From positions 33,356,001-33,420,000 of the forward strand of contig CM060734.1 of the NCBI GenBank assembly GCA_030704615.1: a DNA stretch of 64,000 nt, given 5' to 3'. Made by a program: the position numbers and the translations under genes. Of this stretch, positions 1-64,000 are shown piece by piece. The DNA is from Takakia lepidozioides (Eukaryota > Plantae > Bryophyta). The notes beneath the pieces were generated by a model. That model was not told the origin of the DNA and did no database searches. It saw nothing but the letters and a program-made list of their open reading frames with translations. Each line of letters begins with the position of its first letter. The stretch's first letter is position 1.

Positions 1-1624
1 TCGTACCTCTGAGGTGATTGTTGTTGAGAATGAGGTGCTTGAGCTTCGGAAGCCCACCAAGATTGGCAGGAATGGTGCCTTCCACATGATTGAACCACAA
101 CATCAAGCTCTCCAAGTTGGCTAGATTCCCGAGCTCTGGTGGAATTGTTCCGGTAATATAATTGAAGCTGAGATCCAGCGTTATAAGCTGTGTACAGTTG
201 GAGAGCTGAGGAGGAATCATGCCAGAAAAATTATTGTCTGGAAGGAGTAGACTCTGCAGTTTCGAAGAAACCGGGCAAAGTCCAACAGGTATGTCCCCAT
301 AAAAAAGGTTTGAACTCAGGTCGAGAAACCTCAGATTTGAGCAATTGGAGACAGCTAAAGGGAAAGGCCCTTCAAAGGAATTATTGCCCAAGATCAACAC
401 CTCTAAAGCTTGCAGTTTTCCAACGTCATCCGGAATTTCTCCTCCTAGCAGATTGCTACTCAGATCTAGAACCTGTAGTGAGAGACAGTGTACCAACGAG
501 GGTGGAAAGTTACCAGTGAGGTTGTTCATTGAGAGGTCAAGCTCCTGGAGACCATATGGAAGCTGGGGTATACTCTCACCAGTTAGGCTGTTGTGTGATA
601 CTTTCAGGAAAGTGAGACCACTGCAATTTCCAAGCGTCGAAGGGACAGGACCCGTCAAATTGTTGAACGAAATGTCCACTGACAACAAAACTGGGCTACA
701 ATATCCACTGACTGGAAGGGGACCTGTGAGCTGGTTCAAGGACAGATTTAAAGCCCTTAATTGACCTGTAGGTGTGGGACACAATTTCTGCTCTGCATCG
801 CTACAGTTTCCTGTAAACAGATCCGATGGAATGGAACCGGTCAGATTATTCGAAGCAAGTGCCAGCTGAGTGAGTTCGGAACATACTCCAAAACCTTTGG
901 GAATGCTACCTGAGAAGTTGTTGACTGAAAGATCCATATATTCCAAGCTGCTGCAATTCGAAACAAGATCCGCTATGAGGCCCGAGCCCCAAATGTTATT
1001 GTGGGATAGATCTAGCGTTTGAATGGCCAAAGCCCCATTTCCTCCAAAGACGCCCTTAGGAATTTCATCTTGTAAAATGTTGCCTGAAAGATTCAAAAAC
1101 TGAATGCCCCAGCATCCACCAAACACATCCCCGGGAATAGATCCTTTTAAAGAATTTGAGGACAGATCCAAATGCTTCAAGCTGCAGTTACCTCTACTGC
1201 TCAGTCTTAGAGTAGAGAGATTCCCAGAAAACTTATTTCCAGCCAAGGAGAGAGATTGGAGCATGTCCAGGCCACCAAGCTCCGAAATTGAGACTGTATC
1301 CCCAACCAGTCCTGTCCAACTGAGATCAACCGTAGTTACCCGTGATGATGTGCAATTCACCCCATCCCATGTGCATGGATCTGTTGACTGATGCCCTCCA
1401 GAGCTATTGCTGCCCCATCCACTGAGATAGTTTGAAGGGTCTCGTTGCAAATTCCCCTTGAATTGAAGTAGGGCTGTGGCGTCATTAATACCCTCCGAGC
1501 CTGGTAGAGAGATGCCTTCAACCACACTAGCTTGTAAGCCAGTAGCTATGAGAAGAAAAAACATTAGTGCATACATGGAGCTTTCAAGTTGAATAGATTC
1601 GAACGATCCTCCTTGACCGTCCAT
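1..1624 (-). CDS. LRR receptor-like kinase, BRI1/BRL-like ectodomain (5' part; continues beyond window start)
   Basis: Open frame from ATG at 1624 (alternative ATG a few codons later) to the window edge. Hydrophobic signal segment MYALMFFLLIATGLQASVV, LRR N-cap (DATALLQFKGNL..DPSNYLSGW..DPCTWDGVNC), then many LxxLxLSxNxLxGxIP repeats. The last repeats GDIPVGLCPVSSKLQSLLLPDNNFSGMIPPQLSNCTQLITLDLSFNYITGTIPPELGNLANLESLMLWFNHVEGTIPANLGGLPKLKHLILNNNHLRG match the BRI1/BRL2 LRR block. Missing from the ORF track because there is no stop in the window. Confidence 0.9.
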   Translation of the reverse strand, partial: MDGQGGSFESIQLESSMYALMFFLLIATGLQASVVEGISLPGSEGINDATALLQFKGNLQRDPSNYLSGWGSNSSGGHQSTDPCTWDGVNCTSSRVTTVDLSWTGLVGDTVSISELGGLDMLQSLSLAGNKFSGNLSTLRLSSRGNCSLKHLDLSSNSLKGSIPGDVFGGCWGIQFLNLSGNILQDEIPKGVFGGNGALAIQTLDLSHNNIWGSGLIADLVSNCSSLEYMDLSVNNFSGSIPKGFGVCSELTQLALASNNLTGSIPSDLFTGNCSDAEQKLCPTPTGQLRALNLSLNQLTGPLPVSGYCSPVLLSVDISFNNLTGPVPSTLGNCSGLTFLKVSHNSLTGESIPQLPYGLQELDLSMNNLTGNFPPSLVHCLSLQVLDLSSNLLGGEIPDDVGKLQALEVLILGNNSFEGPFPLAVSNCSNLRFLDLSSNLFYGDIPVGLCPVSSKLQSLLLPDNNFSGMIPPQLSNCTQLITLDLSFNYITGTIPPELGNLANLESLMLWFNHVEGTIPANLGGLPKLKHLILNNNHLRGT

Positions 1625-4600
1625 GAAAGTATACCTCTGAACTTCAATGATAACTTTGGATCTCAGGGACATAGCTAGTCGGGAGATGAAGCCTGCAAGA
1701 AACAGTGCCATATTATTGAGTCTAATTCTACTATCATTCTCTAGGAGAAGCCCTGGACCAGAACCAGGACAGAACTGTGAAGATTACAAGCTCTAGATCA
1801 TGTACAACCTCCAAGCTGATGCTGGAGTTACATCGGGCACGGGCATTGTCTTCTCACAGATCAATCCGTATTTAGGCCATAAATCTATAAATCTATAAAT
1901 CTGTAAATTGAAGATGCAAGCCAAGAAGACTCGGGAGAGATCTTCGATCGAGGCACTAAGGAAGAGACAGCCAACTAACAACCGAATGGAAAACAAGACT
2001 GAGAATTGGATCTAGAGACCCTTTCGGCTCAGACGCTCAACAACCCTAACACTATGCCTTTTCTGAAGAGTGAGGTCTGAAACAGCACCTATATGCGCTA
2101 CAAAAGGCATATTTGATGATCAACAGGGATTCTGAAAATTCCACCGTTCCATCTCATTCCCACGTCCTCTATGTACCCAAGGGAAAAAATTCAGTCAGAC
2201 TCTGAAGTCCTCAAAGCTTTCATACATCTTGCTGAGTATAGTTATTCTTCTCCAAAGCATGCAGTTATATATTCCATGAATATATACATGTGTCATATAA
2301 TTCAACTATAGGGTTTAGATATTGCTACCTTCCGTGATCTCTTGCTCTCTCTCTCACACACGCATTTTTGAGGTATGGCAAAGCGAAGGATACTGAATGA
2401 ATTCATACTGAATCATCACTTCTCGCTCTTCTGGTGGGTCGCAAGACCATAAAAAGCCATCGTTGTTCAGGGACAGAAACCCATCTGTCCCCTCTTTTTT
2501 CGCTGGATACGGGACATGGAGAGCCTATGTACATAATACATGTCTAGAGCTCTCTTCCCTCCCCCCGCCCTCTATCCAACACAGAAAACTGATATATGGT
2601 CAATTTTGATCCCGCCATGCAGTTTAATTGTTGTCAATTCGATTGCCTTTCTCTCTGGTTCATGACAGAATATCAAATAAGCTGGGCCTTGCATCAGCAT
2701 AAAGAGCGGAAAAGAGCGGGAGGCATACAAGAAGGACGCGAGTGTCGTTGAGGAGTTGAAGGCGGCGTCTGGCAGACTCCAGTCCTGCCTCCGCAACCAT
2801 CTCCCTCCTCTTTCTTCTTGCCCCTTGGTCCTCACGCATATGTAGACTGTTTCAGGAGAGGGAGAGGAGAGATTCATGAATGAATGAATCAAGGAAGGAA
2901 GCATCCTAATGGGTCACAAGAAGAGCGGTAGGCACAGAGAGAGACAGCAGCTGACTACCGATTGGAAGAGAGATTCTAGTTGTCTGTTCAGTCTAAACTA
3001 ACAGACTTGGCGGCTTACTGGAGCTGGGAAACACCATTCCATAGCGGCCTTTTGAGGTCGATCGAACAACGATCAGAAAGAAAAAGACAAAGATATTGGA
3101 TCAGAGCCGGTACGAAGTACGAAGGCCAGGAACACCGGGGGCAATGCCGTGGATTTGGGCCGAAAGAAACAACCCGGAACTGTACACTCAAAACAGAAGC
3201 CTGGAGAAGAGAAGAAAAAGGTCAAGGGGTGCACTGGTCAAAACGCACGAGTGCTGGGAGGAGATGGAGGGTCCCGGACTCCCCACCTCCACTCTCTTCG
3301 CCGCGATAACTTAGAGTCTCATCTGCTTAGGTATATCATCATGCTCCATGCCCACCCTACTGCCTGCCCAGGTTGGGTGCCCTCAACCTCCACCCATTGC
3401 TCTGGGATGGTTGCCCCTCCCCAATTAGCTCTTGACAGTACTATCGAGTAGAGGAGCGCAAAGTTCCTACAGTAAACTACTGGGATTTAAGGCAAAAGTC
3501 AAACTACACTGGTCACGTGTACAAGACCAATAAGGAATATTTTCCGATAATATGTCTTTATGGCGGCTGCTCTTTATAGTGATGGGTTACAGATACGCTC
3601 GATTCCTTCTCTGAGTTGGTATCCACTGTCCAGAGATTTGTTCGCCACACAAACCGACACAACTCCATTTGAATGTCTTCAATTACCGAGAAGGTACATT
3701 GATACCGAAGTTCTGAGCTTCAGTGGTGTCTTTGAAACAAAACAGTAACGCTTAACATCAGTAGTTCCAGAGGTAGGACCCACAGAGACTGGGCCACCTA
3801 CTGCAAGGCTGGCGTGGATCTGATGTTCGTGCTCAGCAGCACCCGCCACGTTGAGTCCTTGTGTTTACGTGGAGTCCTTAGGGTGGGTGAGTCTCAAAGC
3901 ATTTGTCGGCCATAGCCCAGGCACTGGCATCAGCTCTGAATTATCTGCAAACACTTTTTGATCAGAGGACTGTACACAAACTTGTAGGTGTAACGGAATT
4001 TCAGTTCTCATCACATTCCGCTGCACGTAAACTTCCGCCGCGAGTTCTCTTGCTCCCCTGTCCTGTCCCGCACCTTGTGCTGCTGTTCCGCTCTCCGAGT
4101 TCTTTGGACCAGATTCTCCTTCTTCTGTCCATCTAACCAAGAATGAAGATAGCCAAAACTTGTACACTCTTCGTTTATAAAGTCTACTAGTTACTATCTT
4201 CCCCTAGGAACTCGGGAGACAGTGATCACACCTTTGATGTCTGTCCTTCAGGACAGACTCTGGATCTGTCTGCAGAACTACCCGGGCATCCGCAGCATTC
4301 AAATGATGACTGCAGGCTTTGGCAGCATGCCAGGTTGCGTGTGTCCAGTACCTGACACCTCCAATCCCACGGTGTGGCCGGGCCAGATACTTTGCATGCT
4401 TAATTAGCAATCAACCAGGGCCCAGAGCAGCATTGCTCGAACCATGAACCGCTAGAGACTCACCTCGGGAGACGTCCTGGACCATGAAAGAACTCGCGTG
4501 TGGATGATGAGATGACGACCAAGACCTCTTCTCCTCCTCTTGGGTAATGTTAGCTGGATTGCATGGTTTAGATGAGCACACACAAGTTTCATTTGTCAGC

Positions 4601-5653
4601 AGGGTGGGTCCCTCCGGATGCCCATTCGTGCAGGGTGGCTTTGGTTGCACAAGCATCAACTTTTGTCAACGTGATGCCGGGCAACCTCAAGATTGGTCGG
4701 TCCAATTCTACGAGTTAGGTCCCACTTCCATTGACTGGAAGAATGACTTGTCTGCAACCATGGCTTCCTTGCAATGCTTGCAAGCATCACCTGCAGCTTA
4801 TGAGAGACTTGCATCGCACGCTCTTACCCACAACCCATCTTTTGTCAACTCACTGGGATAGACTTTGCAACCCCCACCTCGTCTCATATCATATGCAAGA
4901 AAACACAAGGCATGGATCCCACTGCATGAAAGTCGGTCGTGAGGCTCTATAGAAAAGTGTAAGTAAGTATGAATTATGGTGTCTCTTCTCCTTCATGGAT
5001 GTCCAAGGCCTCTTGTCACTGTTAACACAGCTATTCCACTAAAACCCAACATTTTCTCATCCATAAACTCCGTTTTTCATCCAAGAAGAGACCCTCTCAT
5101 CAATAAAGGCCGAACAATGCGGCCATATAAATCTACCAACCGCATACTTACCATATACAGATGCAGCCAAATAAAATGCAAAGAAAAAATATGATACTCC
5201 CTCATACCTGTTATTTTATAATAAGTTAAAAGAGTGCGGCCTTTTGGCCTATAAGGGTTTAGTTTTCCCTTCAATAATCTTAATAAAGCTATCAAACCTT
5301 TAAAATAAAAAAAACCTTTTCCACAAAAAGAAAAACAAGAAAGAGTGACAGGTTGATATCAAGTTATTAATTTCCAGATTTGATATAGAGAGTCAACCCA
5401 CATCAGAGTGGTGGTGCATGCAAGCTGCATCCCCATTCTGGCCCTGATCTCATAAATTAAGTAATATTCTGTTTCTTCTTCTTCTCTTTTCTGTTTTATC
5501 TCTTTTTTTTTCTGTTTGTATTATAGATTGGAAGTGATTTGAAATTTTCGAAACCATACTTTGTCAATAATGAATTTCTCTTTTTTTCCCTCTTTTTTCA
5601 TCTCTTTCCTTATGGCTCTGTTTCCCCTTTCCTCGTAAATATAAGTCACAAGA

Positions 5654-5843
5654 GGGCTGTGGCCTGGTGGTAAGCCACTCCTGTATTGGCCTGTGGGTCT
5701 GGGGCTCAAACCCTGTCATCTATATCTCTGCCTTCGGGCTGGGGCTCTGCCCCTGTAATGCCTCCATGGCTCAGAAAGGGGGTTTATTTCCCCCTCAAGG
5801 CCCAGTTGCTGGGGCTGGTGTTTCCTTGGAGAAAAAATAAAAA
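5654..5843 (+). mobile_element. tRNA-derived SINE copy
   Basis: A-box-like TGGCCTGGTGG (5660), B-box-like GGCTCAAACCC (5703), body motifs GAAAGGGGGTT...CTCAAGG...GGTGTTTCC shared with copies at ~21.0, 30.8 and 62.8 kb, A-rich tail. Confidence 0.65.
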
Positions 5844-6638
5844 TATATATTTTTTGTCCCTTAGTAGACTTAGTAGACTGCGGCACGGTGCCAGAGAACT
5901 TGGGCTTCATTATGAAAACTGGGTCCCATCAATTGGAACCCTAGAGGCACTTTGTATGCTCACCCCTGGCCCCTTGAATGCCGTCACCTTTATCACTGGT
6001 CATACTTGCCTTTTTGACCACACTTGTAGGGCAATGCCAATTGGCTTGCAAGTGGAGAACCCTTGGAAGGTACCGGCTAGATCACATGAATTGCATCTAA
6101 CTTATTGCCGCCAATTTCAACATGCATATATGAAGCAAAGCCAGAGAGCATGACGGTAACACTGATGAAATTGAACAAATGATATATGTTTAAGGAGTTG
6201 ATCACATAAATTGCATGTATTGCAAGAATTACATGTGATATCCTCCAAGTTCAACTGGTCCATAAGTCCATACCTTGGTCCAGTGCAACTTGGTTGTCTA
6301 CACTCAATATAGTATATGGTGAGATTGGGCTTATATGTATGGACCAAGGTCCATACCTAGGACCCCAACTGGTCCATACCTTGGAAGTGTTGTTGCTATG
6401 CCCGCAGGAAGGCTGTAGTCCTTACGCAAAAAAAGAAGGTTCTCAAATGAGCACAATACTACACTTATTTCTTTGCTTAAGATATCCATCTGGAAATAAA
6501 AAATTGGAAATAAATTTCGCTTGTGAACTTTTTTTAATCTGTGAATTTATTTAAAAATAAATTGCCAAACGAAACTCTATAAACTCAAATAGCTGTAATA
6601 TATTTGGGTCATCTTTATCATTTTTAGGGTGCAACCTA

Positions 6639-6796
6639 TAGTTGCAGCCTATAGGACTATTTTTAGTTGAGCCTCCGTAGCTTAATCCCTTTTTACTATT
6701 AGCATTGTCATTTAGGAGTATGATAATTTACAACTACTCAAGGTCCCAAAACGACAGTTTTGTAGAGCGTTTTTGGTCCACTATAGGCTGCAACTA
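6639..6796. repeat. Short fold-back/MITE-like element with a 16-bp perfect inverted repeat
   Basis: TAGTTGCAGCCTATAG (6639-6654) and its reverse complement CTATAGGCTGCAACTA (6781-6796). Confidence 0.6.
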
Positions 6797-9222
6797 CCCA
6801 CAATCTAACCATGATGATGGTTATTACAATTTGTCTAAATGAAGAAAACTTGTCTAATGATGCTAACTCTGGTTGTACTATGAAAAAAACATGGCTGTAT
6901 ATATATTCCTTGATGAGCTAATCATGATACTATGGGCCTAAGGTGTATAGTCAAATATATGTCAAAGCCCACATGAGAATTCTAATTAACAAACCATTTT
7001 GCTCCAGAGAGTTTTAGGCTTTGGGAATTTGTTCATGTGGATATTAGACATAGCTCATCATTCAAACTGTGGTGTTTAATCATGCATTTAATGCATAATT
7101 CAATCCATCAACATCTTAATGTATCATTAAAGAGAGAAGAGAGAGAGAAAAGACTCCTGCGGGCCGGACTAAGAGCCGTTTTACCTTACAACTAATATGC
7201 CCCATTTCGGGAGCCCTATAAATTCAGGACACCTTAATTTTGATAACATATCAGAGGTAGTTTGAGGAGGGATATGGAGATCTCATACTGATGGCCTGGT
7301 GTAAGTAGACTTGCAATGTTTGATTTGGACCTCCCATTTGTTAAGAGTTGAACACAAACTCGGATATATTTTGTCGTTTCAGACACTCACAAGATTTGGA
7401 ACACGGTTGATGAACTCTATTGATGAAAAAAGGTCATCTTTGTGGGCTTAAATCACATCATTATTGCGCCATTGTATGTACTTCCCATTGTGACTTGGGG
7501 TTTGTCTAGTACATGAGCAACAATACGAGAGGCTGACAATGGAAATTTTGCTAAAAAAAACATTGAGGCGAACGTTTTTCCTTCTGTATGTCAATCAATC
7601 AGCGATTGGCAATTTCCATGGCAAGAGATGAGTTCCCAACTTGTATTTGCTACCTCTTGATCACAATTTTTATATAGGCCTAAATGTGTCAAAGAGTCTG
7701 TCACAAGTTCCTATTACAAATGCATTAAATATGAGTAATATTGTTGGATGAGACTTTGTTAACAAAAGTGTAAATGCAGGGCCAAAACAAAAAGTAATAC
7801 AATATTGCAGTCCGTTGCATCAATGCCCATCCTTCTGCCCTCTAAGAGCATCCCCACTTGACGCCTCTATGGACCCCTGCACCCATACTTCTCTTATATA
7901 GGTTCAAATTTCCCTGCAAACGCACCACACCCTTATCCCGCTACCGTATATGTCGTAAAGGGCGGACCTGAACCCCTTCTCTTTCACTTCTCTTTCACTG
8001 TATCCGTGGCACGATATACAATGACATGAACTCGTCCCTCAACCGAGCGTTCCGACCATGGATATGTCAGAGCGTGCCTCGCAACCTCTCGCTTCTGAAG
8101 GCAGGCCGTCGGTGGGGAACGTGATCGAAGAGCGTATGAGAATGTCGCTAGGAACTCCAGCAAGGCGGGAACATATGATACAGGGGTGTAACGAGGGGCA
8201 AGGGTGTGCTAGGAGCAGCCGACCGCTTCACACACCTTTCGAGAGTCCTGAACCACCTCCTTCAAAATAGCCATAGAGAGTCCATTTCAGTGAGAAGGGT
8301 GGGGGTGCTCTAACCTGAGTGAGATCTGAAGTCCCGAAAATAGACCAGTAATCATGTGAGCTGAAGCATCGTAGAACATTTTGTGTAAGCTTTAAATGGC
8401 TCCCTACAGGTTGTCTTTCAAAACGTGCTGGTTGATCTGTCAATATATTCAGAAATGCTAGAAGCCATATATAATCAGTTTTAAAGTTGAATAATCAACT
8501 ACTACAATACTGATTGATAGGCTTGGTGGTCTGATTGATAAGATTTCTCCAACTCATTTTGAGAAGATGGTGTTTTGACAGCGTCAAATTTAACTCCTCC
8601 ATGTTACTTTGTTTGTCCCCATAAAGGAGTTTTTGAACACCATCCAATATGCAATATTAACAATTAATATTTGACGCCTCCCGAAGGAAGCATACCATAT
8701 TATGGTGTCTCTTCACCCCGAAGGATTATTGCCTTCCACTAGGAGGTAGACACCTTTCGGACACCAACCGGTCGATTGAACCACAACCACTTCCAAGGTG
8801 GTATGTGCCCATTACCACTGGGTACATAATTTTGAAGCCCCCCTTTCAAATTTTGTAGAAAGTCTCATGAATGATAGGGAAGGAAGCGGTATCATATATA
8901 GTCCAACTTGTCCAAGGTTTACCCATCAATGCCCTCAACCTGCTCCTCGATCCCCAAATCTCACCATTCACTTCGTTGAATTCACATACTGTCATGACGA
9001 CACCCAACATCCTCCACCTTAGACAAGTGACAAAAATATGCCCCACTCATCCTTACTATCCTCCGGCGCGGCTGACACACCGGCCCTCTATCTGGAACTA
9101 GAGGAGGTATCCATAACACCAGTATCAATGCAATGCACAAAAACCTTCGTTCCACAAATGCCTTAAAGCTATACACCTCACCGCACTTCATTCTCTCACA
9201 GCTATTATTACCAATAAGCGAC

Positions 9223-9224
<2 letters not shown>

Positions 9225-9301
<77 letters not shown>
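9225..9301. repeat. (CT)n microsatellite, ~38 units
   Basis: Direct reading. Confidence 0.98.
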
Positions 9302-9303
<2 letters not shown>

Positions 9304-10496
9304 GGGATGTTTACCAGATGCCATGCACTAAGAGTGGCCTTCCATGTACCCGGCACCCGTTTGAGGGAGGAAATGGACAAAAATGGCAAGGTACACATAT
9401 CGCTTTCATGTATGGGGCGGCAAGGCCCAACCCCCAAGCTAGGGTGTTTGTAGGGCACCCCGATAAAAGGGGAATGGGAGCTTAGCGACAAGTACCACTA
9501 ATTGATTGCAGTGTCCACTTACCTGCATGTGTTGTTTGCAGACCCTCCATGGCCTGCTATAGCCGGTTTGATAAAGGTGCAGAGCTCTAGATACCAGGTT
9601 ACCAAGTAGTATCCTCTACCGCGTCCTGCTAAAATCCAAGATGAGCACCCAGTCGCCGAGCTCCACATTGTGGAAACTCTCGAGGGGACCCGGCTGTTTT
9701 CTCCAAGCACTCGGCAAACCCCTTTTGCGGGCCGGGCTCCTCCCACATGGAAGGACGCTCTAAGAGGTGCAGGCTGCTTTCAGTCTTTACTCTGATCCAT
9801 CAGAAGTGTAGGTGATGTGAGATTTTGTCAACACCAGTCTGAGGAAGCCCTTGCATCAATTGAGCTTCAGTTATGTGGCGGAAGTGGTCTTATCGTAGCT
9901 CTTCTTGTAGTACAAAAAAAGACTGTTGCAACAGCTCTAGGCTCTTCCAGAAAATCAACGGAAATTCAAGGTGATGAGCACTGCATTCCGTTGAACCTCC
10001 CATGCTTCCTTACCCACAAAATTGTAAAGCAACAAAACAACTGTCATAACTCTCTACACAACCTAAATTCTTGGTATCCGACAATACGAATACACAAAAC
10101 CATGTACTTTATGAAGGATAGAATTAACTCAGCCACCCAAGGATACAATGGGTGCTTCGATCAGGCCACCAGGGAGTTCCGTCGGATGTGTTACCATATA
10201 AACCCGTGGGGGCAATCAACCACTGCTCTAAAAACTCAACTCAAAAAGGTCAAAGATTTTTCTTGCTTTGACAGTACCCTGCGATCCTCAAGAGCACCAA
10301 AACCATTTCATATAGCAATCTTCTAGGCACAAAAGCGGTTATCACATTTGTGAAGACTATCTGTTTAGTCAAAATTTAAGCTCACAGAAGCACTAGACTA
10401 CAATAAGAATCTCTTAACGTCCCCCCAGTATTTTTTGGCCGCCATCAGTGCAGTTAGCCCAACAATCAATCTGAAAATAGGGCCATTAGAGTCGTG

Positions 10497-13400
10497 TTAC
10501 GAAGCCCAGTAATTCTGTTGGTAGTATTGTTGTGATTGCTGGGGCATCTGCTGTGGCATTTGGACAACACTAGACACGGTGAATTGTTGCTGTTGAAGGA
10601 CAGCATGGGGAGACACTGCGCTTTGGGACGTTTGCTGCTGCAGCAGCATGGCAGCCTGCTGAAGTGAAGTACCATCCAAGGCCTGTTGCACCTGGCACCA
10701 ATGCATTACCACCATTTACTTGCATTGAAACTACAGATCTGCCCTTCTTTGGCATGACAATCGAACTCAAAAATTTCAACTTTCAAACGTTCTAGCTGCT
10801 GGTTTTCCCCTATTCACTTGTCCTTGACAAACTCCTGAAGCCAAACCTGACATTTCCACATCACAATGGTGTCCCCAGGTCCTGGGTAGGCAGACCAGAT
10901 TTTAAATGCAACGCAGCACCACTACTGCCACTCGGCATATTTCCACACTATGCTACCCCGATCAAGCAGGAACACTATTTCTCAGGTGTCAACACAGACA
11001 CCCATGTTTACAGAGTACCAAATACATCACCAAAATACAGTGAGCTAATGAACAACTGGTACCTAAGCTTTCCAACAAAATTGGCATCCCTGATACTGGG
11101 TACTGGTGCAACCCAAAACACCTACCCTTTCAAATAAATACTCGATCATGACTGTGAAATTCAAGTACAGAGGGTATATCAAGAAACAGAAAGAGAAACC
11201 GACACACCTGCTGTTGTTGAGGCTGGAACTGTTGCTGATCTTGCTGGGACCAAGCATAAGCAGGTGACTGGGTCATACGATAGTACGGTTCCTTCAAATC
11301 CAGCTTTGCCGAAGCTGTTTGCAGCACCCCACCTTGCCCAGCCCCTGCCCCTGGCCCCCAGCTGGATGCTGGTAATCCCCAGCAAACCAAAGTGTCAATG
11401 CACAGTCAAATGCATTGACGGTATCATTTCATATGACAAAGTAGAATTTCAGTTTTACAGTCCACATGTTTCCAGTCCAGCACATAGCCACCTAGCTTGC
11501 TTTCCTCCAGGTTTAGAGGAGACTGCTCCAGAGTGGATTGCACATGAAACACTCGGGGTACATTATGAAATAGAGGGCAAGGCAATTGGTGAATGACTTA
11601 CCTGACATGGTAAGATGGATGGTGTAACTCTGGGAGCTGTGCGCTATCAAATGGAGATGCCCTGTGATGGGTTGGCCAGCAAGCACATACAATGGTTGTG
11701 AAAGCACACAGCGTAGCTGGTACCAGTGAGTGGTTGGAGCACCGGGAGCAGTTGTCAACCACCTCTGGACCTTACTGTAGTCCACCAAAGTATTGTTAGT
11801 CTTCATTACAGTCTAAGAAAGACAAATGGGCAAATAACTGAAGGGGAACCAGCACAGAAACAACTCTTCCCAATGTCTTTTGAACTAATGCTTCTCAGTG
11901 GTTATTTTGTTTATGTTTTTCACATCTCGGGCCCTGCTCCATTGCACTGTGTCTAAATGAGTACTGCAGGTTCTATCTTATGTGAGATGCTCTCTGTTTT
12001 ATGTGTCTATCCCACTAACATAAATTTCTACCCTTATCCTAGACTTACCATAAATAAAGAAAAATGTGGCGACATGTCACTAGTTTTGCAAATGAATATG
12101 GCCCCATAGATATAACACTAAAATTATGCGATACCATTTCCTTACTGCCGAAAGGCAATGGAGAATACTTCTGCAGGATATCCTAATGCAAAAGAAGCCA
12201 GATTCCAAAATGAAAATGTACTCAGCACACGGACCTTCCATCAAAGAGCACATCAAACCAACAAGCCAAGCCATGGACACGGGCAGACACCGCCGATTGA
12301 AATTTAAGTGGGACATCTATCTCATAGAGATCCTCCTCCTGCATACCCACAGACTTTTATGAGACCCTCTAAGCTCTGGGTATGTACCAGTCGCTGCACT
12401 GTACATTAGGGCTTACTATTACAAATTCTTTTTCAATCCCTTTCTATCCCTCTAACTTTCTTCATTCGTTTTCTCTCTCTTACACACTTTCATCAGGACA
12501 GTTCCACGTGTACTCAATATCTCTGCAAACAGGCCATGAAGTTGACAACACCCCCAAACGATGACAAAAGGAAGAAGGGGCCAAGAAAGAGAGTAAGGAA
12601 ATCAGCACAAGGGTTAGAAGAATTCATTCCTACCAAGATTTCAGCTGCACGCATTGAGACGGAGGAAAGAATATGTTTGGGTTAGGATCATGACATAAGG
12701 AGGGGGCTAACTACCTTAGTGGTGGTGAAATCAATGATGTGAACAGCTGCTGGAGCAATCAGTAACCTTGGATCAAATGCATCTACCACGGGCTACAGAC
12801 AAGCCACCTCATCAATTCTGATACAAACGCCAATTCTGACAAAAAACGGAGGGGAGGAGGGTGGGCCTGAGTGCTTTCGAGGACACAGTAGAACAAGCCA
12901 TGAGCAAGCCAATGGCTGAAACTAGCTGAAACTACAGTCTCTCTACAAACCCTCTATGAAGTCGGAAAATTTTGCTACTGCAAGACAGGCATTCACTTGC
13001 CTTCAGCATGTAGATAAAGCATTACATTAATCCACACATTTAGTACCTTACAGATGAAATTTCCAAGTGGAAAATGGAAAATGGAAACAAGAAAATCCCA
13101 CCTGAGAAAAATAGCCTTGAAATGCAGAACCATGCAAAGGTGTAAGGTCCACCCCATAGTAGCTTTGCTGTTGCCAGAACAATGCCTGCCAATATGTTGT
13201 TTCCCTTTAGAGACTGCTTCACAAGTGGTTGTAACCAAGCAATATGAAGCAAGCATCAACAAGAAGATAAAATAACTGTAGAAAAGCACAAATTTTTGCA
13301 AATTGAAGGAGTGAAAATAGAGGAGACTACCTTATTGGCAATTTCACTGTATAGATACTCATCACTGAAGGGTGCCATGTGTATCCTGATATACGATATA

Positions 13401-16400
13401 ACCACAAGTCCATGACTGGATCAGTAAATGCTCGCCTTCTCTCTCCCACACGTGGATAATTGATTTCTTTCTTCCTCTCTTTCCACCACTGTTTCCATGA
13501 AGTCCCACTACTGGAGCAAGCCTTCTGCAACTGTAATGACTCCATTATTCTCTCATCCCACTTTAATCTCCTCCATCCACTCATTTCTGTTCCATTCAAA
13601 CTACGTAACCAGACTCGCAACCGGTGCCCTACGGTGCTTGCCAAAGATGGTCCCACTTGTCCATCCATACGATGCTAAAAAGAGACACAAAATACAAGAA
13701 ATTGACATAATAACGCAGCCTGCCTTCTTGTGAGTGCCGGCCACACAAACCATGCGAGTCTCTACAGAACGATTACCCGAGATGTTAATTCAGGAATAAA
13801 TCATTGTATATTCCCCACAGTGGATCTTCATGCATCATCCCTTACAGACAGGGTTTCCAAGGAATGAAGAAAGGTATTTTCCAAAAGAGAGCCCAACAAG
13901 TAGGGCCCTGTAGAATTGTGTCCGCAGTCCTTGATAAATCCTCAGTTGGATTTCATCACTATGTGGTCAACATCATAAGTTAAGAGGAAACTTGAAACAG
14001 GTGGAAAGCTGACCTTCCTACAGATGGAAACATTTTCCCATTTGGAACAAGAAACCGATCCCTTGCAATTATGTATGACTCCAGCATTCGCTCATTTACA
14101 AGCAGTGTACCTGAGCACAAAATGCACAGAACTTATCAGCTACATCTGCTAGCTGTACACTAGAAAGAGAACAACCTATAAAATTCAAAGGATGGGTATG
14201 TCTCTAAGCCAACCAAGATACAGTTCATCCTTCCCCTTAAGTGTTGGTTGTCAAAATGATCTCGTCTCATTTGTTTATCATGAAGAATCAAACAGGCAAT
14301 CTTCCAAATACTATGAAAACATTTTACACCCAAGAGAGCTGAGACCCTGAAGTTCAAAGAATTGCAGCTGCATCCCTCTGTAACTTTCAAAAGCCTAAGA
14401 GTATACAGGAGTGCTTTGGAACAATCAGTCATGCTCATACGTGCTTACTACACCCAAAAGCCTCACAGAACACTTTCAAGGAGTCCCCTGAATATCACAA
14501 TCTACCCCATTCTTTGACTATGGATTTTTCAAACTTCCACGAACCTGATACTCCCTAAAACAGCTGGATTCCATCCCCGTATAGTACTCGCACTCTTTGA
14601 TTTCCTTGAAATCATTCCTGAGGCCTCCTAATACCTGATATTTAGGGGAGGGTATTTTATCTATGGTGCGGTATAAAAAAGGGGGCTGGAGCACTTTTCA
14701 ACAATGCTGCCTATTTTGCCTGGACTCTCTAGAGCAAGCCTTGGCCCAGCATGATGATAGCTAAAGCTCTCACCCATTGGCTCTGAGATTAGAATATCTG
14801 CCTTCTCTGGCAGCTCAACCTCCTCAATTTTGCCATGAATCACCTGCAGCCGAAACCATAACTCTCAACCCTATTGTGCTGCCCAAATATGAAGCAAGCA
14901 GACTTTACTCCTCCTAGATAGTTATTCAAAAGAGACAGGGATATGAAACTAGAAACCTAGTAGGCCATGTGATGTGACCGTGTAAGTTGGTTTGGACTGA
15001 GAAAGCAATCATACATCCAGAACCCAACAAACCACTCTAACCTACAGTGTCATTAAGTGTCAAGAGGAAAGACAAACAAAGAGACAAAGAGGAAGCGAAA
15101 GGAAGAAAAACTACAGGGAGATCTAGAGGGCCTATGGTACACAGTAGAACAACACAGCAGGGAGAGAGGGAGGGAAAGGTGACCCATATTTCTAGAAGCC
15201 AATAAAGAAGCACTGTCCATTTCTCCTTATGACTCTAGTGTAGATTGAAAGATATAAACGGCAGAGCTGATAAGTAAGCACTGACGTTCAGGTGAATGTG
15301 CAACAGAGTGTACTGGAAAATCGTCCTAGACTAACGGGAAAACAGAAACATCTCTCTATGACTAGAACCTACAGGAACATTGACTAAGAAATATCGGAGA
15401 AGAAATATTCTCACCATTTCAACTACAAAGCCCATACACGATGTTTAGAAAGCTCCACTGGCTACAATATGCAGCACTAATTATCTCTTCCTTCAGGAAG
15501 AAAACCTTACAGCATACACAAGGGTCCCCTCCCTCCCTCCCTCTCTTTTTAGTTTGAAGCTTGAGAATGCTTGTACCGTGATGCGTTCAGCAAGAGGATG
15601 GTTTCCCGCAATGAGCTTGCGTGCATACTCTGCCATGGATGATGCCTCCACAGCATACACATGCTGGGCACCCGCCTAAAGAATAGAACAGTAAACACAC
15701 TCAGGACCACAGCTTACTCTAAAACAATCTAACCCCAGAACACTGCACCTTCTCTGAGCTCATGTGTCTTTCTCCATAAAGAGGAGGTCTGAAAAGGGTT
15801 TGGGCTTGATATGAGCATCATAAGCAGTGCAAGTCACTGACAACATCACAGAAATGTAGAATACTTCAGGCCAGAGCCTGTTGATAGTGCCCCCTTCACC
15901 CTCAAGGCTACTTGATCAGTACATTATGCTGTAACAGAAGCCGCTCTCAGTAAATAATGGATGTACTAGACTGGAAATATCCTATGTAGGCACTGATACT
16001 GAAAGTGATGCAAGACAACATCTTGGAAAGCATAAAACTTGCCTGGGCTGCAAAGAGAGACAAGATACCACTTCCAGCCCCAACATCCAGTACAACTCGG
16101 CCTTGAAAATCTTGATGATTCTCAATTACAGCAGCATAGTATGTCCCTGCAATTTATGAGCAAAAAACCATGAATGGGGAGTGTGAGATGTACATGTCTG
16201 CGCATGGTTCAGACAGCAGAATTGAGCCCCACTGTCATTGCTCAGTGGCACCTACCCTAATGCACAAGGGCAATCATACAGACAGTAGAATGCGAGCATG
16301 AGAAGATGCTCGACTTTCTTTTTCTTACACAACTATCATGATGGTATCTCAACTGACAAACCTACTTTCAAAGGCTTTGACAGATTAAGGAAAAAGGGTA

Positions 16401-19400
16401 AGACAGTTTGCATCCCACCTGTCCGCACATAGTCCTGTAGCATGTTCTGCTGGTGAAGCAATTGCCCATAATAATGGAAGTACATCTTAGCTGATGATGC
16501 CTCAATCTTCTTCTCAAACTTGCTCAATGCTGTCAAAGTTTCCCCAGATCCATTGGTCACCTCACTTTCTGCACCATAACTAGGCCACATAACTACCATA
16601 CTAAACGTAAAAGCAAACAGCTTCAGGGAGGCATCTACAACTCAATGTCCCGGGGTCAGATCAGTATGAATGAAGCACCAAGAAAAGGCATCTTAGAATG
16701 TGGCACTAGACAGGAAGACTGTTGAGGGCCTTGACCCACAAGTGCTGTCAAAGAACGTACTCGCAAGACTTTGTCTGCCGAAGCCTTGTGGCCATAGACC
16801 CCAGCCCAGTTTGGGCAGAACAAGTGCTGTCAGAGAGAAGGGCACACCGGGAGGTCTGGTCCAGGAAAATTGGCTGCCCTCTTTGTTGTCCAAGACTCTT
16901 AGTATCTCAATGGAGAAAGGCTCAGTGACGTACTCTTCACTCCAGTGGGCAGAAGTCAAACACGTTCTAACAACAAAATGTAACCACCAGAAGTCCCCTA
17001 TTGGAATTAAACTAGGTTGGTAACTGACCCAAAGATTAAGATAGCAGCTCCCTTGCTTGCAAACTATCGGGACAAAACATTAGACACTATAACAACTACA
17101 TCACACTTGAACAATAATGAGGTGAACAATAAGAGGTGCATGTCATACACACCTATCCTTGAACTCTTTGCCTTGAGGTCCTGGAGTGCCATATACAAGT
17201 CACCATTTACTGCTTGAGACCTAAATTGAATTGCAAACGATTTTGATTTTGGAGTCTGCCAAACACAATCATGGACCACAACCTCCCTTCAATACCAATA
17301 CACAGCAGACCCAAGAGGGAAAAAGTGGCCCACCAGAAAAGATTGCCGACCAGGAAAGGAGGTTATCAGAGGGCAGAGAACCCACACTGACCCAAAGACA
17401 AGAGAGGGTACAGTAGACTTCACGTGCTGCAGCTTTGTTGCTGTAGACGGAACACCCTCACAAAGAGAGAATGTACTCATAAGACGTTGTTTGCCGTAGC
17501 CTTGTGGCCATTGACCCCGCGTCCAGTTCGAGCGGAACACAAAGGGACAGAACCTACCCTTTGTCAGGGACTGACGCCGGTAGTAAGACTTATCTTGGAA
17601 TAAACAATTGATCCGGGTTTTCCAGATATCCTCTAGAAATCCCTTTACACAAGCATCAACCTGCTGTGTGTGGTTTGCCCAATAACTAGGCCCCACAAGG
17701 GCCTGGGCTTTTGGCTCAGCCTCAAGACTTTCAAAGTTGGTAAACAGAGGTACAGGCACAATTCCTTCGACAGATTTGAAAGAGAGACATGAATCAGAAA
17801 ATGAATATTGTGTTCAGGTTGCCCACACAACGGGCAATTGCACTCTCCCTTTCCTCTCTGCTTCTGTTTGCTGTTCAAAGGTAGGCTTCCCGCCCTGAGT
17901 TTCAATCTCAGTATCTCAAGAAGAGGAAGTTCAGTATATTCCTGGGAGGGCAACAGAGTATAGAACAGGAGTGCGGTTATAAGTCATAATGCCCATTGGC
18001 AAGAACAGGAGGAGGGCACAACTATACCTTTGGTGCCATATCTGTCTGGACATCATCCACCACCCACATCTGAAGAGTCGGGCCAGCCTTAAAAAACTGC
18101 ATTGCATGAGCCCACCGCATATTAATCAATCCACTGGTAAGCACAACACAGAGAAGCTGAAGTCCACAATCTCCAACTCCCTACAGAATAAAATCCACGA
18201 CTCTGCTGCCAAAAGTACCCAACCCCCTCCACCCCCAAAAAAGAAAAAAAGAAAACCCCAACAAAAGTAAGAATATCGATAAAACAGGAAGGGGGAATTC
18301 TGTGGAAAACAGAAACTACAATGAAAAAACCACTATATATCCCCTATATATCCACTCTGAACAAGATACTCTCTCGACTCCATCCAATCAGTTGATTTCC
18401 CCACCACTTGAGAAAACATTGCTTATATAACAATGTGATCATGATACACCTAAGTCTGCTCTGTTTCCGTTTAAGCCGGCCTTTGGCTACTTACAATTTA
18501 CTTACAGCCTACCAAGTGTAAACACCGCGGCACCTTGGACTGGCTGAGTCCAGGATGCAGCTTAGTTTTCATAGTGAAAGGATACTACCTTTGTGAGGGG
18601 CTCACTCCAGTAGTGTGACCTACCTTGATAGAGACAATTAGTTCAAGTTTTCCAGATATCCTCTTTGGAAGCCCTTCACACAAGCATCAACTTGCTGTGT
18701 GTGAGCTGCCCAGCAATTAGACCCCCACAGGGCCAGGGGTTTAGGCTCAGCCTCAAGATTTTGAAAATTGGTGAACAGAGGTGCAGGGACAATAACCCCC
18801 AGAGAGAGAGAGAGAGGATGTAGTAAGCCACTCCCTCCAAACGTTCACTTGCCATAGACTTACGGCCACTGAGCATGAACAATATTTGTCCCACTGATGA
18901 GACACCGCAGAGGAGCTCATTGCTCAATGTAAAACTTTGCAGTCATTATGTTACAAAACGAAGTCCAAACAATGTGCAATCATTTGATCAAGCAGTTCAA
19001 AGGACCTCTTGTAGGCATGTTTGGCTGGGAAGATAACAACAGCTGCGAGTGATCCCTATGAGGTCCAGCAAGGTTTAAGGAAATCATGATAAGATCTTAC
19101 TATAAGACCTGTAACAAGACACACTTTCAAATCCACTAACCTACGTTAACCTAATTCAGACAAGCCACTTCCCAGGGTTTGTTGCGGCGAGCTCAGGGAA
19201 TTTGGTTACTGCAAAAGCCAGTGGCAGCTTTACCTTTAATAAGCTCTTGCCAAAAGATCAAACACACATTTGTGTCCAATCCAGCCGCCCAAGTTAACCT
19301 AGTTCAGCTAAATCTTTAACCAGTGTTTGGCTATCACAGGCGCTTGGGAGACGTCTTGCTAGATGTCTACCTTTCTTGGAAAAGCCCTCTGGCACCCTCT

Positions 19401-20123
19401 GTAAGAGGAATATTTCCATCATGTTAAGGGTCTGTGGCACCAGTAGCTTATTGAGTGCTTGCATCTCCAGGGAATACCCATAGAAATTGGACATAAATAT
19501 TATTGTCTGCACAGACTGTGGCACCTACAGCGTCAATGGGATGCAACCAAACCACATCCGTGCAACGCGGTCGGCCGCACTAGTTGCGCTGGAATCAGCA
19601 TGACGCCAATGCCAGTCCTCAATCAAGACACAATCAACCTTGTAAAAGGACTTTCGTTGGTTGAGGGTGGGTAACATAATAATCGCCTCGTGTTACCCTA
19701 GCCCGCTAGAAGTCCGAAGGAACTGTACACTCAAGGGACGTGGCCAACACACACGCCAACACGCACAGGAAACGATCACAGTTTACCGCGAAGACAAAGG
19801 AAAAGTAAGTACTGGCAAAGAATAACCACAATGACCATAACAAACACAAACATGAGGAGGACGAGTAAAACCTGAGAATGCTGTAACCAGCATCGCTGAT
19901 ATAACTCGTGCTTGTCACGCGGACCATCAGAGGAGTAGTAAAAATCCACGAACGAGCTTTGTCCTTCATAGTTGAGCACTGCATCTACAGACACAGGGAC
20001 GCCGAAACTGGGCCGCACATCCGGAGTTTCATCTCCACGAGTCTGGGTGAGAGGAAACAGGAAAAGACCAGTGAAAGCGGAAGATCCTGGAGTGCGCAAG
20101 ACATTGGAGATTGAGTCCGCCAT
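10497..20123 (-). CDS. PRMT4: Protein arginine N-methyltransferase PRMT4/CARM1
   Basis: Exons (minus strand): 20123-19872 (tentative), 17255-17153, 16568-16419, 16146-16043, 15675-15577, 14843-14774, 14110-14014, 13385-13331, 13185-13102, 12792-12715, 12338-12235, 11774-11602, 11368-11208, 10691-10497. They encode [66 protein letters not shown], the APTTHWYQ (THW) loop and [10 protein letters not shown], ending in a Gln-rich tail. Splice phases are consistent. A small exon between 19872 and 17255 may be missed. Confidence 0.93.
17470..17953 (-). mobile_element. LINE 3' remnant in PRMT4 intron
   Basis: [14 protein letters not shown] (zf-RVT-like) and [13 protein letters not shown]. Near-identical DNA at 18590-18800; a shared 3' motif also occurs at 16770-16820 and 32820-32870. 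Confidence 0.7.
18590..18800 (-). mobile_element. Second copy of the same LINE 3' remnant
   Basis: TTTTCCAGATATCCTCT...CACAAGCATCAA.TGCTGTGTG...GGCTCAGCCTCAAGA matches 17618-17750. Confidence 0.75.
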
Positions 20124-20416
20124 AGCCTACACCGCTCTCCCTCGTCTTCTAGTACCCCTCCCAAAAAATTGAAAACTGGCTCTTTCCAGCTTCCCTCTTC
20201 TTCCTTCCCTGTAAAACTTGACAAACCAGTCCTCAGATTCCAACTACTTACCCCAGGCCTCAACTCACCAGTGCATCTCTCTCACTTTCCCCCTCTCTCT
20301 CTCCCTCTCCCTCGCTCTACGATTTCCCTGTGGAGAGAGGACCCCAGCACGCTTGCCCCTTCCCCTGCCATATTGGAACATACTCGTGCTGAACGGGTTG
20401 ACCTCACATCAACAGG

Positions 20417-20478
20417 CACGTGGCGGAGCCTGAGGGGATAGTGCCACGCACACGGTCCTGTTGTGGAGGTGCCACGTC
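20417..20478. promoter_or_regulatory. G-box/ACGT-core cluster upstream of PRMT4
   Basis: CACGTG at 20417-20422, GCCACG at ~20443, GCCACGTC at 20471, ~300 bp upstream of the tentative first ATG. Confidence 0.35.
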
Positions 20479-20577
20479 TGCTTCCAAGATTCAGGGCCTA
20501 AAAGCGAATACTCTCATTGGACGTATGTAAATATATTTAATTATTTACTGGCTCTGGCGGAATACCGTCGCATTGAA

Positions 20578-20935
20578 AGGGTTTCTGGTACCCATTGGCA
20601 AGCGGATTGGTTCAAGAAAGGTAGTTGAAAGGTATAAATGGAATATTTCATCCATACTTATAGATGAATTATGTAAGTAGTTGAAACGGTCGTAAAGACC
20701 AGTGTTGGGAGGATACCCTTGTTCTGCCATAATACCCTGAGGGTAAAACCCAATAAGGGTATATGGATATACCCTACCCTGGAAATTCAAAAATACCCTT
20801 ACCTGCCCTTACCCTACCCTTGACAATTTTTGTTATACCCTTAATGGATTATACCCTGGGGTTTGAAATTTCGAAGGATACCCTTCACCCTGAGGGACAA
20901 ATCTATTCAATGGCCGGGTAATAGGGAGGGGTAAA
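20578..20935. repeat. Dense TACCCT/AGGGTA motif array (probable DNA-transposon subterminal region or MITE)
   Basis: More than ten (A)TACCC(T) or GGGTA motifs in both orientations within ~360 bp. Confidence 0.55.
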
Positions 20936-20971
20936 AATAATTTGATTACTAGGGTTTAGGTTTAGGTGTGG

Positions 20972-21160
20972 TATAAAAAGGGAAACACCTTGGAGCGATC
21001 AGGCCCCTTAGTTGTAGTGAGAGAAAAAAATAACCTCTTTCAGAGTAACCTCGACGCATGGGACACCGTCCCAAACATACCACAGCCATGAAGGTAGCAA
21101 GATTTGACCCCAGAACCATTTGGGTGGCACTAAGTGCACTTTCCATTTGAGCTACCAACT
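20972..21160 (-). mobile_element. tRNA-derived SINE copy
   Basis: Minus strand reads GGTAGCTCAAATGG (A box)...GGGTCAAATCTT (B box)...CTGAAAGAGGTTA...AAGGGGCCTGATCGCTCCAAGGTGTTTCC, homologous to 62802-63012. Confidence 0.75.
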
Positions 21161-21948
21161 CTTGGTAGGCGTGGTATTTGCTTGTAGACAAGCCAAACAC
21201 TAGCATTTTTTTTTTTTTTTTTTTTTTTTTTCCCTTAGTTGGTCTTCCTCTCCGCACCTTATGCTCCAAGACCCGTCTTGCCACTGTGATGGCTAATGTT
21301 CTCCTCGCCTGACTTTCAACCTATTCATCATTGTCTGACACGTTCATCCCATGCATTAATATTTACGGCGGGAGACCGTTATATACAGCCTGACCTATAC
21401 TTGTTTGAGGTTATCCTAGAGCTTTGTGGCTCCATCTGGCCCCTTCATTGGTCTACGGGCCAGATCTGTTTGTAATCTAGGCAACCCGTGGCATGCTGCC
21501 ACGTGGGGGTATTGCCTCACCCTAGGTTTTGGGTATAAGATTGTGCCTGACCTTGAGTCAGGGCCCTTCTTCTCATATGTACAACCTGGTGTACGGGCTT
21601 CTGGACGTGCTCTGTGAGCTTTGGATGTGTGTGTGTTAGCTCTGTATATGTCGTACGTGGGATCCTCTATATGTTCATCTCTCTTCTCGTGTTGTAAAGC
21701 CCGCTCCTTCCGAGCTCTTACACCCATAGTTTAACGTGCACTTGTGAGGACGGGAGAATCTCATTCAAGCTCAAAATATGGTGTAGTCTTGTGGGTAGTG
21801 GCTGCTCCGCACGTACAGTGATTTTGCGCGGTTACCTCGGGTTCAATCTGGTTTTGGAAGAAGTTTTTGGTTCAAGATGAAGTTGTGATGGCGGCGGCAG
21901 TTTCACTCTTCGCGTTGTGCACTTGCATTTGTTTGTCTTGCTTGTTCG

Positions 21949-23140
21949 TTGTGTGTTGCAATGGGCGCATCTGCAGTTCTCTGTAGCTTGTCAAGCGAAA
22001 GAGATGACAGCGGCTCGATTTTGGTTAAGATAGAACTGAGAGTGGAGGTTGCAAACTCTGACGTGGTGGGTTCCAGCCAATTAGTTTCAAGGCGTTCTTG
22101 TATCTACTCCCAATTTGCAGGTGGTGGATGGTCATCGGAAGTGTCTGCAGCTCCTGCCGCGCGTGTTCCTTTGTTGATTCCAGGGGTTCATGTTCCTGAC
22201 ATTGAAAGACCTACCTCCTCAGGCTCTAACTACTCAGCATATGCCAGGGCAAAAGCGGCCTTTGAAGAAAGATCTTTGTATTCGGCTCGTGGCTCAGTGA
22301 GTTCGGGCTCTTTGCCAAGCGGTGACCTTGACAGAGCTGATTACGGTTTGGGCTACGTTGAGCCTGCTTACGATCTTGAGGGGTTGCCTGATGTTTAACT
22401 CGCAAATCCAGGACTCTCTTGTGTTTGACAGTGAGCAACTCGAGTTGAGCAATGACGACTTGGTGTGGATCGATAAATTTGAATCTCGATTTTTTGTGGA
22501 CGTCTCGCGTTTTTTAGCTACTGAACGGGAGAGAGTCTCTGCCTAGCTCAGCAATCTTGCTTTATTGGTGAGGGAAGTCCATAGTGTGATTGACAAAGAG
22601 CTAGCTTTGAGGAGATAGTTCAAGGTGCCTATCCCCGAACTCAAAAGTCGATTTTTGTCTTACGGTGCCCTGGAATTCAGGCAGTTTGGGCTTTGCGAAC
22701 AAATCTCCGTTCAATCCCTTGATGTTCCGCTAGTGTCCTTCGATTTTGTGGATCCCTGGCATTCGGCTTTGTTCACCAGTGGCATTGGTGCGATTTTATT
22801 ACGATTGTTAAGATTTGGGAGTCTTGCGGTGTGTACACCTACTACCCGTGATCTTGTTGATTCTCTCACGGGTCATAGTGAGAAGGCTCTTCAAGGAGAT
22901 CTTGTTATTCTTCCTAACGAGCGATTCCCTCTCCGCTCGATTCGCAAACTGAACGTTTTTTACTCCATCGGGCATTGGTCGTCGAGCACTGTCTTGTCTC
23001 GAACTTGGAGAAGTGAGAGAGAAGTGACCGTTACAGGGGGTCAGACTACACCTTGTATGTGGGTTTTTGGTTCAAGAATTCCCGCGGGTGGAATTGGTTG
23101 GCTCTTGCTGAGCACGATCAAGAGACACACAAGCTTTTGA
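21949..23140 (+). pseudogene. Extra ORF(s) upstream of gag, unknown product, disrupted
   Basis: Overlapping open stretches 21949-22398, 22322-22546 and 22625-23140, linkable across isolated stops, between the PBS and gag. Confidence 0.45.
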
Positions 23141-23218
23141 GGATTGTGACTCCACAAGCTTGGCAGTGTACCAGTGTGGTGGAAGTTGAAGATCTCTAAA
23201 GGTGGTGATTCCTAACTA

Positions 23219-24874
23219 ATGTCCAACTCGCCCAATAGCCGTTGGTTGCGTTCAGGTAGAAATAAGATATCTGCTGCTCCTGTGTTATCTCCAGTCACTG
23301 AGCCTCGACATAGGATTTTTGTAGAGTCAGATTTGGTATCAATGGAAGAAGGATTTAGTGGGGTTGATGGTAGAAATCAGGTTAGGGCTTCCAATGGTCT
23401 TGGACTTGCGGCAGCCACTAGCACCAGGCCTGGCTTGGGTGGTAGAATTCGGGAAAACTTGGATGTTGCAGATGATACGAGGGCCAACTTGTATGCCATG
23501 GATTTCCATGCACGACGGATGGATGGCTTGGATCGCATAGGGGAGTCACTTGCAAGTCAGCCTAGCATCTCAGTTTCGAGTTCCGCTCCACCGGCAAAAT
23601 TGAGGCCTATTTCATTGCATAACAATCCTCAATTTCAAGGTATGTCTATCACCTCCTCTCGTGCATTTCATCCTTTGTACGTGGCTAGTGAGTCCGCTTG
23701 GTCTGGCCCTGTGCAAAGCCAAGTGCTTGCACAAAGTCAACCAGCTCTTCAGTCTTGGTCCAGTACCCCACCTACTATAGTACCACTCTCCCGGGCTATG
23801 GGAGGGATGGCAGTTCATGAGGATGGAGGTACGAGGTCAAGTCACAATAATTTGGGAATTCAGCCAGTGGCTTTTCAGGGACATGTAGATGTTGGTCATG
23901 TATATCATGTAGCACCGGTGATTACTTATGCCTATCCTGAGTATAACATGGGAAAGAAGATAGAGAATTTTCTGGAATTGTTTGAAGTCAATGCTCAAAT
24001 GAACAAAGCTACGGAAGAGGTCATGATAGGTACATTTTGCATGAGCATGCAAGGAGAATTAAGTGATTTGTTGCATGTTGCTTTGAGTGGTGAAGAAAAC
24101 TTGACTTGGGCCAAGGTTAAAAGAAGAGCCATCATGATCTTTAAACCTGCGGAGAGGCCTTTGGATAGCCTTGATAAACTTTGTGGCCGGCCATACAAGG
24201 AGGGTGAGTCTCTTTGGCAATACTTTTTAGATCGAAGGGCTACTGTTGTTGAACAAGTGCCTGAAGATGTTGTTATTAGGGAGAGGTTACTAAGACAACA
24301 CTTCTTGAGAGGCATGCCAGCAGAAGTGAAAGCCTGGGGACAACGTCGTACTTTCAGGGATAGTGATGAGATGTTGCATGAAGTTAGTCTTAAGCTTAGG
24401 GACCTGGCTAAAGCAAAGCAAAGGCGACACCATGTGAAATTTCAAATCCCTTATATGGATCATGAAGACACCATGGCCGCCACATTTGATGAGAGAGAGA
24501 CCTCTCCTGTAGGATCTGAGTCTAGTGACTCTGCTTTGCAAGAATTGGCTCACACTGTGGATGAGTTGGGAAAAAGCATAGCTACTCAATTTGCAGCCTT
24601 GAAGGTTGATCAGCAAAGGACTGAGTGGAGACCCAGAGACCAGCAAAGAGCTGAATACAAACCCAGAGATCAGCAGAGAGGTCAAGGTGGAGGGTTCAGA
24701 GGTAAGACACAAACATGGGCTACTTATGAGAGGAAGTTTGCTCCTTGTTATATTTGTGGCAATGATGAGCATTACACTAAGGTATGTCCTGACCGTGAGG
24801 GCTATGCTGATTATATCAAAGAGAAGAAGAAGGCAGGGTCTTCCAACCAGGCTGCCCACACACATTTAAACTAA
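23219..24874 (+). CDS. Gag polyprotein, 551 aa
   Basis: Retrotransposon capsid-like segment (IENFLELFE...TWAKVK...EGESLWQYF...HFLRGMP), CCHC knuckle CYICGNDEHYTKVC, ends in HLN* over TTTAAAC. Confidence 0.9.
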   Translation: MSNSPNSRWLRSGRNKISAAPVLSPVTEPRHRIFVESDLVSMEEGFSGVDGRNQVRASNGLGLAAATSTRPGLGGRIRENLDVADDTRANLYAMDFHARRMDGLDRIGESLASQPSISVSSSAPPAKLRPISLHNNPQFQGMSITSSRAFHPLYVASESAWSGPVQSQVLAQSQPALQSWSSTPPTIVPLSRAMGGMAVHEDGGTRSSHNNLGIQPVAFQGHVDVGHVYHVAPVITYAYPEYNMGKKIENFLELFEVNAQMNKATEEVMIGTFCMSMQGELSDLLHVALSGEENLTWAKVKRRAIMIFKPAERPLDSLDKLCGRPYKEGESLWQYFLDRRATVVEQVPEDVVIRERLLRQHFLRGMPAEVKAWGQRRTFRDSDEMLHEVSLKLRDLAKAKQRRHHVKFQIPYMDHEDTMAATFDERETSPVGSESSDSALQELAHTVDELGKSIATQFAALKVDQQRTEWRPRDQQRAEYKPRDQQRGQGGGFRGKTQTWATYERKFAPCYICGNDEHYTKVCPDREGYADYIKEKKKAGSSNQAAHTHLN

Positions 24875-25028
24875 AAAGATCTCTTGGGCAGGGGACAAGA
24901 GGTCATGGGAAGCATCACCCTGTTGATGCAAGTAAGAAGAGGGTCATGTTGTCAACTAACTTTCAGGCTTTCCATTGTGAACTAGCCAAGAAATGTCAAG
25001 TGCCTGATATAAGTCCCTTGATCACACA

Positions 25029-25850
25029 ATGTCATTGCATCATTTGAGTTTTCCATGTGTTGTAGATACTGGATGTACCATGTCTGCCATCCCCTTGCAG
25101 GTAGTGAGAGTCTTGGGCCTCAAGTTGACCCCTGCACAAGGCATGGAGGTCATCATTGCATATGGGTCAAGGTATGAGCCCTTGGGGCTGGTCACTATCC
25201 CTATTAGAATTCAAAAGAAAGAGGTCTTGATTATTTGCATAGTTACAGTATGAGACCAGTTCTTGTTGGGATTGGATTGGATGACAGGGGCTCAAGCTAC
25301 CATCAACCTTGGTGACAACTCCCTAAGATTTCCCAATGGAGAAGGACATGAAGTTATAGTGCCTCTCAAGACTGTCAAGATTCATGCAGGCACTGCTACT
25401 GCCAACCTTTCCCAAGATCAAACCATGGTAAGGGAGGTAAGGCAAAGGACCCACCACAACATGTCTTGGCTGGATTTTTACAAATACAAGCCAGATCTTG
25501 CCTTGATGTATGAGTGGCATGTACCTAGCTCTGGTCAAAAGTCTAGTGCTTCTATTGTGGTGCAAAAGAACAGTACTATGATTAAAGCTCCCTATGATGT
25601 CACTATTCCATCTATGTGCTAGAGAGTGGTCAAGACCCAATTGGCCTATCTTTGTCCTAAGGGACATTACCTTGAGGTGAATGGATAGAGGAGGCCTACT
25701 GCCTTAAAGCATTGCCTTGTTGTTACTGGGGTTCTTGATAGAGGTTACAGATGATTTCAAGTTTCTTATAGCCAATCCTGAAAAGTTTCATGTGACCATC
25801 AAGAAGGGGCAAATGCTTGCTAGAATTTCTACCCGTCCCTTAGAAAAGAT
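25029..25850 (+). pseudogene. Aspartic protease followed by a dUTPase-like domain (stops, frameshift)
   Basis: VVDTGCTMS and LLGLDW protease motifs, then APYDVTIPSMC*RVVKTQLAYLCPKGHYLEV..GVLDRGY/DDFKFLIANPEKFHVTIKKGQMLARI. Confidence 0.75.
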
Positions 25851-25933
25851 TGATGAAGTCCAGCTTGCTTTTGGTTTTGAAACCTTAGGCATTGTCCATG
25901 ATCAATCAGATCTGGTCACTGTTTTTTCCAGAA

Positions 25934-27881
25934 TGTCATGATGGCCCGCTTGCGGGCAACAACAAGGTGCATCAGGTATTCCACGTCTCATTTTTGAAGT
26001 CTTACTTGAAAGATGAAGCGCGTCCGAATCGGCATCAAGGGTTGCGTCCGCCACCTGTGCTGTTGGATCATGAAAATGAACCTGAGTATGAGGTGGAGGC
26101 AGTGCTTAAGTTGAGGAGGTTCAAGAATCGAGAAATGGAGTATCTCGTGAAATGGAAGGGCTATCATCATGTGGAGGCATCTTGGGTGCGTGCCTCAGAA
26201 ATGGGAAACGCATCCGAGGCGGTTGCAGCTTTTAAATGGCGACCTCAAAAGCGGAAGAAGCGTTGATGGGGACATCAACCTTGGATCGTGGGGAAGGAAA
26301 TGCATGCTTAGCCCGGCTTAGCTAGCTTAGGAATCCGATTGCAAAAACTTGTGTTGTACAAATTTTGTTATAAATGAAATGGTTTCCAAATGTTGTGTCT
26401 CCTATTTTGTTTGGAATGGTGATGCATAGTATGGTTGGCTAGTGTGTATAATGCATGCTAGCTTACAAAAGTGGGAGAGGTAAATTAGATTAATCGTGTG
26501 TTTGTAGTGCCGAAATCGGGTGACTCCCATCCAAGGGGCAAGGAAACTTGCGCCTTCTTTGGGAGTTCACGTGCTAGTGCGCACCTGACGCGTGCGCGTA
26601 CTATAACTGCGCTACCGAGGGGGTTGCCTTGTAGTGCGGGCTAACGCGGAAGCTACGTGCTTCCGTTCACGTACTATAATCGTGTAGCCTCGGGACGAAG
26701 TCGTAGTGCGGCTTCGGCGTGTTCCCATACCTCAGGCCAGCATTCCAAGGCGGACCCAATTGTCGTGATTGGGGCACACGGTTGATTCAAGGTTATCTTC
26801 CTAGTCAAAAAAAGTTCAAGGTGAACTTTTGCTCAAGGTGATGCCAAAAGCTCAAGGTCGCAAGCAATGTTGTTGCAGTAAGGCGATTCGATCCTCGGGG
26901 AGGATCGTTCCTTGGCAGTGAAGTGGGCCGGGAAGAGTGCACTGGGTGGAGCTTGAGAGGCTCCACCCTTGGCCGAGACTTGGAGGAAGTCGGCCGAACT
27001 AGCTAGTGAAGAGTAGAGTCAAGTGTGGGGTTTGGTTCTTTGTCATGGGACGCCATGGTGCGAAAACAAACTCCTTGATGTGGGACGCCACAACTTGGAT
27101 ATTCGTTTCCACAAAATGGACAAGTCGATGATGACATCCACTCCATGTTGGTCGGGGTGTGTGTCGCGGCCCTTTGCCTTGAGGGCAGGGGGTCGGGACG
27201 CAGAGGGACTGCCCCTGTGGTGGGGGCGGTGGCAGCAATAGGTACGGGGGGCTGAAACACCCTTGAGTGCCCAAGGTACTCAAGGAGGCGGAGGCACTCA
27301 CTAGGTGGAGCCCCGCACACCGGGTTGCGGTTGGCTCCACAAGGGGTGATGGTAGCTTAGTGGGACTTAGTGGGGGTGGCATAGGACTCACCATAAGGCG
27401 GAGACCTTGTGGTGGAAGTCGTGGGGAGTCTTGGGACTCACCACGGTCCAATGGGGCCGTGTTGGGTGGGCCAAGACTCACCGCGACTCATCACCGGGAA
27501 TCGAGGGTCTTCGTGGTGGTTCGCCATAAAATGACATGGTTGTTTGTGAAACCCCCGCGGACAGTCACAGAAGTATATATAGGGAGTAATAACCCCGAGA
27601 ACGGGGCAAGCCCGTTGGTGACCAAAAACTAGTGAGTAAGCGAGCGAGCCGGAAAGCGACCAAGGAGTGGGGAGCTATTCCGGACTGCCATCTACCAAAG
27701 GGAATTTCCACTAGGCCCAAATTGGTGGAGGGTCTGTTGGGGGAAGAAAGGGGGACCGTTATGTCCCGGTGAGCAGCCGAAGCTCCGAGTTGGCCCGGCG
27801 GCCAGGTTGGGAGTTAGGCGCGCGTATCAAAGCGAGTAACTATGACTTGAAGGGGAGCTTACCGAAGTGAGGTGCGCGACA
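25934..27881 (+). mobile_element. Nested chromovirus (Ty3/gypsy) remnant: 5' LTR stub, integrase C-terminus plus chromodomain, PPT, 3' LTR
   Basis: KVHQVFHVSFLK (integrase C-term) and EYEVEAVL..YLVKWKGY..EASW (chromodomain, stop at 26266). PPT GGGGAAGGAAA ends at 26300. LTR 26301-27881 runs TG...CGCGACA; its start resembles TGTCATGATGGCCCG at 25934. Confidence 0.85.
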
Positions 27882-27882
27882 T

Positions 27883-28870
27883 GGAGCCACTGTGTTTTCT
27901 TCCTTAGACTTGGCCTCTGGATTTTGGCAAGTGCTTCTGACTGAGGAAGGAAAAGAGAAAACCTTCTTTGTCTGTAGGATGAGCAAGTACCAGTATGAGA
28001 CCATGCCTTTTGGTTTGTGCAATGCAACTTCTACCTTCCAACGCCTAATGGATATTGTCTTTGGAAATTTGAGGTGGGAGTGTGTTTTGATATACATTGA
28101 TGACATCAATTATATTCAGCCACCTTTGAAGCCCATCTTTTTGACTTGCAACGTGTCTTCAGCAGACTTAGAGCTGCAGGATTAAAGGTTAAGCCAAAGA
28201 AATGTGAATTGTGCATGCCTTAGCTCACTTCTTGGGTCATGTTCTATCAAAAGCAGGTCTTAAGCCTTCGCTCTGTCTGGGAGTTTCCCATTCCCAAGGA
28301 CAAACACTGTGTTAAATCCTTTCTTGGTTTGGCTTCTTACTACCGGAGGTTTATCAAACATTTTGTCATGATTGCTTTTGCTTTGACCAAGCTTCTGGCT
28401 AAGGATGTTCGCTTTGAATGGGACTTTCCAACAAGTTGCCTTTGACAGGTTGAAGGTTGCTCTCACCACTACTCCAGTCCTTATGTTTCCTAATTTTCAC
28501 ATGTCTTCCAAGATGCAAACAGATGCTTCTGATGTTGCAATCTCTGCCATTTTGTGTCAAGTAGTTGATGGGAAGGAGCATGTCATTGCTTATGCTTCTA
28601 GGAACCTGGACAAGCATGAAAAGAACTACTCTATCACTGATAAGGAGGGGCTAGCTTTGATCTTTGGTGTTAAACACTACAGGCAGTAATTGCATGACAA
28701 CAAGTTTGTGGTTGAGACTGATCATCTTCCCCTTCAGGCATTGCTTCGGCCTTGTGTGTTGTATGGTAGACTGGCACGATGGGCTATGTTCCTACAAGAG
28801 TTTGACCTTGACATTGACAAGAAGGGGAAAGAGAATTCCAATGCAGATACTCTTACACGGGTTGAGCCTC
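27883..28870 (+). pseudogene. Reverse transcriptase (N-terminally deleted) and RNase H of the host gypsy element
   Basis: GATVFSSLDLASGFWQV, MPFGLCNA, YIDD, FLGLASYYRRFI, TDASD...IAYASR...E.LA, ETDH...RLARW...NADTL; several stops and frameshifts. Confidence 0.93.
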
Positions 28871-29469
28871 ATGTAGGCAAGCCTATGGTGACCTTGGAGG
28901 ACTTGGCTGCTCTTGATATATCCTCTCCTAAGGGGACATGCCATGTTCTTAACCTTTATGTGTTGATCAACAGCCTCTTCTTCTTGATCCATCTAGCTTG
29001 GAGATTGCGTGGGGCTGGTCTAGCCTTCTTGATGATCCAGGCTGAGTCCCTATATTGTTGGTTTGGACATTGGATCTCATGTCTCAAGCCTTTTTGAGGA
29101 GCTGATCTATCCTTCCTTATTCCTTGTCTTTCATTTTCAGCCTTGGTTCGGGTTTGGTGCATCTACTGCTGTACTCCGGTGTAGGTTTTGGCAGTGCTTT
29201 AAGGCCTGATTTGCCTCCCCATGAGCCGTTTCAAATGAGGCAAGGATCTAGTGGCTGGAGATAACATGAGGCAGGCACTCCATGTCACCCTTACTAAAGC
29301 TCATTGAACCTCGCTTATATGCAATGCAATCATGGATGATATGCTGCATGCAGCGCTACTCCATCGATGTCTTCATGGACGTTCACCTACAGGGCTCCCT
29401 AAGTCCTTGCTACTTGGAGGTACCACCACAAAGCTAGTTAGAGCGTTCATCTCTCACCTTCACCAGCCT

Positions 29470-29796
29470 TATGGAAAACAACTGACAGTCACATTCTTAG
29501 GCTGCTTGTTGGCAATGCTAAAATCAAACAAATTCTACGCATCGGGTATGTTTTTGCGGAATGGGATGAACTTGCGCAGGTGCGAGGCTCTATGGCGCAC
29601 GATGTTGATGCCAATCAAAACCGAGATTGACGGTGTGAAGGAGATTTTCTTCCATGACGATTACAAACGAGGTCCACGCTATTTTGACGACCAGCCCTCT
29701 ACGGGAGAGCCGCTGGATTTGAACGTGGCGTACAGTGACTGGTTTAAAGAGTCGGTTGACAATCAGGATGTGTACATTCCAATGCACTATTTATAA
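29470..29796 (+). pseudogene. Replitron HUH transposase, C-terminal half
   Basis: KQLTVTFLGCLLAMLKSNKFY...GMNLRRCEALWRTML.P...KEIFF...PRYF resembles the region that follows the HUH core in plant Replitron proteins (recalled, not aligned). Confidence 0.55.
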
Positions 29797-29865
29797 ATCC
29801 AAATGTCTATATTGATTGATGGTTGTCTCTGAATTTTGTACACAAAATTAGCCTGCTATCGGAAT

Positions 29866-30404
29866 CAAAAACATTAGAGGGTGTTAGACATATCCGATTT
29901 TTCAGCTCCGCGCTACCGTATAATGTGTACATTTCTTTGCCCTCTTCCATGTCATGAGCTGTAACGTTGTGACTGAAAAACTTGAAATGTGGCTGACCAA
30001 GATCCTTTAGACAGTGGCCTAAGATACCTTTCCACGTATGCAACCTGTCGTAGTTTTTTGCACATGACAGTGTGTCCTGCCGGTGGGCAAAGATCCTATC
30101 CTAGATAAGCTTTTATAAGTTTGCTCACTTGGATGATGCTCGTCGTTACAATCCTAATGACCATCTGAAAATGCAAGTGGGACATGGTACCGCCTCGTTC
30201 CACTGCAAAAAACCCGGCAAAGCATTTCTCTTTGACAAACTTTTTTAACAATTCAAAGAGGTCAAGCTGCAGGTCGGATCCTCCGACGCCTACAATATAG
30301 TTTTTGATGCACCTTTCTTTGGCGCTAGAAGTTTTTTCGGGCGGCTCCTTCCTCTTTTTTTGCAGGGTTCTGCTTCTGCTTCCATCCTCGCCTACACCGC
30401 CCAT
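29866..30404 (-). pseudogene. Replitron HUH endonuclease transposase, N-terminal/catalytic half
   Basis: AVERGGTMSHLHFQMV (HUH motif), LHTWKGILGHCLKD (Y1 motif G-Y-C-x-K with Tyr>His), YGSAELKNRICLTPSNVFD; premature TAG at 30096-30098 and a frameshift near 30045. Confidence 0.8.
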
Positions 30405-30784
30405 TCGCGTACTGTCAGCTACACTCCCTGCCTGGTCTAGTACAGTCCTCCTCGTACAGCATGCCCTCTCCAGCCCGCGCTAGAATGGTAAGCGGCTAGG
30501 CGGATGTGCTCTAGGGGACCCCTAGAACGTTATGGACTTTAGAAGTTTCCAGACTATTTGCCCACATTGCGGCATGTGGCACCCAAGTGGGGCCCATGCC
30601 ATTTACCACTTGGCCTAGAATGCAGGGGCACTTCTATTCGGACAACGGCTTAAGCGTCCGCTGGCCTTCCACCGATTTGATTTTTCGGGTGTTTGGGGCA
30701 GATATTTTCTCAATTCAGCTAGGAATGGTGTTTCTTTTGGAAAGTTAAGTAATAACGTAAATCAAACACACAACCAGGATCTCA

Positions 30785-30930
30785 GGGCCAGAGCAACTTT
30801 GGTGATCCGGTGCATTGGCCCGTGGGTCTGGGGTTCAAACCCCTTCGCTGACATTGGACTGGCTCTGTCCCGTGCCTCCCGTTAATCCCCCTCAAGCTCC
30901 GGTCGCTGCGTAAGAAAAAAAAACAAACAA
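30785..30930 (+). mobile_element. tRNA-derived SINE copy
   Basis: ATTGGCCCGTGGGTCTGGGGTTCAAACCC (B box) near-identical to 5685-5713, CCCCTCAAG motif, A-tail. Confidence 0.7.
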
Positions 30931-31467
30931 ACTCTATGTTTACATCCATCCAGACTACAGTCACCGGTCGGTAGCTTGACCCACATGTACCTGCACCGTA
31001 CCGCACGGAGATAGGAGGCTGAATTTCACCCCGATCCAGATCAGCGCTTGAAGACCGTCCGATATATTAGAAGGACAGCGGCAGGTCGTTGGATGTGGGA
31101 GAGGCAGCGGCGCCTCGGTCAATGCGCCTGGACATTAGGCCAGTTTTATTTGTTCGTGCACAAAACGTGCTTGCGAGTGTCTCTGGGATTGTTGGACTCG
31201 CGTGGTTGGTTTGCTGGAGTCAATGAATTACCGAGAATCCTTCGGACTAGAGAGCTTCATTGGAGACATGATGACCAGGTTTTACTTTTAGTCATGTAGG
31301 AGACCAGTCCGATCTCGTCACAGCGGTCGATTGCTGTCATTGGCCTCTTATTCACCGCTTGTGTTTGCAGAACATTGTTTTTCTTTCCTTGCTGATCCTA
31401 AGATCTCTTTTCCGTGGATTCGTCGAGTGTTGGCTTGTAGATTATGTAGCGGGAAGCAACTCAAGCG

Positions 31468-31883
31468 ATGTCGTACGTTACAGGCATACAAGGGCAGCTG
31501 ATTGAGATTAACGGTATTGCATCTTATTATCTGGCGGTGCATTGTAAACGATGTGATGTTGTATACGGCAACAGTGCTCAGATTCACTACTTGATGAACT
31601 CGTCGTGTCAGACTTCCGGTCGATCGGAGAGCTTCGTGCCTTGCCTCAGCTCTCTGTCATTCTGACTATGAGTAAGGACGTGAATGTCTCTGAATGCTTG
31701 AACCATGAACGAGATCTCACCCTTCACGAGGAAGTATGCTGGAACGAAATTTTCGTGTTCAGCAGTTATTGCAACTTATGGTGGAAGATCTTTGTCACTA
31801 AGTTGCTCTTTCTCGCTTTATATGCAATGCGATACTACAATGAAGTGTGCGATGAAGAAGTGTGCATTGACGGTCTCGCACTG

Positions 31884-31915
<32 letters not shown>

Positions 31916-32776
31916 AGATTGGTCGATGTCAGATGCATTTTTATTTGGAAGGACTCTGTTTGCAATGCGTCATACTTACTTAGTCATCTATCCGACGAGA
32001 TGCGCTATATTCTTAGTGAAGGGGTTGCTCGAGGGCCTAGAATGAAGCATAGTTTTGCTCAATAATACTCAGCTTGTTTGGTCTTCCAGTCTCTGAAATC
32101 TGTGGGGGTTCGGAAGCCTGTCGCCTACAACTAGAAATTGTGCGAATTTCACGTGTCTGGTCGATTTTAATGACTCGGGCAGTGTTAGGACGAGTCTCAG
32201 TGAATTGGTCAATATGTGATTTCGTTGAGTGATGTCCAGTTGTTGGTTGCAAGAACTTAAGCGACAAGGAGTGGTTCACAAGGCAGGACCCTTACGTGTG
32301 TATTGAGTATGCATCAAATAGATTCCGCACAAAGACTGATACAGGTGTGATTGTCACTCTCTACCACTGGCCCTGGTAGGAACTTTTAATCTGGGTAACC
32401 TCCAGCAAATCTTTTTCCTGCCAGGAATATATGAGGTACAGATTGTCTTTCCCTTTCATAGTTGCTCACCGAATGATGGGGTTGGATTTTAGTTGAAAGA
32501 ATCCTCGGTAGTCAGTGTGATATGTTGTCAGGCTAATGAGTAGTGTGCTCAACAGGTTTGGGCGGTTGTGGAGGACTGCTGATGAGCTTTTCTTCTATAA
32601 AGGTGGCAGCTCTGGATTGCAAAACGGTTGAAAGTCTGATCCTGTGGCAGATGGAGGCAGGAATCCATCATTCAATGAAAAGTTTATGGTGCCCCTTATT
32701 GAAGGTCTGCGGGAAATGAATGTCCAAGTGTGGAACAGTAACACACTCACATATGACGATCACATTGGCACTGGAA

Positions 32777-32822
<46 letters not shown>

Positions 32823-34896
32823 GCGCTCAAACTGGGCGCGGGGTCAATGGCCACAAAGCTACGGCAAGTACAATCTCTCTGTGTGGCCTTCTCCTCTCCC
32901 GTTGATCCTGAAAACATTCCTGAGGAAATTAGTTTACTTACAAAGGTGGGTCTAAGCCTTCAGCTGGCATGAAGCAATGATATTGCCCTCAAGTTTCCCT
33001 CCTCATGTCCCCTTTGCATTTCTGCCCGGGACAAATTTATACACTGTCAACCTCAGTCCGACCCTTACCTTTTTGCTCTGGAATTGCAACACCAACTTTC
33101 TGAATCAGGAGCAAATGTGGGAGTTTCTTTGAAGACTCTGGCAGTTTTTTTCATCTGTATGGCACAGTTCACATTCTTTGCAATTCTGTTCGTCTTCCAG
33201 AGTCTTGCTGGAGAAAGCCCTGTCAACAGGGTATGATGACTCTGCATGGCCTCTCAAATCCAGAAGTGGAAAGTAAGTATCTCTGCTGTCAGTTTTCAGT
33301 TGGAAATACGGTTTCACTACTTTTAACTAGTGACATAACAATGCAAGCTTGAATTTGACTGTCTGGGCTCTATATTAAGTATCACCCTCAGGTATGATCC
33401 TTCAGTGTGTCATGAATTTGACTTTTTGAATCAGTGTCACACTCAGAGGTATTACCCTTTTGAGTGTCGTTGCATTGATTTTTTTCAGTAGTCAGAATAG
33501 GCTGTGAAACAATGAGCTGAAGCTCCTGCTCTTTAGGTGTTTATAAGAGTGTGAAGGACACATTTGTTGGCCCTAGCCATTCTGAGGTTCTGGGTATTTG
33601 GCAGGAGCTCTGGAGAGTTAAGGTTAATCATACATTACGCAAATGCGGTAAGCCTTTGAACCCTCTTATACTGGAGAGTATAGTGAAAAGATGTCGTGTG
33701 AGTCCGTTGCACTCAATTCAGAATTTGAAGGCTTAGTCTCTATCAATTAGAATAACTTGTTAAGTGATACTTTCTGATTGGAGGTTGCACATTCTCTCGC
33801 TCTCTGTTTCTCTGATTATGCTACTATCGCTCCTACTTTCTCTATCCTTTTCTAATACCTTAGTTCTTTCAAAATGTACCAGAAAGAAAACAACCCTTCA
33901 TATGGGGCAGGACAAGCAGCCCCTTATAATGGTTCATATCCTGCCCAACAATACACTGCACTACCAGTGTCAGGCTACACAGTATTGGCTCCCCAGTACC
34001 AAGGCACATATCCACCTACCACCCCTGCAGGATACCTTCCCCCTCAAGTCCCTCCTCCATATGCTGTTCATGGATACCCTCCCCCTCAAGTCCCTCCTCC
34101 ATATCCTGTCCATCCCCCTGCAGGATACCCCTCCCCTCAAGTCCCTCCTCCATATTCTGTTCATCCTCCTGCAGGATATCTGCCCTCTGGATCCTCCAGT
34201 CACTCAGTTTATCCTCCCCCACAGCCTGTACCTGGTGGTTACCCCCCTGCAGCAGCCCCTGCTGCTGCTGTACCGTACGCATACCCGCCTCCAGCATATC
34301 CACCAGTACCAGTAGGCTATGCTTCCCACGCTCCTCACCCAACACACTATCCTGCAGCTCCAATGTACGCAGGTACTCACTTTTTCTAACTTTTGTTCTC
34401 TTTTATTGCATTGTGATGGTCTCCTTTTTCTTCATGGATGAGCATGGTGGTTTCTCCTTGCTTATTCAAGTTGACGAGGGGAGTGTCATCTAGCAGGCAT
34501 GGATGTCTGTCCCAAAAGAGGGGTGTGGCTAGCAGCAATGTACTCATGGCAGATACTTAATATTTTGTTTCAGATTGAACATCTGATGGTGCGTGACAAA
34601 AGTCCCTGAGAGGTAAATGGACTGGGACTCTACAGGAGACTAAAGAAATTCGGGGATTTGAATTTTACATATTTGCTCAAATTAACTCTTGACATTGGTT
34701 GTGGGAATGTGTTGTTATTTATTGCACATTCACAGGACCTGTGGCATTGGGGGCTGCGGCGATGGGGGCCTATGAACTCTATAAACATGGCAAGCATGGC
34801 AAATACGGCAAGCACAAACATGGCAAGTTCAAAGGAAAGCATTTGTGGGGCAAACACAAGTTCAAAGGCTTCAAGCTTAAGCATAAGTGGAAATAG
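31468..34896 (+). CDS. C2-domain protein with XYPP-repeat, Ala-rich hydrophobic and HGK-rich (GPRP-type) C-terminus
   Basis: Exons 31468-31513, 32240-32344, 32651-32777, 33201-33272, 33605-33647, 33883-34372, 34736-34896, all GT-AG with consistent phases. C2 core IQGQLIEINVVGCKNLSDKEWFTRQDPYVCIEY...DGGRNPSFNEKF...LIEGLREMNVQVWNSNTLTYDDHIG. Confidence 0.9.
32783..32870 (+). repeat. (CT)n microsatellite followed by a ~48-bp dispersed motif
   Basis: CGCTCAAACTGGGCGCGGGGTCAATGGCCACAAAGCTACGGCAA is a close match to the reverse complement of 17490-17534. Confidence 0.8.
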
Positions 34897-35925
34897 GTGA
34901 CTCTCTCTTTCTCAGGACCCAAAGTCTTTAGCAGCATACCTTCATTGGTCTTTGAGTGATGTTTAGGGTTTATTGATGGGCTCTATTGGTTTTCTCTTGT
35001 AATGACAATCACTGGGCTGCTCTGCCCATACCAGGTGCAGAGGCACTGCCAAGGAAAATCCAGTGAGCACAACATCCTTTTCTCATTCTTCTGGTGTTCA
35101 AGACAGACCTTTGACACAGCTGGTTGCCATCAAGCTGTAGCAGCAGTGCATGGCATTTGATTAGGATGTCTTCAGTCGGTCTCTCCTACAGTCACCCTGG
35201 TTGTGTGAAATAATGTAAGACTTGTAGATCTGATGGAACGTGTGTGATGTGGCAGGTCTAAATGCATTGTAGCCAGCATTAAATGCTCTGTCAATCACTT
35301 AAGCACAATCAACAACCTCCCACTAGATGATGCTCAAAACTGTGAAGTCCCGTTGCTGCCAATCTTCACAAGGTGTACCAGCTTGGTTGCATTGTCTGAT
35401 TAATTCATTGATTTGTCGCTTGCAAATGCAGGTCTACAAGCAAGTTCTTTTCAACATTGGTAGTTTACTTGGGGATTGTGTTACAGCATTGTTTTGTGCT
35501 GGTTACCCAAATTAGGGGAAAATTTAGAACTGGTACAGAATCGAATTAGTTCCGTCCTGAAAGTGAAATTGTCCATGTTGTGTCACCTGAATGTCTTATG
35601 CCAGAAAGCGCATGTCTATATTAGTGTACTAAGGTTTCAGATGCTCTGTCTGTCATATGGAGATTCAAAGTGTTTTGAGCACTGATAGTGCTGCAGATGA
35701 TCAATAACACCTGAGGGACATTGTGGAAAGTGTTTGGTGTATCACTCCTTGGTAGCCTGATCATTTTACGTAGTCGTTCAAGTTCCTATTCCAAATACGT
35801 GTAGTTTGCGACAAAAGAGTAGCGCTTTTCTTTTTGAAATTTCTGAGAATGTGTCTGGAGCATACCCTAAGTTTTAGGTCTATGGGACTGTTGAGATGCA
35901 GAGGAGGTACGCTATCAGCGGGTAG

Positions 35926-36408
35926 TTGGATACCATGGTTTGTGAAGGTGTGGGATACAAGGTGGACGCTGAAACTGTGGCAAAAGCACAGGGCCTACCG
36001 GCTTCAGGAAAGATCCCTGCAGAGACAGTTACAGAAGCGAAGGAAGAATTAAAGTGGTTCTTTCCTGGTCACAGCCCCAATGGGCTCATCCTTAGAACGT
36101 GCACTGATAGAGGACTGCACAAGCACGTAAAGAGGATGCATATTAGAACATTTGGACCTTTGGCAAGAAGCATGGTATCTTGGAAGCTGGCATCTGCAGC
36201 CTATGTTGACCTGAGGAAGGGTGAGTTTGTTCTGCAAACAGCTAAGGACAGATGGCAAGCTCTCCAGAGGCAGCTACTCATGGGGGTGCGCCTTGGTACC
36301 TTTGTAAATGAGAAGGGAGCAGCTGCTCTGGAGCAATCTCCTGCCTTAGGGCTTGAGGTGTTTAAGGAATACCAAAGGCTTGACTGCACTTATGCAACTG
36401 GGAGCTGA
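35926..36408 (+). pseudogene. Unknown ORF remnant, probably TE-derived
   Basis: 160-aa intronless, protein-like frame decaying downstream into stops; no motif recognised. Confidence 0.3.
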
Positions 36409-37718
36409 GATCCACACCTTCAAACAGGTCAAAGAAAGCGAGGTGGAATTGAAGTCAAGGGAGACTTGTAAGGTCCAAGAGTTGCCCAGGAGAAGAGGAG
36501 GACAATTGAATACTTGTCTGATGAGCTTGCTAAAAATCTGACTGAAAACAGGAAGCTCCAGCAAAATGAAATGGAGCAACACTTTCCTCAAAAATGTGGT
36601 TAAGAAGAAGAAGAAAAGATAGAAGTCCGCTGCTCTGAGAGAGACACAGGATCAAGAGATTGACGAAGCTCAACAGGCAATTATGGGCTCACCAAACTAG
36701 AAAGAAAAGGTGACTACTAGTTTTGAACAGATTTGAAAGAGTCTTTGGATTGTGTTCACTCATGACTCATCCCACTCCTTTTGTGCAAGTAATGACACAG
36801 GACGTTCAAGAGTGGTGGGAGAGCAAGATGAGCATTTTAGATGAGTACAATGTGGAGAAATCCGCATTTTAGTGCTAGTGTTTCTCATGATTGGCTACTT
36901 GAAAATAATTGCTTGAAGAAGACAATACTCCAGACAGTGTCACTACTACCCATCTATAGACTGTCCGCAGACTACTGATCTTCTTCCTATCTGTGAAGCA
37001 TCACACTGATACAGTACAATTTTTTCACTTTGGCAATCGCTCCATGTGTCTCAAAATTACCCTTCTCTAGTACAGACCTATGAGCACCTGATGGGCTCCA
37101 GATCTGTAGCTTGTCTCCTTTGATTAAGGCCTACTGTGGCCATTCTACTCATTTAGGAATTTGTGGTGTCCATCAAAATCTGATTTGTCATGTGCTACAG
37201 GGCCATCTGTTCAGAAGAGTATGGACCAGAGTCCCTCGGGAATAGAGACTGCCAGAAGTTTACAATTGCCCCATTGTCTTCTGGCAAAAGATTTGCTGGG
37301 ATTGTGAAAGAAACAGTATCTGGTTGAACTTCCAGGTAATGAAACAGCTGACATACCACCAAAATACAACCAAGATTGACCTGGAGTACAATTTGGAGGA
37401 AATTGCTACGTTTTTAAAAAACTCAAGCATCAAAGTTTAACATCTAACAAGGGGGTCTGGCACAATTGACCCGAGTGGCCTCTTACCCCTTACATACTGT
37501 ACTTACTGCCTCCCCATTGCAGCCTCATAAGTGAAGATCCTTAGTCACCCCCGCAAAAGAAACAGCTGTTTGATGATACACTCTACACCTCCTGATTACC
37601 CCTACTCAGAGCGACAAGGAAAAAACTTTGGCTGGCCTCCATAACTGCATTTGAGTTTGGCATATCCCACTTCCATCACTATAGGAATGTCAGCTCCTGT
37701 GCCTTGTATTGTGCGAGA

Positions 37719-40196
37719 CTAGCAGATTTTGGCTTTCGAGAAGTCCATTTCCGGATGCTGGCAGCCACCCACAGATGAAGTATAAACATGAGAAATTCAA
37801 ATGAGAAATACAAGCAATAAACCATCTATCCTGCATTAATTTACTTCATTTGAATTCGTGGATACAGGAGATTCTCTCAACAGACTCACTATCACAACAC
37901 ATCATATAATTAAATAATCCCTATCATCCACTTCTTGGTAGAGGGGAGTTGCACACCTGAGACATGAATTTCTTCAGTATATCCTCCTTCTGCTGTTCAT
38001 CACTGGTTGGCAGGCCCATGGCTTTCTGCCTCTGATCATACTGCACACATCGATGATATGGTGAGGTTAAAATGTACTCAGTAGCCTAGGCTCTCCGTGA
38101 CTGACTGGAGACTGGACACTGAACACGAAAGCCGGGACGCATAGTAAAAAGGAACACATGGGATTTTGAGAAAGGGGTTGCTACTGCTATCACTGAAGTC
38201 TTACTCTTGTAGTCAAATCTACTATTGTAAATAGGGTGAACTTTGGCCCTCCAAACTTTGTCCAAAAAGCTCAACACTGTTATATACATTTCACATGAAG
38301 ATTCACCAAGAATTGGGATACAAGAGGGTCACAACCCCTAGTCGATCAAAACACTTTTGCTGCTCATGAACTGGACACCATTGAGTGAATTCGGATCATT
38401 GTTTGAGGTAACCACCATCCAACATTTAACTAAACCAGCAAAAGGTGAGAATCTTGAATCCAACCATCTGTGGCAAAGGAGTCATACTAGTATCAGTCAA
38501 ACAAGAAAGTGCATGTGCACTGATTACAGATTGCTATTGCTTTAAAAACTGTCAATTCTGATTTGCCACAAAGCTTCCATTGTAACAATGTCAAGCAGAA
38601 GGAGACCACATACCATCATCTTCTCGACGGTCTGGCGGGTCTCAGGGTCAAGATCACCCAGTTTGCTGTTTTCTGGCTCCACTTTCTGGGTGTTAATCTC
38701 AGGCTCTCCCTTCACAACAGCCCTCCACCACTCCATCTGGTTGTGCTTCGTCAGCAGAATTGACAGTGTCTTTCCATCCTCTGTACTCCACAGTCAAATC
38801 AGCTCAACATTACAGAAATGAAAGATCAAACATGCTTCCCCACACTTCTCAGTATAATCCCTGCATGTCTGGATGCTTAGAAAAGGGCCGGACGTGGGAT
38901 ACGGAATAGGAGACCAGAAGGCTCATTCCAGGGCATCTGAAGTGAATTGTTTCTGAGTAGCTGATTTCATCCATGAAGTTCTTGTACATAGCATTATATT
39001 GATGCAAACCCAAACTTCACACCAATAGAGGCCAAAGTCCTCATAGTGAATGAAGCTGGACGATTTCTCTGTGATGGTAGCATTTGTAAAAACCATCTGA
39101 GATACAACAAGGATGGAAATTACCTAGACTCCAGAAACAGTCATCCGCCTTCACTGGATTGTAAAGCTCCCCCTACATCAAAGATAAATTTGGAAATTGT
39201 AAGCGCCACTGGCATTGCACTCAGCACTCACAGCCCCAGTATGACACATTCAGCTCTGTCGAAACTAAAGAGAGGCAAGAGCTCACCTCTAAAACAGGAG
39301 GCTGACCCTTGAGACCTGCCTTGAGATGCTTCTTCTTGATCTCACACAGGATTGCCCTAGACTTCGTGCCCTCCGGCACAGGAAGGAGCACTGTCACTTC
39401 CGAAAGAGATTGTGTCCACGAATACTTTTCGTAGTCCGCCCCATTTCCAGCGTTCGGCTCTAGATGATCCAAAACAACCACGTTCATCAATGCACCGTCC
39501 ACTCCTTCACTGTTACGACAATTACAACAAGGCAAAAGAAATTACTAAGAGAAATTACGGATGACTAAGAGGTGGAAACGGGAACGTACTCAAGCCCTTT
39601 CCTTGTGTCTCCTCATCATCCTCATTTGGCTCCTCCACCATACTATCTGCTGCCGACTTCTTCTCCAAAGAATTTACTGCTGTCGAGTCGTCCACTTTAC
39701 TTGGTGTCCTAGACATTTCCTCTTTCTCAATTGCGCGGGGCTCCTCGACACGGGCAGTACCTTCTTGCTTTGCTGGGGCCGCTTGCGGAGGTGTTGAAAC
39801 CTTTTTAACGGCAGGATGCGGTACCGGGCTTTCATCGATTTTAGCGACTTTTCCGGGAGCTCCAGAAGTATCGTCCTCAGAGTAATCCCGCCTCCGCTTG
39901 GCAGCAGTAATAATATTCAACACCCGGCTTTCGACCCCGTCCTGCTTGGCCAGATCGGTCTCCCTCAGCAGAAACTCAACCACAGTCGTAAGAAGTTCCA
40001 GGGGATTCTGCCTGTGCTCTTTCAGAAGGTAACCCAACACCTCATCATGTGGTCTTTCACTGCCGGTGGCATCCGCTGGCCGCGACGAGTGTGGATCCGG
40101 CGGATCCTTACTCTCCTGAGCCAATGCCCCATCCGCTTGCACCTTCGCACTCTGTTGTGCCTCGCTCTCGTCCTCGTACTCTGATATCACAGCCAT
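37719..40196 (-). CDS. BOB1: BOBBER/NudC-domain co-chaperone
   Basis: Exons 40196-39590, 39459-39287, 39172-39124, 38780-38614, 38040-37957, 37757-37719. MAVISEYE start; [87 protein letters not shown]. Confidence 0.96.
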
Positions 40197-40907
40197 GGCT
40201 CTCCGCGCAGTGCGATCCGCAGAAACACGTCCGAAGGAAACGAGAAGCTGAAAGGAGAGAGACGACCTAGACACTAAAATACCGGTGTTCTTCCGGTTCC
40301 CAATAGCGGCTATGACCGGCACAAGCTTCCAAAGGCGCTCTAGCGCAGCAGCTGGGCACGGGCAACAGCCGGTAGCAGTGAGAGGACTTTCCCGCGTTGA
40401 TTGGAACGTTCGCGACTCTCGTCGCTAAACCTAACCCTAGCGGCCACTTCACGTTCCAAAAAGTAACCGTTTAATGCGTTACTAAACCACACCGCGGTTT
40501 GCTAACCTCTGACCTGAGTTTAGAGGGGGTTGGTTCTGCTACCATTTGTTTCCAACATAGGGGTAATATTCTTAGACCTTAAAAGTTCAATCAAATTGAA
40601 GTGCTTATAGTACCCAGCCATGGCCCTGTTGAGGATTTGAACCTAGCATACTACAGTCCTACCCATGGACTAGCTTATACAAACAATGTCCGCGCTCAAT
40701 TCTTCTTGCTTACGAAAGGGCGGCAAAAGGGTCTTTGTAAAATCGACGGAAATTCCTCATTGTGGAGAGAGCATACTCCAACAAGAATGCTCCATGACCG
40801 GAAGATAATAGAAATAATGTAAGAACTTAATGCACACGTGTAACCTTTGACAGGATGGTACGCCGGTTTCCGACATATCAAATCTTCCTCACCCTATCTT
40901 GACAGTG

Positions 40908-41310
40908 TGTGAAGTTAAATAAACACAGTGTGAAACTATTTAGAATAAAGCTAGTTATTTGTATTTAACACTTGGATTTAGTTCAAGTGTTAAGTCAGGT
41001 GTCAAGTTTAGTTTGACACCTGAACCGTCTTATCTTCACGAGAGCGTCAGTCGTGCGGCTCATCTCTCTCGAGTTGAGCCTGCACGACCGAGCTCCTTCA
41101 CGCTTTAGAATCTGAGTGTGTTTATGTAGGGAGATTAGGTTGTTGTGGGGTGGAGTCCCCATAGCTTGGGGTGCCCCTGGCTTCACTTCTATTTTAGAGA
41201 GTGATGAGTGGTGGTGTTGGTTTTCATGTTTCTTGTGTCAACACTGTGTTCTTAGTTTTCTATCACTCGAGAGAGATGAGCTATCTAGTTTTCTAGTGCT
41301 AAGCTAGATA
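40908..41310 (+). mobile_element. Solo-LTR-like repeat, homologous to 61827-62339
   Basis: Starts TG. Collinear blocks AGTGTGAAACTA, TTATCTTCACG, GGCTCATCT.TCTCGAGTTGAGCC, CCCCAT.GC.TGGGGTGC and TATCACTCGAGA.AGATGAGCT are shared with the reverse complement of the 62 kb copy. Confidence 0.7.
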
Positions 41311-41471
41311 TGATGTCTTTTTTTAAGCACTATTATAATATAACTTGGTAATCTATGCGTCTGCCAGAGGGAAGCGGAGGCATAACACGCTGTGGAAATT
41401 GATGCAGAGCGCAACTTAAGTTACACAAGATGCAGATGCAAGATCAAGCTGATCGAGGTTTTGTGTGTAGA

Positions 41472-41646
41472 GGTGGGCTGGACCTGCTATTTGGGTCTAA
41501 GAAGAAATACGAGGTTGATGTGAGCCCCACCAATGGCCACGCCAAGTTGACGGTTGGAATGCTGCTGGTTTGGATTCGTGACAATCTGCTCAAGGAGAGG
41601 CCAGATGTGCTAGTATTGATCAACGACTGTGACTGGGAGCTTACGG
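41472..41646 (+). pseudogene. URM1: URM1 (ubiquitin-related modifier) pseudogene fragment
   Basis: GGLDLLF...LTVGMLLVWIRDNLLKERPD/VLVLINDCDWEL; lacks the internal ...VRPG segment and the C-terminal STLHGG. Confidence 0.85.
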
Positions 41647-42293
41647 CAGTAATTAGCCAAACCAGCAAGTCGATGGGCTGCAGCCTACTGCACTGTGTGT
41701 ACAATGCTCTGTTGGGAGTTTGAGCACCGAGGCCCACATTCAAGTTTCCCACATCTGCACAAGGGCTGAATACTATGGGCCAGATCCCTCATATGGAGGC
41801 CACATGTGGTTATGATTACATTTTCCATTGGTAGTGGTCAGCCGAATTTGCAACAAAATATTCTTGGGGCATGGGGCAGTCCCTGTACAAATACATAGAG
41901 GCATTCCAGACAGAGAGAGAAGAGACAAAGGTACCCTTCAGTTTAGTGAAGAATCCACTTTGCCAGGCTTGAATTAGGGCTGCTGCTCCTCAGCTCTCTA
42001 TTGATTGATGGCCAGTGTGGAGTGTAGTAGCCTGATAGAAAACAATGCGATGCCCTGCTTCCTTGATTCGGGCGGTGGGGTAACACTTCTTTGACTAGAG
42101 TATGTAGGTATCACGGTGTGCCGCTCCTGTGTATGGGAGACCAGCATCTATGCTAGTTGCACAGCGGCTTCATTCACGGTGAAGTTCTTGATTATGGCTC
42201 CCATAACCGAACCTACCACATTGCCTGATACATCAGTGACTTATTATTGAGGATTGACAGACCGCCTCGGAAAGACCCGAAGATCTCTGGACA

Positions 42294-42850
42294 ACATGTT
42301 GAAGGAATTATCAGAGTTTCATGGGGTTCACGTTGTCGTCTTCCCTTTCCCGATGCAAGGCCACATTGCCCCAGCCATTCAATTTTCGAAGTGCTTGGTG
42401 TGGCGATCTGTCAAATACTTTTCGGGAGACTGGAACACAAGCAGACAAAGGCTTCCTGATGTATCATTCAGAGCGTGTTCTGGAAGCTGCTGGAGTGCGC
42501 GTGAATAGGGTTTATGAATTGGAATCTGGAGCTATTGAAGGCTTACGGAACAGACTTTGTAGCAAGGCAAAGTTGACCCAGGTACCAAGTGTCCTGACAA
42601 TTGGCCCGTTGATGTCATCCATCGACATCGGAATTCGCAAAAACATCAAAAAAGGGGATGAGTGCTTAGAATGGTTAAACAGCCATCCTCCGTCATCTGT
42701 TCTTTATATTGCCTTTGGAACCGTAGCACTACTCACTGCCACACAGATTGATCAGCTAGCTCTCGGACTCGAAGCCAGTGGACAGCAGTTCCTTTGGGTT
42801 TTGAGAGCCCCTGCTAGTAAGCAAGGATCAGAGGCAGATCTGCCACAAAG
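42294..42850 (+). pseudogene. UDP-glycosyltransferase pseudogene fragments
   Basis: HVVVFPFPMQGHIAPAIQFSK and ECLEWLNSHPPSSVLYIAFGT...LALGLEASGQQFLWVLR in different frames, large internal deletion, no PSPG box. Confidence 0.88.
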
Positions 42851-43179
42851 CCAGGCACCTTGCAGAGTGGTCGAGGCACTCGTACTTCCGTGCACTGCAG
42901 CAGGGTTTCCACATAGTCGACGGGCTTGAAGAAAGGTTCCAACTGGGGATCACTCAATTTGGACACTGCTAAGCTAGTGTGTAGGGCTAACTTTGCAGGA
43001 ACTTGCTTGCCAGCTTTACTTCAATGAAACTTGTGAGGGTGCCAAGGTGAGGTGTTGCTAAGGGGAAATGAGCTCCACGACCTCCATCGTCACCACGGTT
43101 TGTGGTAGAAGACGGTTGGGATTCCAAAGCATGGTGAGCTGTTGAACTCAAATGAAATGGAGGGGAACAGCAGGCACGT

Positions 43180-43950
43180 GGCCAGGGAACCTAGGAAACC
43201 ATATAGAACTTAGGGAACCGGGAACCAGTTACCAGATATTTTGGGTGTAACTTTAAATTTTTAAATTTGAAAACCTTTATTAAAAAAAAAAAACCCCCTT
43301 TTGATCTAATTTAAATGATTTAGAGCCTAATTGGTCATATCTTTGTCAAATGGACTCCGTTTGACTCAGTTTAGGGGGTATAGCTGCTGAAAGGGAAAAT
43401 CTACCTATCTAGACCTGGTTTTAGTTTTTTGGACTCTGCTAAAAATCTATGGAATTTTTTGAGTGTGAGTGTGCCATGAAAGATCCACAATTCTTTTTCT
43501 AGAATTTTGTGTGGTCTACATGAGAGATAAATCTGGGGATGTACTCCTTGTATGGCTGGGGGAAATAAGGACGTAATTGAAGGGCAGGTCTCTTCTCTTA
43601 GCCTGTGCACCCAAGGGGACAAGATTTATGTTTCTCAAGGAACTCAGACTGATTTGAGTGAAGAACAGTTGGACGAGTTGATTGCATACTTGGAGTCGGG
43701 CATTAGCAGTAGACAACAAACTGTTGTAGTTGGCGTTGAGGGCCTCAATATTGCTTTGGACAGTCAGAACTCTGTTGGAGCCAGCAGTTCTGCAGCTGTA
43801 GGTGAAATACCAAAATGGGTGAAAGCTAGGCTTGGAACACAGCCAAAGACAGCCCCGGGGACCAAGGTGTTCAGCCACAAGGCCGTGGTATACTGGAGCA
43901 GAGGAGCAGGAGCTACACAAGTTTGTGCAATCAGACATGGTTGCAGCCGG
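43180..43950 (+). mobile_element. Possible hAT 5' end remnant
   Basis: CAGGG start with clustered GGAACC/GAAACC motifs (43180-43226); downstream frame KWVK...GTKVFS...ATQV is only weakly BED-finger-like and lacks the Cys pair. Confidence 0.25.
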
Positions 43951-44679
43951 ACACGCTCTATACGAGGCAACCACGAGAGGGGGGTTATTAGCAATGAAAA
44001 GTTTATGCTGCTTGAAGGAGATGCAGTCATTCGCAATGAGGACACCCACAACCGTCTCAAAGCTTTCGAGTTGAGAGACTGTCAGACCCTACCTTTATTT
44101 TCTTTAGTGTTCAGTGAGCGGGAGATAGGGGAGTATTGTTTTGTCTCTACCTGGCAGAAAGAGGAGGAGGGTCTTGCTTGGTCGGGCTTCTATTCTTCCC
44201 CTCCCTCTCTTTACTATTTTCATTATTTTGTACTTGTAGTTGCCAAAGCCTCTCTTGGTGGAGGCCAGTCAGTCCGGGGTTTTGGGCTGGGATATTCTGT
44301 AGTATCAGCATTGCAGATAGATTTTGGTGTGGGGGTGTTGATGTTTTGATTTCTTGTGTTTGGATCCCCCCCAACACCTGCATGCTTGATTGTGCGTCAT
44401 GTTGGTTTTGTGTGGGCGCTTGCTTTCATAGGGATTAGGCCGGATTTGATCACCGGTCAATCCTAGAGTATGCTGTCGGTGGTGAGGCTGGAGTGATGAC
44501 CAGCAAGACCACCAGTGTTTCTTCTATGGTGAGACTGGGTTGATGACCAGCCAACCATAAGAGTTCTTGCGGTGGATGCAGGTGCAGGTGCCCTGAGCCA
44601 CTGGGATATGACCCTTAAACTGCAACAGGTGCCCACCCGTGTCACTATTGAAATTAGTACTAGAGCCTTATAGTGTCAC

Positions 44680-46190
44680 GTGGGGGAGATGCACATTGTG
44701 AGTGTCATCACGGAGTTATCCAAAGGTTTTGAGGGGAGTACGGCTACAAGCAGTAACAGTGAGAGTGGGTTCACAAGACAAGGTATTCGGTTCAGACCAC
44801 CTTCACCTCCACCCTCAACTAGTGCAGAGTCAGACACAGACTCGGAGGCTTTATCAACAGGTGTGCAATTTCATTTGCCATTGTTGTGGGACGACATGGA
44901 GGAGATGTATGGAGCTATCAAGGGGCCTCGTAGGTATTCTGGAGCTGTGGGCACAATTGAGCTGGATGACTTTATCCAGGAGTTCGACAGTTGGTGTGAT
45001 TTGCAGCAGATGCGCAATCCACAGCTGTTCACCCCATTCATGGCGTGGAAGGGACTGTTCCAGCATTTGAAAGGCCCGCCTATGGACGATTACCACGAGT
45101 TCAGGCGAGAACATGAAGCAGAGATTGAGGAGTGGAGGATGTATTGGTCACCTGACTACGTCTCCATTACTCGAGGCACGACGCGACCAGTAGCTGCATC
45201 AGCACCAATATCTCTCACTGCCAGCACTAGCAGTGGAACAAGTAGTGTCGGTACTTCTACATGTGGTACCAGTTCAAAAGGTGCTACTACTCCTCCTGCC
45301 ACGACTACAACACATGTGCCTAGATTCAACCCGGTGGTGGAGTTCTTCCAGGAGTTGCGGAGGACTACCAAGGTGTACGGACAGAGAAGCTGCGAAGTTT
45401 GCAAGACTTCCAGCGCAAACCCAGTGAGCCTGCGAGAGGCGTACACTCGTATGAGGCGCTTGATAAGTGTGACCCAAGGGGTTACTGAAGCTCAGGAAAT
45501 CCAGTTCTGGTATGGAATTTTGGACAAGGAGCTCAGGAGAAGGGTGCGGGATACAACCCTGTTACAAGCAGCCCAACCCACATTAGCAGATGTGTTTCTG
45601 CTGGCTGAGCGGATTGAGCTCAACATGGTGGAGGAGCGAGTTGTTACCATTGGATTTGGCAAAGACATGTCTGCACGAGGCGCAGCTGCCAGCCCACAGG
45701 CACAACGGACTGCCCAACAGCGTGATCAGGGGGGCAAGGTTTCCCAACCCAAATTTCATGGAGCTTACAGGGGACCTCAGGTGCAGAGGCCAGTAGCATC
45801 TTTTGCAAGCCAACAACAACCAGGGGTGATATGTTGGACATGTGGAGGACCCCATGTCAAGAGAGATTGCCCAGAGAGTGACAAAAGGCCGACACAAGCA
45901 CAGTCTGCACAGTTGCAGTGTGGGCATTGTGGCAAGTATGGGCATGGAGATGCCCAGTGTTATGACTTGCATCCTGAGTTGCGCCCAGACCAGTTCCAAG
46001 GGAACAATGGTGGCCGGGTGCGAGGTGGACCAGCCCAGAGAGGACGAGGTGGCCGGGCACGAGGTGCAGGCCAAGGGCAAGCTCAACATGGCCAAGTACG
46101 CGGAGGTTAGGGTGTTGACCAAGGCATGGCCAACCGGCTTCAGCAGCTAGAGCAAAGGCTCGCTGCCATGGCTACAGCTCAGGTGGTACC
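44680..46190 (+). pseudogene. Retrotransposon Gag with two CCHC zinc knuckles, truncated before pol
   Basis: IELDDFIQEFDSWCD...SLREAYTRMRRLI, CWTCGGPHVKRDC, CGHCGKYGHGDAQC, RGG-rich tail. Preceded by TAGTACTAGAGCC (~44655), a degenerate match to the iMet PBS TGGTATCAGAGCC. Confidence 0.85.
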
Positions 46191-46200
46191 GGCTCCCAGG

Positions 46201-46945
46201 CCCTTTTTCAAGGCTGCCAGGCTTGCAAACACACAGACGTGATGTGGTCGGGCTTCACCCCTTCCACCATCATTTGCTCATAGGTCTCCAAAGCCTCCAT
46301 CCCGCGCCCGTGCTGTGCATACCCTGCAAGCATCGTGTTCCACGACAACACATTTCATTCAGCCATATTGGTGAACACTAGGCTTCGCATTCTCGATGCT
46401 CCCACATTTGGCATACATGTCCACGGGGCATTGTTCAGAACCCCAAATCTCATTCAGCCATATTGTTGAACACTCCCTCCGCATCCTCAATGCTCCCACA
46501 TTTGGCATACATGTCCATGAGGGTATTGCTCAAAATCACATCTAGTACAATTCCAGCTTTGGGGATGCAACCATGCACCTCTTTGCCCTTTTCCAGGGCT
46601 GCCAGGCTTGCCACACACACTGCAAACGCACACAAACCTAATGTGGTCGGGCTTCACCCCTCCCCAATCATTTGCTCATAGGTCTCCAAAGCCTCCATCC
46701 CGTGCCCCTGCTGTGCCTACCCTGCAAGCATCGCATTCCACGACACCACATCTCGTTCAGTCAGAGTGTGGAAAACTCCCTCCACATTTGGCAAACATGT
46801 CCACCAGGGCAGTGTTCAGGATGACATCTGGGACAATTCCAGCTTTGACGATGTCATCGTGGACCTCTTTCCCCTTTCCCAGAGCTCCCAGGCTTGCACA
46901 CGTATTGCAAACACAAACAAATGTGATGTGGTTGGGCTTCACGTG
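46201..46945 (-). pseudogene. PLS-class PPR gene fragment (~3 P-L-S triplets, frameshifted)
   Basis: KPNHITFVCVCNTCASLGALGKGKEVHDDIVKAG..DVILNTALVDMFAKCG and NTLMDMYAKCGSIEDAEGVFNNM, VVSWN motifs; no E/DYW domain seen. Confidence 0.9.
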
Positions 46946-48179
46946 CCAGTGCCTGGGAATCCTAGAGAGGGGCTCTGCAAACCAAAAGCTCAGCTTGGGT
47001 GAAGTGTAAGTTGAGTGAAGAGGCTGAAAATGATGTGGGTGAAGAGAGGACAATATCAAGCCATGGGGATGGAAGGGCATCCAGCAGCCTTTTAGAAGAC
47101 AAAAAATATAGGGACTAGGCTGGCTTCGAAGACCAATACATTCGTAGCATCATAACTCCAATTTAGTACATGACATGAAGGGGTTCCCCTTTCACAACCC
47201 ACAGAACTGAACCCACAACCTGCGGCAATAGGAACAGGTCCTCCACCAATCAATGTAAATTGTTGTGTACAGTTTTACCAATTGCATAGGTAGTTTCTGT
47301 CCTTGGACAAGCCGGTGAGCCAATGTTGTGCCCTCAGGGAGCTCAACAAGAAAAAAGTTCTCTCCACCACCAATCAACTCTTTCACCACTTGTAAGTTGT
47401 CACCCTTCCGAGTTCACGTCCCCTGCAGGCAGCCACAACCATATCAAACCTCCCTGTGCAAATCTGGGATTTCAATCTACATAGATGGTCTGCTCTTATA
47501 CTGCAGAGTCTGGTATTCCCACCTAATTTCCCTCATCAATCTGAGATGCCTTGCAGGGCCTTTCACAGGCCTAACTGAGGGAAAGCGAGGTACACTGACC
47601 ACTCCCTGTTAATTGCTCTCAAGTGCACAAGTTCACATAGATGTTTGAAAAGCACCCGGACATGAGACATCAGCTATCATAAACCAATGAATCACTTAGG
47701 ACTCATAGCATACCGGCCGTCCCCAAGGCAATTGTGGGCTATAACTGACAAGGTTATGGAAGTCAACCCAAAAATTCCAGAGCCGACAACAACCTCTAAA
47801 CAATGACCTATATGAACACTTGCAGTGGCTCACTGCAGAGGTCATAAACATCTTACCAAGGTGGATGACTTGAAATTCAAACCCCACTTGTTTGGCAGCC
47901 GCTACAAACGCGGTCTCTGCACTTGATGCCTTCGCCAGTGGGATTGGGACTACCTGCATGCCATTTACCAGTAGTACAATACACTTTGAAGGTGGCATAA
48001 TCAAGGATAATTTACTTTATGCATCCCTAAGATTCGCATATCAGGAGCAAGAGAGTCTCATAGAGTCTGTTGCCCTACTGCCTTCTCACACATCATGTTT
48101 TCCTGCCCAACGAGCTCACTTCGAGAATTCAATATGCATCTCAGAACCAAGTTTGATGAGAGGGCAAAACAGGCTGAAA

Positions 48180-48680
48180 TAGGTCGAAGAAGGCTCATAT
48201 GTCTCCAAAGCATTCCTACCACATCCATGCTTGGTGAATCCTGCCATCATTATATTCAACGTGATCAAACCTCTTTCAGGCATTCTGCTTGGTGTGCATC
48301 CACGATGCTCCTGCACTTCACATATATGTTGACAAGGGTGTTGTGTAGAAAAACATTTGGCTTCAATCCCCATTGGATAATGTGAGGGTGCACCTGCTTC
48401 CCATATTCCAGGCCTTTCATCTTGATGCACTTCTGCAAGAGACAGACATAAGTATCTGAATATGCTGAAATGCTACAATTCCAGCTTTGCCGATGCAACC
48501 ATGGACCTCTTTGCCCTTTTCCAGGGCTGCCAGGCTTGCACACACACTGCAAACGCACACGTCGGGCTTCACCCCTTCCCCCATCATTTGCTCATAGCTC
48601 TCCAAAGCTTCCATCCGGGTTTCCCTGCAAGCATCGCGTTCCACGACACCACATCTCGTTCAGCCTGCATACTGTCGAGC
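48180..48680 (-). pseudogene. Second PLS-class PPR fragment
   Basis: ERDVVSWNAMLAG, CASLAALEKGKEVHG, GKQVHPHIIQWGLKPNVFLHNTLVNIYVKCRSIVDA; DNA near-identical to 46550-46760. Confidence 0.88.
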
Positions 48681-48885
48681 ACTCCCTTAGGATACTCTAT
48701 GCACGCACATTTGACATCGGTTTGACATACATTTCCACCGGGGCAGCTTGCAAGGTGAACGATGGCGGCAAACGCAGAGCTCAAGAACTTCAAACCGGCA
48801 ATCGGGCAGGCTTTGGAAAAACTTGGCGCTTTGGGGTTTTTCGGGCGGGCAATCCGGGCAGTATCCAATACATTTGACAACGATG

Positions 48886-48919
48886 ACGTGGCTACGAAAC
48901 GTGGCGACGATGACGTGGC
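48886..48919. promoter_or_regulatory. Three tandem ACGTGGC (ABRE/G-box-like) motifs
   Basis: ACGTGGC at 48886, 48899 and 48913. Confidence 0.45.
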
Positions 48920-49272
48920 ACTATGGCACCCTATACCTGCTCTACGCTAAACTAGCTTCCGACCTTCAGTCGTCACTAAAATAAATTACTTTAAAAAAAT
49001 AAAAGGAAGAGGAGGCCCTAAAATATATATTTACAGGGGGTGGAAAAAATAACCACCCAACTTGTGAGGCCGTGAAGGGTTACAATGGGGAAACTACCCC
49101 GAGACCCAGAAACGTAGCAAAGAAGTGATTGAGGAACATGAAATAAAATATTAAGGTCTGAGAAATATGACCAGGTAGAAACGATTAAGACATGGTAGAA
49201 ACAGAGAGAAGGGGGAACTAAGAAACAGAGAAAGCTCTTCAGCTACATGAACTGAATGGATCGAGAGATAAT

Positions 49273-49562
49273 GCAAGCATCCCGTCTTTGTAATCATATC
49301 AAGTTATCCAACATTTTGTTGAAGCCCACATCTATCGATGTGAGTAATTTATTGCGTCATATCATTGTGGGATCCACTTAAGCCAAGAATGTCATCATGT
49401 CAAGATATCCAACATTTGTTGAACCCCACATTTGTTGATGTTAATAATTTATTGCGTCACAGGAAAACTCAAGACGCGATCAATTACTCACATCAAGAGA
49501 TGTGGTCTTCAATAAGATGTTGGATATTTTGACATGATAATTACAAGAGATGGAATGCTTGC
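49273..49562. repeat. Fold-back with ~90-bp imperfect arms and an internal third copy
   Basis: 49273-49358 pairs with ~49473-49562; ~49393-49460 is a direct copy of part of the left arm. Confidence 0.85.
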
Positions 49563-51348
49563 CTGAAGTGAATCCCACAACGCACTACCTGGACAATTAA
49601 CAATTTATGGTATCGTTGGAAAGAATATACTAGGGCATAGCTTCAGCCTTCATGATCGAGAGCTTGATCAATCAGGTTATCTATTTATTGGAAATCGTAT
49701 TATTACAAGAAAACCACAACCTGAAAATTCATGGTAAGAACTATAATATATGAAATCATGTGAGAATTGCAATTTGTTGTTAAAATGCTTTTTATATAAA
49801 TTTTCAGATAATTTTAAAAAACAAATTCCCTTGTACTTCTTTACTTTGTAGCCTGTTTAAACTACAATCTCCATTGCATTCTTCTTTATACGATAAATGT
49901 ATTTTCTTTTGTTAAGTGCACTGATTGATGATAATCCAAAGTTTAATAATAACACATTAATCCTTATGCTTAATGTTTGTGCAGCACGAGAGATTTTCTC
50001 ATAGCACAACTTTCACGCATCCGATATGGAGAGTATTCCATAGATTTACTCGACAGGCATCGACTTCTTTTATTTGATAATGGCACACCATTTACACATC
50101 TTTTTAAAGATATCTATGATAGGTTGCTTTCTTTGGTAAGTATCTTGGTAAGTATCTTCTCAAAAATTATAAGACGTAGTGGTTAGGGCCACACATAAGA
50201 GTAACTTGATCTGAATGGTTTTGATTCACATATTTGTATCTTTAGTGAGGTTACAATATGCATAGTAATAATAATGAGATAATAGTATTTAAAAAATTAA
50301 TAATTTTCAATAATTGTTTGGAAACAGGTGCGAGAAGACATTTTAGGAAAATCAAGATCAGTAATTGAAATATGTGACAGAGCAGAAAAAAGGTGTTTGT
50401 TGGGAATGCGGTTACAAGGTGGTTTCCCCGTCATAAGCCAATGGTTATTTTTTCCACTTTTTCTAATTATGCATTTCAGGGCTCTATCCGTCCCTTTACA
50501 CCAACAAAATAAGTAAATTTTATTAAGAAGAAAATGATCTCTGAACTTCGAGTGGTTGCATAGTGCAGTCTCCTCCTGGTCGAAAGCTCAACTTTGGCTA
50601 CTACATTGTGGTTTTCTTATTTACATGTGCTACAAATATATACTATATAAGCAAATAAATTACCTTGCATAATATGTTGATCTGTATTTATTTACATGCA
50701 CTTCTACATGAGTACATATTAAGTGCATATAGTATGTACTCACTTCCATCATATTAGTAGGCTTGGCCACTTTTACGATGAATGTTTTGGAATTTGAATT
50801 TTCTTGAATTACTATTTCAGTTCGGTGATATATTAAATAAAGGAAACAATTATTGTAATGCTAGATATCATTGTGCCTTTGTTTTGTTAAGGCGAACAGG
50901 GTTGTCAGAAAACCATCGCTATTTTGGAGGTTGCTGATTTCTTCCTAAGTGTAATATTATTTCACTTGTATTTGTCCAAATTAGGAAGTTGACGCATATT
51001 ATGTGCTTTTCAGTGCTTTCTGTTATTGAAACAAGAATGTTGACCTATTGTCGACCCCAATGGGCTTATTTACTACATTTAGTTTGGAGGGCGACAGCCA
51101 AATGAAGTGGTTGACCAAACCTCGACAGGCACACATAAGTTAATGGATTCTGCTTGCCCATTGCAACTATTCTACAGGATTGAAAATCAGAACTTTTGTT
51201 CACCTTCCAGGTGGCTGATTGACCTCTACACACGGTTACGGTCTATCCAATGGGCGGCATTAGGCCATGGATTATGTATAGGGGAAGGGCAGCTGATGAG
51301 GCTCTTCCACCATTTAAGAATGCGTGAACGAGGGTGGTATCCCCAGTA

Positions 51349-51994
51349 GGGCCAAGTTAGTTGCGCCCCTTCACCGGCGAAAAAAATCCAACCTGCCCCT
51401 TCATGCATGCCCCCCCAAAATCGTCATCTTGTGAATTTCATGAGGCCCTAGGTGTCTTATGTTGGCGTAAGGTGCGTCCTCTTGTCAGCATGAAACTTCT
51501 CGTCTGAGAAGGTAAGGATTTTAACAAGCCTCAAACGGCAATGGACTCTCTAAACATAAGAGGAAATGTAAGAGCAGGGAGCATGACTCGGCATATCACA
51601 CGGCCAAATCGGTGCCTTGACACAGTGTAAGGTCCTTTGACCACATTTTCTCCGTTGACATGAACATAATTCGTAGTTTTTCTCTACAAGAGAGCCAACA
51701 AAATGGAATTTCTAGGTGTTGGGAGGTAGCTGGCCGATGTTTTTTCTCTACCAAAAACTCGCCAGATTTTGACCTAGAAAATGGGTCAGCTGCTTGTGCA
51801 AAGGAATTATGGGGGATAAAATCCAAAAATTTCACCAAAAGGCGCCAGTAGTTCAGGATTGGGAGCCTGATTTGCCAATGTGGACCACGGTTAGAATGTG
51901 CCAGTTAACATGACATGTTACTTAGCCACTTTTCTAACCCTGCCACCTCGTTATTCTCACCACATGGGCACTAGGTTGAACTCGCATTTGGCCC
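51349..51994. mobile_element. Putative MITE with short TIRs and TA flanks
   Basis: AGTAGGGCCAA (51345-51355) and TTGGCCCTACT (51988-51998); TA|GGGCCAA...TTGGCCC|TA. Confidence 0.4.
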
Positions 51995-52445
51995 TACTTG
52001 CGATTTTGGAAAAATGGAAAAAAAAAAACACTAGCTAGCTGATCCTCACCAAAATGTCGGATCTAAGCTGTTCCATGGTCGAACCCAATGACCCCCATTT
52101 TATAGGTGGGCGATGGATCTAAGTAGATGGGGCGTTGAACCCACCAGTGGGCCATCTTCCTTTGGGAAAGTATACTACAATCAACCTTTTATTATTAAAT
52201 TATTGCAATATTTTACTATAAATTGAGTTGGCTATAATGAATGACCTATGAAGCAACCTTTAGCCCTAGTGTTGCCAACTGGCCATTGCAATCCATAAAT
52301 ACATTTCTTTTTCAACATTTTGTACAAAGATTTAAAACCAAAGAAAAAGGCACAGACACTATCTTTTTGTGAGGGACTTAACGTACTAATATAAACAATC
52401 TGTTTGGGCTTTCTAGATTTCCTCTAGAAAGCCAATCAACAAGTA

Positions 52446-54160
52446 TCAATATAACGTGTGGATTTGTCCAACATTAGACCCCAATTGTGTTAGAGCTTTA
52501 AGCTCAGCCACAAGATTTTGAAAGTTGGTGAACACAGATGCAAAGGCTATGTTTTCTTGATGGTCCTGCAGAGGATATTGGCGTAAAAAAATATAGAGGA
52601 CTTTTTCAAGTACCTGAATATTAGGAAGGAAGAATGACCCTGCTAGATGAAGCTGAGTTGGAGGCTGAACTAGTGTCCAAACCATGTCAGAAGCACAAAG
52701 AATAAAAAAGTTGACTATAAAATTTTCCTGAACATGTTTCAAGTTTGTGATATGGGTGAGGACCTTAAGGATGACCTGAAGGGCGTGCCTACCCTTGGCA
52801 CAAGACTGAAATTTAAACTCAGGATGGGAATCTAACTTTGAACAATAAACAGATGCAGAAATAAATGGAGAGTGTACATGTCGGACATGCTGGCAGCCTC
52901 CATTTTCATAAAGTGGTGGGTAATCTAATCAAAGAGCGACTTAGCCTATTCAACAGTACGATTTTGCTTCCAATATAGGGTATTTGAAACCATATATACA
53001 AACAAAGAAAGAACAGTAGAGCAGTCTTGATCCCTTCCATAGGCAAATGACAGCTAAGCTCAACCATAAATACGTACCATAAATAAGTACCATAAATGAT
53101 AAATCATTTGATGAATTCAATTATAACCTCCTCCAACTCATGAATATGAGACCATCTAACTTAGAACATATCCAAAGATAACCATGTTGGAGTGTTCTTC
53201 ATAAGAAGAAACCAGCTTACAAGTTCAGACAGTGTGATGTCTTCAACTGTGTAGCCTTCACTTTGCAGGCTGCTTTCTAGTGTTTGCACATGATGCAGCC
53301 AACCAACACATATTCATGGATTTGATGAGCATGTAAACTTCACATCATGGAACTTTGTGATCTGATCTTCCCCTTCCTTTATCTCTCCATGTGGCATTGT
53401 GGCCCTCTTTCCAATAGGTATGTCTGGTTGTGTCCTCGTGTAGCCAACAAGTTGTATGATCTTTGAAAAGCCTAGAAGTAATGAAAACTGCTCTAGCATA
53501 AGTGTAGGAATTCAAAAGGATGTCCAGAGCAGTCCTGATAAACAACTGAGGAAATTTTGATGGCAAACTACCACCTCAAACATGATTTGTAGCCAAGTAT
53601 CTATTCCGATAGGTGTGGTGGATAGTAGCACCAACTCTAGTCCAAAGCTAATCTGCAGCTATCATTGCCTATGTCGTTTCACAATAGAATATCAGAAGTA
53701 ACATGTGGATATATATAGTTTCATTGCTGCCCATGATGAGTACATAATAACTTGAGTCTGTAAAGAAAATGGATCACACCTATGACTTCTACTACTTATA
53801 CGTAAATTGAAATTGTTTGAACCCACGTGTTGGTGCTTTGCAATCCATTAGTTGGATCAATCGCCTTTTGAGCTTGAGATACAAAGTATCTAAGTATTAC
53901 GTCTTGTAGAAGTCGGTTATAGTATTTGACCTCCTGCATCGACAAATTATGTTCAAATGTTCAACTCCAAACAATCTATTTAAATGAGCCATATTAAAAT
54001 ATTTCAGAGATATAGTATGTACAGAGTCCACATGTCTGTACATACACCAACATAAGAAAAGATCAGCAACATGCTGTACTTGTGCCCGCAACTTATTTTC
54101 GTCTAGACACATAGAAACAAGTTGCTCTGTGTAATCGGTACATACACCAAGAAGATGAAA
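52446..54160 (-). pseudogene. Unknown multi-exon protein gene, disrupted
   Basis: Protein-like open blocks (~52446-52930, 53220-53670, 53800-54160) separated by AT-rich intron-like gaps; scattered TAG/TGA stops consistent with C>T decay. Confidence 0.45.
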
Positions 54161-55189
54161 TCTTTATGCGCAATGAAACTTACACAGTCTGTCACGCATG
54201 CATGAATACTGCATGAACTATTCATCCGGTCCAGGGGATGCTATCCATTACAAATATGGGCAAAATATTCCCACTACACCACTCTCGATCTAATTCGGAA
54301 CTTAATTGCAAGTGCCGGTGCTAAGCATCAAAAGCCTTTGCATAGTCCTACCATCCTAAGGCAGGGAAAATAAATTGAACTCACATGAAAAACATCGATA
54401 ATTTGTATATATTCTTTTGGAAAAAGTTGTCATATCTTAAATTGGAGATATATAAAGACAAACAAGAAAAGAGAGAAGAGGGGGAGAGATACTGCTGAGT
54501 TGTGTCAGGATGTTATGGGATCAAATAAATGATGCATTTGTTTTTTGCATATATTGATGATCTACTTTTGACATTGAGCTTGAATAGCGGTGTCCGAACT
54601 AGCCACTTGAGAACAATTGCTTCTGGTGTTTGAGGGAGTTTTAAAAATCACGGTAAATATATAATACATGTTGACTGTAAACTGGCGGTTGTTTTTTTTA
54701 GGAGTTCGCAGAACAGACGCATCATGCTGGTCACTTCCTGTGTTGATGGTTTGGCTCATGGACTAGGTTTTTGGGTACATGTACAAGTAGACTGGTTTTC
54801 TCGGATATTATCTCTTGGCCTGAGCACAATCTTTTTTTTGTCCGTGTATTCGATGGGGGGTCGGGAGATATTGACCCAATGCCTGATCCAAATCGTGAGC
54901 CATACCTTTGGGCTTGTTTCTCTTTCCTCTTTTGGTATAGAGAGCTCTCTAGTGGATCTCTCGATCTTTGGATCTTGAGGAATGGAAATGGCCTAAAAAC
55001 GTTTTTTTTTTTAAATACTCGGCCAAGCTGAGATACTCCATGACCTTGCACCTCCTTGTTCCTACCACCAAATGGGTCGCTTACAAATGGATCTGTGTCA
55101 TGCCATTCTCGGTAAATTGGGAAGCAAAGTGAAAACATATATGGGCATCCCAAAGAGCAGCTAAAATCTCTAATTTTCTATGGAAGATA

Positions 55190-55560
55190 GGAAACAAGAT
55201 TCTACTAGTTGGATCCTCCATGGACCCTCAAATTGCTTGTACCATTTGCAATATGGGGCTGCCTGAGTCTCTGGAGCATTGTCTATTAGGTGCCGGTATG
55301 CTGCTTGCGTTTGGTCACGAGTCAGAGCCTTCTATCTTGCTTGGAAGCCAGCGGATGCGTCTAGGTGAGGTAATTGCAAGTCCTTGCACACTTACTCTTG
55401 GACACTTACTACCAAAAGGAAAGTCCCACCCCATTGCGATAGGCTCATTTGCTCTCACAGTCTTGTTAAGAAAATTTAATCCTAAATTTGTCAAAGCGTG
55501 AGTTCTTAGTGCCTTGGAGCATTTTGCTTTTGCCGCCATGACCTATTAGATTCAATGTTG
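55190..55560 (+). mobile_element. LINE zf-RVT fragment
   Basis: CTICNMGLPESLEHCLL, similar to CRCCNNQLLDSLEHCLLHC in the LINE at ~59.9 kb. Confidence 0.65.
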
Positions 55561-56005
55561 CTATGTTGTACCTAGTTCAACATCAGTTTGAGTTTCACTT
55601 CAGCATCGCAAATACATATTTGACGAACTGAAGTAATATCACACAAAGATAGAAGGATGCGAGACCACTTCTAAACTTAAGTGGAATAACAAGCCTATGT
55701 TTAGTTGCATGTAGCAATAAAGTAACAGTCAATTTTTGAATAACTTTTGATTATTTTGAATAGTAAACATGTACTAATTTAGTTCATAAAATACTATAAC
55801 TTTGATAACTTAACTTTTAATAATTTTAATTTAGGTGATGACTAAAAAGATGGTAACTAAAAATAACTAAAAAGATGATTAAAATATAAAAGATAAACTA
55901 ATACAATTTTATAAATGTAGAACATGTGAATATAGAGCATTGTTTCTGAGATCTACCTTATTCTTGTTAGTGTCATATTTTTGAGATTGTAGGTGGAGAG
56001 GGCAT

Positions 56006-57509
56006 GTGAAAACTATGGAAGATATAACAAGTACATCTAGCAAAAGAAAACGGATTCGTAAACCTTACATTACACTTTTGAGCGGTCAATACGATGAAGA
56101 ATTCGGTACTATCAGGCTAGAATATGAGTTTACGGGAATTGCTGGGTGTTGTAATCCAAGCTGTCGTGCGAAACATTGCATATTAAATGTTTTACCTTGT
56201 CCAAAAACATTGAGTGATAGAACCATTTACGAGCTTTTCCAGAAAAAGTCAGAAGGAACTGTGCCTTTGGAACGTATAATATTATGGATTAGAAGCCATA
56301 AATTATGCGAGAGATGTGTTTCTCTGTTGAGAAACAGATGTCCAAGTTGTTTGCCCTCTCCATGGCCATCTTCATTTGATTCCTTCAGAGAGTTTTTTAA
56401 AGATGTTTATTAATTAGTGATGTACCCGTTATCAGTACAAGTGAATTCCGAAATGTTGTTTTCTACGCTTTGTCTCAAAAATCTCTTCATATAGATGTAG
56501 ATCACATAGTAGTGAAATCTATAGTTACTGGAGGATGTATTGGTTCAGTTGAGTTAATCAGGAAGCTAGGACTACCAAACAATAAAGAGATCCATGTAGT
56601 ATACAATATTATTCCTAAAGATGGTAAAGGCGTTTCTCCATACTGGTTACATACAGAGACAAAAGATACGTGGAAGGCTCTTATCTCAAAAGCATATCCG
56701 ACCACCACGTTATTTATTGTGGTATTTGATGGAAATACTATATGGTGTGAAGATTTGTATGTGAAGGAGTTTGGAGATTTTGGAGAAAATGAGGTACATT
56801 TAATGTACTTACGGAATTTGTTGGAAATGACAGATGCTCGTGTTTTACGATCTAAAATGCACTCTTATTTTCTTTTAGCACCTTACAGAGGACGGAGTGG
56901 AACAGACACAAGACGGAGGCATGGTGTATCAAAAAGCAATGGATACACATGTTCTACAAATACAGATGGAAACACAGATAGATAGACAAGCGGTCAAGTT
57001 ACAAGTGCAGAAGAAGTGTCATTTCGTGATTTGGGCGATGCAATTGCAAGTAATATTTGGAGAGGAGTTCAAAAGAAATATCCATTATTTATTTCCAAAT
57101 TGTTTGAAGCTCAAATACAAACTGCGAAATTTATTAGGATTGGTTTACCCTGGTTCATGTGCACCAATTGCATATGACAAAATCAACTGAGATTCCAACG
57201 CATGTGGATACTGCTGATGATGAGTTCTCAATTATTTATTGGGTAAAGCGGGGATCACTCGGAGAGGGAGATTTTTTGGTGAATCAATTGATGGACAAGT
57301 TTGAGACAACCGACGCATCTTCTATATTCATTCGATCAAAAAAACTTGCACATAGTACATTAGAGAGTGCGGGTGTTATATGCTCTAGTTTCAAATTAAG
57401 GATTGCTTTACTAAACAAAAAGCAAGTGTTGACTAGAACTAGAAATATAGTGAATAGGAAAGTTGCTTTAAAAGACTCCTCAAAAATGAATCATGGTGGT
57501 ACACATTAG
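56006..57509 (+). pseudogene. Cys-rich protein with C-terminal TET/JBP-like 2OG-Fe(II) dioxygenase domain (2 frameshifts, 1 stop)
   Basis: N-terminal Cys clusters CCNPSCRAKHC...CP and CERC...CPSC. C-terminal PTHVDTADDEFSIIYW...GEGDFLV...F.....SIFIRSKKLAHST...KLRIALL gives the HxDxxD ... H-S/T double-stranded beta-helix pattern. Confidence 0.6.
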
Positions 57510-58892
57510 GTGATGAGGATGATAAATGAGATTTCTGATTATATTTTATTTACTTTAAAGTATTTCATACAAATGACAAACTATGTATATGAATGAAGAC
57601 ATCATTCTTATGGGTGAATTACATTTGATTATTATTTTGAATGGTTAGTGCATATGCAAAGCAATATATCTCAATGGAAGATATAAAAAATAAATATATC
57701 CAGAAAGGTACTTAATAGTTTAGGACGGTCAATCTTTTGGGTATGTTATGTGTTAGTTCAGTTCATGCCTAGTATGTGAGATGTAGCCAGACTACTCCTT
57801 TGATTAGCCCCTGACAATACCTGATATTTGAGGTATAGCCAGGCTGTCATGATAGCGTCGTACTAGGCTGGGGTAGTGATTGGTAACTAGTGAGTGGTGA
57901 GGGAGTCTCTCATGGCTGCGCTGGGGTAGTGACTAGTGAGGGAGGCTGTCATGGCCATGCGGGAACAACCGTAGCAGGCCGGATGGTACAGTAACCGTGC
58001 AGGGCGAGGCGTAGGCCGCGGACATCCATGCACGTGGGCGCTGCCAATGTTCAATGCACCTGGCCTGTCTCTTCTTCCCTACTCTGCGGCCATCTCAGGT
58101 TCCATTCTTGTAAGGCGAAGCAAGTTGTTAGATCCATTCTTTATTGAATTGACAGTCATTCTATTAGTGCCAAATATTTCAGCCAAAATGAAGTAATCTA
58201 TTTGGTAGCTCCTCTGGAAGTGATTTCAAGGGGATTCAAAAGACCTTCAATGGTTAATTAACTAGGTTTAAGTAGGATAAGGGTAAAATAAATAGAAATG
58301 TATGTAAGGGTTTCAGATAAATTGGTAACATACCCATTAACCCAAACAAATCTTAATAATAAAAAATAAAAATAAAAAATTTCAAAATATAACTTGAGCA
58401 TAATAATCAATGCTTAAAAATTGATATTCAATCCAAAAATTGTAAGAACAAAATATAGGCACATGTGCAAGGTAGCACCTAGTAAACCGCAATAGTACCT
58501 CCATTATTTATTACTTTGAGATTTGCTTGAAGTACAGTTCAATGAGCAAGGGAATGCTGCTGTGGGTAGAAAATCATAATGATAGTCAACAAGCTATTGA
58601 CTTGGATTCCATCACCCAACAAGAAAATCATGACCTGCCCTAAGGATTGGGTAAATACTAATATTTTACCCTTCACCCGGGTTCACTCTAGGCCCCGTCC
58701 AAGCCTAGGTCCGGGAAGAATATACAAGATTCCCTTGATAAGGGTCCAAGTAAAAGTAAGGGATCTACCTGTAACAAGGATTATCTGTAAAATAATTGTG
58801 GAAAAAGATAAAGATAAAGGTAAAGTTTCTTTAACATCCAGAGAATTTACAGAGCCTACTCCTCAACACACAGGCCATCGAGGAGGTCTGAA

Positions 58893-58978
58893 GGCACTCG
58901 TTGAAGGATTGAACCCAGGATCACCTAGGCACATGGCAGGCACAAACACCCAACCATTGGGCTACCTGCTCAAGTGCC
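58893..58978 (-). mobile_element. tRNA-like SINE head (Gly-GCC-like loop)
   Basis: GGCACTTG...TAGCCCAATGG (A box)...CTGCCAT...GGTTCAATCC (B box)...CGAGTGCC; termini pair over 8 bp but spacing is not that of a canonical tRNA. Confidence 0.6.
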
Positions 58979-59003
58979 GAAATGTCTTAAAAAGAAAACA
59001 TAG

Positions 59004-61820
59004 TTTTTTTTTTTTTTTTTTTTTGGGACGAACCCCTGAGAACTTTATTAAATGATTATTTAAGGGGAAAAAAATTAAAACCCTTTAAATGCCCTCAGGC
59101 TGCCATAAGGCATAACACACGGAGGACCATGCAGGATAGGTCCGAGACCATAACCGAGAGAGGACTCTCGAATGAACTGCATTTAGAACCCACAGGGACT
59201 CGATGCCTTTTCTAAAACCTAGAAGACCTTGGTAAGATCCGCCAGAAACCATTATCCGTAACGGAGGTAAGACTGGATCTACGATAGTGGACAGAACTGA
59301 GAATAGGGAAGCAGAAAGATGGTGAGGGTGCATGGAGGAGGCTGGGAGAGCAGGAGAATAGCAGGGCGAATCTGATTGCTAATTGCCTGCCCTGAAGAGA
59401 GCCAAGAGTCTATCTGTGGAAATGAAGTCGAGTTGCTGAACCTGCTCTAATATGCCTCCAATTAATCTCTGTTCTGTCAAATTCTGGGGAGGTTGAAGAG
59501 GTAACTCCTACTTCCTTGCCAGCAGGAGAGGATTGAATGTGCCCAAAGACAGGTGAGGCCAACAACTTTGCAAATGAGTCCGTGCTTGCCCCAGGTTGCT
59601 CCGAAGGTATGGATGAGAGAGGGTTGTCTTTGTGGCTTCCTTTTGACCGCTGCACATAGCACTGCCCAAGCTTTTTTAGCAGCAACAATGAGATCAAAGA
59701 ACACCATAGAAAGAATATCTAAAGCTGCTGTGTCTCATTGTCTAGAGCCTAGGCACATTGTCCTTTCCAAAGGCTCCAGAGGACCGAACTACGAAGAGTA
59801 TCAAATACAGGGCAGTGGGAGGCAATTGTTTTTTGTGTCGGACTGTAGTTGAGAAGGATAGCTACTGGATCGGCAGGCATTTGGTCCCAAGCCCTGTAGA
59901 AGGAACGTACCAATGGCCAGATCTTTGACGGGGCCAGGCAGTGTAGCAGACAATGTTCCAAAGAATCTAGCAATTGGTTGTTGCAACATCTGCAGAGCAG
60001 AGCCTCAGGGAAGTTTAAATAGTGGCCCACTTTAAGCACCCTATTAGCTACCTGCCATAAGAAGGCACTTAATTTTGCCGGTTTTGACTTGCTTCAGACA
60101 ACTGACCAAATACCTTTCCACTTCTCTTGATCAAAATTCACATGGCTCCATTTCCGATTCCATTTGGAGTTTAGAGGCCTAGCAGCCAGCATTGCCATGT
60201 ATCCCTTCTTTGCAGTATATGAAAAGAAGGGCTTTAGCTCCTCCTCAAAAGACCAAGACCATTCCGCCGGGTCCAACTGGAGGGCCGAATTTCCCAGCAG
60301 GATAAAAGAGCCAAGCATGAATGGAGGTACCCATGGGTGCCTTGGGGTTGAAGGGTTTACCCGGGTCCGACCATTGACAAATCCGGACAAGGGCAGTACT
60401 GGCTGAAGTACGAGCTGGTAAGGATATTGGGCTAGCTGTGATGAGCGAGAGGCATCCAGTTGTGTCATCAGCCTGGAATGAGAACCCTGAAATGGTGGAG
60501 ACTGTGACATCTGAAATATAGATAATATGGTTGGGAATGGAAGAGTCGGGCATAATCCATTGATGAGGACTAGGGAGTCCAAGGCCGTCTTCAAGAATCT
60601 GCTTCCAAGTGTCAGGTATTGACTGAATTATGTGGTTTATGCCCCAACGTAGGCGGAGGGTTCCCAAAGGGATTGCGGAGTACTATACCATAGGTCTTTA
60701 ATCGAGGAAAAACCTCTTGACTCCCACACCGCCCAACGCTTTGCTGCCCGACGTTCATCCCTATCCGGGTTTGGAAGATTTAGAAAGAGGCATTGTCTTA
60801 GAGTTTCTTGAAAGGTGGTAGGCTGCAGTTTTCTGAGAAAGGGCCTGAGGCTGCTCCATGATCTCCAGATGGAGGACCATAGGGGGGAGCCTGTGGATTT
60901 GTGACCAAACCCTTGGACAATCCAGCGAGTAGATTGTGACGAGAGGACTGCGGTCGAGGGCGAGGAGGAGCAGATGGATGGGGTGACCATGAATTTCCAC
61001 CAGCCTCCCTCTGGTCCTTGGTATCTTGGGAGCCACTTTCCTAAAAGCACTTTGATTTGAGTCTCTAGGTCAAGGACACCTAAGCCACCTATCTTTTTGG
61101 GAAGGCAAATCTGTTCCCATGAGACCTATGGCTTTTTGTTCTGGGTAGTAGAGGCAGCCCCCCAGATGAAGTTCCTGATCAACCTTTTAACCTCCTTAAT
61201 TATTTTGTTGTTAGGCCCCCAGGTAGACGCAAAATACCAGATGCCCGCAAGGCTGATTTGATTGGCAACCAGGGCTCTTCCAGCGATGGAAAGATGGCAC
61301 GAGCCCCAATAAGAAAGCTGGTGCTTGAGTCTTTTCACCGTGGCTTGCATTCTCTGGTCATCTGTCAAGTTGATACCAAATGTGTGACCCAGCAATGTAG
61401 TGGGCTCGCCTTCCTTGAGCCAAGTTAATCCCAGGTGGGCGCCCCAGGTCGGATTGCTTCCTATGGTAGACTTGGAGAGGTCACCTAAAATAAGGGCTTT
61501 AGTCTTGCTCCAATTCACTTTGAACCCTGAAACACTACAAAAGTTGGACAGGGTATCTACCGCTGCTTCCAGGGATGATTGGTTGGCTTCGAGAAGAAGG
61601 AAGGTGTCATCTACGAATATGGAGTCCTTAACCTGACGCCAAATGCCAGTTCTGTGATTCTGCAGCTTAAGCCCTTTGACTTGAGGATTTTCCTCTAGCA
61701 TGTAGCCCAGAGCATCCGCCATGAAAAGGAAGAGGAAAGGGGCGAGTGGGCATCCTTGTCTTACTGACATTTGGAGCTAGAAGGGCTTGGAAAGGTGACC
61801 ATTAATTGAGACCCTGCTTT
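59004..61820 (-). mobile_element. 5'-truncated L1/Tx1-type LINE (RT C-terminus, zf-RVT, poly-A)
   Basis: SVRQGCPLAPFLF, FVDD, SGFKVNWSKT, LSIAGRALVAN, ICLPKKIGGLG, CRCC..LEHCLLHC; T21 run at 59004-59024 is the minus-strand poly-A. Confidence 0.92.
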
Positions 61821-61826
61821 CATCTC

Positions 61827-62339
61827 TGAAGCTGAAGATCGAATGCCAAGGTCTACTACCTCGTAACCCACATCGCCTCCGCTTCTAACAACCAAGAGCT
61901 CCACGGTGCTCCTTGCATAACAACCTGGTTTCTCTCATTCTCAAGCAAAAACCACAAGTGCTACAACTAACTCGTATCTGACACTCACAGATACGAGCTC
62001 ATCTTTCTCGAGTGATAAAGAGGAAGAATACAAGCACAAGCTCATGCGAGCTCACAAAGCTGAAGCATAAACTCATGCATATATAATCTCATCACTCAAA
62101 TACAAGTCAAGCCAAGTGCACCCCATGCCATGGGGAATCCACACTACGGCGCCATAGCTAGGCGCGGTGAGGCTCAACTCGAGAAAGATGAGCCTCCCGC
62201 GCTTGCCGTGAAGATAACCACTCCAGGGCCTAAATCTGCCTTGACCCCTGGATTGACACTTGGGCCAATCCCAAATGTCAATATGTAAAAGCTAGCTATT
62301 TCCTAACTAGTTTCACACTAGTGGTAAAATAACTTGACA
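61827..62339 (-). mobile_element. Solo-LTR-like repeat (TG...CA)
   Basis: Minus strand starts TGTCAAG at 62339 and ends CTTCA near 61827-61833; homologous to 40908-41310; separates the LINE from the helicase fragment. Confidence 0.7.
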
Positions 62340-62790
62340 GATTCAAAATGGCATGAAATTTCTGAGATATGCATTGGTGCAAAAGTAATGTTAACTCAAA
62401 ATATTAATTTAGAAATTGAAATTAATTTAGAAATTAATGAAATTTAATTTAGAAATTGGTGCTGCCAACGGTTCAATTGGAACATTTACACAAATTCAAG
62501 CAACATCAGATCCCCAAACAATTACATCAATATTAGTGCTCCTACATAATTCTGACAATAGTATAATACATCAAAATGAAATTAAATATACTAAAACATC
62601 TTTTCCATTGACATTAGCATATGCCATGACTGGTCACAAATCTCAAGGTGCAACAATATCTTCAAATGTAATGATATCAATAAAAGAAGCATTTTCACCA
62701 CATTATGCTTTCAAGAGTTACATCTAGATGTCATTTAAAAATAATAAACACTCTAACACCCGATGATTTTGAGCCCATGAAAATCTGAAA
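62340..62790 (+). pseudogene. PIF1-family helicase C-terminal fragment (Helitron-like or other TE)
   Basis: IGAKVMLTQNINLEIGAANGSIG and FPLTLAYAMTGHKSQGATI; frame broken by a tandem triplication of AATTTAGAAATT at ~62406-62457. Confidence 0.85.
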
Positions 62791-62801
62791 AATACGCACA
62801 T

Positions 62802-63150
62802 TAGCTGGTAGCTCAGTTGGTAAGTGCACAGTGTGTCGCCCTGGTGGTTCGGACCCGTTGCCCTGCCTGGTGTGTGGATTGTTCGTGACCGGTGACGTTT
62901 CCCACCTGTGCCTAATGGCTTATCTGAAAGGGGGTTAAATTTTCCCCCTCCTCAAGGGCCTGAATTGTGAGCATTCGCTCCCAGGTTTCACAATTTTTTT
63001 TTTAAAAAAAAACATAATAAATTTTTTTTATGTATTCTCCTCTCACTATCAAAGGGACTGAATAAACCTTTATTATGCACTATCCTCTCACTATCAAGGG
63101 GCCTGATTTGTGAGCTGTCACTCCCAGGTGTTTTCCTTTATTAAAAATAA
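62802..63150 (+). mobile_element. tRNA-derived SINE plus two extra 3'-end fragments
   Basis: GGTAGCTCAGTTGGTAAG (A box), GGTTCGGACCC (B-box-like), body as at 21 kb, T/A tail; CCTCTCACTATCAA.GGG.CTGA repeated at ~63039 and ~63084. Confidence 0.78.
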
Positions 63151-63169
63151 GGAACTAAGATCGACGATT

Positions 63170-64000
63170 GAAAATTTCGGGGGAGGATGGAGCTCCGCGT
63201 TTTGCGGAGTGAGGGAGAGCGCCACAACCACCTTCCTGCGACGCCTTCCAAGCTTCTCGCTCAACTTGCAAACCTAAGTCCTACAGCGCCATCCAATCAT
63301 TCTCTCATCATCATCGGTACCCTTCAGGCTCTCCCCAGTACCCAGTCATCAAAAGGATCTATCATGATCCATCACCCCTCGCAATGAAACGATTGCAAAC
63401 CTCACTTCAGCTGCCTACCCGACGAACTTTACCCATTTCATCCTTCAAACAGACAAGATAGCCAGCATTGCAAGGTTCTCCATAATCCCCCTTAATGCTC
63501 AGCCGCCTTCACTCTGAAACATCCCCCAAATATCCTCGGCAATCTATCCACATCCAATCACCTTCAGCCTCCTGCCACCAAATTAAGAGCTACGCCAACC
63601 CCTGAAGGCAGTCACCATGCAGCCGTCACGATCACTAAATTCTCCCCCGTGTTGCCCAACTCGACGCTATCACTGCTCCTCAGCTGATCAGCTCCGAGGC
63701 TTTAACTAATAGCCATCGCTCCTTTCCAAGCTTCCTTATCTAGCTCTGCTACCCGCCCTCATAGCTCTTTCTCCTTACTGCCGCTTCAATTTCCCCATTA
63801 GTTCTCGCTCCCTCCCCGCCTTGTCTTTCCGAAGTCCTTCAGTCCACATATCATCTATGGCTCCCCAACTCAACAATTCCTTCAAATCCGCTCTAGCAAG
63901 GCCAGGTCGCTCCTCTTACGTTGACCCAAGGAAATTTCACCCCTCTATAGGCATAGGGTACTTCATGGCTCACCAGTCCCAGTCATTGGACCTCATCCCT
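63170..64000 (-). mobile_element. Highly degenerate LINE ORF2 fragment (between endonuclease and RT)
   Basis: Purine-rich minus strand with LKDEMG...EV...F-type remnant; many stops. Confidence 0.35.

Follow-up and report, generated by a model that had tools for sequence, protein, structure and literature searches.

We describe here what is in all probability (we would put it at roughly 0.85) a single-exon gene copy, now decayed, that belongs to a family of CMD1-like TET/JBP type and is found in a 64,000-nucleotide window of the Takakia lepidozioides genome, the window being the whole stretch of DNA that was analysed. The coding sequence occupies positions 56015–57509 of the forward strand, where six-frame translation splits it over three frames and four pieces, A to D (Table 1). 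The locus itself contributes one dated fossil and an estimate of copy number; its interest rests on the family, which is open to testing through its CMD1 active-site signature, an intact member (P0018), apparent purifying selection and many copies.

Table 1. Positions within the window of the pieces, lesions, active-site codons and repeated stretch
Feature	Position	Strand	Remarks
Repeated stretch	55690–58620 (approximate)		gene with flanks of about 330 bp (upstream) and about 1.1 kb (downstream); from depth of DNA run X1
Piece A	56006/56015–56410	+	frame 2; TAA 56411–56413 ends the frame
Frameshift 1 (from frame 2 into frame 1)	within 56401–56410	+	bounded by the opening of frame 1 and the frame 2 TAA, if a single one-base event
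Piece B	56401–56982	+	frame 1; opens after TAA 56398–56400
In-frame stop TAG	56983–56985	+	intact P0018 continues through the same region
Piece C	56986–57174	+	frame 1; TGA 57175–57177 ends the frame
Frameshift 2 (from frame 1 into frame 3)	~57141–57160	+	GLPW / VHVHQLH junction; adjoining P0018 residues on both sides
Piece D, catalytic core	57138–57506	+	frame 3; stop TAG 57507–57509
His	57201–57203	+	CMD1 His345; 23/26 relatives
Asp (HxD)	57207–57209	+	CMD1 Asp347; 23/26 relatives
Asp, HxD +3	57216–57218	+	CMD1 Asp350; Asp/Asn in 25/25 relatives (Asp 20, Asn 5)
Trp	57240–57242	+	CMD1 Trp358; W in 26/30 relatives
Distal His	57351–57353	+	CMD1 His397; 28/29 relatives
Lys of KLRIALLNKK	57393–57395	+	K 22, R 2 of 29 relatives

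The broken frame and its intact relatives

The four pieces are colinear with P0018, an intact metagenomic protein of 556 aa: piece A aligned with its residues 13–124 (E 0.016), piece B with residues 177–360 (E 8e-11), piece C with residues 380–426 (E 5e-7) and piece D with residues 425–525 (E 1e-18). Every piece was searched separately, no single read-through protein being assembled, and the joining of the pieces is not arbitrary, since they align in order to an intact protein. An earlier note on this DNA, made from its letters, had joined three frames across two shifts and a TAG codon and had taken the gene to be pseudogenised; the join was reproduced by the six-frame translation together with the colinear P0018 alignment, and the two frameshifts and one stop bear out the decay. 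The motifs DLGDAIASNIWRGVQKKYP, HQLHMTKSTEIPTHVDTADDEFSIIYW, GEGDFLV, IFIRSKKLAHST and KLRIALLNKK can be read in the translation. The start is likely to have been the ATG at 56015 (MED..., with MEEN, MEGG or MDDN in relatives), and not the GTG at 56006.

Piece A opens with a basic N-terminal stretch (SSKRKRIRK), followed by a Cys/His module of the pattern G-C ... P-C ... (C)HK-x-C-x2-C ... C-x2-C ... F-x-D, in which the window copy has Ser in place of the Cys before HK; the C, PC, HK, CxxC and CxxC columns are invariant in five relatives. When the N-terminal profile was compared with PDB, RING fingers came out best (TRIM32 at E 0.034, then TRIM56 and MAT1, within E 0.034–1.3), and one relative matched zf-RING_2 at E 0.0085. 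Of the C3HC4 cross-brace pattern of eight zinc ligands, the second half, (C)H-x2-C-x2-C ... C-P-x-C, is matched weakly and a first C-x2-C pair cannot be made out; the module as a whole resembles a RING finger weakly. Piece B covers the middle of the protein and the N-terminal portion of its catalytic domain, where APYRGRSGTDTRRRHGVSKSNGY corresponds to APY...RG.Y.S.SHGY of the relatives, and piece C holds a helical stretch, SFRDLGDAIASNIW...FEAQ...IRIG, a helix that the family profile places on CMD1 chain positions 660–680.

An exhaustive search of 1.84 billion proteins with piece D returned 15 true relatives, the best at E 1.2e-11, which among so many proteins is far beyond chance. A profile word search added 11 relatives to these 15, and the family amounts to about 30 unnamed relatives in total. 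Neither piece D nor full-length P0018 found a match in the word index, where the relatives are fragments outside the length window of that search. Two loci, both broken, were found by scanning metagenome loci with the family alignment, and another plant-like assembly contains at least five family copies. A bacterial repeat protein of 960 aa with a Por secretion tail (P0013) was removed from the results of the exhaustive search as a spurious repeat match, and a MAFFT alignment of full-length P0018 with the fragments was set aside, its N-terminal pieces being misaligned.

Intact family members have a length of about 515–556 aa and, judged from their sequences, are laid out as a basic N-terminus, a weakly RING-like Cys/His module and, at the C-terminus, a domain of Fe(II) dioxygenase type. 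The dN/dS ratios among unsaturated pairs of relatives range from 0.13 to 0.45; between the window copy and the others synonymous sites are saturated, which makes the ratio uninformative. All loci, with the exception of L001, carry stops or frameshifts. The relatives thus seem to have diverged under purifying selection, and the turnover of the family is one of birth and death, with nearly all copies broken.

Active site and assignment to the TET/JBP superfamily

Searched against PDB, the family profile had CMD1 as its only significant match, at E 7.6e-8 (8.6e-6 with a wider alignment), over about 75–120 residues and at low identity. Piece D alone also matched CMD1 and nothing else, and since this match was weak (E 0.13) the CMD1 assignment is transitive, by way of the family profile. 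NgTET1 and TET2 gave no match in the PDB profile searches, and AlkB, P4H and other 2OG oxygenases were absent from the PDB match lists, even at E 10. Language-model features of the relative P0021 placed it nearest to Atlas clusters of which 26 out of 30 are annotated as PF12851 Tet_JBP (score 0.96; 203 shared features). Pfam, its Tet_JBP model included, gave no match up to E 10 for the four pieces and 15 relatives, and no Tet_JBP match was obtained with the N-terminal alignment; we read the missing PF12851 match as divergence beyond the reach of the model. On these profile and feature matches, the family is best placed in the TET/JBP superfamily, nearest to CMD1 of Chlamydomonas.

Several other candidates came up and were rejected. 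The Pfam entries Replitron_C, APOBEC1 and SpoIVA_C (E about 0.1, over 18–70 residues) were judged to be chance matches; DUF4365, suggested for piece B by the Atlas search, scored 0.84, under the lead threshold; and TRAPPC3 for piece B (PDB, E 0.27) and PTS IIA for residues 1–300 of P0018 (PDB, E 0.025) formed no consistent pattern.

The window reads HVDTAD where CMD1 has HLDTDD, in register (CMD1 residues are numbered by applying a chain offset of 374 to the alignment), and the Fe(II) triad His-x-Asp...His is kept both in the window copy and across the family, as are the Asp and Trp columns aligned with Asp350 and Trp358 and a basic residue on the strand that follows. In CMD1, Asp350 corresponds to Asp234 of NgTET1 and Asn1387 of TET2 as the contact to cytosine N4, Trp358 occupies the position of the 2-oxoglutarate carboxylate, and Arg410 lies at the site where an Arg binds the C5-carboxylate of 2OG in TET2 and NgTET1 (PMC7854593). 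A Trp at this place, with no Arg in reach of the co-substrate, is the mark of the ascorbate-using CMD1 type. The Lys/Arg column of the family, on the strand after the distal His, may take the position of Arg410, as its spacing to V-N-K resembles that of CMD1 Arg410 ... Phe416-x-Arg418; the HMMER alignment ends just past His397.

Part of what the earlier note had claimed for this region has held. Its TET/JBP-type gene is borne out by the profile match to CMD1 alone in PDB, with no AlkB- or P4H-like enzyme beside it, and its HxD...H triad with a following Asp aligns with His345, Asp347, Asp350 and His397 of CMD1. It had named loss of HxD and His among paralogues as grounds for abandoning the idea, and these columns are conserved. 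The Lys that it saw in place of the 2OG-binding Arg is indeed there, while decay, one of the two explanations it offered, does not account for it, Lys being the norm of the family. The Tet_JBP Pfam profile, one of those by which it had proposed to check the gene, gave no match.

An intact protein of this family would be expected to accept a 5-methylpyrimidine, most likely 5mC, flipped into the iron site, and to modify its methyl group. With 2-oxoglutarate as the co-substrate the products would be 5hmC, 5fC and 5caC, and with ascorbate a 5gmC-like base; the sequence does not discriminate between the two.

Copy number, spread and alternative readings

Contigs of the DNA run X1 have a summed depth of 167–1240 over the repeated stretch, compared with about 55 in the flank at 54682–55272, and an identical unique X1 contig stops at 55691. 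From this depth, 5–20 times that of the flank and with the ends of the stretch known approximately, we estimate about 5–20 look-alike copies in the genome with at least 80% identity, the 1.1 kb non-coding flank included. Amplified non-coding flanks of this kind are one mark of mobile-element cargo; element termini, a target-site duplication and a transposase were not found at the window copy. A search around the repeated stretch for terminal repeats, inverted or direct, brought up short pairs at chance level only, no transposase domain was found in the neighbouring ORFs, and inspection by eye near 55668 and at the hairpin 58674–58716 revealed no Helitron ends of the pattern A|TC ... CTRR|T. 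Rfam gave no match over the whole window, and a DNA comparison of the window flanks with all fetched relative loci detected no similarity.

In Chlamydomonas, 10 of 11 TET genes, CMD1 included, are carried either by a Helitron or by a transposon of the cut-and-paste kind (bioRxiv 10.64898/2026.10.09.758095), and fungal TET/JBP genes are DNA transposon cargo (PMC12730594). By analogy, the balance tips slightly towards the plant family, too, spreading as cargo of mobile elements and helping them to resist silencing by 5mC. The earlier note had likewise inferred a TE-borne enzyme, possibly with an anti-silencing role; this reading remains an analogy, as the window copy is bounded neither by inverted repeats nor by Helitron ends and has no transposase beside it. 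These same absences would suit an ordinary host gene family, one whose copies arose in repeat-rich DNA through segmental or tandem duplications and decayed afterwards, with neither cargo status nor an anti-silencing role. The five paralogues in the assembly ERZ25073694 point in that direction as well, having only the ORF in common, with nearby repeats that vary in distance and orientation and with neither a transposase nor element ends linked to them; and dN/dS values below 1 fit a useful host protein equally well. However, copies that share a non-coding flank at such identity indicate recent amplification, the breakage of almost all copies is typical of mobile-element genes, and the nearest characterised relatives travel on transposons. 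We consider a host gene family to be a serious possibility, if one at less than even odds.

An origin from an endogenous virus, giant or Polinton-like, of which the window copy would be an insertion relic and not the relic of a transposon, is suggested by the nearest Atlas clusters, which are mostly viral (Uroviricota and Nucleocytoviricota). The taxon labels of these clusters are, however, based on few members, no viral hallmark gene was seen in the surrounding ORFs scanned, and the repeated stretch is just about 3 kb long, so that we regard a viral relic as distinctly improbable.

As to the state of the gene, the window copy as assembled is dead: with two frameshifts and one stop, the enzyme cannot be made from it. 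The lesions were read from the letters of the assembly, their exact sites being without independent read confirmation, and it might be argued that they are assembly errors, short introns or recoding events in a gene that still encodes a working enzyme. There are only three of them, the first frameshift adjoins T runs (56393–56398 and 56406–56408), no identical read-derived contig lies over the lesion sites among those listed, and X1 contains 78% of the sampled 31-mers, with 22% absent. Against this, conserved residues stand directly on both sides of each shift and leave no space for an intron, and among the indels listed none falls in 56000–57600. Three glycines that are nearly invariant in the family have been replaced (GG to EG, HGT to HST and KLG to KLR), in the window copy alone or almost alone, and relatives elsewhere are broken likewise. 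In addition, X6 and X7, two small runs presumed to be RNA and available as contigs only, have zero depth over 55470–58620 while neighbouring repeats are covered, which weakly suggests that the window copy is not transcribed. A living gene at this locus is in our opinion very improbable.

Equally slight is the chance that the likeness to TET/JBP enzymes is convergent or marginal and that the family is some other Fe(II) oxygenase, or even not an enzyme, its target not being DNA: the silence of Pfam, the single PDB family matched, the low confidence of AlphaFold2 models (mean pLDDT 39 for residues 240–556 of P0018 and 35 for P0021, from 26 and 30 aligned sequences, respectively) and a RING-like module that could suggest a protein-directed role all lean that way, but the family profile puts all catalytic and base-contacting residues of CMD1 in register, the language-model search reached Tet_JBP independently, and no rival oxygenase family appeared.

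Significance and comparison with known systems

Land plants have an existing route of 5mC modification through the DME/ROS1 glycosylases. To our knowledge, plants are usually said to be without the TET/JBP family, and we know of no enzyme that produces the oxidised methylcytosines measured in plant DNA. No description of TET/JBP genes in land plants, mosses or bryophytes was found in the searchable literature. We put forward tentatively, and as rather doubtful in its entirety, the idea that non-seed land plants possess a living CMD1-like TET/JBP family with a RING-like N-terminus, spread by mobile elements and converting 5mC to an oxidised or glyceryl-type base. If this were true, the window would hold a fossil of a living family, and land plants would have a second 5mC route beside DME/ROS1, one exploited by selfish DNA against silencing.

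With the canonical TET/JBP enzymes (PF12851: TET1-3, NgTET1, CcTET and JBP1/2) the plant family has in common the HxD...H triad and the N4-contacting Asp/Asn, whereas it is without a CXXC domain and without the Cys-rich insert of the animal type. The closer counterpart is CMD1 of Chlamydomonas reinhardtii (PDB 7CY4-7CY8), a vitamin-C-dependent, 5mC-modifying TET homologue, which has the same HxD, the Asp at +3, the Trp eight residues further and the distal His-Gly-Thr, and which is likewise multi-copy in its own genome and is itself located in a transposon. The plant family differs from CMD1 in an N-terminal module of its own, weakly RING-like, and in having mostly Lys at the inferred Arg410 position; the window copy differs, moreover, in being dead.

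TET/JBP genes are carried by transposons in fungi (KDZ, hAT, IS3EU and other elements) and in Chlamydomonas (a Helitron; a large cut-and-paste element), whereas no transposase or element ends are tied to the window copy or to the ERZ25073694 copies. In some other respects these genes and the plant family are alike: both have undergone lineage-specific, multi-copy expansion, and the fungal and Chlamydomonas copies, as those of the plant family, lie mostly in repeat-rich DNA and are in part beyond standard profiles. Fungal proteins of the PE type, for instance, reach CMD1 only at an HHpred E of 1.4 (PMC12730594). If the proposed spread by mobile elements is correct, the pattern seen in fungi and Chlamydomonas, of TET/JBP genes multiplying with mobile DNA, would extend to land plants.

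Reading frame and relatives of the gene copy

We read the window from 55500 to 58200 and translated all three forward frames, and the earlier description of a TET/JBP-like gene copy in four pieces over three frames, interrupted by two shifts and a TAG, proved accurate (pieces A–D, see table). Frame 1 is open from 56401, being preceded by TAA at 56398-56400, and frame 2 ends at TAA 56411-56413, so that the first frameshift, as a single-base event, must fall inside 56401-56410. The second, at approximately 57141-57160, is flanked by GLPW (frame 1) and VHVHQLH (frame 3). Introns at these two sites were rejected, since conserved residues directly adjoin both of them in the alignment to P0018, an intact metagenomic relative of 556 aa. 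The copy, the only one of this gene in the window, is pseudogenised, as had been proposed. Its start codon is likely ATG 56015 rather than 56006, because the resulting MED... resembles the starts of the relatives (MEEN, MEGG, MDDN).

Coordinates of the gene pieces, aligned residues and further open reading frames in the window
Feature	Position	Strand	Remark
Piece A	56006/56015-56410	+	frame 2
Piece B	56401-56982	+	frame 1
In-frame TAG	56983-56985	+	between pieces B and C
Piece C	56986-57174	+	frame 1
Piece D	57138-57506	+	frame 3; stop TAG 57507-57509
His	57201-57203	+	aligns with CMD1 His345
Asp	57207-57209	+	aligns with CMD1 Asp347
Asp	57216-57218	+	aligns with CMD1 Asp350
Trp	57240-57242	+	aligns with CMD1 Trp358
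Distal His	57351-57353	+	aligns with CMD1 His397
Lys	57393-57395	+	
551-aa ORF	23219-24874	+	no Pfam family at E 0.01
476-aa ORF	44680-46110	+	no Pfam family at E 0.01
265-aa ORF	43552-44349	+	no Pfam family at E 0.01
255-aa ORF	39555-40322	-	no Pfam family at E 0.01

Searched exhaustively with HMMER against 1.84 billion proteins, piece D had 16 matches (best E 1.2e-11), 15 of them true relatives; P0013 was spurious, a bacterial repeat protein. In the protein collections all relatives are nameless or ‘hypothetical protein’, with a Pfam domain in none. P0018, an intact member of one cluster, is encoded in one ORF, which lies on an ENA metagenome contig 2.3 kb long (locus L001). The four pieces match it in colinear order, at residues 13-124 (A, E 0.016), 177-360 (B, E 8e-11), 380-426 (C, E 5e-7) and 425-525 (D, E 1e-18), and their joining into one gene is genuine.

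Family assignment and predicted active site

Pfam, with E up to 10, gave no match for pieces A–D or the relatives. Against the PDB, piece D alone had one weak match (E 0.13), to 7CY4, a fusion of MBP with CMD1, the 5mC-modifying TET homologue of Chlamydomonas. Family profiles found CMD1 at E 7.6e-8 (16 sequences) and E 8.6e-6 (26 sequences), the latter alignment reaching back into the helix DLGDAIASNIW; AlkB, P4H and other oxygenases were absent from the results of both searches, and haptoglobin, the next match in each, was noise (E 0.2 or worse). In a language-model search with P0021, another relative (35% identical to piece D), PF12851 Tet_JBP was found in 26 of the 30 nearest clusters (score 0.96; 203 of 256 features in common), which is support independent of the profiles. 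We conclude that the family forms a divergent TET/JBP branch whose nearest known member is CMD1, and the identity first proposed is well supported. AlphaFold2 models had mean pLDDT values of 39 (P0018 residues 240-556, 26 sequences) and 35 (P0021, 30 sequences).

Residue correspondences were taken from the HMMER alignments, with 374 subtracted from the 7CY4 chain numbering (His719 becomes His345, His771 His397). In CMD1, His345, Asp347 and His397 bind Fe, Asp350 forms a hydrogen bond with N4 of 5mC (counterparts NgTET1 Asp234 and TET2 Asn1387), and Trp358 has its side chain where TET2 and NgTET1 carry their 2OG-binding Arg, and it clashes with 2OG (PMC7854593). In an alignment of 30 family sequences the HxD and distal His proved conserved (23/26, 23/26 and 28/29), as did the Asp/Asn column of Asp350 (25/25) and that of Trp358 (26/30). 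A lack of HxD/H conservation among paralogues, which by the earlier note would have refuted the reading, was therefore not seen. The Lys previously regarded as a possibly decayed Arg is a trait of the family, the column holding K in 22 of 29 relatives and R in two. Judged by spacing (K/R-x5-V-x-K against Arg410-x5-Phe416-x-Arg418), it would correspond to CMD1 Arg410, the HMMER alignments ending before that part. Three glycines that hardly vary in the family are replaced in the window copy (GG to EG, HGT to HST, KLG to KLR), changes that fit relaxed constraint.

C-terminal to a basic stretch, the N-terminal module has G-C, P-C, H-K-x-C-x2-C, C-x2-C and F-x-D invariant in five sequences. Top PDB matches of its profile were RING fingers (TRIM32, E 0.034, then TRIM56 and MAT1), and one relative matched zf-RING_2 (E 0.0085), a weak but coherent indication of a RING-like module. 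In the window copy, Ser replaces the Cys that precedes HK.

Copy number, transcription and neighbouring elements

Five sequencing runs matched all or part of the window, four from one sample and the fifth (X5) labelled plant metagenome, with a tenth of the sampled words. Run contigs were aligned to 53500-59400 at a likeness of 80% or more. Summed depth in the DNA run X1 was approximately 55 at the flank 54682-55272, covered by a single identical contig ending at 55691, 270-1240 across 55667-57636 and 167-288 onward to 58621; the gene was covered by several gapped 1.5-kb contigs with approximately 15–20% of letters different. From this excess over the flank and these divergent contigs, the genome appears to hold roughly 5–20 look-alike copies of a unit of approximately 2.9 kb (the gene plus 330 bp of upstream and 1.1 kb of downstream DNA). 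In X6 and X7, small contig-only runs guessed to be RNA, depth was zero over 55470-58620 and neighbouring repeats were covered. These putative RNA runs thus gave no sign of transcription of the window copy. X5, from an unrelated study, contained fragments 99% identical to the pseudogene within 57158-57637 (for example 57158-57350, one difference), and this plant, or one very close to it, is therefore present in that sample.

A very high-copy short element, which looks like a SINE or similar short repeat, lies at 58811-58976 (wider 58622-59212; X1 summed depth approximately 84,000 against approximately 55 in the single-copy flank), followed by a T run at approximately 59004-59025; it is also abundant in X6 and X7. 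By eye, a pair of C-x2-C...LEHCLL-type Cys/His tails, at 59749-60039 (-) and 55220-55501 (+), look like the zinc-finger end that ORF2 has in plant LINEs, and they face the TET-like unit from opposite sides; Pfam gave no confirming match for either. At 46200-48750, direct repeats of 30–120 nt (families D1–D7), spaced by approximately 95–400 nt and again 1.5–1.9 kb off, suggest a tandemly structured element adjoining the 476-aa ORF. At 49293-49538 there is a 66-nt inverted repeat (85% complementary, arm gap 114 nt), which overlaps direct repeats of 100 nt (49289-49459) and could represent a small element of the foldback or MITE-like kind.

Selection, mobility and comparison with known TET systems

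The window locus is a fossil, and the interest resides in the gene family. In the literature on TET/JBP in land plants, moss, Physcomitrella and bryophytes we found no description of such genes; older surveys may mention one in passing. The window copy had been inferred to be TE-borne, for which the locus gave no direct sign: there were no convincing terminal repeats around the unit, no transposase domains in ORFs near it and, by eye, no Helitron-type ends. The sole Pfam match in nearby ORFs was an RVT_1 reverse transcriptase fragment (61129-61770, -; E 8.7e-11).

In ENA sample ERZ25073694, a plant-like assembly, five or more copies lie on long eukaryote contigs (one each in L002, L007 and L008, two in L009), with DNA similarity confined to the ORF and nearby repeats varying in distance and orientation. 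Ty3/gypsy and integrase-like (rva_4) genes lie within 4–7 kb of some copies, in no constant arrangement. The 356-kb ‘metagenome’ contig of L002 also carries an Auxin_BP (ABP1-type) gene (529-774, -), which marks it as DNA of a green-lineage eukaryote. A 2.4-kb dispersed repeat (L002 8828-11237; L008 2097-4504; L007 14604-15256) lies within a few kb of three copies, in varying orientation and at varying distance, and a 280–500-nt palindromic repeat lies near all four loci; either these are chance neighbours or they are parts of a carrier element.

Rough dN/dS values for unsaturated pairs of relatives (Nei-Gojobori, codons mapped through tblastn) were 0.13–0.45 although all loci except L001 contain stops or frameshifts; the protein was under purifying selection through much of the family history, copies dying later. 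Such a birth-and-death pattern fits mobile-element genes, and a fast-turnover host gene family too. That the family is mobile-element cargo we would put at a probability of about one half, by analogy, and its mobility together with an anti-silencing role is plausible on the same ground. In Chlamydomonas a Helitron or, for both copies of CMD1, a cut-and-paste transposon carries 10 of the 11 TET genes (bioRxiv 10.64898/2026.10.09.758095), and in fungi several superfamilies of DNA transposons have TET/JBP genes as cargo (PMC12730594); these transposon-borne genes offer a strong analogy for the plant copies.
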